64,000 nucleotides of DNA from Halarcobacter sp. (lineage in GTDB: Bacteria; Campylobacterota; Campylobacteria; Campylobacterales; Arcobacteraceae): contig OY781089.1 of the NCBI GenBank assembly GCA_963676565.1, forward strand, positions 2,048,001 through 2,112,000. Reading direction: 5' to 3'. Positions 1 to 64,000 of this stretch are shown here, piece by piece. The first letter of the stretch is position 1; the number at the start of each line of letters is the position of its first letter. The notes under the pieces are model-generated. The model was not told where the DNA came from and did not search any database. It saw only the letters and a list, made by a program, of their open reading frames with translations. A program made the translations under genes and the position numbers.

Positions 1-152
1 TTTTAAAATTAAAAGATTTTAAAAATAAAACTTTAGTTGTATATACTGAAGGACAGAGTAATCAATCACAAATTCAAGATGAGTTTAATTTTACTTATAA
101 AAAACCAGATGAATTAACTTTAATCTCTGATTTTATTAAAGGGGAAAGATAA
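1..152 (+). CDS. 3' end of a gene truncated by the window edge (possibly the receiver-like tail of a hybrid kinase)
   Basis: Open frame from nt 3 (LKLKDFKNK...FNFTYKKPDELTLISDFIKGER*). Its TAA at 150-152 overlaps the ATG of the next gene. The tail loosely resembles the degenerate REC tail of the kinase at 723-2528. Confidence 0.55.
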   Translation, partial: LKLKDFKNKTLVVYTEGQSNQSQIQDEFNFTYKKPDELTLISDFIKGER

Positions 153-733
153 TGGAAAAATTCAATATTTTAATTGTTGATGATATAGAAGCAAATCTAT
201 TTTCTTTGAATTTACTTTTAGAAAATAGTTTTGATAATGTAAATGTGATAAATGCAACAAGTGTAAAAGATGCAATTAAACAGATAATGAAGCATAATGT
301 AGATTTAGTTTTAACTGATATACAAATGCCAGAAGCTAGTGGATATGATTTGGCTGAATATTTACTAAGTATTGAAGAAACAAAAGATATCCCTATTATT
401 ATGATTTCAGGGATTTATGAAGATGATATTTATAAAAAGAAAGCTTTTAATAGTTCTAAAAATGTAGTTGATTTTATAACAAAGCCCATTGATGATGAGT
501 TATTAGTTCAAAAATTAAAAGCATTTATAAATATAATAAGTTCTATGAAGGAAAATAAAATCAAGTTAGAGGAAAAAGAATTAGAATTAAAAAGAGATAG
601 AAAAATCACTAATATGCTTGATACAATTGAAGAACACTTTGACAATAAAATAGAAATAAATGAAGATGAAGTTTATGAATATCTAATTAAAGAGGATGAT
701 TTAATTAATCTTGACGATATTATTAAGAAATAA
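152..733 (+). CDS. Response regulator (REC domain plus coiled-coil tail)
   Basis: ILIVDD, DLVLTDIQMP (phospho-Asp), IIMIS and FITKP receiver motifs. Confidence 0.9.
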   Translation: MEKFNILIVDDIEANLFSLNLLLENSFDNVNVINATSVKDAIKQIMKHNVDLVLTDIQMPEASGYDLAEYLLSIEETKDIPIIMISGIYEDDIYKKKAFNSSKNVVDFITKPIDDELLVQKLKAFINIISSMKENKIKLEEKELELKRDRKITNMLDTIEEHFDNKIEINEDEVYEYLIKEDDLINLDDIIKK

Positions 734-2528
734 GATCTCTTATTTCTTCTTCTTTAAAGGGTTTTTCAAAATAAAAATCAAAATTTGTTGAGATAATATT
801 TTTTGAAGTTGAATTTTTATCTATAATTGCAATTATCTTTTTTTCATACTCTTTTAGTTTTAATATCTCTACTGTACCTAAATTACTAAAGTCAACTATA
901 ATATAATCGAAGTCATTTTTACTTATATTTTCAAATAATTCTTTTGATGTTGATACTGAATTAACAATATAATCGTTTTTTAATTTGATAGTTAAATTAA
1001 TAAAGTTCAACGGGTCATGGTTAAGAATTAAAATTTTTTTATCTTTTATTTTATTCTTGTTTTTTGTTTTTTCAATTAATTTATGGTCTAATTTATCTTC
1101 ATTTATTAAAATTGAAAATTTAAAAGTAGAGCCAATATCTTTGGCACTTTCAACACTAATATCTCCACCAAGCAGATTTGTAAGTTGTTTTGAAATTGCT
1201 AAGCCAAGACCTGTTCCTCCAAACTTTCTAGTTGTACTTCCATCTGCTTGTTTAAATCTATCAAAAACTCTTTCAAGCTTTTCTTGCGCAATTCCAATCC
1301 CTGTATCTTCTACACTTACATCTAAAAACTTATCGTTTTTCTCAACAGAAATTTTTATAAAACCTTCATGGGTAAATTTAAATGCATTGCTAAGGAGATT
1401 TTTTACAATTTGTTTTAACCTTAATTCATCAGTATGTATAAATCCAATATCTTTATCACATATTAATTCAAAGTCAAAAGATTTAAGCTTGGCTTGCATT
1501 TTAAAGCCATCATAGATTTCTGTAAAAAAGTTAAAAACATCAATATCATCATTATTTATACTTATTTCTCCAGCCTCAAGTTTTGAAATATCCAAAACAT
1601 CATTTATAAGCTCTAATAAGTCTTTACCTGCCTTATTTATTATATTGATATTTTGTATATCTTTTTCCTTTAAGTTTCCACTTTTATTTTTTGACATAAC
1701 TGAACTTATTACATTTATAGAGTTTAATGGTGTTTTTAATTCATGACTCATATTTGCTAGAAAATCATCTTTTTCTTTATTTGCTAATTCTAACTCTTTT
1801 TTTTGTGATTCAAGTTTATTAGTTAAATCTTTAAGTTTTTTTGTCCTATTTAAAAGGTTTTCTTGCATGTAAACAAAAGATTTGGATAAAGAACCAATCT
1901 CATCATGGGTATTTGTATATGGTATTTTAGGGTATTTATTTTTACCAATATCTATTGCTATATCAGATAATCTAGTTAACTTTCTTGTTAGTTTTGAACC
2001 AATAAGAAAAGATAGAATTGTTGAAATTAATATTTCAATAAATATGATTATTAAAGTTTTTTCTTTATTGTTTTGTATAAATTGATTATTTTCTGAAAGG
2101 TCAAAAACTAAATACATAGAACCTAAAGTTGTATCTTCCTCTTTTAATTCAATATATTTAACTTTATAAACTTTATCTTCAAAATTTAAGGTTTTGTCTT
2201 CTTTTATTTTTATTAGCTCTTCACTGTTCATATTTTCAAATTTGTATGAGCTTGATACTATTTTCTTTTGGTTGTTTAATAACATAATTGAGTTTAGTAT
2301 TGTGTCATCTTGGGCTTTTTCAATTATATTATCTAAGGTTGCTAAATCATATATACTTAATGGTACTTTTACTAAATCCATTAGGAATCTTGTTTTTGAG
2401 TTTATATTGTCATTTATTAGTTTATTTGATGAATCAACAATTGCTATAAAGTTTATTGAAACAATTAAGGTGATAAAAAAGATCTCAAGTAAAACAAATG
2501 AGATTATAAATCTATATTTAAATGACAT
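723..2528 (-). CDS. Hybrid sensor histidine kinase (2 TM, HAMP, HisKA, HATPase, degenerate REC)
   Basis: [13 protein letters not shown]-box, NLLSNAFKFT, DTGIGI and GGTGLGL boxes. Confidence 0.92.
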   Translation of the reverse strand: MSFKYRFIISFVLLEIFFITLIVSINFIAIVDSSNKLINDNINSKTRFLMDLVKVPLSIYDLATLDNIIEKAQDDTILNSIMLLNNQKKIVSSSYKFENMNSEELIKIKEDKTLNFEDKVYKVKYIELKEEDTTLGSMYLVFDLSENNQFIQNNKEKTLIIIFIEILISTILSFLIGSKLTRKLTRLSDIAIDIGKNKYPKIPYTNTHDEIGSLSKSFVYMQENLLNRTKKLKDLTNKLESQKKELELANKEKDDFLANMSHELKTPLNSINVISSVMSKNKSGNLKEKDIQNINIINKAGKDLLELINDVLDISKLEAGEISINNDDIDVFNFFTEIYDGFKMQAKLKSFDFELICDKDIGFIHTDELRLKQIVKNLLSNAFKFTHEGFIKISVEKNDKFLDVSVEDTGIGIAQEKLERVFDRFKQADGSTTRKFGGTGLGLAISKQLTNLLGGDISVESAKDIGSTFKFSILINEDKLDHKLIEKTKNKNKIKDKKILILNHDPLNFINLTIKLKNDYIVNSVSTSKELFENISKNDFDYIIVDFSNLGTVEILKLKEYEKKIIAIIDKNSTSKNIISTNFDFYFEKPFKEEEIRDLIS

Positions 2529-2538
2529 TCAATCTCTT

Positions 2539-3321
2539 TTATAGTGATTTAACAGATTTTATAATTTCATATTCATCTGAGTTTGTTTTTATGAATTTTT
2601 TGATACTTAAGGTTTTTGTTAAATCCTTAGGCATCGATAAAAATGCATCTTCTATTTTTTTAACAATATCTTTATTTAATCTTGGATGAAAGGCAATGGG
2701 ATGACTTGGATACTCATTTGTTTTATAGATAATATTTAGCTTATCTTTATCATTTTTATCTATAAAGTTATTAAAGGTTCTAATAATTCCTCCACCTATA
2801 TATCCAATATCCCTAGAGATTCCTTTATAAACAGAATCATGAGAATTTACATACAAAACTTTTGCTTCCTTATCAATATCAAAATTAAATTGATTTTTTA
2901 ATTCAAACTTTGTTAGAAGTGTTGCTGCAAAGGCATTTGGAGCAGGGAATAAAAAAGTTTTTCCTTTTAGATTTTCTTTTGTAAAAGGTATACTTTTTTC
3001 TTTTGCTAATAAAATACCAACAATACTCTTATTTGCTCTAGTTATAGCTTCATAGTTTTGTTTATGATTTGCAACTACAAAATGATAGGGATTCATATAA
3101 GCTATATCATATGCTCCACTATATAGTTTTTTTTCAAAGGTAGGGATTGATTTTTCAGTTTTAAATATTATTTCATAACCAGTTTTCTCTTTTAAATAAC
3201 TTGTTACTTTTGACCATTTTTTAGCTAATTTTAAAGGACTTTGTTGAGGAACCACGCCTAATGTTATTGTTTGTGCAAACATCAAAGTAGACGCGATTAA
3301 AATTAAAAATAACTTTTTCAT
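2539..3321 (-). CDS. PhnD-like (phosphate/phosphite/phosphonate) periplasmic substrate-binding protein
   Basis: Signal peptide; TLGVVPQQSP, DIAYMNPYH, FPAPNAFAA and SHDSV motifs; no permease or ATPase adjacent. Confidence 0.8.
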   Translation of the reverse strand: MKKLFLILIASTLMFAQTITLGVVPQQSPLKLAKKWSKVTSYLKEKTGYEIIFKTEKSIPTFEKKLYSGAYDIAYMNPYHFVVANHKQNYEAITRANKSIVGILLAKEKSIPFTKENLKGKTFLFPAPNAFAATLLTKFELKNQFNFDIDKEAKVLYVNSHDSVYKGISRDIGYIGGGIIRTFNNFIDKNDKDKLNIIYKTNEYPSHPIAFHPRLNKDIVKKIEDAFLSMPKDLTKTLSIKKFIKTNSDEYEIIKSVKSL

Positions 3322-3394
3322 AATTTATCTTCTCCCAATATTATATTTAACTATAATTTAGCTAAAAATCGTATCATAATAATATTATTTTGAA

Positions 3395-5353
<1,959 letters not shown>

Positions 5354-5443
5354 TTATATATTTTCTTCAATTGATTTAATTATTTTCTTTTATGAAAACT
5401 AAATTATACAAAAACTAAGATATAATTAACTTTTGGAGGGAAA

Positions 5444-5791
5444 ATGACTTACGAAGAGATATTTATACTTGGTTGGAATTTGAATTTATTTATGTTTTTT
5501 TTAAATTTTTCAATTGCAATTGGAACTATGAGTAAAAGAAGTAAAGACCAACTTTACAAAGAAAATCAAATACTTAGTAACTTAAAAGAGGAGTTTGATA
5601 AATACTATCCTTATAGAAAATATGAAACATTTGTTACCTATCTTATTCCCTTTACTGCTTTTTTTAGAATGTCTTATAGACTTTTAGAGATGAGAGCTTT
5701 TTTTAATAGAAATAAAGGATGTACAATATTTGATTATATGGTTTATAAATATCAATCAGATATAACATTGGCAAAAAATAAATTAAGATAA
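5444..5791 (+). CDS. Hypothetical membrane protein
   Basis: GGAGG RBS, hydrophobic N-terminus; first gene of a three-gene coupled run. Confidence 0.7.
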   Translation: MTYEEIFILGWNLNLFMFFLNFSIAIGTMSKRSKDQLYKENQILSNLKEEFDKYYPYRKYETFVTYLIPFTAFFRMSYRLLEMRAFFNRNKGCTIFDYMVYKYQSDITLAKNKLR

Positions 5792-5793
5792 TA

Positions 5794-6548
5794 ATGTCAT
5801 CTATTTTTATAAAGAGTAATCCCTTTGATAATGATTCTTTAATTAAAGAGGTTAAAGGGCTTAATCTAATAAAAGAAAATTTATTAAAATCTAACAACAA
5901 TTATCTAAAAACCCCTGAGATTATTAGTGTAAACAAAAATGAAATTCAAATGAAGAATATTGAAACTTCATTTGAAAATAAAAATTTAATTGAAAATCTG
6001 GCTCTTGGATTAGCAAAATTACATGAACAAAAAAATAGATTTTATGGTTTAGAATATGACAATTATATTGGTTTAAATCCTCAAAAAAATATTATTAGTA
6101 ATAATTGGGGTGAATTTTTTACTGAATTTAGATTAGCCTATCAAATAAGTTTAATAAAAGATAAACAAATAAAACAGGATTTTGAAAATTTTTTAGATGA
6201 AAACTTAAAAAAAATAGAAAAGTTTTTAAATGAAACTACAAGCCATGCATCACTAGTGCATGGAGATTTATGGTCAGGTAATGTTCTTTTTTCTAAAGAT
6301 GATGTTTATTTAATTGACCCAGCTGTTTATTATGCCGATAGAGAAGTGGATATTGCTATGACAGAGCTTTTTGGTGGGTTTAATAACACTTTTTATGAAA
6401 TTTATAATACTTATTTACCCTTAAGTAAGAGTTATAATATAAAAAAAATCATTTATAATTTATATCACTATTTAAATCATTATAATCTATTTGGAAATTC
6501 ATATTTAAATAGTTGTGTATCTAGTCTAAAATTTATAAATGAAAAAAT

Positions 6549-6552
<4 letters not shown>
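5794..6552 (+). CDS. Fructosamine-3-kinase family protein
   Basis: DNYIG, LVHGDLWSGN, IDPA and DREVDIAMTELFGGF motifs. Confidence 0.92.
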
Positions 6553-9313
<2,761 letters not shown>

Positions 9314-9317
9314 TCAC

Positions 9318-9406
9318 AATCTCTTCCTTACGCTAGTATTAACTAGTTCAAGTTCAATGGGACAAGCAAGAATGCAATCTCAGCCATAAAGGCGCCCCAA
9401 GAGTTG
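9318..9406 (-). promoter_or_regulatory. TPP riboswitch
   Basis: Minus strand reads CTCTTGGGGCGCC...GGCTGAGA...CCCATTGAACTTGAACTAGTTAATACTAGCGTAAGGAAGAG, matching the TPP aptamer core (GGGG..GCTGAGA, CCC, TGA..TAAT..AGCG.A.GGA), directly upstream of thiC. Confidence 0.93.
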
Positions 9407-9573
9407 ATGAAAAATTATAATTCAATGAGTCTAAAGTCTCACTTAAGCTTAAAGAATCAGGTTTCAATTATTTTACTCTTTAAAAGATAAGTAATTTTTT
9501 TATCTTTCTAGTAACCCCAATGTAACTATACTTTACTATTATTATCCATAAAAAATAATCTTAGGAAAAACAT

Positions 9574-12540
9574 ATGAATTTTTTTACTAATGTCTCTTTA
9601 CGAAATAAAATACTTTTTACATTAGCAATACCAATACTTTTAGTAATATTACTTGCGTATACTCTTTTTATAGAAAAAATAGAAAAACAAAATTCAATTA
9701 ATCATACAAAAGAATATCTAGGTTTTACTATTAGTTCAGCAAAACTATCAGTAAATTTACAAAAAGAGAGTGAATATAGTATAGAATTTATTGATTCATA
9801 TGGTAAAGGTTCAAAGGATAAATTAAAAATAATCCAAAGTGAAGTTGATGAAAATATTTTAGCATTACAAAAAAATATTAAATTAATTGAGAATGATGAA
9901 AAGTCATTTTCTAGCAAAATAATTAAATTAAAAAAGTTACTTAAAGAAAAAGAAAATATTCGAAAACAAGTAAAAGAGCTTGCAATTAGTAGTGATGAAT
10001 TAAGTAGCTATTATAAAAAATTTGTAGAAATCTTATTGTCTTTTATGGATGATGTTGTAACTTATAGCAATGATGGTGAATTATCAAAGAAGTTACAATC
10101 TTATATATTTTTAGTACATTTTCTAATAAATGCCGAAGAGGAAAGAATGTTGGTAAAAAATATTTTTGATAAGGGGGTTTTATTAAATAATGATAATATG
10201 GAATTTAATAAACTTGTTACAAATCAAAATATATTTTTAGGTCAATTTAAAAAAATTGCTTCTGCTGATAGTCTTAAATATAGTGACGATGAAAAAAAGT
10301 GTGAAAAATGTAAAGAGTTAAATAAGTTTAGAACTATACTTTTTGATAAAAGTTTAAAAGACCAAATTATAAGTGATATCTATGCACATGCTGGGTTTGG
10401 TGGACTTATTCATAATTATAAAAACTATTTAGTTAGAAATGATAACAAATCCTTAAATAATGTTCAGAAGTATCACACAGCGATAAAAAGAAGTGTTAAC
10501 AAATATAGAAGATTAAAAGGTATAACAAAAGAGGAAAAGAGGCTATTAAAAGTTATTAAAAATAGTTTTGATTCTTATATGGGAAATGTATTAGATATTT
10601 CTGATTCATTATCACAAGGTAAAACGATTAAAGAAATTGATGAAATCGTTAAGTTAGATACAACTAAAACAGTACAATCTCTAAAAAAGTTAAATCAAAA
10701 TATTTTTGGAGCCCAAAAAGAAAAATGGATTGAAGTATCTACTTCAAGAATCAATTACTATGAAAAGTTGGTAGATAGATTAACTTTAGATATAAATAAG
10801 TATATAGAAACGAAAAACTCTCAACTAAATAATGAATTTATTTTCTTTGGAATATTTTTGATTGTTATGTTAGTAATTATTTTTATCATTAGTACACTTA
10901 TGACTAAAAAAATTGTTTCAAGTTTAAAAGTTTTTAAACAAGGACTTGAATATTTCTTCCAATATGTAATTAGAGAAAAAGATTATTTAAAACCAATGGA
11001 AGTAAAAGGGAATGATGAATTTGCTCAAATGACACATGATATGAATTTACAAATTGAAAAGATTCAAAAAATTATTGAGCAAGATAAAAAGGTAGTAAAT
11101 GAGATTACTGATGTAATTGTAAAAGTTTCTAATGGATTTTTAGAGTATAGCTTACATGAAAAAGGTGCAACACAAGAGGTTGAATCTTTAAGGCTGATTA
11201 TTAATAAAATGATATCTTATACAAAAAATAAAGTTGATAATATAAATCTTTTACTTGATAATTATGCACTTGGTAAATATAACTTTAGATTAAGTGAAGA
11301 GCAAAGGGTAGGGATGTATGGTAATTTTGGTACCCTTTCAACTAGAACAGTTTTATTAGGACAATCTATTTCTCAGTTAATTGCAATGATTACAAATGCG
11401 GGAAATGAATTAAAAAATAATACTCAAACTCTTACAACTTCATCTCAAATGTTATCAAATAGTTCAAATGAACAGGCAAGTTCATTAGAACAAACAGCAG
11501 CTTCAATTGAACAAATTACTTCAAATATGAAAAGTAGCTCAAAGGATGTTACTGAGATGTTGAGAATTGCAGATGATTTAAGTACTAGTGCAAATATAGG
11601 AAATGAATTAGCATCAAAAACTTCAAGCTCTATGGATGAGATAAATGAAAAAGTTAGTGCTATTAGTGAAGCTATAGCAGTAATTGATCAAATTGCATTT
11701 CAAACAAATATTCTTTCATTAAATGCAGCTGTTGAAGCAGCAACCGCTGGGGAAGCTGGAAAAGGATTTGCAGTAGTTGCAGGGGAAGTAAGAAATTTAG
11801 CAAATAGAAGTGCAGATGCAGCAAATGAGATTAAAAAACTTGTAGAAGATGCAAGTAAAAAATCAAATGAAGGTAAAACCATAGCCAATGATATGATAAC
11901 TGGCTACGATAATCTTTCTTCAAAAATCATTGATACAAGAAAGATAATTGATAATGTTACCCTTGCCATAAAAGAGCAAGAAAGTGGTATGATTCAAGTA
12001 AATGATGCTATTAATTTAATAGATCAAATGACACAAAAAAATGCACAAACATCCCATGAGATAGATTTACTATCACAAGAAGTTTCAAAGCTGTCAAATA
12101 GACTATTAGGGATAACTAAACAAACAAATATTAATGATAAATACTATGATATGGTTGATGATATACAAATTATTTCTGATGTTTCAAAGTATAAAAATGA
12201 TCATATTAACTTTAAAAGAAGATATTTTAAAGAACTAGATTCATACTCTTCAATAAATGTAGTTGATTGTAAGTCTTGTAACTTAGGTAAGTGGATTGTT
12301 GATAATGAAAATATGCAAAAAGAGTTTGTATTCTCTAATGAATGGAAAAAATTAAAAGATTATCATCAATCATTACATGATGAAGTTCAAAACTATATAA
12401 ATCTAAATCATAAAAAAGTAGACAATAAACAGTTAAAGAACTCAGCTTCATTAATTGAAAAATATACAGAAGAGATATTTAAAAGTTTGAATGAGATACT
12501 TCATATAAATACTATAAATATAAGAAATAAAGCTAGTTAA
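9574..12540 (+). CDS. Methyl-accepting chemotaxis protein with split NIT-like sensor and C-terminal CZB zinc-binding domain
   Basis: 2 TM segments; [27 protein letters not shown] signalling tip; CZB H...CNLGKW...H...H. Confidence 0.9.
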
Positions 12541-12638
12541 AAAAGAAATTAGCATTATTTTCTTTTTTTTAGTTGTGTGATAAAGAAAATTTTAAGAAAA
12601 GAAGAGTAAAATAATTTTATAAGTAATTAAGGTTTAGC

Positions 12639-12998
12639 ATGACTATTTTCCCTGTAGATTCAGTGAGTGAAAATTCAATAATATCAACCTCTTTAGAAAA
12701 AGCAAAATATTTTGTAGTTTATAATAAAAATAGTATAAAAATTGAGCCAAACCCAAGTACATATGGAGTTGAATTACTTCAATGGCTTGATGATAAGGGT
12801 GTATGTTCTATTATAATTAAAGAGATGGAAGTAAATCCCTATAATAAATTAAAAAACTCTCGTATAAAAATATATCATGTGGGAGATGAACTTAAGAATA
12901 TAAATGAAATAATCCACAGTTATAAAAATAAAGAATTAAAACTTTTAAATAAAGATAAAATGTTAGAAATAGTAAAACTACATGAAAGTAGAATATAA
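12639..12998 (+). CDS. NifB/NifX (FeMo-cofactor-binding-like) family protein, divergent
   Basis: Size and pattern (IFPV...IS...KAKYF...NP...G..L..L...GV..II..MG-like); the usual HFG/FG motif is missing. Confidence 0.6.
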   Translation: MTIFPVDSVSENSIISTSLEKAKYFVVYNKNSIKIEPNPSTYGVELLQWLDDKGVCSIIIKEMEVNPYNKLKNSRIKIYHVGDELKNINEIIHSYKNKELKLLNKDKMLEIVKLHESRI

Positions 12999-13079
12999 AT
13001 GAAATAAAATAGTTTTATATATTTCTTTCTTTAATTATTTTAAATATATAATGTAATACATTTTTTAAAGGACGTTAAA

Positions 13080-13289
13080 ATGGAAATTAGTAAATTATTT
13101 AAGGAACTAAATATTTGTTGTCACTCATTTGATGATAAAAAAAAGTTGATTAAAAAAATTGAAAAAAAGATAGATGATAAAGGCTATTCTTATAAAGTTA
13201 CCTCTGAAGCTATTAAAATTATTAAAGCATTAAAAGAGAAAAAAGTCTCTTTTAAAGAGCTAAAAGATAATTGTATAGAAATAAACTAA
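13080..13289 (+). CDS. Small basic hypothetical protein
   Basis: AAGGA RBS, upstream TATAAT, 69 aa. Confidence 0.6.
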   Translation: MEISKLFKELNICCHSFDDKKKLIKKIEKKIDDKGYSYKVTSEAIKIIKALKEKKVSFKELKDNCIEIN

Positions 13290-13549
13290 GAAATCTCTTT
13301 TTTACTTGCAAAACCTGCATTTGGTTTTGATTTTGCTTCTAATTCTAAAGAGTTGATTAACTCTTTATAATCAATGCCTGCTTTGTTCATATGAGCGAAG
13401 CAAGTAACAACTGATGCTATTGTATTAGGAATTGCATCTTTTTTCTTATATGACTGTATGTTCTTTTCACTAACTTTAATTAATTTACAAAACTTTGGGA
13501 TTGTAAGTTCTGCATCTAATAATGTTTTTTTAAACTCAATAAATGTCAT
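13286..13549 (-). CDS. Small HTH (XRE-like) DNA-binding protein
   Basis: LTIPKFCKLIKVSEKNIQSYKKK helix-turn-helix-like pattern. Confidence 0.6.
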   Translation of the reverse strand: MTFIEFKKTLLDAELTIPKFCKLIKVSEKNIQSYKKKDAIPNTIASVVTCFAHMNKAGIDYKELINSLELEAKSKPNAGFASKKEIS

Positions 13550-13670
13550 TTTAAACTCTTTTGTAAAATTTTATATAGAATAATAACATAATTTATTTTA
13601 AATTAATTTATTATATATAATAGTTATATAATATTACTTTATGTAATAAGAAAAACAAAAAGGACTTGCC

Positions 13671-13859
13671 ATGGCAAAAGAATTAAAGAAAAAAGTAATC
13701 GCAAAAGTTGCTAAAAAAGCTGTAAAAAAAGCAGATATCAAAAAGAAAAATGCACCTGCTGCAGTAAAAGTTGTTAAAAAAGCTGTTGCTAAAAAAGCTC
13801 CAACAAAATTAAAAGTTGCTAAAAAATTAGCTAAAAAAGCTGTTAAGAAAGCTGCATAA
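13671..13859 (+). CDS. Lys/Ala-rich histone-H1-like small basic protein
   Basis: 25 Lys and 16 Ala in 62 aa; AKKAVKK repeats; AAGGA RBS; own terminator. Confidence 0.75.
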   Translation: MAKELKKKVIAKVAKKAVKKADIKKKNAPAAVKVVKKAVAKKAPTKLKVAKKLAKKAVKKAA

Positions 13860-13861
13860 TT

Positions 13862-13885
13862 TATAGAAGGGTTATCCCTTCTATA
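13862..13885. terminator. Bidirectional intrinsic terminator hairpin
   Basis: TATAGAAGGG-TTAT-CCCTTCTATA between convergent genes. Confidence 0.75.
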
Positions 13886-13886
13886 T

Positions 13887-14312
13887 TTATTTATTATTTT
13901 CAATAAATTCTAAGATATGGTTTTTAATTGTATCTTTTACAATTTTTGTTTTATTTAATTTTTCTTCATCTGATCCAGTAAATGAGCTTGGATCAGTAAA
14001 ACTCCAATTTATTTTATTATTTACACCTGGAAACAAAGGACATCTTTCAGATGCTTCTTCATCACATACAGTAATTACATAATTATAAGTTTTACCTTCT
14101 TTAAATAAATCAAAAGCAGACCTAGTCTCTTTTTCAGAAATATCTATTCCTTCATCTTCTTTTAATAGTTTAACTACAATAGGATTTAATGTCCCTGGTT
14201 CAAGTCCTGCACTCTCAGCAATAAATTTATCTGAAGCATATTTTCTTAATAGCTCTTCAGCCATTTGACTTCTTGCACTGTTATGAATACATACAAATAG
14301 TACTTTTTTCAA
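13887..14312 (-). CDS. arsC: Arsenate reductase, LMW-PTP/thioredoxin type
   Basis: CIHNSARSQMAE P-loop, ESAG, ITVC...CPLFPG and W.F.DP. Confidence 0.85.
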   Translation of the reverse strand: MKKVLFVCIHNSARSQMAEELLRKYASDKFIAESAGLEPGTLNPIVVKLLKEDEGIDISEKETRSAFDLFKEGKTYNYVITVCDEEASERCPLFPGVNNKINWSFTDPSSFTGSDEEKLNKTKIVKDTIKNHILEFIENNK

Positions 14313-14417
14313 TCTGATTTCCTTTAAAATTTTTAAAAGGAATTATACTTATAAAAAATTACAAAAAAACTACTCAAATATTTTAATAATTTAAACAAAA
14401 TATATTTTCTATGATGT

Positions 14418-16541
14418 TTATCTTTCTCTAAATTTCTTTTTATTTACTTCTTCAAGAATTGTTTGTGCTATATTTGAAGTATTTTCAGCTATTTGGTGAG
14501 TCTCCCCTGCTACGGCTGCATTGTTTTGTGATTGTTGGTCAAGTCTATTGATCACATCATTTATTTGCTCAATACTTGTTTTTTGTTCCTTTGATGCTTC
14601 TGAGATATCTTTAATAGCATCTGTCGTTTTCGCAATATTTTCATTTAGAGTTTTATATCCTTGAATCATATTCCCCGCTATTTGTTTACCTGTATCAGTT
14701 TTTTGAGTTGCATTTTCAACTAAATCTTTAATCTCTTTAGCAGCTTCTGCACTTCTAGCTGCTAGGTTTCTAACCTCTTGGGCTACAACTGCAAACCCTT
14801 TTCCTGCTTCTCCTGCTGTTGCTGCTTCAACTGCTGCATTTAAAGATAAAATATTTGTTTGGAAAGCTATTTGGTCAATTACTGTAATTGCTTCAGCAAT
14901 TGCTTGAGTTTGTTCATTTATCTCATCCATTGATGTTACAGTAGAACTTGCTAGTTCTTGACCTTTTTTAATAGATTTAGATAATTCATGAGAGTGTAAT
15001 GACATTTCAGAGATTCTATTTGTATTATTTACAACTGTACTTGTAATCTCTTCTAAAGCTGCAGCAGTTTCTTCAAGTGATACGGCAGTTTCATTTGAAG
15101 ATTTATTTAATACATCTACATTTTGAAGCAATATTTTTGAACTATCTTCAAGTGCGAGACCATTTTCTTTGTTTTCTTTTAACATTTGATTAATGATATT
15201 ACAAAGGTTGTTTAATCCTCTTGAGATATTACCATCAGGATTTGGAATTGTATTAGTAAAGTCAAGTTTTGCATATTTTTCAAGGTGTGATAAAATTGGG
15301 CTTATATCACTATTAACATTTTCATTAATAGTTTCTATCATTTGGTTTAATATATCTTTTAACTCATTTAATGATTTGTTTTCAGTTGATTTTTCAACTA
15401 ATATATTTAGTTTTCCCTCTTGTACCTTTGCAACTACATCTTTTACATTGTTGATTAATTCTTTATCTGATTCAAGTCTTTTTGATATTGATACCATTTC
15501 TTCATTAATAACTTTTGCCATTGTTCCAAATTCATCATTTGTATTTATATTTATCTCTTTAATCACATTCTCTTCACCTTTTAGATATTTAAAGAAATAG
15601 TGGAATCCCTCTTCAACAGTTTTTATTGGAGATAAGATTTTAAGTAAAGAGTAAAAAATAATAGCTAAAATAACAAAAAGTAAAACAATATATAAAACGA
15701 TCTCTTCTATTACATCTGCATTTATTTCTTTATAAATATCTTCTTTGTTTAGTTCTAATACAAGATTCCAATTTGTAGTTTTTAGAGTACTATAGGTAAC
15801 TAATTTGGTAACACTATTTTGTGTTGCTTCACCAAAATTAAGTTTTTTTTCGGTTTTTATTTGTTTAAGTAAAGTGTCATTTTTATTCATTAATTTTTTA
15901 TTTTTATGGATTAAAATTTTACCTTCTGAATCAGTTAAATATGATAATCCTAAACCATCAAGTTGAATATTTAAAATAGTTTCAACAATAGTATCAATAA
16001 AAATATCAGAACCAATAACCCCAACTAGATTACCATTTTGATAAAAAGGAACTGCCACTGATACAATCATTTTTTTTGTTGTTACATCGAGGTATGGTTT
16101 TGATACTGTAGCTTTCTTTGCATCTAGAGTTTGTTGATACCAAGGTCTTTTTGTAGCATTATAGTTGTCTTTTTCAACTGTTAATGTATTACCATTTGCA
16201 AGTAATAAAGAACCATCTTTTTGATATCCAATATATACATCAACAAAGTTTCCTGAGTTTTTTGCTTGCAAAAAAGAGTCTAATACTTTCTGTTTCTCTT
16301 CATCGATATTTGTATTTTCTAATTGTTTAGCGATAGCGCGAATAATATCCATTTTTGATTCTATGAATCCATCAATAAATTTTGATTCCTCTTTTATAAG
16401 ATTTAAACTGTTTTGTTTTACTAGCTTGTCTTGTGATGCATAACTACTTTGTGCATTGTTAAAACCTAGTATTGCAAAAGATACTAAAGTACTAACAAAA
16501 ACAAGTAGTAGCAATTTAAGTTTTATACTATTAATTTTCAT
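14418..16541 (-). CDS. Methyl-accepting chemotaxis protein with dCache sensor
   Basis: YNATKRPWY...PYLD dCache amino-acid-binding-like motif; MCP signalling domain. Confidence 0.92.
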
Positions 16542-16663
16542 TTTATGTCCTTTTATTATTTAAAGCAACGAAAAACGTTGATTATTATATCTTATAATAA
16601 CTTAAAAAGGTTTCATTTTGGAAGCATTTTTATAAAAAATAATTATTATGAATTTTCTTATCC

Positions 16664-19600
16664 TTAATTAGATTTAACCCATTTTCTAACCTCTTTAATC
16701 ACAAGTTTCAATTCATTTTGGGTTTCATCAATTAAATTTTTATCAACTTTTTGATTAAATTTTAAAGATCGCTCTATTTTTGCAAATAGATTTGATAATT
16801 TCATAGCACCCATTGTTCCACAAACACCTTTTAGAGTATGTGCTAAATTAATTGCATCATCAAATTTAGTTTCTAAAATATATCTTTCTAAAATTGTATA
16901 ATCATTAATCCTATCTTGTAAAAAGCTCTCTAGAAAATTTTTATATAAATCAGTGCGTCCTATCATTCTTGAAATAGCTTCTTTTGTGTCAAGAGTTTTA
17001 TTATTCTCTCCTTCAATTTTTTTAAGACTTATTCTTTTTATTTTTCCATTAGAATTTATCCAATGCCTTACTTTATTATATAAATCTTTAACATCAAAAG
17101 GTTTAATAATATAATCAGACATACCAATATCTAAACATTTATCTAAATCTTTTTTTAACGCATTTGCTGTTAATGCAACAATTGGTATATTTTTGAATTG
17201 TTCATTCTGCTTAATATTTGTAGTTGCAGTATATCCATCCATAATAGGCATATGAATATCCATTAATATCAGATTATAATAGTTTGGATTGTTATTAAAT
17301 ACTTTGTCAAGAGCCTCTTTACCATTTGATGCTATTTCAACATCACTTACTATCTCTTTTAAAAATGTTTGAGCAAGTTCTTGATTTATATCGTTATCTT
17401 CTACAAGTAAAATTCTAGCATTTAATATTTTTTTATTTTCAGTATCTAAATTTTTTATTTCAGATTTTTTTATCTTATTTTTATAATTTATCTCTTCTTC
17501 TATAGATATACTAGATATTGTAAAGCAAAAAGAACTTCCTTTTCCTTCTTTACTTTCAAAACTAATTTCTCCTCCCATTAATTCAACTAAATTTTTAGCT
17601 ATTACTAAACCTAAACCAGTTCCTCCAAACTCCCTAGAAATAGAATTATCCTCTTGTATAAAAGGTTTAAACAAAGCTTTTTGTTTATCTTTTGCAATTC
17701 CTTTTCCTGTATCAATTATTGAAAATTTTAAAGTGATATTATCATTCTCTTTTGATAAAAGTTGAATCTTAACTTTTACTGAGCCTTTTTGAGTAAATTT
17801 TATAGCATTACTAACTAAATTAATTAGTACTTGTGTCAGTCTTAATTTATCGCCCACTATAAGTTCTGGTGTGAACTGATCTTGAATAATAATAAATTCT
17901 AAGTCTTTTTGTCTTGCGGTGTATCCAAATAAATCATTTAGTTGACTTACTATTTCTCTTAAATTAAATGGTTTATTATCAATATCTATTTTTCTAGCTT
18001 CAATTTTTGAAAAATCTAAAATATCATTAATAATACCCAGTAGCATTTTTGCAGAATTTTGTCCTTTTTTAACATATTCCTTTGACAATTCAGTATCTGT
18101 ATCAATTTTAGATAGTGCTAAATTTAACATCCCAATAATACCATTCATTGGTGTTCTTATTTCATGGCTCATATTTGCTAAAAACTCACTTTTTGCATGA
18201 TTTGCTTTTAATAGTTTTTCTTCAATCTCTTTTCTTTTTTTAATTTCATTTTTTAATCTTCTTAACCAAAAAAGTATAATAATTAATATGAATAATAAAA
18301 CTGAAACTATTTTGTACACTAATGAATAATCTATTCCTTTATCAACTTTGACGCCAATCCATTTACTAAAAGAATTTGCAATTTCTTTATGAGAAATACT
18401 ATTTAAAGCCTTCTGCAAAATAGAATTAAGTAATGGTTCTTTTTTTACTGTCGCAATTGATAAGTTTAAATTTATATCAAATTTTCCAGCAATTTTTAAA
18501 TCAAAACTTCCTTCTTGTTGTAAATAATAACCTAAGTTCCCAATGGAACCTATATATCCATATATTTGACCACTTCTGACTTTTTCAACTCCTTCTCTAA
18601 TATCTGAAAGTAAAATAAGTTTTAAATTTGGGTATTCTTTTTTTAATATTTTTTCGTATGCAGAACCTTTTGCTACACCAATCTTTTTTCCATATAATTC
18701 ATCTATAGTATTTACAAAAAGTGTTTCATTTTTTGTGACAATTCCAGTATATGTTGTTACATAAGGACTTGTAAAATCTAAGAAATCTTTTCTGCTATCT
18801 AGTTTTTGTGCTAAAGGTAAAATATCACAATAACCTTTTTTTAATGCATCGAAAGTTTCTTTAAAAGTTTTAGTTTGATAAACTTTTAGCTCTATTCCTA
18901 ATTTTTTTTCAATAACATCCATCAAATCTTTAGTTAGACCAATATGGTTACCATTTTTGTCAAAACCTTCATAGGGCATATAACTTGGAATTAGACACAT
19001 ATTAATAACTTTTTTTCTATCTAGATAATTTAATTCAGTGATTGATAAATTAATTTGTTTTTCATTAGGATTATTTATTTTTCCGTACCATTTTTCTTCT
19101 AATTCTGATATTTCACCTGGAGTAATACTTGACAATCCTTTATTAATAATAGTTAAAAGTTCTGGATATTCTTGATGAGTCATATAATGTAAACTTCTAT
19201 AATTAGGTTTATCATATTCTTCTACAAGACCATGTATTTTTATATTAGTGTATAGATTCTTTTTAATAAAATAATTCATTACTTGCTTGGAATCAATTAA
19301 GGCATATACTTTATCAGTCAATAAGTACTCTAACCCTTCTTGAACATTATTAACTGTTACAAGTTCTATTTGTGGATAATTTTCTTTTAAAAAAAATTCA
19401 ATACCAAAACTTTTTCCTACTGCAACTTTTTTACCATATAAATCTTTTAGATTTTTTATCTTCTTTTTATCCTTTTTTGTTGCAAACGAGTTGTTATATA
19501 AAAAAATAGGATTTGATACAATGGAGTTAGAATCTTTAGTGAACACTATTTCTATAGGTTGAATCAAATCTAATTTCTTGTTTTTGTACATAGTAAATAA

Positions 19601-20932
19601 TTCATCCCATGTGTAACCATTAACAAATTCAAAGTTTAAACCTGTTTTTGATGAAATACTTTTTAAAATATCAATAGAGTATCCTTGAGGTTTTCCATTT
19701 ATTGCAAAATCAAAAGGAGCCCAATCTAATTCATTGCTTACTTTTATTACTGGTTTTTTTTTCAAAAACTCTTTTTCTTTTTTTGTAAGTTCTATAGTTG
19801 GAATTTTATCTTCACGAAGGATTCTTATTTCCTTCTTATTTAATATAATACTGTTTTTAGGTAGTAGTTCTTTATCAATAGAAAATTTATTTAAGAGTTC
19901 TTCATCAAAAATAAATTTTGCAGAATATTTCCTAATAATTGGGATTTCTTCTGGTTTTGTTCCTGATAATATTTTATGCGCCATATTAGCAGCCTCTAAT
20001 CCATGACTAAAACCTGTTTCTAGTTTTCCACCAATTATCCCATACCCAAGTAAAAAGTCCCATCCTGCATAAATAGGTAGATTAGTGATTTTATTGATTT
20101 CTTTTGTTACCTCAGGAATACTATAATATTTTCCATTTTTATCTTTAAAAAAACTATGAAAAAATATTACAGTATCCTCAGGAAGAGATTTAACCTCTTT
20201 CAATAATTGATTTAAAGTAGAAGGTTTAGAAAACTGAAAATTTATATCTTTATTTTTAAAACTATTTATGATTCTTTTTATTTCATTTTGAACAATAATT
20301 CCAGATTTTGTTTGATCATTTATGATGTAAATATTTCTAGTTCGTGGGTGAAGTTTAAGCATTAAATTAAAAGTAGCCTCAATATCAGACTCTTCACTAA
20401 CACCAGTTATATTTTTAGTTCCTTTAAGTTGTTTTTCTTTGAAAAAATTTACCCCACAAAATATAATTGGTGTATTTTTAAAAATTAAGTCTTTGTTTTC
20501 AACTAAAAATTCAAATGCATTATTATCAGAAGCAATTACTAGATCGAAGTTTTCATTTTTGTATCTATAATTGTATGTATCCTTTAATAGATTCATATAT
20601 TTTTTATCAAATTTTCTTTTTGTATCCATATATTCAATATTTAAACTAACATTAGTTTGTGGTGGGAATAATGCTTTAACTCCAGCTGTGATATCATCAG
20701 TCCATTTATATCCAATATGATATGAATTTAGAAGCAATACTTCTTTAGATTTTTTATATTTTTTTGGTTTATATCCAGTTGACTCAAAAATTTTTGAAGA
20801 TAACTCTTTTTTATTATATGAATTCAAGAAATTTAGATTTGTATCTTTATTAGATAAATTTATTTCATTAGCAAAAATATTTGTATAAAAACTAAATAAT
20901 ATAAGCAAAACTAATTTAAATAGTTTATTCAT
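16664..20932 (-). CDS. Large hybrid sensor kinase (ABC-type substrate-binding domain, two family-3 PBP domains, TM, HisKA, HATPase, REC, Hpt)
   Basis: [40 protein letters not shown] and AHTLKG motifs. Confidence 0.92.
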
Positions 20933-21168
20933 TTATCTTACCTTTTATTATTTTTTATTATTCAATTACTAATATATACTATTTTTACTACATTTTAGTG
21001 ACAAATTTAATATTATAAGTAGTTTTGAAAAAAATATAATTCTCAAATGAACTTTAAAGTTAGATAGAAAAATATTAAAAAAAGTTATAATCTAAAATTT
21101 AAATTATCTTTATTGAACAATTATTTACTGTAATCATTTAGTTACTTAAAAATAATATCATTCGGCAT

Positions 21169-21306
21169 TAACAAAATTATTAAGAATCTTGTCCTTTTTT
21201 CACATTCCTACTTTTCTTAATAAGATTGTTAGTTTTTATTTATACTCTTTAAAATAAAAAGAGGAGTCACTCCTTATTTCGTCCCATGAATAAGCTCCTC
21301 TTTTTT
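21169..21306 (+). ncRNA. Candidate sRNA or attenuator with two hairpins and C/U-rich loops
   Basis: Stems 21169-21186/21214-21231 and 21256-21266/21295-21305; the second ends in a T-run. Confidence 0.4.
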
Positions 21307-21334
21307 ATTCAAATTCAAAATTAGGATAAAACTT

Positions 21335-21736
21335 ATGAATAGATATTTTGATATGAAGAACTTCATTTTTATGGTAAAATTTTTAATAACTTTTGTATTA
21401 TATTTTTCTGTAAAAGATTTTTCAGAAGTTAATAGTTTCTCTCAGCTTGCAGTTGCCCTTTTAGAGTTCATTATTATATTAGAGCTCGTTAGGATGTTAT
21501 TAGAGTTTATGTTTAGTAATGAAAATAGAATTAGGATGAGAATTATGATTGATTCAACAATCGTATTTTTTATAAGAGATATTATGTTAATAGTAAATGA
21601 TAAATTTAATACAGAGAAAATTTTTACGATACTTGGTATAATAGCTGTTTTAATTTTATTTAGAATAATAGTTATGAAATACAGTCCATCAAAATTTGAA
21701 CTATTTTATAATAATAAAGACAAAAGTAATATCTAA
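21335..21736 (+). CDS. Phosphate-starvation-inducible PsiE family membrane protein
   Basis: Four hydrophobic segments; LEFIIILELVRM and IDSTIVFFIRDI motifs. Confidence 0.75.
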   Translation: MNRYFDMKNFIFMVKFLITFVLYFSVKDFSEVNSFSQLAVALLEFIIILELVRMLLEFMFSNENRIRMRIMIDSTIVFFIRDIMLIVNDKFNTEKIFTILGIIAVLILFRIIVMKYSPSKFELFYNNKDKSNI

Positions 21737-21744
21737 TTTGAACT

Positions 21745-22043
21745 TATTGAATTAGTAGTACATATCCAAAGCTTGAAGCTAAAATTGACAAAGTCTCTTC
21801 ATCAACTCTTTTTGGTTTTTAGAAGCTACATATCTTATGGAGTTTCTAATTTGATGTACAATACACAATTGAACCTCAATAAGTATATCTTTAACACCAT
21901 GAATAGTATAAACAGCTTTAGAGATATAAATTTAACAAAGATAAAATCTTTTGCTCTATATGATCTGACATATGTGTTTGATTCATTTTTCAATCCTTTA
22001 GAATAAATTCTATCAGACTGACATAAAGTTTCTAACACATCCC
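21745..22043 (-). mobile_element. Collapsed IS256 (Mutator) family relic: left terminal repeat plus colinear transposase fragments
   Basis: Minus strand: GGGATGTGTTAGAAACTTTATGTCAG end, AAGGA RBS and ATG at 21986, then NQTHMSDHIEQKILSL / YISKAVYTI / GVKDILI / EVQLCIVHQIRNSIRYVASKNQKELMK / ICTTNSI, all IS256 transposase motifs. Confidence 0.8.
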
Positions 22044-22045
22044 TT

Positions 22046-23443
22046 TTATTTCTTAGGATATGTCATCTCTTCTGGCTTAACATATTTTTCAAAATCTTCT
22101 TTAGATAATAATCCTAAATTAATAGCTTCTTCTTTTAATGTTGAACCATTAGCATGAGCTGTTTTGGCTATTTTAGCAGCATTTTCGTAACCAATATATG
22201 GGTTTAATGCAGTTACTAGCATAAGTGAATCATTTAAATATTTATCTATATTTGTTCTATTTGCTTGAATTCCAATTGCACACTTATCATTAAATGCAAT
22301 CATGGTATCACTTAATAATCTAATTGATTGAATAATATTTAAAGCAATTACTGGTTTAAATACATTTAATTCAAAATTTCCTTGTGATGCAGCAACTGAA
22401 ATAGTTGTATGATTTCCCATAACCTGAACTGCCACCATTGTCATAGCTTCACTTTGAGTTGGATTTACTTTACCTGGCATAATAGAACTTCCTGGTTCAT
22501 TTTCAGGAATACTTAATTCACCAATTCCACATCTAGGACCTGAAGCTAACCATCTAATATCGTTTGCTATTTTCATTAAATTTGAGGCTAGAGCATTTAA
22601 AGCTCCACTTAATACTACTTCACCATCATGAGCTGTAAGTGCATGGAATTTATTTGGATGTGATTTAAATTTATATTTTGTAGAAGTTAATTCATTTAAA
22701 ACTTCACTTACCATATTTGAAAAATCTGGATGGGAGTTAAGGCCTGTTCCAACTGCTGTTCCACCAATTGCAAGTTCAACAATATATTTCATTACATCAT
22801 CTATTTGAGATAAAGCTTTATCAAGCATATCAACATATCCTGATAATTCTTGTCCCAGGGTAAGAGGAGTTGCATCTTGTAAGTGAGTACGTCCTATTTT
22901 TACTACATCATTAAAGTCCTTTACTTTTTGCTCTAGTGTAGCTTTTAAAGTATTTATTGCAGGGATTAATTTTTTTTGAACATCTAAAACAAAAGCAACT
23001 CTCATAGCAGTAGGGTAAGTATCGTTTGAACTTTGTCCTTTGTTTACATCATCATTTGGATGAACTAGTTTTTCAACTCTAAAATCACTTCCAAGAATCT
23101 CTGTAGCTCTATTTGCTACAACTTCATTTATGTTCATATTTGATTGAGTTCCAGAACCTGTTTGCCATACAACAAGTGGGAAATTCCCTCCTAGTTTACC
23201 TTCAATTACTTCATCACAAGCATTTGAAATAGCTTTAGTTTTTTCATTATTTAGTCTTTCCAATTTATTGTTAACTATTGCACAAGCTTTTTTTAAATAT
23301 GCAAAACCTTCTATAATTTCTTTTGGCATTTTTTCTTCACCAATTGGAAAGTTTTCAAGGCTTCTTTGTGTTTGTGCTGCCCAATATTTGTTATTTGGTA
23401 CTTTCATTTCACCCATTGTATCTTTTTCTATTCTATAATCCAT
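22046..23443 (-). CDS. fumC: Class II fumarate hydratase
   Basis: WQTGSGTQSNMN, GRTHLQDA and GSSIMPGKVNP signature. Confidence 0.98.
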   Translation of the reverse strand: MDYRIEKDTMGEMKVPNNKYWAAQTQRSLENFPIGEEKMPKEIIEGFAYLKKACAIVNNKLERLNNEKTKAISNACDEVIEGKLGGNFPLVVWQTGSGTQSNMNINEVVANRATEILGSDFRVEKLVHPNDDVNKGQSSNDTYPTAMRVAFVLDVQKKLIPAINTLKATLEQKVKDFNDVVKIGRTHLQDATPLTLGQELSGYVDMLDKALSQIDDVMKYIVELAIGGTAVGTGLNSHPDFSNMVSEVLNELTSTKYKFKSHPNKFHALTAHDGEVVLSGALNALASNLMKIANDIRWLASGPRCGIGELSIPENEPGSSIMPGKVNPTQSEAMTMVAVQVMGNHTTISVAASQGNFELNVFKPVIALNIIQSIRLLSDTMIAFNDKCAIGIQANRTNIDKYLNDSLMLVTALNPYIGYENAAKIAKTAHANGSTLKEEAINLGLLSKEDFEKYVKPEEMTYPKK

Positions 23444-23527
23444 TGTATATCCTTTTACGATAATATAAATTATAGTATAAAAAAATATATGGAATATTAG
23501 AAGTTTTTGTTAGGTAAAAATAAAAAA

Positions 23528-23553
23528 AGCTAAGAAGAAAAATCTTCTTAGCT
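23528..23553 (-). terminator. Intrinsic terminator after the class I fumarase gene
   Basis: AGCTAAGAAGA-AAAA-TCTTCTTAGCT with a T-run on the minus strand. Confidence 0.8.
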
Positions 23554-23591
23554 AATTATATATAAGTATTATTTATTAGGATATATAAAAT

Positions 23592-25085
23592 TTAAATCGC
23601 TCTCCACTTTTGTGGACCAGTAGTATGAATAGAAGTACCCTCTGTATCAACTGCAACAGTAACAGGCATATCTTTTACTTCAAATTCGTAAATAGCTTCC
23701 ATTCCCATCTCTTCAAATGCTAATACTTTTGCATCTTTAATAGATTGAGAAATTAAATAAGCTGCTCCACCTGTAGCAATTAAATACATAGATTTGTATT
23801 CTTTGATTAAATCAATAGTTGGTTGCTTTCTTTCAGCTTTACCAATCATACCCATGATTCCAATCTCCATCATATCTTTAGTAAACTTATCCATTCTAGT
23901 TGATGTAGTTGGTCCTGCAGGTCCTACTTTTTCATCTCTAACTGGATCAACTGGTCCAACGTAGTAGATAAATCTATCTTTTAAGTCAACACCATTTGGA
24001 AGTGGTTTCCCTGCATTTTTATACTCAACAATTTTTTTATGAGCAGCATCTCTTGCAGTTAAGATTTTTCCTGATAATAGTAAAGTATCTCCTGATTTAA
24101 ATTGAGATAAATTCTCTTTTGTTAAATCTTCAATATTTACTTTTTTAATTGTATCCATTGGTAGTTCTAAATCTGGCCAAAGGTCTAAATCTGGTTTTTC
24201 AAATTTTGCTGGTCCATTTCCATCAAGTTCAAAATGGATATGTCTAGTAGCTGCACAGTTTGGAATCATAGCAACAGGAAGTGATGCTGCATGACATGGA
24301 TAATCTAAAATTTTAACATCTAGAACTGTTGTTAATCCACCAAGTCCTTGTGCTCCAATTCCGATTTTATTAATGTCTTCATATAATTTTAGTCTTAATT
24401 CTTCTAAAGCATTTTGAGGACCTCTTTCTTTTAGTTCATGAATATCAACATGACCCATTAAAGCCTCTTTAGCTAATAGCATTGATTTTTCTGGATTACC
24501 ACCAATACCAATACCTAAGATTCCTGGAGGACACCATCCTGCTCCCATTTGCTCAACATTACTCATAACCCAATCATAAATTGAATCACTTGGATTTAAT
24601 ACAGCAAATTTAGATTTATTTTCAGATCCTCCACCTTTAGCTGCAACTGTAATATCTAATTTATCAGAGTTTGCATCAACTGAAAAGTGAATAACTGCTG
24701 GTGTATTATTTTTAGTATTTGTTCTAGCTCCTGCAGGATCTGCAACAACAGAGTATCTTAAAGTATTATCTGGGTCTGTATAACCTTTTGCTACACCTTC
24801 ATTTAATACATCTTCTAACTCTTTTGAAATATCTAAGTCAGCTTTTAAACCAACTTTTATAAAAATATTTACGCTCCCTGTATCTTGACATAAAGGTCTA
24901 TGTCCTAGTGCACACATTTTAGAGTTAATTAAAATTTGTCCAATAGCATTTTTTGCTGCTTCTGATTTTTCATTTTCATAAGCTTCTACCATCCCTTTAA
25001 CAAAATCTTCAGGGTGATAAAAAGATATATATTGACATGCGTCAGCAATACTTTGTACGATATCTTGTTCGGTGATTTTTCCCAT
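23592..25085 (-). CDS. Class I (Fe-S) fumarate hydratase, single chain
   Basis: RPLCQDTG, KGGGSENK, GWCPP, HAASLP, NCAATR and GPTTSTRMD; start set at the ATG at 25085 (MGKITEQ). Confidence 0.95.
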   Translation of the reverse strand: MGKITEQDIVQSIADACQYISFYHPEDFVKGMVEAYENEKSEAAKNAIGQILINSKMCALGHRPLCQDTGSVNIFIKVGLKADLDISKELEDVLNEGVAKGYTDPDNTLRYSVVADPAGARTNTKNNTPAVIHFSVDANSDKLDITVAAKGGGSENKSKFAVLNPSDSIYDWVMSNVEQMGAGWCPPGILGIGIGGNPEKSMLLAKEALMGHVDIHELKERGPQNALEELRLKLYEDINKIGIGAQGLGGLTTVLDVKILDYPCHAASLPVAMIPNCAATRHIHFELDGNGPAKFEKPDLDLWPDLELPMDTIKKVNIEDLTKENLSQFKSGDTLLLSGKILTARDAAHKKIVEYKNAGKPLPNGVDLKDRFIYYVGPVDPVRDEKVGPAGPTTSTRMDKFTKDMMEIGIMGMIGKAERKQPTIDLIKEYKSMYLIATGGAAYLISQSIKDAKVLAFEEMGMEAIYEFEVKDMPVTVAVDTEGTSIHTTGPQKWRAI

Positions 25086-25204
25086 TCTCCAAGTCCTTTT
25101 ATAAATTTTAAATTTCAATGATTATATCAAATATGAGATTATTAAAAAGAATGAGAATCATTAAAGTAATAGGAACAATTGCTCTTAGTTACACAACTTC
25201 TCAT

Positions 25205-27115
25205 TTAAACTAGAATTAATTTAATTGTAACCTTTGCTCCTAAGTACTTTTTGTTGTAGTAGTGGTATTCATGATTTTGTATATCTATAGTACCTTTTAA
25301 ATGTTTTGTTATAATCTCTTCTGTCATGTAAAGCCCAATTCCTGTCCCTTGAGATTGGTGTTTAGTTGTAAAGTATGGCTCAAAAATATGTTCAATAATC
25401 TTTTTGGGAACACCCCCAGCATTATCTAAAATAGTTAATATTATCTCATCATCTTTTACATATGAATCAATAAAAATATATTTATCCTCTTGGTCTATTT
25501 TTTCTAATTCATCTTTAGCATTATTTATAAGATTTATTACAACTTGAATAAGTTCATTTTTTAATCCATAGGTTTGAAAATCTTTTGTATTATTTACAAC
25601 AATGATATTTTTATCTTTTAATTGAGGACTAACTATATTTAGTGTAGCTTCAACAACATCTTTTATTGAAAACTCTACTTTTTCTTTATTTTTTGAGAAG
25701 TAAGTTCTAAAATCTTCGATTGTATTAGACAAGTATTTTGTGGCATCATTAATATGTTTTATACTCTTTTTAAAATCATCATCACTTAAAACTCCAATCT
25801 CTTTTTTAAGTTCCATTCCTGTGGAAGTACTAAGTATAATTGAAAGTGGTTGTCTCCATTGATGTGCTATATTATTTATCATAGAACCAATTGCAGCCAT
25901 TTTTGATTGGTGTGCTAGGGTTTCATTTTGTTTTGTAATATATTCAAGACTATCATCTATCTCTTTTTTATATCTGTCAAATTTACTTTTTAAAATTCTA
26001 GAAAGATTAATAGAAAGAATAAGTAAAACTAAAGAGAAAATAATAGTTGTTATAAAAATTTGTTCTAAGTCTTCATGAAACTTTTCTTTTAATAAGTTTT
26101 TCTCTTTTTCTACTCTTTGTTTTATATCATCTTCATAAAAACCTTTTCCTATTAGCATATCCCATTTATCAAAACCTCTAACATAGCTGGTTTTTTTCAT
26201 TGGCATATTTATACCAGGCTTTTTATTTTGTATATAACTTATATAGCCACTATTATTGTTTTTTGAAGTATTAATTGCATCGATAATAGTTTGGTTAGTT
26301 CTTGTGTCTTTTGCTTCAAGGGCATTTAACCCAATAATATCTTTTTTTATGTGGCTTAGATAGTTGCCATTATAATCAAGTGCAAAGATATATCCATTAT
26401 TTGGGTATTTTAAATTACTAATAAAATTTAATATTTTTACTTTTTGGTCATCTTCAAAATCTTTTATATATTCACCTGTACCAATAACCCAATCAAAAGG
26501 CTCAAAGTGTTTGTTATAACCAATTTTTTTATATTGTTTTTCTTTGTCAGAAGGTTTATAATATTTCCATTGAAAAAAACCTTCTTTTTTTGATTTAACA
26601 ATATTAATAATTTCTCTAATTACATACACCCCATTTGCATCTTGATAATTATAAAAATTTGTTCCTTCAAGCTCTCTTGCTAATGGGAGCAAAACACACT
26701 CATAATCAAAGGTATAAATAAAAAAATATCCCCTTTTATTGTTGAATCTAATCTCCCTTAATGCATCAGAAATCATTTTTTTTAGTATTTGCTTGTCAAG
26801 TTCTTTATTTTCATTATAAATATTCATTGCAATAGAATAAGCTTCATTAACTCTATCTTTAAGAGATGTTTTTAAGTTGTTTTCTGTAGAGTCTTGTTCT
26901 TTTTGAATAAGATGATAAACTCTATCAACTTGACTTTTTATAAGTTCTTTGTTGTTTTTTATATATTCTTGTTCAATAAATTTTTCTTGATTTTTAAAAT
27001 TAACTTCATTGTTTAGATATAAAGATAGAGATAGAAGAATAGAAATTATTATCGCTAGGATAGGGGGAGCATATTTAATGATCCTAATTATTTTATCTTC
27101 ATTTTTTGTGTTCAT
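25205..27115 (-). CDS. Sensor histidine kinase with tandem Cache_2 domains
   Basis: GYFFIY...D.NG Cache repeats; IAHQWRQP, DNAGG and GTGIGL. Confidence 0.9.
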   Translation of the reverse strand: MNTKNEDKIIRIIKYAPPILAIIISILLSLSLYLNNEVNFKNQEKFIEQEYIKNNKELIKSQVDRVYHLIQKEQDSTENNLKTSLKDRVNEAYSIAMNIYNENKELDKQILKKMISDALREIRFNNKRGYFFIYTFDYECVLLPLARELEGTNFYNYQDANGVYVIREIINIVKSKKEGFFQWKYYKPSDKEKQYKKIGYNKHFEPFDWVIGTGEYIKDFEDDQKVKILNFISNLKYPNNGYIFALDYNGNYLSHIKKDIIGLNALEAKDTRTNQTIIDAINTSKNNNSGYISYIQNKKPGINMPMKKTSYVRGFDKWDMLIGKGFYEDDIKQRVEKEKNLLKEKFHEDLEQIFITTIIFSLVLLILSINLSRILKSKFDRYKKEIDDSLEYITKQNETLAHQSKMAAIGSMINNIAHQWRQPLSIILSTSTGMELKKEIGVLSDDDFKKSIKHINDATKYLSNTIEDFRTYFSKNKEKVEFSIKDVVEATLNIVSPQLKDKNIIVVNNTKDFQTYGLKNELIQVVINLINNAKDELEKIDQEDKYIFIDSYVKDDEIILTILDNAGGVPKKIIEHIFEPYFTTKHQSQGTGIGLYMTEEIITKHLKGTIDIQNHEYHYYNKKYLGAKVTIKLILV

Positions 27116-27156
27116 ATAATATTCTTAGTTAATTGTTTAATTGTACAACAATTTGA

Positions 27157-27756
27157 CTAAAAACCATTTTCAAATGAAGAAGAAATAAATATATTTAAAT
27201 CTTTTAGAAATGTAGAAACTAATTGATTTTGTGCTTCAACAAAACCAAGGGCATCTATAGTTTTTGTTTCCTTTTTATATATAAAATTTTTATATGCAAT
27301 TTTTTTATTTAGGTTATTGATTAGGTAAACTCTTATTGAAAGTTTTGCAAATGATTGATTGTTTTCTATACTTTGATTGAATTCAAACAATTCACTATGT
27401 AATGTATAATCACTTGCAAGTTTAATTTTTGAAGTTGTTATATATTTAAACCTATTTTTTGAGTTTAGATATGAAGCCATACTTTGTTGTATAAGTTTAG
27501 TTGGCTTATCACTCCAACGACTTAGCACATATGAATCACTAATATACCCATCTTTTTTGTAACTAATAGCCTTGCTATTTAAACTCTCTAGGGTTCTTGG
27601 TTCTAAAATCATAATACTTTTATCAAAAAAACTTTGTTTCTCTTGTTTTATATCAAGATTAAGATTGTAAGTTTTATATGCTGGCAATTCTTTTGTAATA
27701 CTAATACATCCTGTAAATAGTATTGAAATAAATAAAATTGATAAAAATTTAAACAT
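27157..27756 (-). CDS. ABC transport auxiliary lipoprotein (PqiC-like)
   Basis: Lipobox LFTGC; SRWSDKP motif; last gene of the Mla-like operon. Confidence 0.8.
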   Translation of the reverse strand: MFKFLSILFISILFTGCISITKELPAYKTYNLNLDIKQEKQSFFDKSIMILEPRTLESLNSKAISYKKDGYISDSYVLSRWSDKPTKLIQQSMASYLNSKNRFKYITTSKIKLASDYTLHSELFEFNQSIENNQSFAKLSIRVYLINNLNKKIAYKNFIYKKETKTIDALGFVEAQNQLVSTFLKDLNIFISSSFENGF

Positions 27757-28700
27757 TATTCTAGTTCTCCTGGTCCAAAGTTTTTCTCTCTTGTATTAAA
27801 AATCATATCTCCACCATTTGAGTTAAAATCTTCAATTGTAGAATCGATTTTTTCTATAGTTTGTTCTAAATCCCCTAATACTTTTTCTATACTTTGAGAT
27901 GATTTTGCTGTATTACTAAAATCAGTAATTAAGTTTTTTACATCATTTTTTAATACTTCATCAATATTTTTACTTAATAAACTTAGATTTTTAGAAAGTT
28001 TTTCTATCTCTTTTATGGTTTTTGATACATCATTTTTTACTACATTATCGATTGTTTTTGTCATTTGATTTACATTGTTGAAAGTTGTTTTTACATCATT
28101 TTCTAATAGATTATTTGAATGTGTAATTAGTTGATTAAAGTTTTCCGATGATTTATTTAAATTGGCTAATAGTTTTTCAATATTTTCAATATTTTTATCA
28201 TTTAGCAATAGCTCAAATCTTTTTAAAACAACTTCAATTTGTGAACTTATATTTCCTGCACTTGAAGTAAGTTTATCAATAAAAGATTTTTTTAAAGGTA
28301 AGATTGCAAATGAATTTTCTTTTACCACAACTTGTTTTGCTTCTTGAGTTCCACCCTCTATTTCTATTAGTTTATTTCCCGTAACACCTTGAGATTGTAT
28401 TATTGCATAAGAGTTAGTTTTTATGATTTCTGGTTTTGTGATTTTTAAGATAATCTCTATTTGTTCAACATCTTTAGGATTGATTCTAATATCATCAACT
28501 AAACCTATATCTAAACCCTTGTATTCAACAATTGAGTTTTTATTTAAACCAGCTATAGAGGTTTTACTATAAATTCTAAACTCTTTTGCATTTAATTCTT
28601 CTACATCGTACCTTGCAAGCCATAATATAAAAATAACCATTGCAATTGTAAATGTAAGAACAAATATACCAACAACTGTGTATTTAGCTTTATTTTCCAA
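27756..28700 (-). CDS. MlaD/MCE family protein with long helical domain
   Basis: SIAGL...S.VEYKG..IG.V and QGVTG motifs. Confidence 0.88.
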   Translation of the reverse strand: MENKAKYTVVGIFVLTFTIAMVIFILWLARYDVEELNAKEFRIYSKTSIAGLNKNSIVEYKGLDIGLVDDIRINPKDVEQIEIILKITKPEIIKTNSYAIIQSQGVTGNKLIEIEGGTQEAKQVVVKENSFAILPLKKSFIDKLTSSAGNISSQIEVVLKRFELLLNDKNIENIEKLLANLNKSSENFNQLITHSNNLLENDVKTTFNNVNQMTKTIDNVVKNDVSKTIKEIEKLSKNLSLLSKNIDEVLKNDVKNLITDFSNTAKSSQSIEKVLGDLEQTIEKIDSTIEDFNSNGGDMIFNTREKNFGPGELE

Positions 28701-29433
28701 ACTCTTCCTTTTGAAGTTTTAAAAACTTTTTTATTGTATCATCATTTGAATTTAATGCATCCTCATAGGTTCCAAGCATTGATAGTTTACCATTTGAAAG
28801 GATTAAGAATCTATCTAAAACATTTTTTATAGTATTTAATTCATGGGTAATCATAACAACTGTTAATCCTAACATATCCCTAAGTTGTGCAATTAATGTA
28901 TCAAAAGCTTTTGCACTTGCAGGATCAAGTCCTGAAGTCGGTTCATCTAAAAAAACTATCTCAGGGTCTAAAGCTAAACTTCTAGCTAAGGCTACTCTTT
29001 TTTTCATTCCCCCACTTAACTCTTGGGGATAAAGTTTACCAACTCTTGAATCAAGACCAACCATTTTTAATTTTGTGTAAGCAATATCATCAATTAATTC
29101 TTTAGGTAAATTTGTGTTTTCTTTTAACATAATGCCAATATTTTCAATTACATTTAAAGATGAAAATAAAGCGCCAAATTGAAATAAAACACCCCAGTTT
29201 CTTTTTATATTATCCCTATCTTTCATATTTAAATTTTTTATATTTTTACCAAAAATTTCAATATCACCTTTTTGTATGGCATCCAACATTATTATTTGTC
29301 GAAGCATTACCGTTTTTCCACTACCACTTCCACCTAAGATACCAAATATTTCACCTTTTTTTATATTAAAAGAGATATCATCATGCACAATTTTTTCTTT
29401 AAATGAGGTTGAAATATTTTTAACTTTTATCAT
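28690..29433 (-). CDS. MlaF-type ABC ATPase
   Basis: GGSGSGKT, LFQFGALF, LSGGMKKR and LDEPTSGLDP. Confidence 0.92.
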   Translation of the reverse strand: MIKVKNISTSFKEKIVHDDISFNIKKGEIFGILGGSGSGKTVMLRQIIMLDAIQKGDIEIFGKNIKNLNMKDRDNIKRNWGVLFQFGALFSSLNVIENIGIMLKENTNLPKELIDDIAYTKLKMVGLDSRVGKLYPQELSGGMKKRVALARSLALDPEIVFLDEPTSGLDPASAKAFDTLIAQLRDMLGLTVVMITHELNTIKNVLDRFLILSNGKLSMLGTYEDALNSNDDTIKKFLKLQKEEFGK

Positions 29434-29434
29434 C

Positions 29435-30520
29435 TTAGAATCCTAATTGTATTGAAAGTAAAGATATTATTGCATTGATTATAATTAACCAAAAAATTGA
29501 ATCAACAACTGCTTTTGTAGTATATTTCCCAATATCAGTTCCACTTTTAACTTGTAAACCTCTATAACATCCAATAACTGCAATTAAAATACCAAATAAG
29601 GGAGCCTTAAAAACTCCAAGTAAAATATGTCTAATCTCAACATATTCATAAATTCTTTCTATAAATTGAGTATATGAAATACCAAGGTGAATCTTAACTA
29701 TAACCATCTCTCCAATAAGTGAAGCCATATCGGCAAAAAATACAATTAAAGGTAAAACAATAATTAGTGCAATGATTCTAGGAATTATTAAAAAAATATC
29801 AATATCAAAGCCCATTGTTCTCATGGCACTTATCTCTTCAGTTATTTTCATTGTTCCAATTTGTGCTGTATAGGATGAAGCACTTCGTCCTGCAATTATA
29901 ACAGCTGCCAAAAAAGGGGCAATTTCTCTAAACATACTCATTGTAGACATCTCAATAACTATTATTGCTGCACCAAATCTATTTAATTGTTCAGCACCTT
30001 GATAAGCTGTAACAAATCCAACTAAAAATAAAGCTAAGGCAATGATTGGCAAAATAGGAATTGCAGCAATCTCTATTTGATGAACAATAGATTTAAGTCT
30101 AATTTTAGAAGGATGTTTTAAAAGATAAAAAAAATAAACTATTAATTTCCCTATAAAATATAAAAAGTTTTTAAAAGAGTTTGAGGAATCAAATACCTCT
30201 TTCCCTATTTTTTCTAAAAATGGGGATTCTTTTGAGATAATCTCATCTTTATGTACATAATTACTTTTGTATAAATCAAACATTTTTTTATGTTTTGATG
30301 AGATGTTTTCAATTAAAACTTCTGTATTCTTTTTCTCAAAAATTATTACATATTTTATTAATAAGATAATTCCCGATGAATCAATCTGTCCAAGTTTTTG
30401 AAAATCAAAACTTACAGTTTTAGAGGAGATATTTTTTTTGAAAAAATTATCCAACTCTTTTATTTTAGGTGTTAGTGTTGTATATTCCCAATCTTCTTTA
30501 ACTGTAAATTGATTAATCAA
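29435..30520 (-). CDS. MlaE-type permease with N-terminal STAS domain
   Basis: IDSSG STAS motif; REIAP and AGRSASS..AQIGTMKITEEI.AM..MG. Confidence 0.9.
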   Translation of the reverse strand: MINQFTVKEDWEYTTLTPKIKELDNFFKKNISSKTVSFDFQKLGQIDSSGIILLIKYVIIFEKKNTEVLIENISSKHKKMFDLYKSNYVHKDEIISKESPFLEKIGKEVFDSSNSFKNFLYFIGKLIVYFFYLLKHPSKIRLKSIVHQIEIAAIPILPIIALALFLVGFVTAYQGAEQLNRFGAAIIVIEMSTMSMFREIAPFLAAVIIAGRSASSYTAQIGTMKITEEISAMRTMGFDIDIFLIIPRIIALIIVLPLIVFFADMASLIGEMVIVKIHLGISYTQFIERIYEYVEIRHILLGVFKAPLFGILIAVIGCYRGLQVKSGTDIGKYTTKAVVDSIFWLIIINAIISLLSIQLGF

Positions 30521-30529
30521 AAATCCCCT

Positions 30530-31819
30530 TTAAAAAGTGTTAGCGATATCTTTTACGATTTTACTAATATTTAGTATCGATTTGATTTCAACCTTTTCTC
30601 TTGTTGAGTGTGGGTTAAATATATTTGGACCAATAGAGGCAATTTTCATATGTGGAAATTTGTCTTTAAATATTGCACACTCTAAGCCTGCATGTATTGC
30701 TTCTAAGGATGCTTCTGGATTGTGTTTTTTATAAATATCTAAAACCATATTTGTAAACTCATTTACATCTGGTTTCCATGCTGGATATTTACCATCTGTT
30801 CTTACTTCAAAACCAAAAGATTCCAATAATAAAATGGTCTCTTTTTTTAGTTGTTCAAGGTTTGAATTTGACATTGATCGACCACTTAATTCAATCTCAA
30901 TTTCATCAATTTTTGTTTCTATTTTAGCTAGGTTGATAGAGTCTAAAACCACATTTAAATCTTTATCATATGCTCTAACACCATTTGCAAATGTATAAAT
31001 GAAATCACATATATCACTTGACCAAACATTTAAATGTTCAGCTTTAGTATCAATTTTACTTATACAAATATTTTCATTTGGTATTAACTTTGGGTCCTCT
31101 TTAAAAGCAACAATTGCTTTAACATTTACAGGGATGGAGTTGATTCTCTCCCCACCATTTATATCAAGAAGTAAACCATTATTTTCTTTTATAGTTTGTG
31201 CAATTAGTTTAATACCATTTGGTACATTTAAGTGAATATCAACACCACTGTGACCACCAGGTAATTTAGAAATCTCTATTTCATAAAGCTCATAATTTTC
31301 ATTGTTTTCAATAATTTGTTTTGAAGAGTTTTTTGCAAAGAAATCTACCCCTCCAGCACAACCAATACAAATTTCACCTTCTGCTTCACTATCAATATTT
31401 AACATATATTGTGCATCTAATTTATGCTCTAAATTATTTGCTCCAATTAGTCCTATCTCTTCATCACTTGTAAAAAGAAATTGACAATCATAACCTTGAG
31501 TCATTAGTGATAGCATATAAGAACATCCTATACCATTATCAGCTCCTAATGTTGAGTTCTCAGCTCTTAAAAACTCTTCTTCTTCAACAATTTTAGGAAT
31601 ACAATTGTCACTTAAACAAACAATATCATAATGGTTTTGTAAACACAAACTTGCTTTTGAGTTCTCTTTTTTACATAAAATATTATTAAAGTTATCAACT
31701 AAACAAAGGTAACCATTTTTTGAAGCAAATTTTTTCATATAATTTATAAATGGTTCATGATTCCCACTACATCTAGGGATAGTTGTGATTTCTTTGAAAA
31801 TATCTAAAACATTATTCAC
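30530..31819 (-). CDS. pepD: Aminoacyl-histidine dipeptidase (M20 family)
   Basis: LQNHYDIV, TLGADNGIG, DEEIGL, GGHSG and IHAGLEC. Confidence 0.9.
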   Translation of the reverse strand: MNNVLDIFKEITTIPRCSGNHEPFINYMKKFASKNGYLCLVDNFNNILCKKENSKASLCLQNHYDIVCLSDNCIPKIVEEEEFLRAENSTLGADNGIGCSYMLSLMTQGYDCQFLFTSDEEIGLIGANNLEHKLDAQYMLNIDSEAEGEICIGCAGGVDFFAKNSSKQIIENNENYELYEIEISKLPGGHSGVDIHLNVPNGIKLIAQTIKENNGLLLDINGGERINSIPVNVKAIVAFKEDPKLIPNENICISKIDTKAEHLNVWSSDICDFIYTFANGVRAYDKDLNVVLDSINLAKIETKIDEIEIELSGRSMSNSNLEQLKKETILLLESFGFEVRTDGKYPAWKPDVNEFTNMVLDIYKKHNPEASLEAIHAGLECAIFKDKFPHMKIASIGPNIFNPHSTREKVEIKSILNISKIVKDIANTF

Positions 31820-31935
31820 AAATAGCCTTTTTTAGGCACTATTATAACTAAGAATATAAAAACTTTCCTTATATTTTTAAGCTTTGTTAAAAAATATTAT
31901 ATTAAGATAAATAAATTAAAATTTAGGGAAGATAA

Positions 31936-32499
31936 ATGATTATAGATTATAAAGATGTAAACGATTTAAATAGATATAAAATTATGTCTGATACAGTTGT
32001 TCCAAGACCAATTGCATGGATTGTAACAGAAGATGAAGGTGTTATAAATGCAGCTCCTTTTTCATATTTTGTACCATTATCAAGTAATCCTGCTGTTGTT
32101 ATTGTTTCTATTGGTGTAAAAGAAGAGGGCGTTCCAAAGGATTCTTTACATAATATTTTGAAAAATAAAAAAGCTACTATTTGTTTTGTAAATAAAGACA
32201 ATACAGAGCAAGTTAAACTTTGTGCAAATATGCTTGATAAAGAAGAGAGTGAAATTGAAAAATTTGAGATTGATGTTCAAAAACCTTTAGATGATTTTCC
32301 TCCAATGATAAGCTCAACTCAAACTGCTTTATTTTGTGAATTTTATCAAAAAGTAGATATCCCAGGTAAAACAACGCCAGTTATATTAGAAGTAAAAAAA
32401 CAATACATTGAAGATGGAAGATTAGATGAAAGATCTCATGTTCATGTTGAAAATGTAGGTAGAAGTGGTGCTTTCTTTAAAGCAATGGTAGACTTATAA
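31936..32499 (+). CDS. Flavin reductase family protein
   Basis: VPRPIAWI, NAAPFSYF and KDS..NI motifs. Confidence 0.88.
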   Translation: MIIDYKDVNDLNRYKIMSDTVVPRPIAWIVTEDEGVINAAPFSYFVPLSSNPAVVIVSIGVKEEGVPKDSLHNILKNKKATICFVNKDNTEQVKLCANMLDKEESEIEKFEIDVQKPLDDFPPMISSTQTALFCEFYQKVDIPGKTTPVILEVKKQYIEDGRLDERSHVHVENVGRSGAFFKAMVDL

Positions 32500-32524
32500 A
32501 ACTAAGAGTTAAACTCTTAGTTTT
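32498..32524. terminator. Bidirectional terminator
   Basis: AAAACTAAGAGTT-A-AACTCTTAGTTTT between convergent genes. Confidence 0.8.
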
Positions 32525-32525
32525 A

Positions 32526-34781
32526 TTAAAATTTATTTTCAGATACTTTTTTAACAACATTTTGTGCAATGTTATTAGTTTTTATTGCAATTGTATTTGT
32601 TACTTCAGCAATAGCTGCATTTTCTTGTGTAAATTTATCTAATTGACCAACAGCATCAGCTATTTGATTCATTCCTACACTTTGTTCTTTTGCTGCATTT
32701 GCAACATCACTTATAAGATTACTTGTATCATGAATTTTTGATTCCAATTCATTAAAACCTTCAATCATCTTATTACTAATACTTTTTCCATTGTCAGCTT
32801 TAGTTGTTGCATTTTCAACTAAATCTTTAATCTCTTTTGCTGCTTCTGCACTTCTTGCTGCAAGATTTCTTACTTCTTGGGCTACAACTGCAAACCCTTT
32901 TCCTGCTTCTCCTGCTGTTGCTGCTTCAACTGCTGCATTTAATGATAAAATATTTGTTTGGAAGGCAATTTGGTCAATTACTGAAATCGCTTCATTGATA
33001 TTTAGAACTGTTGTATTAATATCTTCCATCGCATTTACAGTGTTTGTTGCTAAGTTTTTACCTTCCGTAGCAGAACTTCTTGTCTCGTTTGATATTATAA
33101 GCATCTCTTGAGCTTTTTGACTTGTACTATTAATGTTACTTGTGATTTCATCAATTGATGCAGCCGTTTCTTCTAAAGATGCAGCTTGAGAAGTTGCATT
33201 ATTAGATAAAGTATTAACATTTGATGTTAATTCATTTGCATCATTTTGAAGTTCTATACCATCATTATGACTTGTTTTAAGCATCTCAATAATCATCTCA
33301 TTCATATTTGATATTTCATTTCCAATTTTACCTGAAGAAGCTTTATCTAGTTTTGCTGTAAAGTCTCTTTTTGAATAGCTTTCTAATACCATGCTTATAG
33401 TATTTAAATCTTTTCCTAAAATTGATTGAAGATTATCTAGCATTTGATTAAGTAAATCTCTTAATTCATTTAATGAATCTGTAGATGTTGTTTTATTGAT
33501 TCGTTTACTTAAATAACCTTGGCTCACATCATTTGCTATAGTTTTCACCTCTTCAATAATCATATTATCTTCAATTATTGAAGTTTTTATTTTGTCTATA
33601 TTTTCATTAATATTTTTAGCCATTAGTCCAAATTCATCATTTGAAGATATATTTATGGTGTCAACATCAGATGATTGTTTATTTAAAAATTTGAAAAATG
33701 ATTCCATTCCACTTGAAATAAAAGAAAGATTAGATTTTAATACTGTTATTGAAAGATAAACTACTATAGCTATAATTATTATTCCAATTAATGAGAAAAT
33801 AATTGAAATATTTCTAATGAAGTTTGCATCTGCTAAATATTCATTTTTTGGGGCATTCACAAAAATTGACCAATTAGTTTCTTCTGCACCTACTTTAAAA
33901 GGTTTAACAACATATTGTGAATCAAATCCATTTCCAAAAGATTCTTTTTCAAAAGAGTATGTTTTTAATTCTTTTACATTTTTTAACGCTTTGATGTAAT
34001 CTGGGTCATTTTTAGCAACTTCTAAAAGTTTTTTGTTGATAACTTCTTTTTTTGGATGTCCTACAATAATTCCATAATTATCAACAATAAAAAAATATCC
34101 ATTTTCATATATTTTTGTTTTTTTTGTCATCTGCAAAAATTTATTTAAATCAATTTCTGCACCTACTGCACCAGCAAACTCCCCATCTTTGTATAAAGGC
34201 ATTGCAATGGTTGTCATTAGGGTATCAACTCCAGCTACAGGGTAGACATAAGGTTTTGTAATAAAAAGTTTTCCAGCATCTTTAGGACCTTTTATCCAAC
34301 CATTTTCTTCATTATAAGATGAGCCTGAATCAACAATAATACCATCTTTCCCCCTTGTGATATATGGAGAGAAACTACCATCTTTTGCATACCAGTTTTT
34401 TGGATATTTACCATCTTTTACTGTAGTTTCATATAAGATATTAGCTTCTTTTGTAGACCACCATATTCCAAGCAATTGTTCATTATCCTTTAGCATAGAT
34501 TTGAACATTTGGATTGATTCTTTTTCCTTAAGAATAGTATTATGGTTTATAGCTTCTTGAAATTTAGCCCATATTGTCTTAACTAAACTAATTGATAAGT
34601 TAACATCACCTTGAACTTTTGATGCATTATTATTTGAAACTTCATTAAGGTAAGTTTCTGCACCTTTTTGTGCTGTATCAAAAGAATACTTTCCTAAGAT
34701 AAACATAGTCAAAGCGAATACAATCGTAGTTGTACCTAGTACTCTAAGTAATAACTTATTACCAAAACTAGAATTTTTCAT
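32526..34781 (-). CDS. Methyl-accepting chemotaxis protein with dCache sensor
   Basis: 2 TM segments; F.PY...W...ITKPYVYP dCache pattern; MCP signalling domain. Confidence 0.92.
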
Positions 34782-34848
34782 ACCCTCACCTTTTATTATT
34801 TTTTTATATTATATAATAAAAAAGTACGAGAAGAGTATTATTTTTTAA

Positions 34849-36096
34849 CTAGTTATCAAAATTCTCATCTTGTCTTGGATCCATTTCAGGTAATTCAGCC
34901 CCTGATGCAACAGGCATATTTACAAAGACACTCATATCTTTTGCTGGGACTTTATCTTTAGTAAGAGCATAAATACTTAAAAATAAACCTAAAACTGCAA
35001 AACTAAAAAATAAAAAATTAGGTTTAAAATAACTAATACCAAAACCTATAAGTAATGGTGAAATAAATGAACCAATCCCATATGTAAAAAGAAGTGTTCT
35101 ACTAATCTCAATCACGTCCTTATTTTCATCAACAACGTCATTTGCCCTTGCAACTGATAATGGATACATCGAAAATATTGTTAATCCCAATAAAAAACCT
35201 AGGATATATAAATATTCATTAATATCGGAAAATATAATAAACAAAATAGAGGTTATTGCAGTTAAAAAAGCAGTAATTGATATAAGTTTTCTTCTTCCAT
35301 ATTTATCTGATAGTAAACCTATTGGCCATTGAGCTAATAATCCCCCAATTAAACCTATAATCATAAAATTAGAAACTATTTCAAGGGAATCACTTTTTAA
35401 TAAAATATAAACTGGAATCATAGCAAAAAATCCACCAACAAAATATCCACTAATAAAACTTGATACGGTTGCAAGTGGTACCACTGAATAAATTTTGGGG
35501 AAACTATATCTTTCAAAGGGTTTTAATACTGGCTCTTTTATTTTTGTTAAAGATATAAATATAACTGAAAATAGAACTAAAACAGAACCAATTGCAAATA
35601 TAAATTGTTTAAAATGTTCATCAATATTTAAAAACAATTGTCCAATTGCTGTTGAAAGATAAAAGATGATTGTATAAATTGCCAAAATTTTACTTCTGTC
35701 CTCTTCGCTACTTTTTTCATTTAGCCAGCTTTCAAGTATTATCAATAGTGCATAAAAAGAAAATCCAGAGATTACTCTAAGAATTGTCCATAAAATAACA
35801 TCAAAAAACAAAGAGTGTATTAAGAATGTTATTACCATAAGTGAAGTAAAAGCAGAAAAACTTCTTATATGTCCAACTGTTGAGATAATTTTTTGACTAA
35901 ATATTGAAGATAAAACTGCACCTAAAAAGAAAGAACCGTTAATTAGTCCAATAAGGGAACTACTTATACCCATCTCTTTTAAATATACACCTATAAACGT
36001 AAGTATCATCCCATAACCAATTGCTAAAAAAGCAATTGCAAAAAACATAGAAGAGATAGGAAAAACAATTTTTTTTAAACTCATATTGTGACTCAT
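34849..36096 (-). CDS. MFS transporter (YcaD-like)
   Basis: About 12 TM segments; VGHIRSF, ESWLNE and QWPIG.LSD.YGRR. Confidence 0.88.
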   Translation of the reverse strand: MSHNMSLKKIVFPISSMFFAIAFLAIGYGMILTFIGVYLKEMGISSSLIGLINGSFFLGAVLSSIFSQKIISTVGHIRSFSAFTSLMVITFLIHSLFFDVILWTILRVISGFSFYALLIILESWLNEKSSEEDRSKILAIYTIIFYLSTAIGQLFLNIDEHFKQFIFAIGSVLVLFSVIFISLTKIKEPVLKPFERYSFPKIYSVVPLATVSSFISGYFVGGFFAMIPVYILLKSDSLEIVSNFMIIGLIGGLLAQWPIGLLSDKYGRRKLISITAFLTAITSILFIIFSDINEYLYILGFLLGLTIFSMYPLSVARANDVVDENKDVIEISRTLLFTYGIGSFISPLLIGFGISYFKPNFLFFSFAVLGLFLSIYALTKDKVPAKDMSVFVNMPVASGAELPEMDPRQDENFDN

Positions 36097-36325
36097 TGTA
36101 GAAAATATTTAATTTAGTAATAAATTTTCGTATTATAAAACAATAGAGATTAAACTCCATTATGTTTATTCAACAATTCTTTTAAGTTTGAATATTTACT
36201 TATAAAAGTGTTTGTTTTCAATGGTTTTTCAAGGAATATTTTATTTCATTTTGTTATAACAATTTGAACTAATTTTAAGTTTATTAATGTATAATCCTCC
36301 TCCCAAATCACTACAGAGGAGATAA

Positions 36326-36640
36326 ATGCGAATTACAATTACAGAAGCTGAGTTTGAGGCTATTCAAAAAATATTAGTTCAAAATGATACAATGTTATAT
36401 AATAGGTTTAATGAGGAGTTTAAAAAATCAATTTTATCATGTACTCCAAAAAAAATAAAAGCAACAAAAAAAGCTAATAATGTAAAAAGAAAGAGAAGTA
36501 GAACAGCAATAACTAATGCTGTTAATATGTTAAGATTTGAAAATAAAAAAATTACTATATATAATGTAGCTAAAACAGCTGAAATTAGTTATAACACGGC
36601 AAAACAATATAAAGACTTTATAATGGCTCAATCAGCTTAA
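36326..36640 (+). CDS. Small basic protein with C-terminal HTH
   Basis: GAGGAG RBS, upstream TATAAT; ITNAVNMLRFENKKITIYNVAKTAEISYNTAKQY. Confidence 0.7.
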   Translation: MRITITEAEFEAIQKILVQNDTMLYNRFNEEFKKSILSCTPKKIKATKKANNVKRKRSRTAITNAVNMLRFENKKITIYNVAKTAEISYNTAKQYKDFIMAQSA

Positions 36641-36676
36641 ACTCAAATATTTTATAATATTTATTTTGATAGTTTC

Positions 36677-36946
36677 TTCAAAATGATAAAACAAAATGAA
36701 ACAAGAACACCTTTTTTTCTTATTAAAAAATTAAAATATTTTGGTGCAATTTATTTCAAAATGATATATCGTAAATAAAAAAAGAAAAAAGTCTTTATTA
36801 AAGCTATCATGGAGTAGTTTTATATATTTTTCAAAATGTTTTATCAATGTGAAAGAGTATTGTGAAGTTAAATTAATGCAAAAGAATAATGGTTTTAAGA
36901 AATTGAAAACTAATTATTTCAAAATGATAAAATATTTTATCATTTT
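36677..36946. repeat. Array of TTCAAAATGATA-like motifs plus a 26-bp perfect palindrome
   Basis: Exact copies at 36677, 36755 and 36918; inverted variant near 36839-36854; palindrome at 36921-36946. Confidence 0.6.
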
Positions 36947-36963
36947 AAGTAAGGCATTTAGCC

Positions 36964-37812
36964 TTACTCTACAATTTGATGTAATTTAGAACATCTACTT
37001 AGAAAAGTATCCATCCCACACATATCATTGTACATATCATCAAAAGAATGAAAGTGTGCATCATATATGTATACAAAGATTTCATCACCTTTTTCTAAAA
37101 AGTGTTTTTTACCAAATTCTGCGTAAGCTGTTGCCCCAGCGGCAATTAATAAGCCCTTTGCATCTTTTGCATTTTTTGTAAATTGTGTTAACTCTTCTAA
37201 TGGTCCCATATCCTCTTGGGTATTTAGTTTTTCAATCATCCAGTCTTTTAATTGTGTGAAAAAATAGCTATATGAATTAACCGCAGAAGTGGTACCATAA
37301 TCATGAACAACACCATTTCTTTTTATAAAAGAAGCAATATGATATCTATTTAATATCCCTTCTTCTGTGAAATTATCAATCTTAATTGCATCTCTTGAGA
37401 TACCCTTTGTATTCTTTCCCCAGTTTTTTTTAGTACTTAATTTATTTCCATCTTGTATTCTTATTGAAAAGTCATTAAAAGCAGAAAAGTATTTTGGAAT
37501 AATATCAACAACTTTTTCATTTTCATAAATAAAGTCACAAATTAATGCAACTTCAGCTTCAACTTGTAAATTGTCCTCTTCTCTTCCATGGGTTTTAATA
37601 GTTTCATCACATATAGGAAATGTACCTAAAAATGAATCATGCCCTGGAATATAAAAGGGGAACATACCTTTTGGAGCATCTTTTTCTTTTGTTTGTATAA
37701 CTGCAAATTCATCAGCTTCACCAGCTTCTCCTAAATGATTTGCAAAGTTTCCTGCAACACCAAACCCTAAATAATCTTTTAATTCTTCTAAATCTATATA
37801 TTTTTTTTCCAT
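36964..37812 (-). CDS. DUF5718-type protein with fumarylacetoacetate-hydrolase-superfamily-like motifs
   Basis: GVAGNFANHL, QVEAEVAL, AFNDFSIR, KKNW, IAAGAT and FLEKGDEI. Confidence 0.7.
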   Translation of the reverse strand: MEKKYIDLEELKDYLGFGVAGNFANHLGEAGEADEFAVIQTKEKDAPKGMFPFYIPGHDSFLGTFPICDETIKTHGREEDNLQVEAEVALICDFIYENEKVVDIIPKYFSAFNDFSIRIQDGNKLSTKKNWGKNTKGISRDAIKIDNFTEEGILNRYHIASFIKRNGVVHDYGTTSAVNSYSYFFTQLKDWMIEKLNTQEDMGPLEELTQFTKNAKDAKGLLIAAGATAYAEFGKKHFLEKGDEIFVYIYDAHFHSFDDMYNDMCGMDTFLSRCSKLHQIVE

Positions 37813-37911
37813 TTTATTACCTTTAATATTTTTCTTTAACAGTAAGTTTTTTTTGTATGTGATTATTTAAAATTGTGAGGTTTGTGGTTAGTTTACGTTA
37901 GATTTTTGTTT

Positions 37912-38025
37912 TTATCTTTGACGTGTACAGCGACTCTCACAATTTTTTACTTTTGCTTTCTTGACTTCGACGAGCCCAAGGGCAATAGCAAGTTTTGTTG
38001 TGACAGTGACAATTAAGTTTTTCAT
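37912..38025 (-). CDS. Unannotated 37-aa small ORF / candidate leader peptide MKNLIVTVTTKLAIALGLVEVKKAKVKNCESRCTRQR
   Basis: AAGGA RBS 6 nt before the ATG; below the ORF-track length cutoff; a stem-loop overlaps its 3' half. Confidence 0.55.
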   Translation of the reverse strand: MKNLIVTVTTKLAIALGLVEVKKAKVKNCESRCTRQR

Positions 38026-38044
38026 TATCAATCCTTTTAATAAA

Positions 38045-38075
38045 TATAGATAAGAAGTTTAACTTCTTATCTATA
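38045..38075. terminator. Terminator hairpin at the end of the CitE/MaoC operon
   Basis: TATAGATAAGAAGTT-T-AACTTCTTATCTATA perfect inverted repeat. Confidence 0.75.
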
Positions 38076-38096
38076 ATTTAATCTTAATCTTTAAAA

Positions 38097-39080
38097 TTAA
38101 GAGAAAAATCTAGTGTTTACTTCATCCATTAATTTAGCACCAGAAAAATGTGCTCTTTGAACTAATTCCCAGAAATATCTATATGTAGCTCTATCGTGTA
38201 ATTCACCATCATATTGAATTGGTCCCCACTCAGCATCTTGTGCATTTAATAAAATATTTTGTGCAGCTTCTAATTCTGTAAAGTCTGGTTTCATAGCATC
38301 TACAATTGCTTGTACTTGTGTTGGGTAAATTGACCACATTCTCATAAATCCAAACTCATTTCTTGCTCTTTCCGCATCTTTATAAGTTTGATATGGGTTT
38401 TTAAGATCAAGTGTTACATTGTGACAAGGAATAACATGGTTTTGAATAGCCGCTTGCGCAACTTTTGCTTTAGCTGCACCAATTAGTCTATGATCAAATT
38501 GACCAGGACTTCTCATATTAGATGCAGGAATCGCCCCTTGATAACCAGAAACAAAGTCCATTAATCCAAAGTCTAAAACTTGAAGCCATGGTAAAGTTGC
38601 AATTTTTTCAACATCTTGTAATGCTCCGTGAGTTTCAATTAAGATATGAATTGGAATCTCTCTTGTAATACCAGATTTTTTAGCTACCTCTTGAATATAC
38701 TCAATTTGAGTTTTAACATCTTCATAAGAAGTTGATTTTGGTAATGTAATATATGCTAATTTTTCTCCAGCACCTGGAACTAGAATATCAACATCTTGTC
38801 TCCAATCTGGATGTGAGAAATCGTGAATTCTTGTACCAGCCATTGCATATGGGTTAGCATCAGAGTTAACAACTCTAACAATCATTTCAGCGTGTTCAAC
38901 TTCTTTTCCAGTTTCTGCTCCATCTTCGCAGTCACAAGTAATATCAAATACAGGTCCAAGTTTCTTTTGCATTTCGAAACCTTTTAAAATTAGTTTCTCG
39001 CTTCCTGCAAAGTGCTCACAAGTTGGGATAATTGGTAAAGATTTACCAGATTCAAATAGTGCTTCGTTTGGATGTGTCAT
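38097..39080 (-). CDS. CitE/malyl-CoA lyase (HpcH/HpaI aldolase-citrate lyase) family protein
   Basis: CDCEDGA, TRIHD, LIETHG, FGLMDF, WSIYPTQ and GELHD motifs. Confidence 0.88.
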   Translation of the reverse strand: MTHPNEALFESGKSLPIIPTCEHFAGSEKLILKGFEMQKKLGPVFDITCDCEDGAETGKEVEHAEMIVRVVNSDANPYAMAGTRIHDFSHPDWRQDVDILVPGAGEKLAYITLPKSTSYEDVKTQIEYIQEVAKKSGITREIPIHILIETHGALQDVEKIATLPWLQVLDFGLMDFVSGYQGAIPASNMRSPGQFDHRLIGAAKAKVAQAAIQNHVIPCHNVTLDLKNPYQTYKDAERARNEFGFMRMWSIYPTQVQAIVDAMKPDFTELEAAQNILLNAQDAEWGPIQYDGELHDRATYRYFWELVQRAHFSGAKLMDEVNTRFFS

Positions 39081-39107
39081 AATAATTTCCTCTCTTTAAA
39101 TTTATTT

Positions 39108-40181
39108 TTATTTCTTTTTTGTTTTTTTCTTTGGAATGATTACAGTGTAATCTAAATCAAGTACTACATTTTTTAAGTACTTACCATCTTCACCTTTTGG
39201 ATTTTCAATTTCTGAACTTTTTTGATTTTTAACAGCAACTGTTCTTAATCTTAATAATCCTAAGTCATCTCTTTTGTGATCAATTACATCTAAAACCTCA
39301 GTATATGCATATATTGTATCACCAGCATATGTTGGGTTACAGTGAGCTCCACTATTAATTGCATAAACCCATTGAGCGTTTTGTAAACCATTAAATGAAA
39401 TTGCCCTTGCAATTGATATTACAATACCACCATACATCAATCTCTCTCCCATAGGAGTAGACTTCATCATATGGTCATTGAAGTGTACCTTTGCATTGTT
39501 TTGGTATAACTTTGTTGCTAAAGTATGGTCACTATCATCAATTGTAATGCCCTCAGGGTGATTAAGTCTTTCTCCAACTTCATAATCTTCGAAGAAATAC
39601 TCCCCACCGGTTGCATTAGTATCAACCATGTCAATCTCTGGGATATTGATATCTTCAACTATTGGTGTTGATTCAGCAAATGTTGGAACATCATTGATAC
39701 CAAGCATAGTTTCTTTGTCTTTTTTGTGAACCATAACCCATCTTTTGAAGTTTAACACCTCTTTATCTTGCTCGTTGTATCCAATTGAATGAACATAAAC
39801 AACTCCAGATTTTCCATTTGAATTCTCTTTTAATCCAATTACGGTTGATTCCATTCTAACTGTATCCCCAATAAATACTGGGTTAGGAAAAGAGATTTCA
39901 GCATAACCTAAATTTGCAATTGCATTTAAAGATATATCTTGAACCGATTTCCCAAATGTTAAATGGAACATTAAAATATCATCAATTGGTCTTTCGTTGT
40001 ATCCAATCTCTTGTGCTAATTCATCAGATGAATGTAAAGCAAATCTAGAACCAGTGAAGGCGATGTATAAAGATACTTCACCTTCTGTTATAGTTCTTGG
40101 AAGAGGGTGGATAATTTTTTGTCCAATTGAAAAATCTTCAAAAAAGTTACCAACATTTATTTTTGTACTAATTTTAGACAT
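39108..40181 (-). CDS. mch: Double MaoC hot-dog dehydratase, mesaconyl-C1-CoA hydratase-like
   Basis: GNFFEDF..GQ.I.H..PRT, FGKSVQDISLNAIANLGY, IGLKENSNGKSGVVYV and ATKLYQN.AKVHF closely follow known Mch sequences. Confidence 0.8.
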   Translation of the reverse strand: MSKISTKINVGNFFEDFSIGQKIIHPLPRTITEGEVSLYIAFTGSRFALHSSDELAQEIGYNERPIDDILMFHLTFGKSVQDISLNAIANLGYAEISFPNPVFIGDTVRMESTVIGLKENSNGKSGVVYVHSIGYNEQDKEVLNFKRWVMVHKKDKETMLGINDVPTFAESTPIVEDINIPEIDMVDTNATGGEYFFEDYEVGERLNHPEGITIDDSDHTLATKLYQNNAKVHFNDHMMKSTPMGERLMYGGIVISIARAISFNGLQNAQWVYAINSGAHCNPTYAGDTIYAYTEVLDVIDHKRDDLGLLRLRTVAVKNQKSSEIENPKGEDGKYLKNVVLDLDYTVIIPKKKTKKK

Positions 40182-40190
40182 TTACCTTCC

Positions 40191-42710
40191 TTATTTTCCA
40201 AATAGGTTTTGACCTAAAGATTTATATGTATCATAAAGTGTAATCATCTTTTTAGCCCATTTAATTCTACACTTGTCAACAAGTTTATCTTTAAATTGAA
40301 TAACCTCTTTACCATCTTTTTCAGCTTCTTCGTATTTAGAAATCATCTCTTCATACTCTTGAACCTCTTTTTGAGTTGGAGTAAAGATATCATTGATGTA
40401 CTCAACTTGAACTGGGTGGATTAATGCTTTACCATCAAATCCTAAATTAAATGCATCTTTTGTTGAATCTTCACAAGCAAATTCATCATGAACATCATTA
40501 TGTGGTCCATCAATAACTGTTTTACCATATGCTTTTGCTGATAATGCAATACGTGCTAGGTAATTAAACATAGCTTTAGAACCTTTTTTAATATCAATTT
40601 GAAGTCTATTTGCTAAGCTATTTGAACCAACAACAATAACCTCAGTTTTCTTTGAAGCTTCACAAATATCAGGTGAATTTAAAATTGCCAATGGAGTTTC
40701 AATCATCACCATCATTGTTAAGTCAGGATTAACTTCATTAATTAATCTTTCTGCTTCTAAAACTTGCTCAACTGTTTCAATTTGTGAAAATAAAATTGCA
40801 TCAATTTCAATCTCTCGTGCAAGTTCTAAATCTTTTGTTAATTCTTCAGTTCCAATGTTATTAACTCTTAAAACTCTTTCTGATTCACCAAATTTAGAAC
40901 CCTCTTCAGCATAAACTTCTCTAATTGTATTTCTTGCAATCTCTTTTTGTTCATGTAAAATAGCTTCAATATCAAATACAACAGAATCTGCTAAAACAGT
41001 TTTTGCTTTTTTTACATACTTTTTATTATAAGCTGGAACAAACATCATTGATCTTCTAGCTTTATATTCAACAATCTCTTCACCTGTTTCTTGCGAATGG
41101 TATTGTTCATGTAATTGTTTAACAAGTTGTTTTCTTAAAACTTTTCCATTTTTAGTTCTTGGATAATCTTTCATCCCAAAAATAACTTTTGGAGCTTTAT
41201 ATTTAGCAAGATTTGTTTGAGAAAATGCAAGAATCTCTTGCTCTTGCTCTTCTGTTAAATCTTCATGTCCAATAACTGCAATAGCAACTAAAGTTTTATC
41301 TTTTTCTAAATCAAGACCAAAGGCAACACAATCAGCTACTAAATCGTGAGTTTTTACAACTCTTTCAATCTCATGTGGAGATACTCTAAATCCAAACGTG
41401 TTAATGATGTCATCTTTTCTACCAATGAACCAAATATATCCATCTTTATCTCTTTTTGCATAATCACCTGTAAAGAAATATCCATCATGTCTAGCTTTAG
41501 CTGTTTCTTCTTCTAATTGCCAGTATTCTAAGAATAAACCTGGATCATCTTCACCTATACAGATCATCCCTTCTTCTTCTAATCCAACTTCTTCTAAAGT
41601 ATCTGGATCAAGTAGTTTTACAATGTGTCCTGGCTGAACAAATCCTGCACTTCCAGGTCTAATTGGATTGTTTTTAGAGTGTGAAATATAATATGAACAC
41701 TCAGACATACCAATTGCTTCAAAGATATCTTGATTAAATCTTTCTCTCCATAAACCTAACATCTCATCAGATAAATGCTCACCAGCAGACATACAGTATC
41801 TTAATGATGGACAATCTTTAATTGAGAAATCAGTTTTTTGAATGATTTGTCTATAAATTGTTGGAACCCCAATGAAAATTGTACATTGGTGTTTTTTAAT
41901 TAAATCAATCCATGTTGAAGCATCATTTGCTCCTTCATATGCAATTACTGTATGACCATTAAATAATGGATCCATAAGTGCAGAACCTAATACATAAGTC
42001 CAGTTAAATTTACCAGAGTGCATGATTCTATCATTCTCTTTAAAATCAAACCAATATTCAGTTGCAGGAGTTCTACCAACTAATGATCTATGAGAGTGTA
42101 AAACTCCCTTTGGATAACCAGTTGTTCCTGATGTATATACTAAATATGCAGGCTCACCAGATTTTGATGGATAATGATTAGGTGTTTTATCTGTATTTGC
42201 TAAAATCTCATTTAAAGCATATACTTTCATACCCTTTGGCACTTTATAATCTGCAACACTATCTACACCAGCAACAATAATTGTTTTTAGATTATCAACA
42301 TTTTCTAAATATGGAACTAGATTTTCAAACATAGTTGCACTCATAACAATTGCACTAGCTTGTGAATCTTCAGCAAGATATTTAACCTCTGAACCACTTA
42401 AAAGTGTAGACGTTGGTACTGCAATAATTCCAGCTTTAATCGCACCAAAAAATGAGATTGGATATGCTAAAGAGTTTTTTAAACAAACTAAAACTCTATC
42501 TCTAGCTCCAATTCCAATTGATGTTAGGAAGTTACAAACCTGGTCTGATTTTTCTGATAACTCTTTATATGTAATCTCATCAGTACCAAGTTTATCATCT
42601 TCAATGATCATTGCAGTACTATTTTCTTTTGCTGTTCCTAAATGACTTGATGTACAAGCTACACCAATATTTAAAAATTCAGGTACTTCAATTTTTACAT
42701 TTGAACTCAT
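40191..42710 (-). CDS. AMP-forming acyl-CoA ligase fused to a C-terminal degenerate CitE-family domain
   Basis: YTSGTTGYPKGV, GMSEC, FFTGD, GRKDD and PRTKNGKV; then RRSMMFVP, LRVN, MIETP and GFDGKALIHP. Confidence 0.88.
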   Translation of the reverse strand: MSSNVKIEVPEFLNIGVACTSSHLGTAKENSTAMIIEDDKLGTDEITYKELSEKSDQVCNFLTSIGIGARDRVLVCLKNSLAYPISFFGAIKAGIIAVPTSTLLSGSEVKYLAEDSQASAIVMSATMFENLVPYLENVDNLKTIIVAGVDSVADYKVPKGMKVYALNEILANTDKTPNHYPSKSGEPAYLVYTSGTTGYPKGVLHSHRSLVGRTPATEYWFDFKENDRIMHSGKFNWTYVLGSALMDPLFNGHTVIAYEGANDASTWIDLIKKHQCTIFIGVPTIYRQIIQKTDFSIKDCPSLRYCMSAGEHLSDEMLGLWRERFNQDIFEAIGMSECSYYISHSKNNPIRPGSAGFVQPGHIVKLLDPDTLEEVGLEEEGMICIGEDDPGLFLEYWQLEEETAKARHDGYFFTGDYAKRDKDGYIWFIGRKDDIINTFGFRVSPHEIERVVKTHDLVADCVAFGLDLEKDKTLVAIAVIGHEDLTEEQEQEILAFSQTNLAKYKAPKVIFGMKDYPRTKNGKVLRKQLVKQLHEQYHSQETGEEIVEYKARRSMMFVPAYNKKYVKKAKTVLADSVVFDIEAILHEQKEIARNTIREVYAEEGSKFGESERVLRVNNIGTEELTKDLELAREIEIDAILFSQIETVEQVLEAERLINEVNPDLTMMVMIETPLAILNSPDICEASKKTEVIVVGSNSLANRLQIDIKKGSKAMFNYLARIALSAKAYGKTVIDGPHNDVHDEFACEDSTKDAFNLGFDGKALIHPVQVEYINDIFTPTQKEVQEYEEMISKYEEAEKDGKEVIQFKDKLVDKCRIKWAKKMITLYDTYKSLGQNLFGK

Positions 42711-42726
42711 AATTTCAACTCCCTAA

Positions 42727-43860
42727 TTAGATTTGACCATAAGGCCAGTTTTCTTTAAATGTATGTAATGGCATTTTATTTAATACTGTTACAGCAAACT
42801 CATAATCTTCTTTACTTAAACTATTAAGTGCATTTGCTCTTAAGATATTTTGTAAAGATTTACCAAACATTGGTGGATCTAACATTTCACCTTCATATCT
42901 AATAGCTCCACTTAATAAAGCATCTGTTTCAATAGCTGCTTTTAAAATATCTACATCTTTTGCAATTTCTTTTGGAGATGGAGTAAATGCTACTTTACAA
43001 ACATTGATATGATTAGGAGTAATAACTTGTTTACCTGTTAATCCCATTGCATATTCTCTTTGTGCATGTGCATAAACATGTCTTGATGCATCATCACCAT
43101 GCAAATCTAACCATCTTCTAATATCTTTTTTCTCAACGCAAGAATCTGGTAATGAATTTGGAGTAAGTAAAACTTCAACCCCACCAATTACACCTTTACC
43201 TTGTATTCTAGCTTCCATAGTAAGCATATTAAAAAATGTTTCTAATTCATCAATCCAACCCTCAGGAGTGATTTTGTATGACATAGCTTTTGAAAAGTCA
43301 TGGATACCAAATACTAAGTGTTGTACAGTTGAAAATTGCATTAACTTATCAGCAATCTTAAGTGATTTTGGGTGTTCAATAATTGGTTGAATTTGTAAAT
43401 TCGATCCAATTGAAATTAACCAAGATGATAAATCTCTAATCTCAGCTGCTCCATATACTTCACCAGCTTTTGCTAAAACAATTGCATCAATATATTTGTG
43501 AATTTGTTTTAACATTTTTAAATCTTCTTCGTATTCAGCTGTTCTAAATGGATTAATTCTTACAGCAATTTGAAAATCTCTTTCAGGAAACTTTGGAAGT
43601 TCTTGAATTAGTAATTCCCTTGACATCTCTTTTTGTCTACATCCATCTTCTAAGTCAAATAAAACTGTATGAGCTTTTGTTTTGTAAGCATGTTTTTGTA
43701 ATCTATATTTAGCTTGCTCCATAGTTTCATAAGTTCCATCAAGTGGATTAAACTTAATTGGTGGATAATAAATTTGAATACCTGGCCATTTTCCCCCTAG
43801 CACAGGTGATAAATCGTCATTTGCAGTTAATTTTGATAAATCTACGAAAGATGAATTCAT
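42727..43860 (-). CDS. Divergent CitE/malyl-CoA lyase family protein
   Basis: LFDLEDGC, VRINP, IIEHP, FGIHDFS, GKQVITP and GEMLDPP. Confidence 0.85.
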   Translation of the reverse strand: MNSSFVDLSKLTANDDLSPVLGGKWPGIQIYYPPIKFNPLDGTYETMEQAKYRLQKHAYKTKAHTVLFDLEDGCRQKEMSRELLIQELPKFPERDFQIAVRINPFRTAEYEEDLKMLKQIHKYIDAIVLAKAGEVYGAAEIRDLSSWLISIGSNLQIQPIIEHPKSLKIADKLMQFSTVQHLVFGIHDFSKAMSYKITPEGWIDELETFFNMLTMEARIQGKGVIGGVEVLLTPNSLPDSCVEKKDIRRWLDLHGDDASRHVYAHAQREYAMGLTGKQVITPNHINVCKVAFTPSPKEIAKDVDILKAAIETDALLSGAIRYEGEMLDPPMFGKSLQNILRANALNSLSKEDYEFAVTVLNKMPLHTFKENWPYGQI

Positions 43861-44048
43861 AATTTTTCCCTCTTTTCCTAATAATTTCTGTTAAAAATCT
43901 TATTCAGATTGATTTCTGATAGACGAATTAATCCATATATAAAATAAACTGAATCATACTTTTAAAAATTAATTTAAATTTTAAGAAAATTTTTATTATT
44001 GTTGTAGGCACCATAAAATAGGGCTTTTTTAAAGTGAGAATATGATAG

Positions 44049-44063
44049 TTTCACAATGTGAGA
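44049..44063. promoter_or_regulatory. Putative IclR operator TTTCACAATGTGAGA
   Basis: TCACA-A-TGTGA dyad in the divergent intergenic region between the operon and the IclR gene. Confidence 0.5.
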
Positions 44064-44194
44064 AAATTTTTTTCAAAACTCTTATAATGTAAAAAATTTT
44101 TTTCAAAATTTGTACAATTTTGTAGCTTATTTAGGAACAAAATATTTTTTATAGTTCAAAAAGGAGATAAATTCTTTATACATTTATTGAAAAA

Positions 44195-44962
44195 ATGATA
44201 AAATCAAAAAAAATTAATAGAAGAGATAAATTGCAAAATAGTCCAAACAAGTCTTTTAAAAAAGGGCTTCAAGTCTTAAAAGAGATTATGAAAGCCAATA
44301 AACCAGTTACAGCTAATACTTTATGTCAAAAACTTGAAATAGATAAAAGTACTATGTCTAGATTAGTTACAACTTTGATGAGTGAAGATTTTATTGAATA
44401 TAAAGGTGATTCAAAAGAGATTATTTTAAGTGACATATTAAGAAAAATTGTATTTAAAAATGATAGAGAAAAAATTATAGAAAAAACTGCTGCTCTTTTA
44501 GATCAGATTTTTCATCTAACCAATGAAGCGGCATATATCTACATATTGGATAATAACTTAGCTTTAAATCTAAATCAAATAGATATGTCAACTCGGGTTT
44601 TAAAAACTAGAGATTCAATTGGATTACATTCACCTTTACATGCTAATGCTTTTGGAAAAGTTCTTATTGCTTTTACCCCTGAAGTAAAAATAGATTCTTT
44701 AGAATTAACAAAATATACATCTTATACAATAACATGTAAAACAAAATTACAAAAAGAGTTAGATCTAATCAAAGAAAGAGGTTATTCAATTGGTACTGAA
44801 GAGTATGAATTTGGATTGAAATCTGTTGCTGTTCCTTATTTTGATAAGCAAAATAAATTCATAGGTGCAGTTGGAATATCTGGATTATCAGTTAGACTTG
44901 AAGATGAAAAACTTCATAAATTTGGGCAAGAGATTTTTAAATTAGTTAATAGTTACAACTAA
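44195..44962 (+). CDS. IclR family transcriptional regulator
   Basis: N-terminal wHTH (LEIDKSTMSRLVTTL); PLHANAFGKVL, RGYS...EYEFG...VAVP; true start may be the TTG at 44231. Confidence 0.92.
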   Translation: MIKSKKINRRDKLQNSPNKSFKKGLQVLKEIMKANKPVTANTLCQKLEIDKSTMSRLVTTLMSEDFIEYKGDSKEIILSDILRKIVFKNDREKIIEKTAALLDQIFHLTNEAAYIYILDNNLALNLNQIDMSTRVLKTRDSIGLHSPLHANAFGKVLIAFTPEVKIDSLELTKYTSYTITCKTKLQKELDLIKERGYSIGTEEYEFGLKSVAVPYFDKQNKFIGAVGISGLSVRLEDEKLHKFGQEIFKLVNSYN

Positions 44963-44971
44963 AGGTAAGTC

Positions 44972-45868
44972 TTATAGACTTCCTTTGTTGTTTGATAAAT
45001 ATTCATGTGCTAAATAAGAACTTCTAGCATATGGTGTTGAGTGAACAAAAGAGAACCCTAACTCTTTTGCTAATTTTTTATATCTATCGAATTGATCTGG
45101 ATGAACAAACTCTTTTACCTTTGCATAGTCTCCACTTGGTGCTAAATATTGACCAATACTTAAAAAATCACATCCTACAGCTCTTAAGTCTTTAAATACT
45201 TGAACCATCTCTTCTTCAGTTTCGCCAAGACCAACCATAAGTGCAGATTTTGTTTTTATTTTATTACCACCAAGTTCTTTTAATCTTTGTAGAACATCTA
45301 ATGATCTTTGATATGTAGCACCTTTTCTAATTTTATACATTGATGGTACTGTCTCAATATTATGTCCAATAATTACAGCACCTGAATCAACAACTTTTTT
45401 TAAAGAATCATCATCTGCTTGAAAATCAGGAATAAGAATTTCAACTTGAGTATCTTCTGTATTTTCTAAAATACTTTTTGTAACTTCATAAAAATGATTT
45501 GCACCACCATCTTTTAAATCGTCTCTTGCAGGACTAGTTATAACAACAAATTTTAATCCAAGCTTTTGAACAGATGTTGTAATTTCTTGAACTTCTTTTT
45601 CATTAACATAACCGTTTGGATTCCCAGTTTTAACATTACAATATTGACATCTTCTTGTACATAAGTCACCTAAAATCATAAATGTAGCATTTTTCTTAGC
45701 AAAACATTCACTAATATTAGGACATTTGGCTTCTTGACAAATCGTATGTAATCCATGTTCTCCTAATAAAGCTTCCATCTCTTTTTGTGCAGTTGGAACT
45801 AGTTTCTTTCTTAACCATTCAGGTTTTTTAAAATCAACTTTTTTAAATTGATTTACTGCTTGTGTCAT
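44972..45868 (-). CDS. lipA: Lipoyl synthase
   Basis: CQEAKCPNISEC and CTRRCQYC motifs; C-terminal RSSY. Confidence 0.97.
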   Translation of the reverse strand: MTQAVNQFKKVDFKKPEWLRKKLVPTAQKEMEALLGEHGLHTICQEAKCPNISECFAKKNATFMILGDLCTRRCQYCNVKTGNPNGYVNEKEVQEITTSVQKLGLKFVVITSPARDDLKDGGANHFYEVTKSILENTEDTQVEILIPDFQADDDSLKKVVDSGAVIIGHNIETVPSMYKIRKGATYQRSLDVLQRLKELGGNKIKTKSALMVGLGETEEEMVQVFKDLRAVGCDFLSIGQYLAPSGDYAKVKEFVHPDQFDRYKKLAKELGFSFVHSTPYARSSYLAHEYLSNNKGSL

Positions 45869-46592
45869 ATTTTTCCTTTAACAAGTTATTTTTTAAATCT
45901 ATTTCATCATTTGTCAGTTTTTCTTCTTTTAAAGTAACATTAAAAGTAGTTCTAAATGCATCAATAATTTGATTGATTGCATCTTGTGAATTTAATTTTA
46001 TTCCAATATCTTCAAGACTAATACCTAATTTCTCATCAAAACCGTTACTTTTTGTAGCAACTAATGGAATTGAACCATGTTGAAAAATTGCTTTTTTTGT
46101 TCGTCTTTGTGCATTTCCACCAATTTTTTTTCCATTTACAAGGATATCATATGCTTCAAATCCAACTTGACAAAACTCACTTTTAGATAATTGAATCTTT
46201 TCATTGTCTTTTGCGTAGCAAACATCTAGACCTAAATTTTTGTAAAAATTCAGTAGAAATTGACATATATATTCATAAGATTTTTTTATACTTAGTGTTG
46301 ATAAAATATGTGTTGGTATTATTAATGAATATGAAATATCATGTCCATGAAATAAAATTCCACCACCTGTTATTCTTTTAGCAACTTTTTCTTTTTGATT
46401 TTCTAGAAAATCGTAAGATTCGATATTTTGGGAAATTCCAATGGTTGAACTATTTTCATCCCAAGTATATAATCTTATTATTGGCAAATCATCATTCTCA
46501 AAATTTTTTAACAATGATTCATCTGTTGCCATATTCTCTTTTGAAGAACCTTGATTTGATACAATTAATCTAAATGTTTTTTTATTAAACAA
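45843..46592 (-). CDS. Lipoate-protein ligase/octanoyltransferase (LipM-like)
   Basis: NMATDE, RITGGG..FH, FC....YDI, KKIGGNAQRR and QHGSI. Confidence 0.85.
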   Translation of the reverse strand: MFNKKTFRLIVSNQGSSKENMATDESLLKNFENDDLPIIRLYTWDENSSTIGISQNIESYDFLENQKEKVAKRITGGGILFHGHDISYSLIIPTHILSTLSIKKSYEYICQFLLNFYKNLGLDVCYAKDNEKIQLSKSEFCQVGFEAYDILVNGKKIGGNAQRRTKKAIFQHGSIPLVATKSNGFDEKLGISLEDIGIKLNSQDAINQIIDAFRTTFNVTLKEEKLTNDEIDLKNNLLKEKYDTSSKSI

Positions 46593-46812
46593 AATGTATA
46601 ATCTACCTTTAATTAAAATTCAAAAAAAACTAAAACTTTTTTTAGAAAATAGTAAATTTTCATCACCTTTTTTTCATTATAATTTCATTTATATATAAGA
46701 TATCTTAAAAAATAAATTAATATTTTAGATTCAGTTTACATTAAAATAAGATAAGTATCATATGTTCAGAATTCGGATTTATGGTGCGAATTGATACATA
46801 ATTTTTACATAA

Positions 46813-46826
46813 TGAACATATGTTCA
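46813..46826. promoter_or_regulatory. Perfect palindrome TGAACATATGTTCA upstream of aceE (putative operator)
   Basis: 14-bp dyad; partial second copy CATATGTTCA at 46759-46768. Confidence 0.55.
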
Positions 46827-46883
46827 ATCTTTAAAGTAAAAATTATCTTTAAAATTAAGAAAAAATTAAGTAAGGAAGTATGA

Positions 46884-49556
46884 ATGTCAGAAATAAACTT
46901 AAACGACATTGATCCAGAAGAAACACTGGAGTGGATTGATGCCCTAGATGCAGTTTTAGAGAAGGAAGGTCCAAAGAGAGCCCACTACCTTTTAGAACAA
47001 CTAATTGATAAAGCTAGAAGAAGTGGAACATACCTACCGTTCAAAGCTACAACTGCATATTTAAATAGTATTGATGTTGATAATGAACCAAAAATGCCAG
47101 GTGACAGAGATATTGAAAGAAAAATCAGATCTGCAATTAGATGGAATGCTGCTATTATGGTTCAAAGAGGTTCTAAAAAGAACTTAGAGTTAGGTGGTCA
47201 TATTGCATCTTTCCAATCTTCTGCAACTTTATATGATGTAGGGTTTAATCACTTTTTTAGAGCACCCAATGAAAAAGATGGTGGAGATTTAATTTTTTAT
47301 CAAGGACATATTGCTCCAGGTATTTATGCACGAAGTTTTGTTGAAGGAAGAATAACTGAAGCTCAAATGGATAATTTTAGACAAGAAGCTTTAGAAGATG
47401 GATTATCTTCATATCCACATCCAAAACTTATGCCTAATTATTGGCAATTCCCAACTGTTTCTATGGGACTTGGACCAATTCAAGCAATTTATCAAGCAAG
47501 ATTTTTAAAATATTTAACTGATAGAGGAATTAAAGATTGTTCTGAACAAAAAGTATATTGTTATATGGGTGATGGTGAGTGTGACGAACCAGAATCATTA
47601 GGGGCAATTGGACTTGCTGGTAGAGAAGGGTTAGATAACTTAGTATTTGTTATTAACTGTAACCTGCAAAGACTTGATGGACCTGTAAGAGGAAATGGAA
47701 AAATCATTCAAGAGCTTGAAGGTAACTTCAGAGGTAATGGATGGAGAGTTCTTAAAGTTATCTGGGGTAGACACTGGGATGCCTTACTTAAAAAAGACAA
47801 ATCTGGAAAACTTCTTAAACTAATGGAAGAGACTGTTGATGGTGAGTACCAAAACTTTAAGCAAAAAGGTGGAGCTTACACAAGAGAACACTTCTTTAAT
47901 AAATACCCTGAAACTGCTAAATTAGTTGAAAATATGTCTGATGCTGAAATTTTCGCACTAAATAGAGGTGGACACGATCCATTAAAAGTATATGCAGCAT
48001 ACAAAGCAGCAAATGAAACTAAAGATAGACCAACTGTAATTTTAGCAAAAACTGTAAAAGGTTACGGAATGGGTGAAGCTGCTGAAGGTAAAAATATCGC
48101 TCACGGTGTTAAAAAAGTTGATACTGACTCATTAAGAAAATTTAGAGATAGATTTAGAATTCCTGTAACTGATGAAGAACTAGAATCTTATCCATATTAT
48201 ACATTCCCAGAAGATTCTGAAGAATACAAATATATGAAAGCTAGAAGAGAAGAGTTAGGTGGATATTTACCACAAAGAAGACCAAAATTCTCAGAAAAAT
48301 TAGAGATTCCTGAACTTGAAAAATTTAAAGCTGTTTTAGATGGTAGTGGTGATAGAGAAATCTCAACTACTATGGCATTTGTAAGAGTACTTAATGTTTT
48401 AGTTAAAGATAAAAAACTTGGAAAAAGAATTGTTCCAATTGTTCCAGATGAAGCTAGAACATTTGGTATGGAAGGGATGTTTAGACAATTAGGTATCTAT
48501 TCTTCTGAAGGTCAAAAATATATTCCACAAGATAGAGATCAAGTTGCATATTATAAAGAAGATAAAAAAGGTCAAGTGCTTCAAGAAGGTATTAATGAAC
48601 TTGGAGCAATGGGTTCTTGGATTGCAGCAGCAACTTCTTACTCAATAAATGATTGTCCAATGATTCCATTTTATATTTTCTACTCAATGTTTGGATTCCA
48701 AAGAACAGGTGATATTACTTGGGCAGCGGGAGATCAAATGGCAAGAGGTTTCTTAGTAGGTGGTACTTCAGGTAGAACTACACTAAATGGTGAGGGATTA
48801 CAACACGAAGATGGTCATTCACATATTATTGCAAATACAGTTCCAAATTGTGTTACTTATGACCCAACATTTGGATATGAAGTTGCAGTAGTAGTTCAAA
48901 ATGGTATCGAAAGAATGTATGGTGAGAATCAAGAAGATATTTTCTATTACATTACTACATTAAATGAAAACTATCAACAACCAGCTATGCCAGAAGGTGT
49001 AGAAGAGGGTATCTTAAAAGGTATTTATAAATACAAAACTGTTGAAGCTAAAAATGACTTTAAAGTTAAATTATTAGGATCAGGTTCAATCTTCCAACAA
49101 GTACTTAAAGCTTCTGAAGTTTTAGCAGGTGAATATGGAATTGCAACTGAGCTTTATTCTGTTACTTCTTATAATGAATTAACTAGACAAGCACAAGATG
49201 TTGAAAGAAATAATTTATTAAATATAGATGGTGAAGATGAGATTGCATATGTTGATCAAGTTCTAGGGTCAGATGATGAAAATATTATCATCTCTACAAC
49301 AGATTATATGAAATCATACTCAGAACAAATAGCACCATTTGTAAAAGGTTCTTTTAAAGCACTAGGTACTGATGGTTTTGGTAGATCTGATTCAAGAGCA
49401 AATTTGAGAAAATTCTTTGAAGTTGATACTGATTTTATTGTGTTTACAACTTTAGCACAACTTGCTGACGCTGGAAAAATAGAAAAATCAGTGGTTAAAG
49501 ATGCAATGGCTAAATATGGTATTGATGCATCAAAAATTAATCCAGTGAAACTATAA
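46884..49556 (+). CDS. aceE: Pyruvate dehydrogenase E1, homodimeric type
   Basis: GGHIAS, SSYPHP, GDGECDEPES and TTLNGEGLQHEDG. Confidence 0.97.
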   Translation: MSEINLNDIDPEETLEWIDALDAVLEKEGPKRAHYLLEQLIDKARRSGTYLPFKATTAYLNSIDVDNEPKMPGDRDIERKIRSAIRWNAAIMVQRGSKKNLELGGHIASFQSSATLYDVGFNHFFRAPNEKDGGDLIFYQGHIAPGIYARSFVEGRITEAQMDNFRQEALEDGLSSYPHPKLMPNYWQFPTVSMGLGPIQAIYQARFLKYLTDRGIKDCSEQKVYCYMGDGECDEPESLGAIGLAGREGLDNLVFVINCNLQRLDGPVRGNGKIIQELEGNFRGNGWRVLKVIWGRHWDALLKKDKSGKLLKLMEETVDGEYQNFKQKGGAYTREHFFNKYPETAKLVENMSDAEIFALNRGGHDPLKVYAAYKAANETKDRPTVILAKTVKGYGMGEAAEGKNIAHGVKKVDTDSLRKFRDRFRIPVTDEELESYPYYTFPEDSEEYKYMKARREELGGYLPQRRPKFSEKLEIPELEKFKAVLDGSGDREISTTMAFVRVLNVLVKDKKLGKRIVPIVPDEARTFGMEGMFRQLGIYSSEGQKYIPQDRDQVAYYKEDKKGQVLQEGINELGAMGSWIAAATSYSINDCPMIPFYIFYSMFGFQRTGDITWAAGDQMARGFLVGGTSGRTTLNGEGLQHEDGHSHIIANTVPNCVTYDPTFGYEVAVVVQNGIERMYGENQEDIFYYITTLNENYQQPAMPEGVEEGILKGIYKYKTVEAKNDFKVKLLGSGSIFQQVLKASEVLAGEYGIATELYSVTSYNELTRQAQDVERNNLLNIDGEDEIAYVDQVLGSDDENIIISTTDYMKSYSEQIAPFVKGSFKALGTDGFGRSDSRANLRKFFEVDTDFIVFTTLAQLADAGKIEKSVVKDAMAKYGIDASKINPVKL

Positions 49557-49566
49557 GGAGTAAAAA

Positions 49567-51300
49567 ATGGGTAAACTAGTAGATATTTTTATTCCTGATT
49601 TAGGCGCAGACAAAGATGTAGACTTAATTGAAGTTATGGTTGAAGTTGGAGATAGTGTTGAAGAAGAAGATGGACTTATAACACTTGAAACAGAAAAAGC
49701 ATCAATGGATGTACCAACAACACATAGTGGAATTGTAAAAGAGATTTTAGTAAAAGTTGGAGATAAGATGAACTCTGGCGATTTAATTGCTAGAGTTGAA
49801 GTTGAAGAGGAGGGTGCTTCTGAAGCTCCTGCTGCTCCTCTTACTGAAACAAAAGAGGAGACTCCTGTAGCAGAAACTAAAAAGGAACCAGCTTATGAAG
49901 ATGGTTCTGGTTCTGTAATGGGAATTGAAGAAGCTGAAGCTGAATTAAAAGCAATTTCTGCAAGTGGTGCAGAGATTTCTTGCCAATTTGTAAATGAGCA
50001 AACTATTTGTTCAGTTATTGAAGAGGTTCATGTTCCAGATTTAGGCGCTGATAAAGATGTAGATTTAATTGATGTTATGGTTTCAGTTGGAGATACTGTT
50101 GAGTTTGAAGATGGTTTAATTACACTTGAAACAGAAAAAGCATCTATGGATGTACCAGCTCCATTTGCAGGTGAAATTTTAGAATTATTTGTTGAACCAG
50201 GAATGAAAGCAAATTCTGGTGATTTAATTGCAAAAATGGTTAAAACAGTAGTTATGGAATCAAAAGTTCCAACACCAGCTAAAAAACAAGAAGAGCCTAA
50301 AAAAGAAGAACCTAAAAAATCAGCTACTGTTCAAGAAGTAGCAGCTACTTCTGCTCCTGTTGCAAATGCAGTATTAACTGAAAAAGCTTCAAAAGTTTAT
50401 GCTTCTCCTTCAGTTAGAAAAGTCGCAAGAGAGTTTGGAGTTGACTTAGGTTTTGTTAAAGGATCTGGTAGAAAAGGAAGAATTCTTAAAGATGATATTA
50501 AAGCTTATGTAAAAGAACAATTATCTAAACCAGCTGTTGCGGCTGCTGGAACTGGAACTGGTCTTGGATTTAACTTCCCTGAGCTTAAAGAGATTGACTT
50601 TAGCCAATTTGGTGAAACTGAAACTGTTGAGTTAAACAGAATTCAAAAAATCTCTGGACCATCTTTACATAGAAATGCTGTATCAATGCCACATGTTACA
50701 CAATTTGATGAGGCAGACATTACAGAGATGGAAAGCTTTAGAAAAGCACAAAATGCAGTTGCTGAAGGGTATAAATTATCACCATTAGTATTTGTATTAA
50801 AAGCTGTTGCAAAAGCATTAGAGATTCATCCTAAATTTAATACATCATTAACTCCTGATGGACAAAGTTTAGTTTATAAAAAATATTTCCATATTGCTGT
50901 TGCAGTTGATACTCCTAACGGATTAGTTGTTCCAGTAATTAAAGATGTTGATAAAAAAGGTTTCAAACAAATAGCTGAAGAGTTAAAAGAGATTTCAGCA
51001 AAAGCTAGAGATGGAAAACTTAAATCAACTGATATGCAAGGTGCTTGTTTTACTATTTCATCATTAGGTGGAATTGGTGGAACTAAATTTACTCCAATCA
51101 TCAATGCTCCTGAAGTTGCAATTTTAGGATTATCAAAATCTGAAATGAAACCTGTATGGAATGGTGAAGAGTTTGTTCCAAAATTAATGTTACCATTATC
51201 TTTATCTTATGACCACAAGGTTATAGATGGTGCAGATGGTGCGAGATTTACTACAACTTTATCTAAGCTTTTAAGCGATATTAGATTATTAAGTCTATAA
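49567..51300 (+). CDS. aceF: Dihydrolipoamide acetyltransferase (E2) with two lipoyl domains
   Basis: Two ETEKASM lipoyl motifs, ASPSVR E3-binding domain, DHKVIDG active site. Confidence 0.96.
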   Translation: MGKLVDIFIPDLGADKDVDLIEVMVEVGDSVEEEDGLITLETEKASMDVPTTHSGIVKEILVKVGDKMNSGDLIARVEVEEEGASEAPAAPLTETKEETPVAETKKEPAYEDGSGSVMGIEEAEAELKAISASGAEISCQFVNEQTICSVIEEVHVPDLGADKDVDLIDVMVSVGDTVEFEDGLITLETEKASMDVPAPFAGEILELFVEPGMKANSGDLIAKMVKTVVMESKVPTPAKKQEEPKKEEPKKSATVQEVAATSAPVANAVLTEKASKVYASPSVRKVAREFGVDLGFVKGSGRKGRILKDDIKAYVKEQLSKPAVAAAGTGTGLGFNFPELKEIDFSQFGETETVELNRIQKISGPSLHRNAVSMPHVTQFDEADITEMESFRKAQNAVAEGYKLSPLVFVLKAVAKALEIHPKFNTSLTPDGQSLVYKKYFHIAVAVDTPNGLVVPVIKDVDKKGFKQIAEELKEISAKARDGKLKSTDMQGACFTISSLGGIGGTKFTPIINAPEVAILGLSKSEMKPVWNGEEFVPKLMLPLSLSYDHKVIDGADGARFTTTLSKLLSDIRLLSL

Positions 51301-51597
51301 GGAATAAACATGGGTAAAATTATAGATATACTTATTCCTGATTTAGGTGCAGACAAAGATGTAGATTTAATTGAAGTTATGGTTGAAGTTGGAGATAGTG
51401 TTGAAGAAGAAGATGGACTTATAACACTTGAAACAGAAAAAGCATCAATGGATGTACCAACAACACATAGTGGAATTGTAAAAGAGATTTTAGTAAAAGT
51501 TGGAGATAAGATGAACTCTGGCGATTTAATTGCTAGAGTTGAAGTTGAAGAGGAGGGTGCTTCTGAAGCTCCTGCTGCTCCTCTTACTGAAACAAAA
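49624..51597 (+). repeat. 231-bp identical direct repeat (49624-49854 and 51367-51597)
   Basis: Base-by-base identity across the lipoyl domain and linker of aceF and lpdA. Confidence 0.9.
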
Positions 51598-53085
51598 ACA
51601 GAAACTTCAACAGCAAAACCACAAGCAACAGAAGTATCAGTATCTTCTGATGCAAGTGAAATAAAAGGTGAAGTTCTAGTTATCGGTGCAGGACCTGGTG
51701 GATATTCGGCTGCATTTAGATGTGCTGACTTAGGTTTAAAAACTGTTTTAGTTGAAAGACACCCAACTTTAGGTGGAGTTTGTTTAAATGTTGGTTGTAT
51801 TCCTTCTAAAGCTTTACTTCATGTTGCAAAAGTTATTGAAGAAGCAGAGCATATTGAACATGCTGGAATTAAATTTCCTAAACCAGAAATTGATTTACCT
51901 AGTGTTGCTGCATATAAATCAGGAGTTGTAAAAAGACTTACTGATGGTTTAACAGCAATGGCTAAAATGAGAAATGTAACAGTTGTTCAAGGAAATGCGA
52001 AATTTATCGATGAGAACAATGTTATTGTTGAACATACTGATGTTGAGGGTAAACAAACTAAAGTTAGTTTTGATAATTGTATTATTGCAGCAGGTTCTCA
52101 AAGTTCTAAAATGTCATTTATCCCACATGAAGATCCAAGAATTTGGGATTCTACAAATGCTTTAGAAGTAAAAGAAGTACCAAAAAGACTACTTGTAATG
52201 GGTGGTGGAATTATTGGTCTTGAAATGGGAACTGTTTATGAAAAATTAGGTTCTAAAGTTGATGTTGTAGTAAGAGGTCCTCAAGTTATGACAGGAACTG
52301 ATAAAGATATTGTTAAAATCTATACTAAAGCAAATGAAAAGAGATTTAACTTTATGTTTAAAACCCAAACACAAGCAATCATTCCTAAAAAGGATGGAAT
52401 CTATGTTGAGTTTAAAGGTGAAAATGCTCCTGAACCTCAAATGTATGATGCAGTACTTGTAGCAATGGGTAGAACTCCAAATGGATTAAAAATTGGTCTT
52501 GAAAATACTGGTGTTGAAGTTGATGACCATGGATTTATTTCAGTTGATAAACAAATGAGAACAAAGGTATCTAATATCTTTGCAATTGGAGATATTATTG
52601 GTGGTCCTATGCTTGCACATAAAGCTGTTCATGAAGGTCATGTTGCTGCTGAAGTTATTGCTGGACACAAAGTATTCTTTGAACCTAAACAAATTCCAGG
52701 AATTGCATATACTTTCCCTGAAATTGCAACTGCAGGTTTAAGTGAAATTGAAGCAAAAGAGCAAGGGATTAATTATGAAGTTGCTACTTTCCCTTGGAGT
52801 GCTTCAGGACGTGCGATAGCTTCTGATGTTTCACACGCTGGTATGACAAAGCTAATTTTTGATAAAGACACAGACCAAATTATTGGTGGAGCTATTGTTG
52901 GAGATAATGCTGGTGAATTACTTGGTGAAATCTCACTTGCCCTTGAAATGGATTGTGATGCAGAAGATATAGGTCTTACAATTCATGCTCATCCAACATT
53001 ACATGAATCTGTTGGAATGGCAGCGGAAATTTTCCATGGTAGTATTACAGACTTGCCAAATGCAAAAGCTGTAAAAAAGAAATAA
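51310..53085 (+). CDS. lpdA: Dihydrolipoamide dehydrogenase (E3) with an N-terminal lipoyl domain
   Basis: GAGPGGY, GGVCLNVGCIPSK and HAHPTLHE. Confidence 0.96.
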   Translation: MGKIIDILIPDLGADKDVDLIEVMVEVGDSVEEEDGLITLETEKASMDVPTTHSGIVKEILVKVGDKMNSGDLIARVEVEEEGASEAPAAPLTETKTETSTAKPQATEVSVSSDASEIKGEVLVIGAGPGGYSAAFRCADLGLKTVLVERHPTLGGVCLNVGCIPSKALLHVAKVIEEAEHIEHAGIKFPKPEIDLPSVAAYKSGVVKRLTDGLTAMAKMRNVTVVQGNAKFIDENNVIVEHTDVEGKQTKVSFDNCIIAAGSQSSKMSFIPHEDPRIWDSTNALEVKEVPKRLLVMGGGIIGLEMGTVYEKLGSKVDVVVRGPQVMTGTDKDIVKIYTKANEKRFNFMFKTQTQAIIPKKDGIYVEFKGENAPEPQMYDAVLVAMGRTPNGLKIGLENTGVEVDDHGFISVDKQMRTKVSNIFAIGDIIGGPMLAHKAVHEGHVAAEVIAGHKVFFEPKQIPGIAYTFPEIATAGLSEIEAKEQGINYEVATFPWSASGRAIASDVSHAGMTKLIFDKDTDQIIGGAIVGDNAGELLGEISLALEMDCDAEDIGLTIHAHPTLHESVGMAAEIFHGSITDLPNAKAVKKK

Positions 53086-53097
53086 ATTAATTATATA

Positions 53098-53121
53098 CCA
53101 CAAAGAGATTTCTCTTTGTGG
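53098..53121 (+). terminator. Hairpin after lpdA
   Basis: CCACAAAGAGA-TT-TCTCTTTGTGG. Confidence 0.7.
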
Positions 53122-53140
53122 CAAATATTGGGATTAGAGA

Positions 53141-53530
53141 ATGCCTTTATTTACTAATAGATATCAAAAGACTTCATTTGTATATTCATTTATGTTGTCT
53201 TTATTGTATATTCCATTTTTGTTAAGTTTATTAGATATGAATCTTTTTATAAAAAATGAATTTTGGAATGTTTTTGTTTTTGTTACCTTTACTGTAGTTT
53301 TTATAACTACAATAAACTATAAGATAATGCTTTGTATGAAAAAAAGAGGTGTAAGATTTAACAATAGAGTTATATTTATACCTATTAATTTAATACTAAT
53401 GTATATAGTTTCCCTAGCTGTACCTTTTGAATATTCAAAAGATATTTTTTGTTTAACTTTATTATTAATATTAATACCATGGTTAATCTTTTTTAGAAGA
53501 GTTTACAGACTACATCAACTGACTTTATAG
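53141..53530 (+). CDS. Hypothetical membrane protein (about 4 TM)
   Basis: Hydrophobic segments; fills the intergenic space. Confidence 0.6.
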   Translation: MPLFTNRYQKTSFVYSFMLSLLYIPFLLSLLDMNLFIKNEFWNVFVFVTFTVVFITTINYKIMLCMKKRGVRFNNRVIFIPINLILMYIVSLAVPFEYSKDIFCLTLLLILIPWLIFFRRVYRLHQLTL

Positions 53531-53531
53531 A

Positions 53532-54506
53532 TTATTCAATTAAGAAAGTCTGGTTTTTACCGTTTCTTTTTGCTTGATATAATGCATAATCAGCTTTTTG
53601 GATTATAGTTGATAGGGTATCATTATGTTTGCAAGTTGTTATACCAAAACTTGATGTTAAATGTAAATCTCTACAAAAAGTATGTTCTTCAATAATATTT
53701 TTAAGTTTGTTTGCAATTTCAGCAGTTTTTTCCAAAGAATTTTCACTAATTATAATAAACTCTTCACCTCCCCATCTTCCAAAAATATCTCCTGTTCTAA
53801 TATTATATTTTATAATCTCACTAAATTCTACTAATACTTTATCTCCTTTTACGTGACCATAAGTATCATTAATTTTTTTAAAATCGTCAATATCAATAAA
53901 AACAATGCTTAATTTATTTTGAGGGTTTTTATTAAACTCTTCAATTTTTTCAAGCAAGAAACTATCAATATATCTTCTATTATATACTGAGGTTAATTTA
54001 TCTGTAATTGCTAATTGATTTAAGATAACATTATTGTTTCTGATTGATTTAACTTCTGACTTTAATTGCTTAAAAGATTTTCTACTTTTAAGTTTTTCCG
54101 AAATAGAAGTAATGGTTGATAATAAATCTCTATAATCTACTGGTTTTTGTAAAAATTTGTAAATACCTATATCAATAAGTTTCATTAATTTTTCTGACTC
54201 TGTATGTGCAGAAATTACTAAAATAGTTTGTTCTTCATTTATTTTTGAAATCTCTTTACATAAGCTAATTCCATCAAACCTAGGCATACTTAAATCGGTA
54301 ATTATCAAATCATAATAAGTTCCATTAGAACTATAATATTCTTTAAATCTTTTTAGACCTTCTTCTCCATCAACTTCAACATCTATATCTGAAAAAAAGT
54401 TTTCTAGAAGTTTCATAAGCTGGATTCTTACATCAAAATTGTCCTCAATAAACAGGACACTTAAAGTTTGTGTATGTTCTAATAGTTCTTTTAAGTTAGC
54501 TGACAT
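53532..54506 (-). CDS. REC-GGDEF diguanylate cyclase response regulator
   Basis: DLIITDLSMP receiver; DIDDFK..NDTYGH..GD, RTGD I-site and GGEEF. Confidence 0.93.
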   Translation of the reverse strand: MSANLKELLEHTQTLSVLFIEDNFDVRIQLMKLLENFFSDIDVEVDGEEGLKRFKEYYSSNGTYYDLIITDLSMPRFDGISLCKEISKINEEQTILVISAHTESEKLMKLIDIGIYKFLQKPVDYRDLLSTITSISEKLKSRKSFKQLKSEVKSIRNNNVILNQLAITDKLTSVYNRRYIDSFLLEKIEEFNKNPQNKLSIVFIDIDDFKKINDTYGHVKGDKVLVEFSEIIKYNIRTGDIFGRWGGEEFIIISENSLEKTAEIANKLKNIIEEHTFCRDLHLTSSFGITTCKHNDTLSTIIQKADYALYQAKRNGKNQTFLIE

Positions 54507-54508
54507 AT

Positions 54509-57346
54509 TTATACCTTTTTATCTAGTGGTAGTTCAATTTGGAAATTCGCACCATCTTCTGCATTTGATACTAGAAGTTTTCCATTACAATGTTCATTTA
54601 TTATGATTTTACTCATATAAAGGCCAAGACCAGTTCCATCCTTTTTTGTTTTTGTGGAGAAATATGGATCAAAAATCTTTTCTTTAACTGATTTATTAAT
54701 CCCCCCAGCATTGTCAATAATTTCTATAATTGCCTTTGAATTATTTTTTTTGTAGGTTTTCACTGTTATTTGTTTAGTTTTTATATTGTCATTTTCATTT
54801 AATGCATCTTCTGCATTTTTTAATATATTTAAAATAACTTGTTGTAATTCAGAAGGGTATGAGTATATCTCTATTGTTTCGTCTAATTGTTTTTCTAATC
54901 TTATTCCATTTGAGTCAAGGGCAGTATTAATTAGATACAAAGACTTATTGATAACTTGATTTAATTTAAAACAAACCTTTTCTTTATCTGTTTTAAAGAA
55001 GTTTCTAAAGTCATCAATTGTAGATGAAAGATGTTGTGAATATTCAGTAATAAGTTTTAGTTCATTATCGAAATATTTCTTATCAATATTATCACTTAAC
55101 ATCATTTTCAATATTAGATTATTTGTTGTTGCCGAAATAGCTGATAGGGGTTGTCTCCATTGATGTGCAATCATAGAAATCATTTCACCCATTTGAGCTA
55201 ATCTACTTTGTTGAACTAATCTTTGAGTATTTATCTCATTCTTTTTTATCTCTTCATTAACTCTTTTTTCTAGATTTGAATTTAAATCTTCAAGTTTTTG
55301 TTCAAGATTCTTTCTACTAGTAATATCTCTTAATACAGTATGTAAAAAAAGTTTACTTTCAATCTCAATTGAAGTAAATACAATTTCTGCCCATATATCT
55401 GATTGAGCAGCATCTGTTAAAACTAACTCAAAACTTACAACCCCATCATTTAATGCTTCATTCATATGTTTTTTTATGATTGTTTCTGAGATTTGGGAAT
55501 ATGGTTGCATAACAGGAGCTAAATTCTCAAGGGTATTATTGATTATTTCTGATTCATTAAACTTTAAAATCTTTAATGTAGCTTCATTACAGCTTGTAAT
55601 AATCCCATCTCTAATTAAAATAACACCATCTGCTGATTTTGTATATAAAGTTTCAAAAAGAAGTTTTTGTTTTTCTAATTCTTTTGTCTTTTTTTCAATC
55701 TCTTCATTTGCCAAGGTAAGATTCTTATTTAATTTATCTAACACATAGTGTCTATATGAAAAAATTAAAATCAAGAATAAAAGTGTAGATACAATTTCCC
55801 AAAAATATTCATAATCAACAATCGATTTATAATTTATAGATGAAGCTGTCCATTTACTAAATATCTCTCTTCTTTCTATTTGTGAAATATTATTTATAGA
55901 TTTATTTAAAATAGATAGTAGTAGTTTATTATCTTTTGAAACTGCCATATGAACTGTAAAAGGCATATTTGTGTATCTTGATATGTATAAATTTTTCAGT
56001 GCATAATTAGAGATATAATATGAAGCAATAGGTAATGGTTCTAAGGCAAAGTAAGCATTTCCTTTACTAACTGCTTCCAAAGATTCTCTATTTGTGTTAG
56101 TTTCAATTACTTTTAAATCAGGATGGGATGATTTTAAAACTTGGATTATTTTAGAGTCTTTTCTTTTGGCTATAGTTTTATCTAGAAGATCTTCTAAACT
56201 TGCTGCTACAGGTTTGTTTTTTTGAGTTATTATTGCTAGTTTATAACTTAAAAAAGGTTTTGTTACAGTTGCAAAATCAATTAAATCTTCACTTCTTGTA
56301 ACCGAAGAAATAAGATCACATTTGCCCCTTTTTAAAAAACTCTTAGCTTCTTCCCAAGACTTAGTTTTAACTGGCAGAAACCTCATATTAGTTTTATCAG
56401 TAATGTTTTTTAGTATATCAATTGAAATTCCCTGAAATTTACTATTTTCAAGAAATTCAATAGGTTTTAAATCTGCTATATTACACATTTTAAAGATTTT
56501 TCTTGAATTAATATATTTAATCTCATTGCTATTTAAAAAGTTTGAAGAGTTATTACTATTAAGTATATCTTTTACTCCAAACCATTTTCTTTTTAAAGCT
56601 AAAATCTCTTCATCAGTAACACTTTTTTGAGCCTTCTCCAAAATATCTCTTAATATAGTTTTATCTTTTGAGGTACCTATTCTAATTAAACTCACCATTC
56701 TATTATCATCAACATAGTTTGTAGGCACAACCCCTGAGATATTATTTAGGGTTATTACATAATCAATTACATTTTTCTTCCCAATAGTTGCATCTGCATT
56801 ACCTAAAGATAGAACTTTCAAACATTCTAATGTATCTTTAACTAATATTTGTTTTATTTTGGGATAATATTTTGCAATAGCTTTTTGTGCAAAAAAACCT
56901 TTAGGCATAACTAAAGTTTTACCCTCTAACTTTTCAAGACTATCTAAATATTCATTTCCTCTTTTTACATATATTGCATTTGCTGCTGTATGAAAAATTG
57001 AGGTAAAGGCTATTGTTTTTGCTCTTTGTTCATTTTTTGAGATATTAATTATTGCATCTATTTTATCTTCTTGCAACATATTCATAAACTCATCCCATGA
57101 AGGTCCAGTAATATATTTAACATCTATATTTAGCTTTTTAGCTAAAAGATTCATATAATCAATTGAAAAACCTTTCGGTTGGCCGTTTTCATTGAAGTTA
57201 TAAGGGGGCCAGTTAAGTTCATTGTGTAATCTTATTGGTGAATTGTTTTTTAAAAAATCTTTTTCTTCAGGAGTTAGATTTATCTCTTGTGAGAATAAAA
57301 AAATATTAGTTAATATTAGTATAAAGATAAGTCTTAAAAATTTCAT
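54509..57346 (-). CDS. Sensor histidine kinase (two family-3 PBP domains, TM, PAS, kinase core)
   Basis: NWPPYNF, IAHQWRQP, DNAGG and GTGLGL. Confidence 0.9.
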   Translation of the reverse strand: MKFLRLIFILILTNIFLFSQEINLTPEEKDFLKNNSPIRLHNELNWPPYNFNENGQPKGFSIDYMNLLAKKLNIDVKYITGPSWDEFMNMLQEDKIDAIINISKNEQRAKTIAFTSIFHTAANAIYVKRGNEYLDSLEKLEGKTLVMPKGFFAQKAIAKYYPKIKQILVKDTLECLKVLSLGNADATIGKKNVIDYVITLNNISGVVPTNYVDDNRMVSLIRIGTSKDKTILRDILEKAQKSVTDEEILALKRKWFGVKDILNSNNSSNFLNSNEIKYINSRKIFKMCNIADLKPIEFLENSKFQGISIDILKNITDKTNMRFLPVKTKSWEEAKSFLKRGKCDLISSVTRSEDLIDFATVTKPFLSYKLAIITQKNKPVAASLEDLLDKTIAKRKDSKIIQVLKSSHPDLKVIETNTNRESLEAVSKGNAYFALEPLPIASYYISNYALKNLYISRYTNMPFTVHMAVSKDNKLLLSILNKSINNISQIERREIFSKWTASSINYKSIVDYEYFWEIVSTLLFLILIFSYRHYVLDKLNKNLTLANEEIEKKTKELEKQKLLFETLYTKSADGVILIRDGIITSCNEATLKILKFNESEIINNTLENLAPVMQPYSQISETIIKKHMNEALNDGVVSFELVLTDAAQSDIWAEIVFTSIEIESKLFLHTVLRDITSRKNLEQKLEDLNSNLEKRVNEEIKKNEINTQRLVQQSRLAQMGEMISMIAHQWRQPLSAISATTNNLILKMMLSDNIDKKYFDNELKLITEYSQHLSSTIDDFRNFFKTDKEKVCFKLNQVINKSLYLINTALDSNGIRLEKQLDETIEIYSYPSELQQVILNILKNAEDALNENDNIKTKQITVKTYKKNNSKAIIEIIDNAGGINKSVKEKIFDPYFSTKTKKDGTGLGLYMSKIIINEHCNGKLLVSNAEDGANFQIELPLDKKV

Positions 57347-57411
57347 AGTTCACTTTTGATTTAATTTTTAATTATTGTAACAAAAAATAGTCTCTTAACT
57401 GTCTCATTGAA

Positions 57412-58149
57412 CTATAGAATTTTTTTATATTTTAACTTATATCCATGTCCATAAATTGATTCAAATAATTCATAATCAAGTTTTTGTTTTAATCTTGACA
57501 TTAGGTTTCTTACTCTTTTAGAGCTTGTTGAGTATTCATCAAAAATATAGTTTTCAATCTCATCATAAGTTTTTAATGACCCCTTAGTTGATATAAATAG
57601 GGTAAATAGCTTAATTTCTGATTTTGTTAATTTTATCTCTTCTTCATCTTTAAATAATAAAGAATCTTCTGTATTCCATAAAAAGTCATTTTCAAGATTG
57701 ATAATATGATTGTTTATTGTTTTTAGTTTGTTCTTTTCAATTATTTTAGATAAAGAGTTAGATATCTGATCTATTGAATATGGTTTTAATATATACCCAT
57801 CAATTCCAGCATTAATTGTTTGTAGAAAATACTCAGTATTACTATGGGCAGAAAAAATTAAAATAGGTATATCTTTATCAAGTTCTCTAATTTGATTAAT
57901 CATAGTTATACCATCTTTTACAGGCATCTCAATATCAGTAATAATTAAATCAAAAGAAGAAGATTCAAATTTGTTTTTTGATTTAAATAAATTAAGGCCT
58001 TCATTACCATTTGTAGCAATTACAATATTATCAAAAAATACATCAAGCATTTTTAATGTTTGATTTCTAACATCATTGTTATCTTCTATATAAAGGGTAT
58101 TTAGACTTTTTGTGATATCAATTATTTTCTTTAAATTATCATGGTTCAT
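57412..58149 (-). CDS. OmpR-family response regulator
   Basis: DLIITDIEMP receiver; LTKSE...RL..KL...ESIYG.GY winged helix. Confidence 0.92.
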   Translation of the reverse strand: MNHDNLKKIIDITKSLNTLYIEDNNDVRNQTLKMLDVFFDNIVIATNGNEGLNLFKSKNKFESSSFDLIITDIEMPVKDGITMINQIRELDKDIPILIFSAHSNTEYFLQTINAGIDGYILKPYSIDQISNSLSKIIEKNKLKTINNHIINLENDFLWNTEDSLLFKDEEEIKLTKSEIKLFTLFISTKGSLKTYDEIENYIFDEYSTSSKRVRNLMSRLKQKLDYELFESIYGHGYKLKYKKIL

Positions 58150-58229
58150 ATTAATCCTCTTTATTTATATAATTATACTAAAAAAAAGTTAAATTATCTG
58201 AAAGATTATTATATTTTTGAAAAGAGGAG

Positions 58230-58255
58230 ATAACTAGGTCAAGAGACCTAGTTAT
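58230..58255 (-). terminator. Hairpin after ccsBA
   Basis: ATAACTAGGTC-AAGA-GACCTAGTTAT. Confidence 0.7.
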
Positions 58256-61062
58256 TATTTTGTTTTATTTAAGTTATCTTTTAAATCTTGATTCTTATAT
58301 GCAAGAGCAATTGTAACGAATACACCAGCTGTAACATAATATACCCACATTGGAATAGGAACTGGATCTCCCGTTGCATATGAGTGTAGTCCTGAAAGAT
58401 AGAAGTTTACACCAAAATAAGTCATAAGAATACTACTAAATGCTAGTAATGAAGCTACTGCAAAAACAAACGGAGTATTTAATCCTTTAACAAATCTTAA
58501 GTGTACAACTAAAGCATAAATCACAATTGAAACATATGCCCATGTTTCTTTTGGATCCCATCCCCAATATCTACCCCAAGATTCATTTGCCCAAACTCCA
58601 CCTAAGAAGTTACCTATAGTAATGGCACTTAATCCAACAATTAGTGCAATTTCATTAATTGCTGTAATGTGCTTAATTGTTTCATCTAAGTGAGGTCTAC
58701 CTTTTCTAAAGATAAATAAAACTAAGGCTAAGAAACCTAAAATTGCACCAAGTCCAAAGAAACCATATGAAGCAGTTAAAATAGATACGTGAATTGTTAA
58801 CCAATATGATTTAAGAACAGGAACTAAATTTGTAATTTGTGGGTCAATAGTTGTTAAGTGAGCAGTAAACATAAAGATTGCTGCAACAATTACACCTGCA
58901 CTTAATGCAAGTAAAGATTTTCTAAAGAAAACAACTGCTGCAAAAACTGCTGACCATGAAATATACAACAATGATTCATATGTATCTGACCAAGGTGCGT
59001 GTCCTGATATAATCCATCTAAATCCCATCCCAAATGTGTGAGCTGCAAATAAAAGTCCTAAAATAATAAAGAAAAATAAAGTTGTTTTTCTAGGTTTGAT
59101 TTTTGGGTTAAATACCACAATAAAGGCAGCAATTAATATAATGAATCCTAAGAAAAGGTAAGCTAGTGTTAATTTAGGAAAAATATTTAATTTATTAAAC
59201 ATAATCTCATTATCAATTTCACTTTGTTTTGGCATTACTTCAGAGCCAACTTGTGACTGGTAATCAATTATCATACTAATAAACTTATTAGCTAACTCAA
59301 AATTTTCAGAACCAACTGAGTTAACAAAACCTCTTATTAAAGATTCAATTGCTTTTTGATTATCACCTTTGAATGTTCTAATTGCATCAAGTGGTGAATA
59401 CCATGTGTTATTATCATTTGCTCCTACTTGTGGGAACATTTTAAATAATGTACCATTATAAACCATATATGCAATATTTAATTTTTCATCTAGTTTAATA
59501 ATATCTTTTTCAAAAGTTCCCCTTTGATTTGGAGATAACATAGCTGCTTTTTGTGCATGTTCTGTTAATATATATTTACCATCTTTAAATACTTGAGAAA
59601 AAGATATATATTTTTGATTAGCATCAATTCCCAAAATCTTTTTTAGTTTTGGTGTTTTAATTTTAATCATAGCAATATTTCTCCAAACCTCAGGTCTTGT
59701 CAACATACCTAAAACAATTTGGTCTGAATTCATACCAAATAAAGAGCTTTTTCCAGAAAGTTTATTTAAAATATCATGATTTAATGTATTAAGTGGTTTC
59801 ATTCTACCACCATTACTTTGTACTACAATTCTTGAAAACTTCTCAGCTGTTACTTCAGTTTTATTTTTAAAATTTTCTAAATAAGTGGCAACATTATTTT
59901 GAGAATTTTTAATATCTAAGCCGTGGTTATTTGTTTCTTCTGCCATAAGGTTTTGAGAAGAAAAAGTAAAGAATAGTGCAGTAAGAATTGCAGCTACATT
60001 TTTACTACTTACATATTTAGTTAGTTTCCAGAATCTTGATTTTTTATCAAAAAGGTTTAAAACTAATCCAAGTGTTAATAAAAAGTATCCTAAATATGTA
60101 GGCCACTTTCCTGGGTCATTATTTACTGACAAAATTGTTCCTTGTTCATCTTGGTCATAAGAACTTTGGAAAAATAAAAAGTTTCCTTCATGTAAAGTTC
60201 TATTCATAAATATTCTATAATCATAAGACTTGTCATTTTTTATAACAGTAACTTCTGATGCGTAAGAAGAGGGTGCCATACTTCCAGGATATCTATCAAG
60301 TTGGAAGTCTCTAAGTTTGATTGAAAATGGTAGTTCTAGCGTTTTTGAACCATATTCTAAAGCAATAACTGTGTCTTTAAAACCTTCAATTTTCTCAACA
60401 CCTGTTTGACCTCTTTTCCCTGGTAATCTAACTGTTCTTGTTTCTCCATCTAAAGTAACATCAACAATTAAAATACCCATTTCAGCTCGGCCTTTTTTAC
60501 TTACAATGTAATCTACATATTTTATATTTAAGTTTTTACCATCAAATTTAATATCATGATTAAACTTATTAGCTAGTTGTCCTAATGTTGCTACAACTCC
60601 AACTGTTTCACCAGCTTCCATACCTTTTCTTAAGCTTGAAGCAGCAAATTCATGTTGGTATTCTTTGTAATAACTTTTATCTTTTTGTTTGATTTTTACT
60701 TGTAAATAAGGTTCTAATGAAATCATTCTATTTTCAGTTTGACCTTCTCTGATATGAACAATCCCTTCATAACCAATATATCTAGTAACAGCTGCACCTA
60801 TTAAAATAACTACAAACGATGCGTGAAAAATAAATCTTGGTGTATTTTTCCACATTTTAAATTTAATAATAATACATATTAAATTTACTGTCATTAAAAC
60901 TAAAGCAGTTTCGTACCAAATGTTGTTATATACAAGTACTCTTGCTGTAGAAGTACCATAATCATTCTCAATGAATGTTGCAACACCTGCCCCTACAGCG
61001 AGTATTGCGAATAAAATCAGTGTTGTCTTAAAGGAAAATAAGACATTTGTCAGCGCTTTCAA
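58255..61062 (-). CDS. ccsA: Fused system II cytochrome c synthase (CcsBA/NrfI type)
   Basis: WANESWGRYWGWDPKETW WWD motif, GLHSYA, N-terminal ResB-like region. Confidence 0.93.
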   Translation of the reverse strand: MKALTNVLFSFKTTLILFAILAVGAGVATFIENDYGTSTARVLVYNNIWYETALVLMTVNLICIIIKFKMWKNTPRFIFHASFVVILIGAAVTRYIGYEGIVHIREGQTENRMISLEPYLQVKIKQKDKSYYKEYQHEFAASSLRKGMEAGETVGVVATLGQLANKFNHDIKFDGKNLNIKYVDYIVSKKGRAEMGILIVDVTLDGETRTVRLPGKRGQTGVEKIEGFKDTVIALEYGSKTLELPFSIKLRDFQLDRYPGSMAPSSYASEVTVIKNDKSYDYRIFMNRTLHEGNFLFFQSSYDQDEQGTILSVNNDPGKWPTYLGYFLLTLGLVLNLFDKKSRFWKLTKYVSSKNVAAILTALFFTFSSQNLMAEETNNHGLDIKNSQNNVATYLENFKNKTEVTAEKFSRIVVQSNGGRMKPLNTLNHDILNKLSGKSSLFGMNSDQIVLGMLTRPEVWRNIAMIKIKTPKLKKILGIDANQKYISFSQVFKDGKYILTEHAQKAAMLSPNQRGTFEKDIIKLDEKLNIAYMVYNGTLFKMFPQVGANDNNTWYSPLDAIRTFKGDNQKAIESLIRGFVNSVGSENFELANKFISMIIDYQSQVGSEVMPKQSEIDNEIMFNKLNIFPKLTLAYLFLGFIILIAAFIVVFNPKIKPRKTTLFFFIILGLLFAAHTFGMGFRWIISGHAPWSDTYESLLYISWSAVFAAVVFFRKSLLALSAGVIVAAIFMFTAHLTTIDPQITNLVPVLKSYWLTIHVSILTASYGFFGLGAILGFLALVLFIFRKGRPHLDETIKHITAINEIALIVGLSAITIGNFLGGVWANESWGRYWGWDPKETWAYVSIVIYALVVHLRFVKGLNTPFVFAVASLLAFSSILMTYFGVNFYLSGLHSYATGDPVPIPMWVYYVTAGVFVTIALAYKNQDLKDNLNKTK

Positions 61063-61200
61063 TTGTTGTCCTTTGTGTTTGTAAAAAATTCATAAATTAT
61101 ACAGTTGTAACATGGACTTTACGTGTAGAGTTCTACATAAATGTAAGATAAAACCATTAAACTTAAGTGATTTAAATATTTACTTTACTATAATTCCCAA

Positions 61201-62115
61201 ATGGATTTAGATATATTAAAAAAGAAAAAAGACGAATGTCGAAAATGGAAAAATGTAGAACCTTGGTATAACCAACTTCTAAAAGTTTCTGATTTAGAGA
61301 TTAAAAACCCAAAAATTGATTATGGTGATTGGTTTACAGTAGGGAAAAGAGAAAACTTAACGGATACAGAGTTTGCCTTACTTGAAGAAACTGCCAAAAA
61401 ACTTATTCCTTGGAGAAAAGGACCTTTTAATCTATTTGGTTTAGAAATAGATAGTGAATGGCAAAGTAATATTAAATACAATCTTATAAGACCACATTTT
61501 AATTTAAAAGATAAAGTTGTAGCTGATATTGGGTGTAATAATGGTTATTATATGTTTAGAATGCTTGAAGATAAACCAAAAAGACTAATTGGTTTTGATC
61601 CTAGTGCTTTAACTTTACATCAATTTGAATTTATAAACCATTTTGTAAAATCAGATATAATTTATGAGATGTTGGGAGTTGAACATTTAGAATACTATAA
61701 TCATAAATTTGATTTTATTTTTATGCTTGGTGTTTTATACCATAGACCAGATCCCGTTGGAACATTAAAATCTCTTGCTAGGGGTTTAAATTCTAAAGGT
61801 GAAATTTTAATTGATACTTTTATGATTGATGGAGAAGATGAGATTTGTTTAACACCTAATAAGAGGTATTCAAAAATTCCTAATATCTATTTTATACCTA
61901 CAATTTCTGCTTTGACAAATTGGCTTAGTCGTGCTGGTTTTGAGAATATAGAAGTTATTGCTACAACTACTACAACTAGTGAAGAACAAAGAAAAACTTC
62001 ATGGTCTTTTGATCAAAGTTTAGAAGACTTTTTAGATCCAAATGATAGAAATAAAACAGTTGAAGGGTATCCAGCTCCAAAAAGAGTTTATATGAAAGCT
62101 AGAAAGATACAATAA
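61201..62115 (+). CDS. cmoB: tRNA U34 carboxymethyltransferase
   Basis: PWRKGPF, IDSEW.S..K, DIGCNNGY, LGVLYH and EGYPAPKR. Confidence 0.95.
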   Translation: MDLDILKKKKDECRKWKNVEPWYNQLLKVSDLEIKNPKIDYGDWFTVGKRENLTDTEFALLEETAKKLIPWRKGPFNLFGLEIDSEWQSNIKYNLIRPHFNLKDKVVADIGCNNGYYMFRMLEDKPKRLIGFDPSALTLHQFEFINHFVKSDIIYEMLGVEHLEYYNHKFDFIFMLGVLYHRPDPVGTLKSLARGLNSKGEILIDTFMIDGEDEICLTPNKRYSKIPNIYFIPTISALTNWLSRAGFENIEVIATTTTTSEEQRKTSWSFDQSLEDFLDPNDRNKTVEGYPAPKRVYMKARKIQ

Positions 62116-62116
62116 T

Positions 62117-63091
62117 TTAGAATAAGTCTATTGTATCTTCAGGGCTTAAATCTTTATAGTTAAAATATTGACTTCTCCCTTTATTTTTTGCTTCATAAAG
62201 CGCAATATCAGCATTTTTTATTGTTTTATCAATGGTGTCATCAATTTGATCTCTTTTGAATACATCAACACCAACACAAACAGTTTTTTGTAAAAATTGT
62301 CCATTATCATGAACGGGTACTTTTACTTTACTAAAATCATCTATAATATTTTTACCAATTTTTTCAATATCATGTTCATTATTAGTACTTAACATTGATA
62401 TTAAAAATTCATCACCGGCAAGTCTTGCTACCATATCAAATTCAGAAATATTTGTGTGTATGATTTTTGCTAATTCAACTAAAACATGATCCCCTATATC
62501 GTGGTCAAATTCATCAATAATAGCTTTAAAATGGTCAACGCCAACCATAATAAAATAGATTTGTGTATAATCTTTTTTTGATAATTGAATTTGTTTGTTT
62601 AAGTTTTCAATCAAATAATGTCTATTGTAAACTTTTGTAACAGAATCTAAAGATAAAGTTTCTATAAAATTTTTCTTTATTATTCCATTTTGTAATATAG
62701 GGGAAATTTGAAATAATGCAGCTTCTATAACTTTATATTGTTGTGAAAGAACTTCGTGGTGTACTTTTGATGTAGCACTAAATGATACAATTGCATTTAA
62801 ATTAGTGTGAGTGTTTATTATAAAGAAGAAAGATAATTCATCATCTAAATAAAATTCATCACCTTCGATAAATATATTTTCTTTATTATTTCTTTCTATA
62901 TCAAACAATGAAAAGGTTACATTATCTACATTAAAATTTGTATGTAACCAAAGATATATATCCTCTGCCATTTGCTTTATATTTGAAGAATATTGAAGTT
63001 GATCATATAAATTATAAATTTTTTCAAGAGCTTCATATGAGTCTTTATTATTTGCCGCTTCTTTAATTAGTTCTAAAATATTATTTCTCAT
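62117..63091 (-). CDS. Degenerate GGDEF protein (AGDEF) with GAF-like N-terminus
   Basis: VGVDHFK, IDEFDH and RLAGDEF. Confidence 0.85.
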   Translation of the reverse strand: MRNNILELIKEAANNKDSYEALEKIYNLYDQLQYSSNIKQMAEDIYLWLHTNFNVDNVTFSLFDIERNNKENIFIEGDEFYLDDELSFFFIINTHTNLNAIVSFSATSKVHHEVLSQQYKVIEAALFQISPILQNGIIKKNFIETLSLDSVTKVYNRHYLIENLNKQIQLSKKDYTQIYFIMVGVDHFKAIIDEFDHDIGDHVLVELAKIIHTNISEFDMVARLAGDEFLISMLSTNNEHDIEKIGKNIIDDFSKVKVPVHDNGQFLQKTVCVGVDVFKRDQIDDTIDKTIKNADIALYEAKNKGRSQYFNYKDLSPEDTIDLF

Positions 63092-63099
63092 TTTCTTCC

Positions 63100-63969
63100 T
63101 TAAAATAACTCAATTGAATTATCGTTTTTCTTGAATTTGTAAAATTGACCTCTACCTAAGTTCTTCGCTTCATATAAAGCAATGTCTATAGACCTTAGTA
63201 TATCGCTGATTCTTTCTGCATCATCGGGGCAAATCAAAATACCTGTACATATTGTTTTCATTAAAGATTGTTTTGTATCTTCATTGATTATAACCTTTGC
63301 TTCCTTAAAATTATTTATTAACTTTTTAGCAATCATTATAGCATTATTTTCATTATGTATATTATGTAGTATAACTAAAAATTCATCAGAATCAAACCTT
63401 GCTATTAAATCTGACTCCCTAACACTATTTTTTAATATGTTAGAAAGTTCTTTTATAACTTCATCTCCAATTTCATAATCAAACTCATCTACAACAGCTT
63501 TGAAGTGATCTATTCCAATTTTTAAAAAAGCTAACTTTTTATTTTCTCTATTTACAAGGGGTAATATTGTTCTTAAATACTCATAAACATAATTTCTATT
63601 ATAAAGGCTTGTCAAAGGATCTTTCATAATAGTTTCTTCAAGTTTTTGTTCTAAAAACTTTGCATAAAGGGTTTGGGATAAAATACTAAAGATTTTTCTC
63701 AAATCATCATCATATTTAGTCTTTGATATATAATTGATTATTAAATCATCATCTTTATTTATTTTTACACTAATACAATTACTTTCTTTTTCTTCAACTA
63801 TATTTGTAAAGATGATTTTATTTTTTATTGCAATTGAAAAATTTTCTATTAAAAATAGATCTTTTAAAGCAATAGAGATATGATTGATTATTTCATCAAA
63901 ACTATTAATACAGATTAAATCTTCGTTTAATTTAATAAATGATTTTAAATTTTTATCTAAACTATTCAT
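63100..63969 (-). CDS. Degenerate GGDEF protein (DSDEF) retaining an RxxD I-site
   Basis: IGIDHFK, VDEFDY and RESD-LIARF-DSDEF. Confidence 0.85.
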   Translation of the reverse strand: MNSLDKNLKSFIKLNEDLICINSFDEIINHISIALKDLFLIENFSIAIKNKIIFTNIVEEKESNCISVKINKDDDLIINYISKTKYDDDLRKIFSILSQTLYAKFLEQKLEETIMKDPLTSLYNRNYVYEYLRTILPLVNRENKKLAFLKIGIDHFKAVVDEFDYEIGDEVIKELSNILKNSVRESDLIARFDSDEFLVILHNIHNENNAIMIAKKLINNFKEAKVIINEDTKQSLMKTICTGILICPDDAERISDILRSIDIALYEAKNLGRGQFYKFKKNDNSIELF

Positions 63970-64000
63970 ATTTCTCCTATAAATAGTTTTTCCAGTTTTC

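Follow-up and report, generated by a model that had tools for sequence, protein, structure and literature searches.

Which pathway is served by four close-packed genes of Halarcobacter sp. that encode three CitE-type domains, a double-MaoC hydratase and an acyl-CoA ligase, and in which direction does carbon flow through it? An earlier note on this DNA had proposed a compact, undescribed route from a C5 acid to propionyl-CoA and glyoxylate. The following features of the window (the whole stretch analysed, 64,000 nucleotides) are relevant.

42727..43860, minus strand: CitE_A, CitE/HpcH-type CoA-ester lyase of 377 aa, with an N-terminal extension and an insertion
40191..42710, minus strand: fusion of an AMP-forming acyl-CoA ligase with a CitE-type domain, 839 aa, metal site of the CitE part degenerate
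39108..40181, minus strand: predicted Mch-type double-MaoC hydratase (mesaconyl-C1-CoA / beta-methylmalyl-CoA), 357 aa, from PDB matches and site residues
38097..39080, minus strand: CitE_B, CitE-type lyase of the 3QQW/3R4I clade, 327 aa, from PDB matches
38045..38075, minus strand: terminator-like hairpin 3' of CitE_B, from a stem search
44195..44962, plus strand: IclR-family regulator divergent from the cassette, from domain profiles
44047..44066, no strand: imperfect dyad, candidate operator in the IclR-cassette spacer, kept across IclR-linked loci
36964..37812, minus strand: DUF5718, predicted FAH-fold protein downstream of the cassette in Arcobacteraceae, from profile, neighbourhood and model
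23592..25118, minus strand: class I fumarase, here 13 kb from the cassette, from profile and neighbourhood comparison

The cassette and its neighbourhood

Open reading frame coordinates, gaps (16, 9 and 27 nt within the cassette) and domains all agreed with the four close-packed minus-strand genes and divergent IclR gene described before. In the neighbourhood survey the four-gene order was identical in 80 of 80 related loci, as far as the contigs reach, and in a homolog-cluster search CitE_A identity was 74% or more across the best 120 clusters. These comparisons indicate that the cassette is a real, widely conserved operon, apparently held under strong constraint in Arcobacteraceae, some Sulfurospirillaceae, sulfur-oxidising gammaproteobacteria and Methylophilaceae. 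At the RNA level, four metatranscriptome runs (three studies) gave contigs, 85-99% alike, that span all four genes; they come from relatives and possibly include DNA, and one gene junction is bridged, by only one contig of 196 nt. The single closing terminator claimed earlier held in part: a hairpin with a 14-bp stem, containing only 3 G-C pairs, does lie 22 nt past the CitE_B stop, but it is statistically weak by itself, because 4 terminator-like sites were found against 2.3 expected in shuffles.

The divergent IclR gene is present in 33 of the 80 loci. Its best NCBIfam rows were BhcR, PcaR, KdgR and IclR, every one far under cut-off. The spacer between this gene and the cassette is AT-rich with many imperfect repeats, and the dyad seen there earlier was recovered as one conserved element among them: TTTTCTCAC-N2-TGTGAAACT at 44047-44066, with both 9-mers kept in 15 of the 18 IclR-linked spacers compared. 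It is a candidate operator. A second conserved word, GAATTAATCCATA, lies at 43925-43937.

The earlier note had also tied the cassette to the adjacent PDH genes. This link was dropped, because AceE/AceF adjoin the cassette in only 8 of the 80 loci. The flanks of nine gammaproteobacterial and Sulfurospirillum loci (58 ORFs) were varied and gave hints only; a 4HBT thioesterase was seen in two of these loci, a sodium:solute symporter in three and a fumarase in one.

Two genes absent from the first reading, for a class I fumarase and DUF5718, are part of an extended cluster in many relatives. The fumarase lies directly 3' of CitE_B, on the same strand, in 35 of the 80 loci. For DUF5718 no Pfam FAH match was found; the structural model (pLDDT 95.1) nevertheless returned only FAH-family entries as top Foldseek PDB rows (E 5e-9, TM about 0.5), and across 45 sequences E85 and E87 are nearly invariant and D114 invariant. 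The model points to a fumarylacetoacetate-hydrolase fold with acidic metal-site residues, E85, E87 and D114 presumably being the metal ligands.

The predicted enzymes

The 357-aa protein carries an MC_hydratase/MaoC profile and has a two-domain MaoC architecture, aligning over its full length with PDB 4e3e (residues 5-352, E 6e-110) and 8hgn (residues 7-351, E 4e-102). The ligand site of MeMeaC consists of Phe71, Ser79, Asn85, Arg142, Asn226, His231, Tyr248 and Gly249 (PMC10164722); all eight residues could be read from the alignment, as F76, S84, N90, R147, N228, H233, Y250 and G251. Against the haloarchaeal NCBIfam equivalog the score was 88.4 of 560 bits. The protein is most likely an Mch-type mesaconyl-C1-CoA hydratase.

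The same set of domains could be read as itaconate breakdown, in which the ligase would form itaconyl-CoA, the hydratase (S)-citramalyl-CoA, and a CitE enzyme acetyl-CoA and pyruvate. NCBIfam indeed gave a RipB_Ich row for the hydratase (E 1e-31) and a RipC_Ccl row for each CitE domain, but these Rip rows are far under cut-off (109.9 of 340 bits; at best 113 of 375), and the hydratase instead matches Mch at full length with the entire site kept. Itaconate breakdown moreover requires one lyase, not three domains, and leaves the fumarase and the prpB link described below unexplained, so that we consider it very unlikely.

In the 839-aa protein the ligase part extends over about residues 30-540 (AMP-binding domain at 33-523), with its motifs intact. 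Its nearest solved relatives use monocarboxylates, which counts against mesaconate as substrate.

Domain profiles placed an HpcH_HpaI/CitE-type domain in CitE_A, in CitE_B and at residues 553-766 of the 839-aa protein. The great divergence between the three, remarked on before, was borne out (23-30% identity, in partial BLASTP alignments). CitE-like lyases are recognised (PMC3832036) by an Arg, a Mg-binding Glu and Asp, and a lid Asp, all found in CitE_A and CitE_B: in CitE_A the DLED, Arg, Glu, Mg-Asp and lid Asp are invariant in 79/79 sequences, and in CitE_B all catalytic motifs are invariant in 75/75. Among 1183 homolog clusters CitE_A met only generic names, and a search of plasmids gave no match. 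CitE_B aligned end to end with 3qqw (E 3e-138) and 3r4i (E 1e-99), two structures that the same paper lists only as CitE-like. Relatives in Cupriavidus, Azoarcus and Variovorax replicons occupy gene settings different from the cassette, either beside pyruvate carboxylase or with a CoA transferase, a second lyase and IclR.

The fused domain (about residues 545-839) differs at its metal site. The Mg-binding Asp of the GxxD motif is absent, the last position of G-S-N-x being K in 47, N in 13, T in 11, H in 3, S in 2 and another residue in 1 of 77 sequences; the second acid of DxED is mostly lost too, the residue after DxE being A in 58 and G in 13. The Glu is kept in 70/77, and the Arg and lid Asp in 77/77. 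Standalone relatives at about 30% identity retain DLED and GxxD. The earlier count of three CitE lyases is thus upheld for CitE_A and CitE_B, whereas the fused domain, missing the canonical Mg-binding Asp, is probably no standard lyase; our guess is a thioesterase or an assembly domain. In Mcl2-type malyl-CoA thioesterase a Glu replaces the lid Asp (PMC3832036); this Glu was found in none of the three CitE domains, each of which has Asp.

Comparison of the lyases with known enzymes used HMM scores and PDB alignments. None of the three domains reached the NCBIfam equivalog cut-offs for RipC/Ccl, CitE or haloarchaeal Mcl, the best scores being those of the fused domain (152.6 of 443.4 for citE, 113 of 375 for RipC; the other two lower), and for this reason any assignment of roles to the individual lyases is a guess.

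Partners in the genome and the direction of carbon flow

The partner search covered the complete genome (99.97%). It gave no match to family III CoA transferase or MM-CoA mutase, no Ccr over cut-off, and PrpB only in place of isocitrate lyase; the lack of family III CoA transferase and Ccr first noticed in the window therefore extends to the whole genome, for Ccr by cut-off. A prpB-prpC-acnD-prpF set is present 2 Mb from the cassette. Among 301 Campylobacterales, 33 have the full-length fusion, and prpB occurs in 33/33 of these versus 23/268 without it, a ratio that overstates the link because kin are not independent. In five gammaproteobacterial MAGs with the cassette, prpB was over cut-off in only two; two others have MM-CoA mutase and one neither. 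One Sulfurospirillaceae genome has prpE-prpB-prpC-prpD at a distance of 6 kb upstream of the cassette. Isocitrate lyase was found in 0/81 Arcobacteraceae and canonical malate synthase in only 7/81, so that glyoxylate from the cassette requires a CitE-type partner. The classical mesaconate source is missing, as no methylaspartase was found; a glutamate route through a mutS/mutE/glmL-like set with an ANL ligase, 35 kb away, was left unlinked to the cassette for the same reason.

From the gene order, conservation, domain content, residue conservation and co-occurrence observed, we infer the substrates and the direction of flux. The best explanation, to which we give an even chance, is that the cassette is an ATP-driven, self-contained CoA-ester module turning mesaconate into glyoxylate and propionyl-CoA and feeding the methylcitrate cycle. 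Mesaconate would be taken up, or made from (S)-citramalate through a mesaconase activity of the class I fumarase. In the 839-aa protein the ligase half would convert free mesaconate to mesaconyl-C1-CoA; it would do the work that falls to CoA transferases in the 3-hydroxypropionate bi-cycle and in the methylaspartate cycle, and would set the direction from acid to CoA ester. The hydratase would then yield beta-methylmalyl-CoA, which one intact CitE lyase would split into glyoxylate and propionyl-CoA, the latter entering the methylcitrate cycle (prpB, prpC, acnD, prpF). The other intact lyase would interconvert glyoxylate plus acetyl-CoA with malyl-CoA, or acetyl-CoA plus pyruvate with citramalyl-CoA. 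The chemical core of the route in the earlier note is thus retained, given the Mch similarity, the complete ligand site and the methylcitrate sink. Against this explanation stand the surroundings of the fumarase in the window, where its neighbours are a class II fumarase/aspartase and also a sensor kinase, a C4-dicarboxylate setting. A. butzleri, moreover, reportedly fails to grow on acetate, propionate or citrate (PMC2147049, data not shown there).

The same core would also serve an isocitrate-lyase-free glyoxylate bypass with the C5 acid made intracellularly, net two acetyl-CoA giving one C4 acid, which we regard as possible though distinctly less probable. Acetyl-CoA and pyruvate would be joined to citramalyl-CoA by an intact lyase, hydrolysed (perhaps by the degenerate fused domain) to citramalate and converted to mesaconate by the class I fumarase; ligase, Mch and lyase would lead through mesaconyl-C1-CoA and beta-methylmalyl-CoA to glyoxylate and propionyl-CoA, the methylcitrate cycle would give back pyruvate and succinate, and glyoxylate with acetyl-CoA would yield malate. 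Such a bypass finds a role for each of the conserved genes, those for the two lyases, the ligase, Mch and the fumarase, and agrees with the prpB, isocitrate lyase and malate synthase counts above. Its price is two ATP equivalents per turn, and pyruvate synthase, which may serve acetate assimilation in these bacteria, counts against it. In its favour, a Methylophilaceae cluster contains these parts together with mdh, sdhABCD, fum and an aconitase gene (PMC4109929) and is strongly expressed in situ (PMC3728764); nothing relevant on a published cycle of this type was found in open-access main texts. It is rather doubtful that cassette, class I fumarase and methylcitrate cycle make up an isocitrate-lyase-free glyoxylate cycle with the fusion protein in the place of the intramolecular CoA transferase Mct, the degenerate CitE domain hydrolysing the thioester before ATP-driven re-ligation at the other carboxyl.

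Known systems and significance

The claim that such a pathway was undescribed in Campylobacterota could not be maintained. Miller et al. 2007 (PLoS One, PMC2147049) proposed a mesaconyl-CoA/methylmalyl-CoA/citramalate route for the orthologous cluster ab1917-ab1921 of A. butzleri RM4018, with the same order of CitE-like, Acs::CitE, enoyl-CoA hydratase, CitE-like and class I ('anaerobic') fumarase genes. As a discovery the cluster is therefore weak, being in print since 2007; no further description of cluster or pathway was found in open-access main texts. In A. butzleri the fumarase adjoins the cluster, whereas in our window it is 13 kb off and IclR is divergent; the A. butzleri-type order with DUF5718 was seen in 4/4 genomes examined of the small-genome genus g2. 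That proposal rests on sequence only, allows each of the three CitE domains to be a lyase and shows the synthetase step as reversible. Carbon would flow from malate through malyl-CoA to acetyl-CoA and glyoxylate, and glyoxylate with propionyl-CoA would pass through beta-methylmalyl-CoA, mesaconyl-CoA, mesaconate and citramalate to pyruvate and acetyl-CoA. This direction uses the same gene set, a ligase::lyase-type fusion would suit malate or citramalate activation with immediate cleavage, and the cassette-adjacent fumarase could provide malate. We nevertheless find it unlikely: mesaconyl-CoA would have to give mesaconate by reversal of the AMP-forming ligase or with the help of an additional thioesterase, the fused CitE domain is without the Mg-binding Asp, there is no family III CoA transferase for the C1-C4 shift, and only one MaoC hydratase is encoded.

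The second cycle of the 3-hydroxypropionate bi-cycle runs on Chloroflexus Mcl, Mch, Mct and Meh. It shares with the haloarchaeal methylaspartate cycle the Mch step and the splitting of beta-methylmalyl-CoA into glyoxylate and propionyl-CoA by a CitE-type enzyme (PMC3832036). The cassette differs in that family III CoA transferase, methylaspartase and a second hydratase were not found and an AMP-forming ligase is present instead, and its lyases are less than 30% identical to solved Mcl enzymes. The parts list recurs in the Methylophilaceae 'methylcitric acid cycle' cluster of cyl1, maoC, cyl2, cyl3, prpE and fum with prpCBD (Beck et al. 2014, PMC4109929), reported as highly expressed in situ (Vorobev et al. 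2013, PMC3728764). In that cluster cyl3 and the ligase appear as two genes, with prp alongside them, whereas here their counterparts are fused and prp is 2 Mb away.

New here, from sequence comparison, are the eight hydratase site residues, the two intact CitE proteins and the lost Mg-binding Asp of the fused domain, together with the fumarase in 35/80 loci, the FAH fold predicted for DUF5718, the prpB association and the missing isocitrate lyase of Arcobacteraceae. If the core reading, from mesaconate to glyoxylate and propionyl-CoA, is true, Mch and beta-methylmalyl-CoA lyase would have a fourth setting, one where a ligase replaces the CoA transferase, and the 3QQW/3R4I clade would gain a role. 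If the bypass is true, it would account for the way in which bacteria without isocitrate lyase, common in wastewater and sediments, obtain C4 acids from C2 units.

Layout and conservation of the cassette

The ORF list, with Pfam and NCBIfam assignments, bears out the four tightly packed minus-strand genes and the divergent IclR gene described in an earlier note on this DNA.

Features of the cassette and IclR gene (ORF list; Pfam and NCBIfam for the four cassette proteins)
42727-43860, minus strand: CitE_A, CitE/HpcH-type
40191-42710, minus strand: AMP-binding ligase with a fused CitE-type domain
39108-40181, minus strand: double-MaoC hydratase
38097-39080, minus strand: CitE_B, second CitE-type protein
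44195-44962, plus strand: IclR gene

Intergenic gaps in the cassette are 16, 9 and 27 nt, and the hairpin previously noted after it is present, with a 14-bp stem, 22 nt past the last stop. The IclR-cassette spacer (334 nt) is AT-rich with many imperfect repeats; the dyad reported there was recovered at 44047-44066 and is conserved in 15 of 18 comparable spacers. A second word, GAATTAATCCATA (43925-43937, about 65 nt 5′ of the CitE_A start), is kept in 12-15 of the 18 spacers and is a candidate promoter element or second operator. Between the hairpin and the DUF5718 gene (36964-37812, minus strand) lies a 36-codon ORF (37915-38024, minus strand), with a G+C above its surroundings.

Loci were surveyed with one genome per species, 80 being returned of 165 confirmed relatives. 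The genes, whose joint conservation the earlier reading required, stand in the order CitE_A, ligase::CitE, hydratase, CitE_B in 80/80 loci, as far as contigs extend. The window's own architecture (IclR, cassette, DUF5718) was found in 21 loci, cassette with class I fumarase and DUF5718 in 26, IclR with cassette in 5, and cassette alone in 14, these being gammaproteobacteria and cut contigs; the rest form smaller classes. Identity to the window's fusion protein is 77-98% in Arcobacteraceae (98% for the nearest public relative, labelled Halarcobacter), 66-70% in Sulfurospirillum and 63-67% in gammaproteobacterial MAGs (Sedimenticolaceae, Chromatiales, others). In a Campylobacterales sample of 300 genomes plus the window's own (complete, 3.34 Mb), full-length fusions were present in 27/32 Arcobacteraceae, 5/31 members of a second family, f22, and no other family of the sample, remaining matches being ANL paralogs of about 30% identity. 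The cassette is real and conserved and, to put it cautiously, probably expressed in nature.

The earlier claim that it was undescribed in Campylobacterota did not stand, as the cluster is already in print for A. butzleri, as ab1917-ab1921, together with a proposed mesaconyl-CoA/methylmalyl-CoA/citramalate route (Miller et al. 2007, PMC2147049). The portion of that paper describing it agrees with the order cassette, class I fumarase, DUF5718 found in 4/4 fetched genomes of the small-genome genus g2. In Methylophilaceae the same parts (cyl1, maoC, cyl2, cyl3, prpE, fum) are tabulated by Beck et al. (2014, PMC4109929) within a "methylcitric acid cycle" cluster, for which Vorobev et al. (2013, PMC3728764) give high in-situ expression and call the processed metabolite unknown. 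No biochemical study of the cassette was found in the open-access literature searched. New here are the finding that the CitE domain of the fusion is degenerate, the assignment of an FAH fold to DUF5718, and tallies of fumarase, prpB, malate synthase and isocitrate lyase.

The cassette proteins and DUF5718

The hydratase, earlier called Mch-like, matches Chloroflexus 4e3e (E 6e-110) and Methylorubrum MeaC 8hgn (E 4e-102) end to end, and retains all eight residues that surround bound malate in the MeaC structure (PMC10164722). Judged by sequence, Mch-type identity is the firmest assignment among the cassette proteins. The ligase part of the fusion retains the usual adenylation motifs; its closest solved relatives (medium-chain, 4-hydroxybutyrate, benzoate and acetate ligases) say little on its substrate.

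The three CitE-type domains are indeed very different, with pairwise identities of 23-30% over partial alignments. CitE_B is near 3QQW and 3R4I, solved structures without characterised function (PMC3832036), and CitE_A has weak solved relatives only (CLYBL, E 3e-11). CitE_A (79/79 sequences) and CitE_B (75/75) invariably retain the DxED motif, the Arg, both Mg ligands (Glu and Asp) and the lid Asp. The fused domain has an invariant Arg and an invariant lid Asp, and 70 of 77 sequences keep the Glu; in 71 of the 77, however, Ala or Gly stands in for the second acid of DxED, and Lys, Asn, Thr, His or Ser follows an invariant Asn where the Mg-binding Asp would be expected. Standalone relatives (about 30% identity) have both acids. 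Zarzycki and Kerfeld (PMC3832036) describe the metal ligands as absolutely conserved across the superfamily, and on that ground the fused domain probably does not work as an ordinary lyase. No domain of the three carries the Glu in place of Asp that marks Mcl2-clade thioesterases.

DUF5718 lies 3′ of the cassette only in Arcobacteraceae, among the 80 loci. Its AlphaFold model (pLDDT 95.1, input with 44 diverse homologs) predicts an FAH fold: the top Foldseek PDB matches are all fumarylacetoacetate-hydrolase-fold enzymes on 2-oxo and 2,4-dioxo acids, including the oxaloacetate decarboxylases YisK and Cg1458.

Genome context

The absence of partner enzymes, noted earlier for the window, extends to the whole genome for family III CoA transferase (not found) and Ccr (nothing over cut-off). 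Methylmalonyl-CoA mutase, methylaspartase and isocitrate lyase were not found there either, PrpB alone appearing for the last; malate synthase G and prp genes are present, with prpB-prpC-acnD-prpF at G000:C1:55889-61955 (contig of the window's genome). In the Campylobacterales sample prpB accompanies 33/33 fusion-bearing genomes versus 23/268 others, a contrast inflated by kinship; within f22 the figures are 5/5 versus 13/26. Of five gammaproteobacterial MAGs, two have prpB over cut-off, two others methylmalonyl-CoA mutase, and one neither. In one Sulfurospirillaceae genome the cassette has prpE-prpB-prpC-prpD 6 kb on its 5′ side and, 1 kb on its 3′ side, a class I fumarase.

Among 81 Arcobacteraceae genomes, malate synthase occurs in 7 and isocitrate lyase in none. 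The window's genome holds an allantoin cluster (G000:C1:934625-944458) with PuuE allantoinase, allantoicase, ureidoglycolate lyase, allantoin permease and malate synthase G, followed by urease genes; this malate synthase G is the cluster's own enzyme for purine-breakdown glyoxylate. About 35 kb from the cassette, outside the window, a glutamate-mutase-like set forms one minus-strand row (G000:C1:2124585-2129148). Besides mutS (over cut-off) and mutE (381.9 of 390.1 bits) it holds a gene with weak GlmL similarity and an AMP-forming ligase; no methylaspartase was found in this genome.

After DUF5718 come a dCache_1 chemoreceptor and an MFS transporter (32526-36096, minus strand). A chemoreceptor homolog lies downstream of the cassette on the same strand in 16/80 loci, which may hint at an external substrate. 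A 187-aa flavin-reductase-like gene is found near the cassette both here (31936-32499, plus strand) and in a Sulfurospirillaceae locus (L063, 14009-14572). Further along, a class II fumarase or aspartase stands in a row with a class I fumarase and a sensor histidine kinase of dCache_2 type (22046-27115, minus strand), a C4-dicarboxylate setting.

A proposed route

The ligase would fix the direction, from free acid to CoA ester; the hydratase would act between mesaconyl-C1-CoA and beta-methylmalyl-CoA, and a CitE lyase would yield glyoxylate and propionyl-CoA. The methylcitrate cycle, the sole such sink found in the window's genome, would take up the propionyl-CoA. Class I fumarases are known to act on the side as mesaconases, and the fumarase link suits either mesaconase or plain fumarase. 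The C5 acid could be external, or be built from acetyl-CoA and pyruvate; if built in the latter way, the whole would amount to a complete glyoxylate cycle free of isocitrate lyase.
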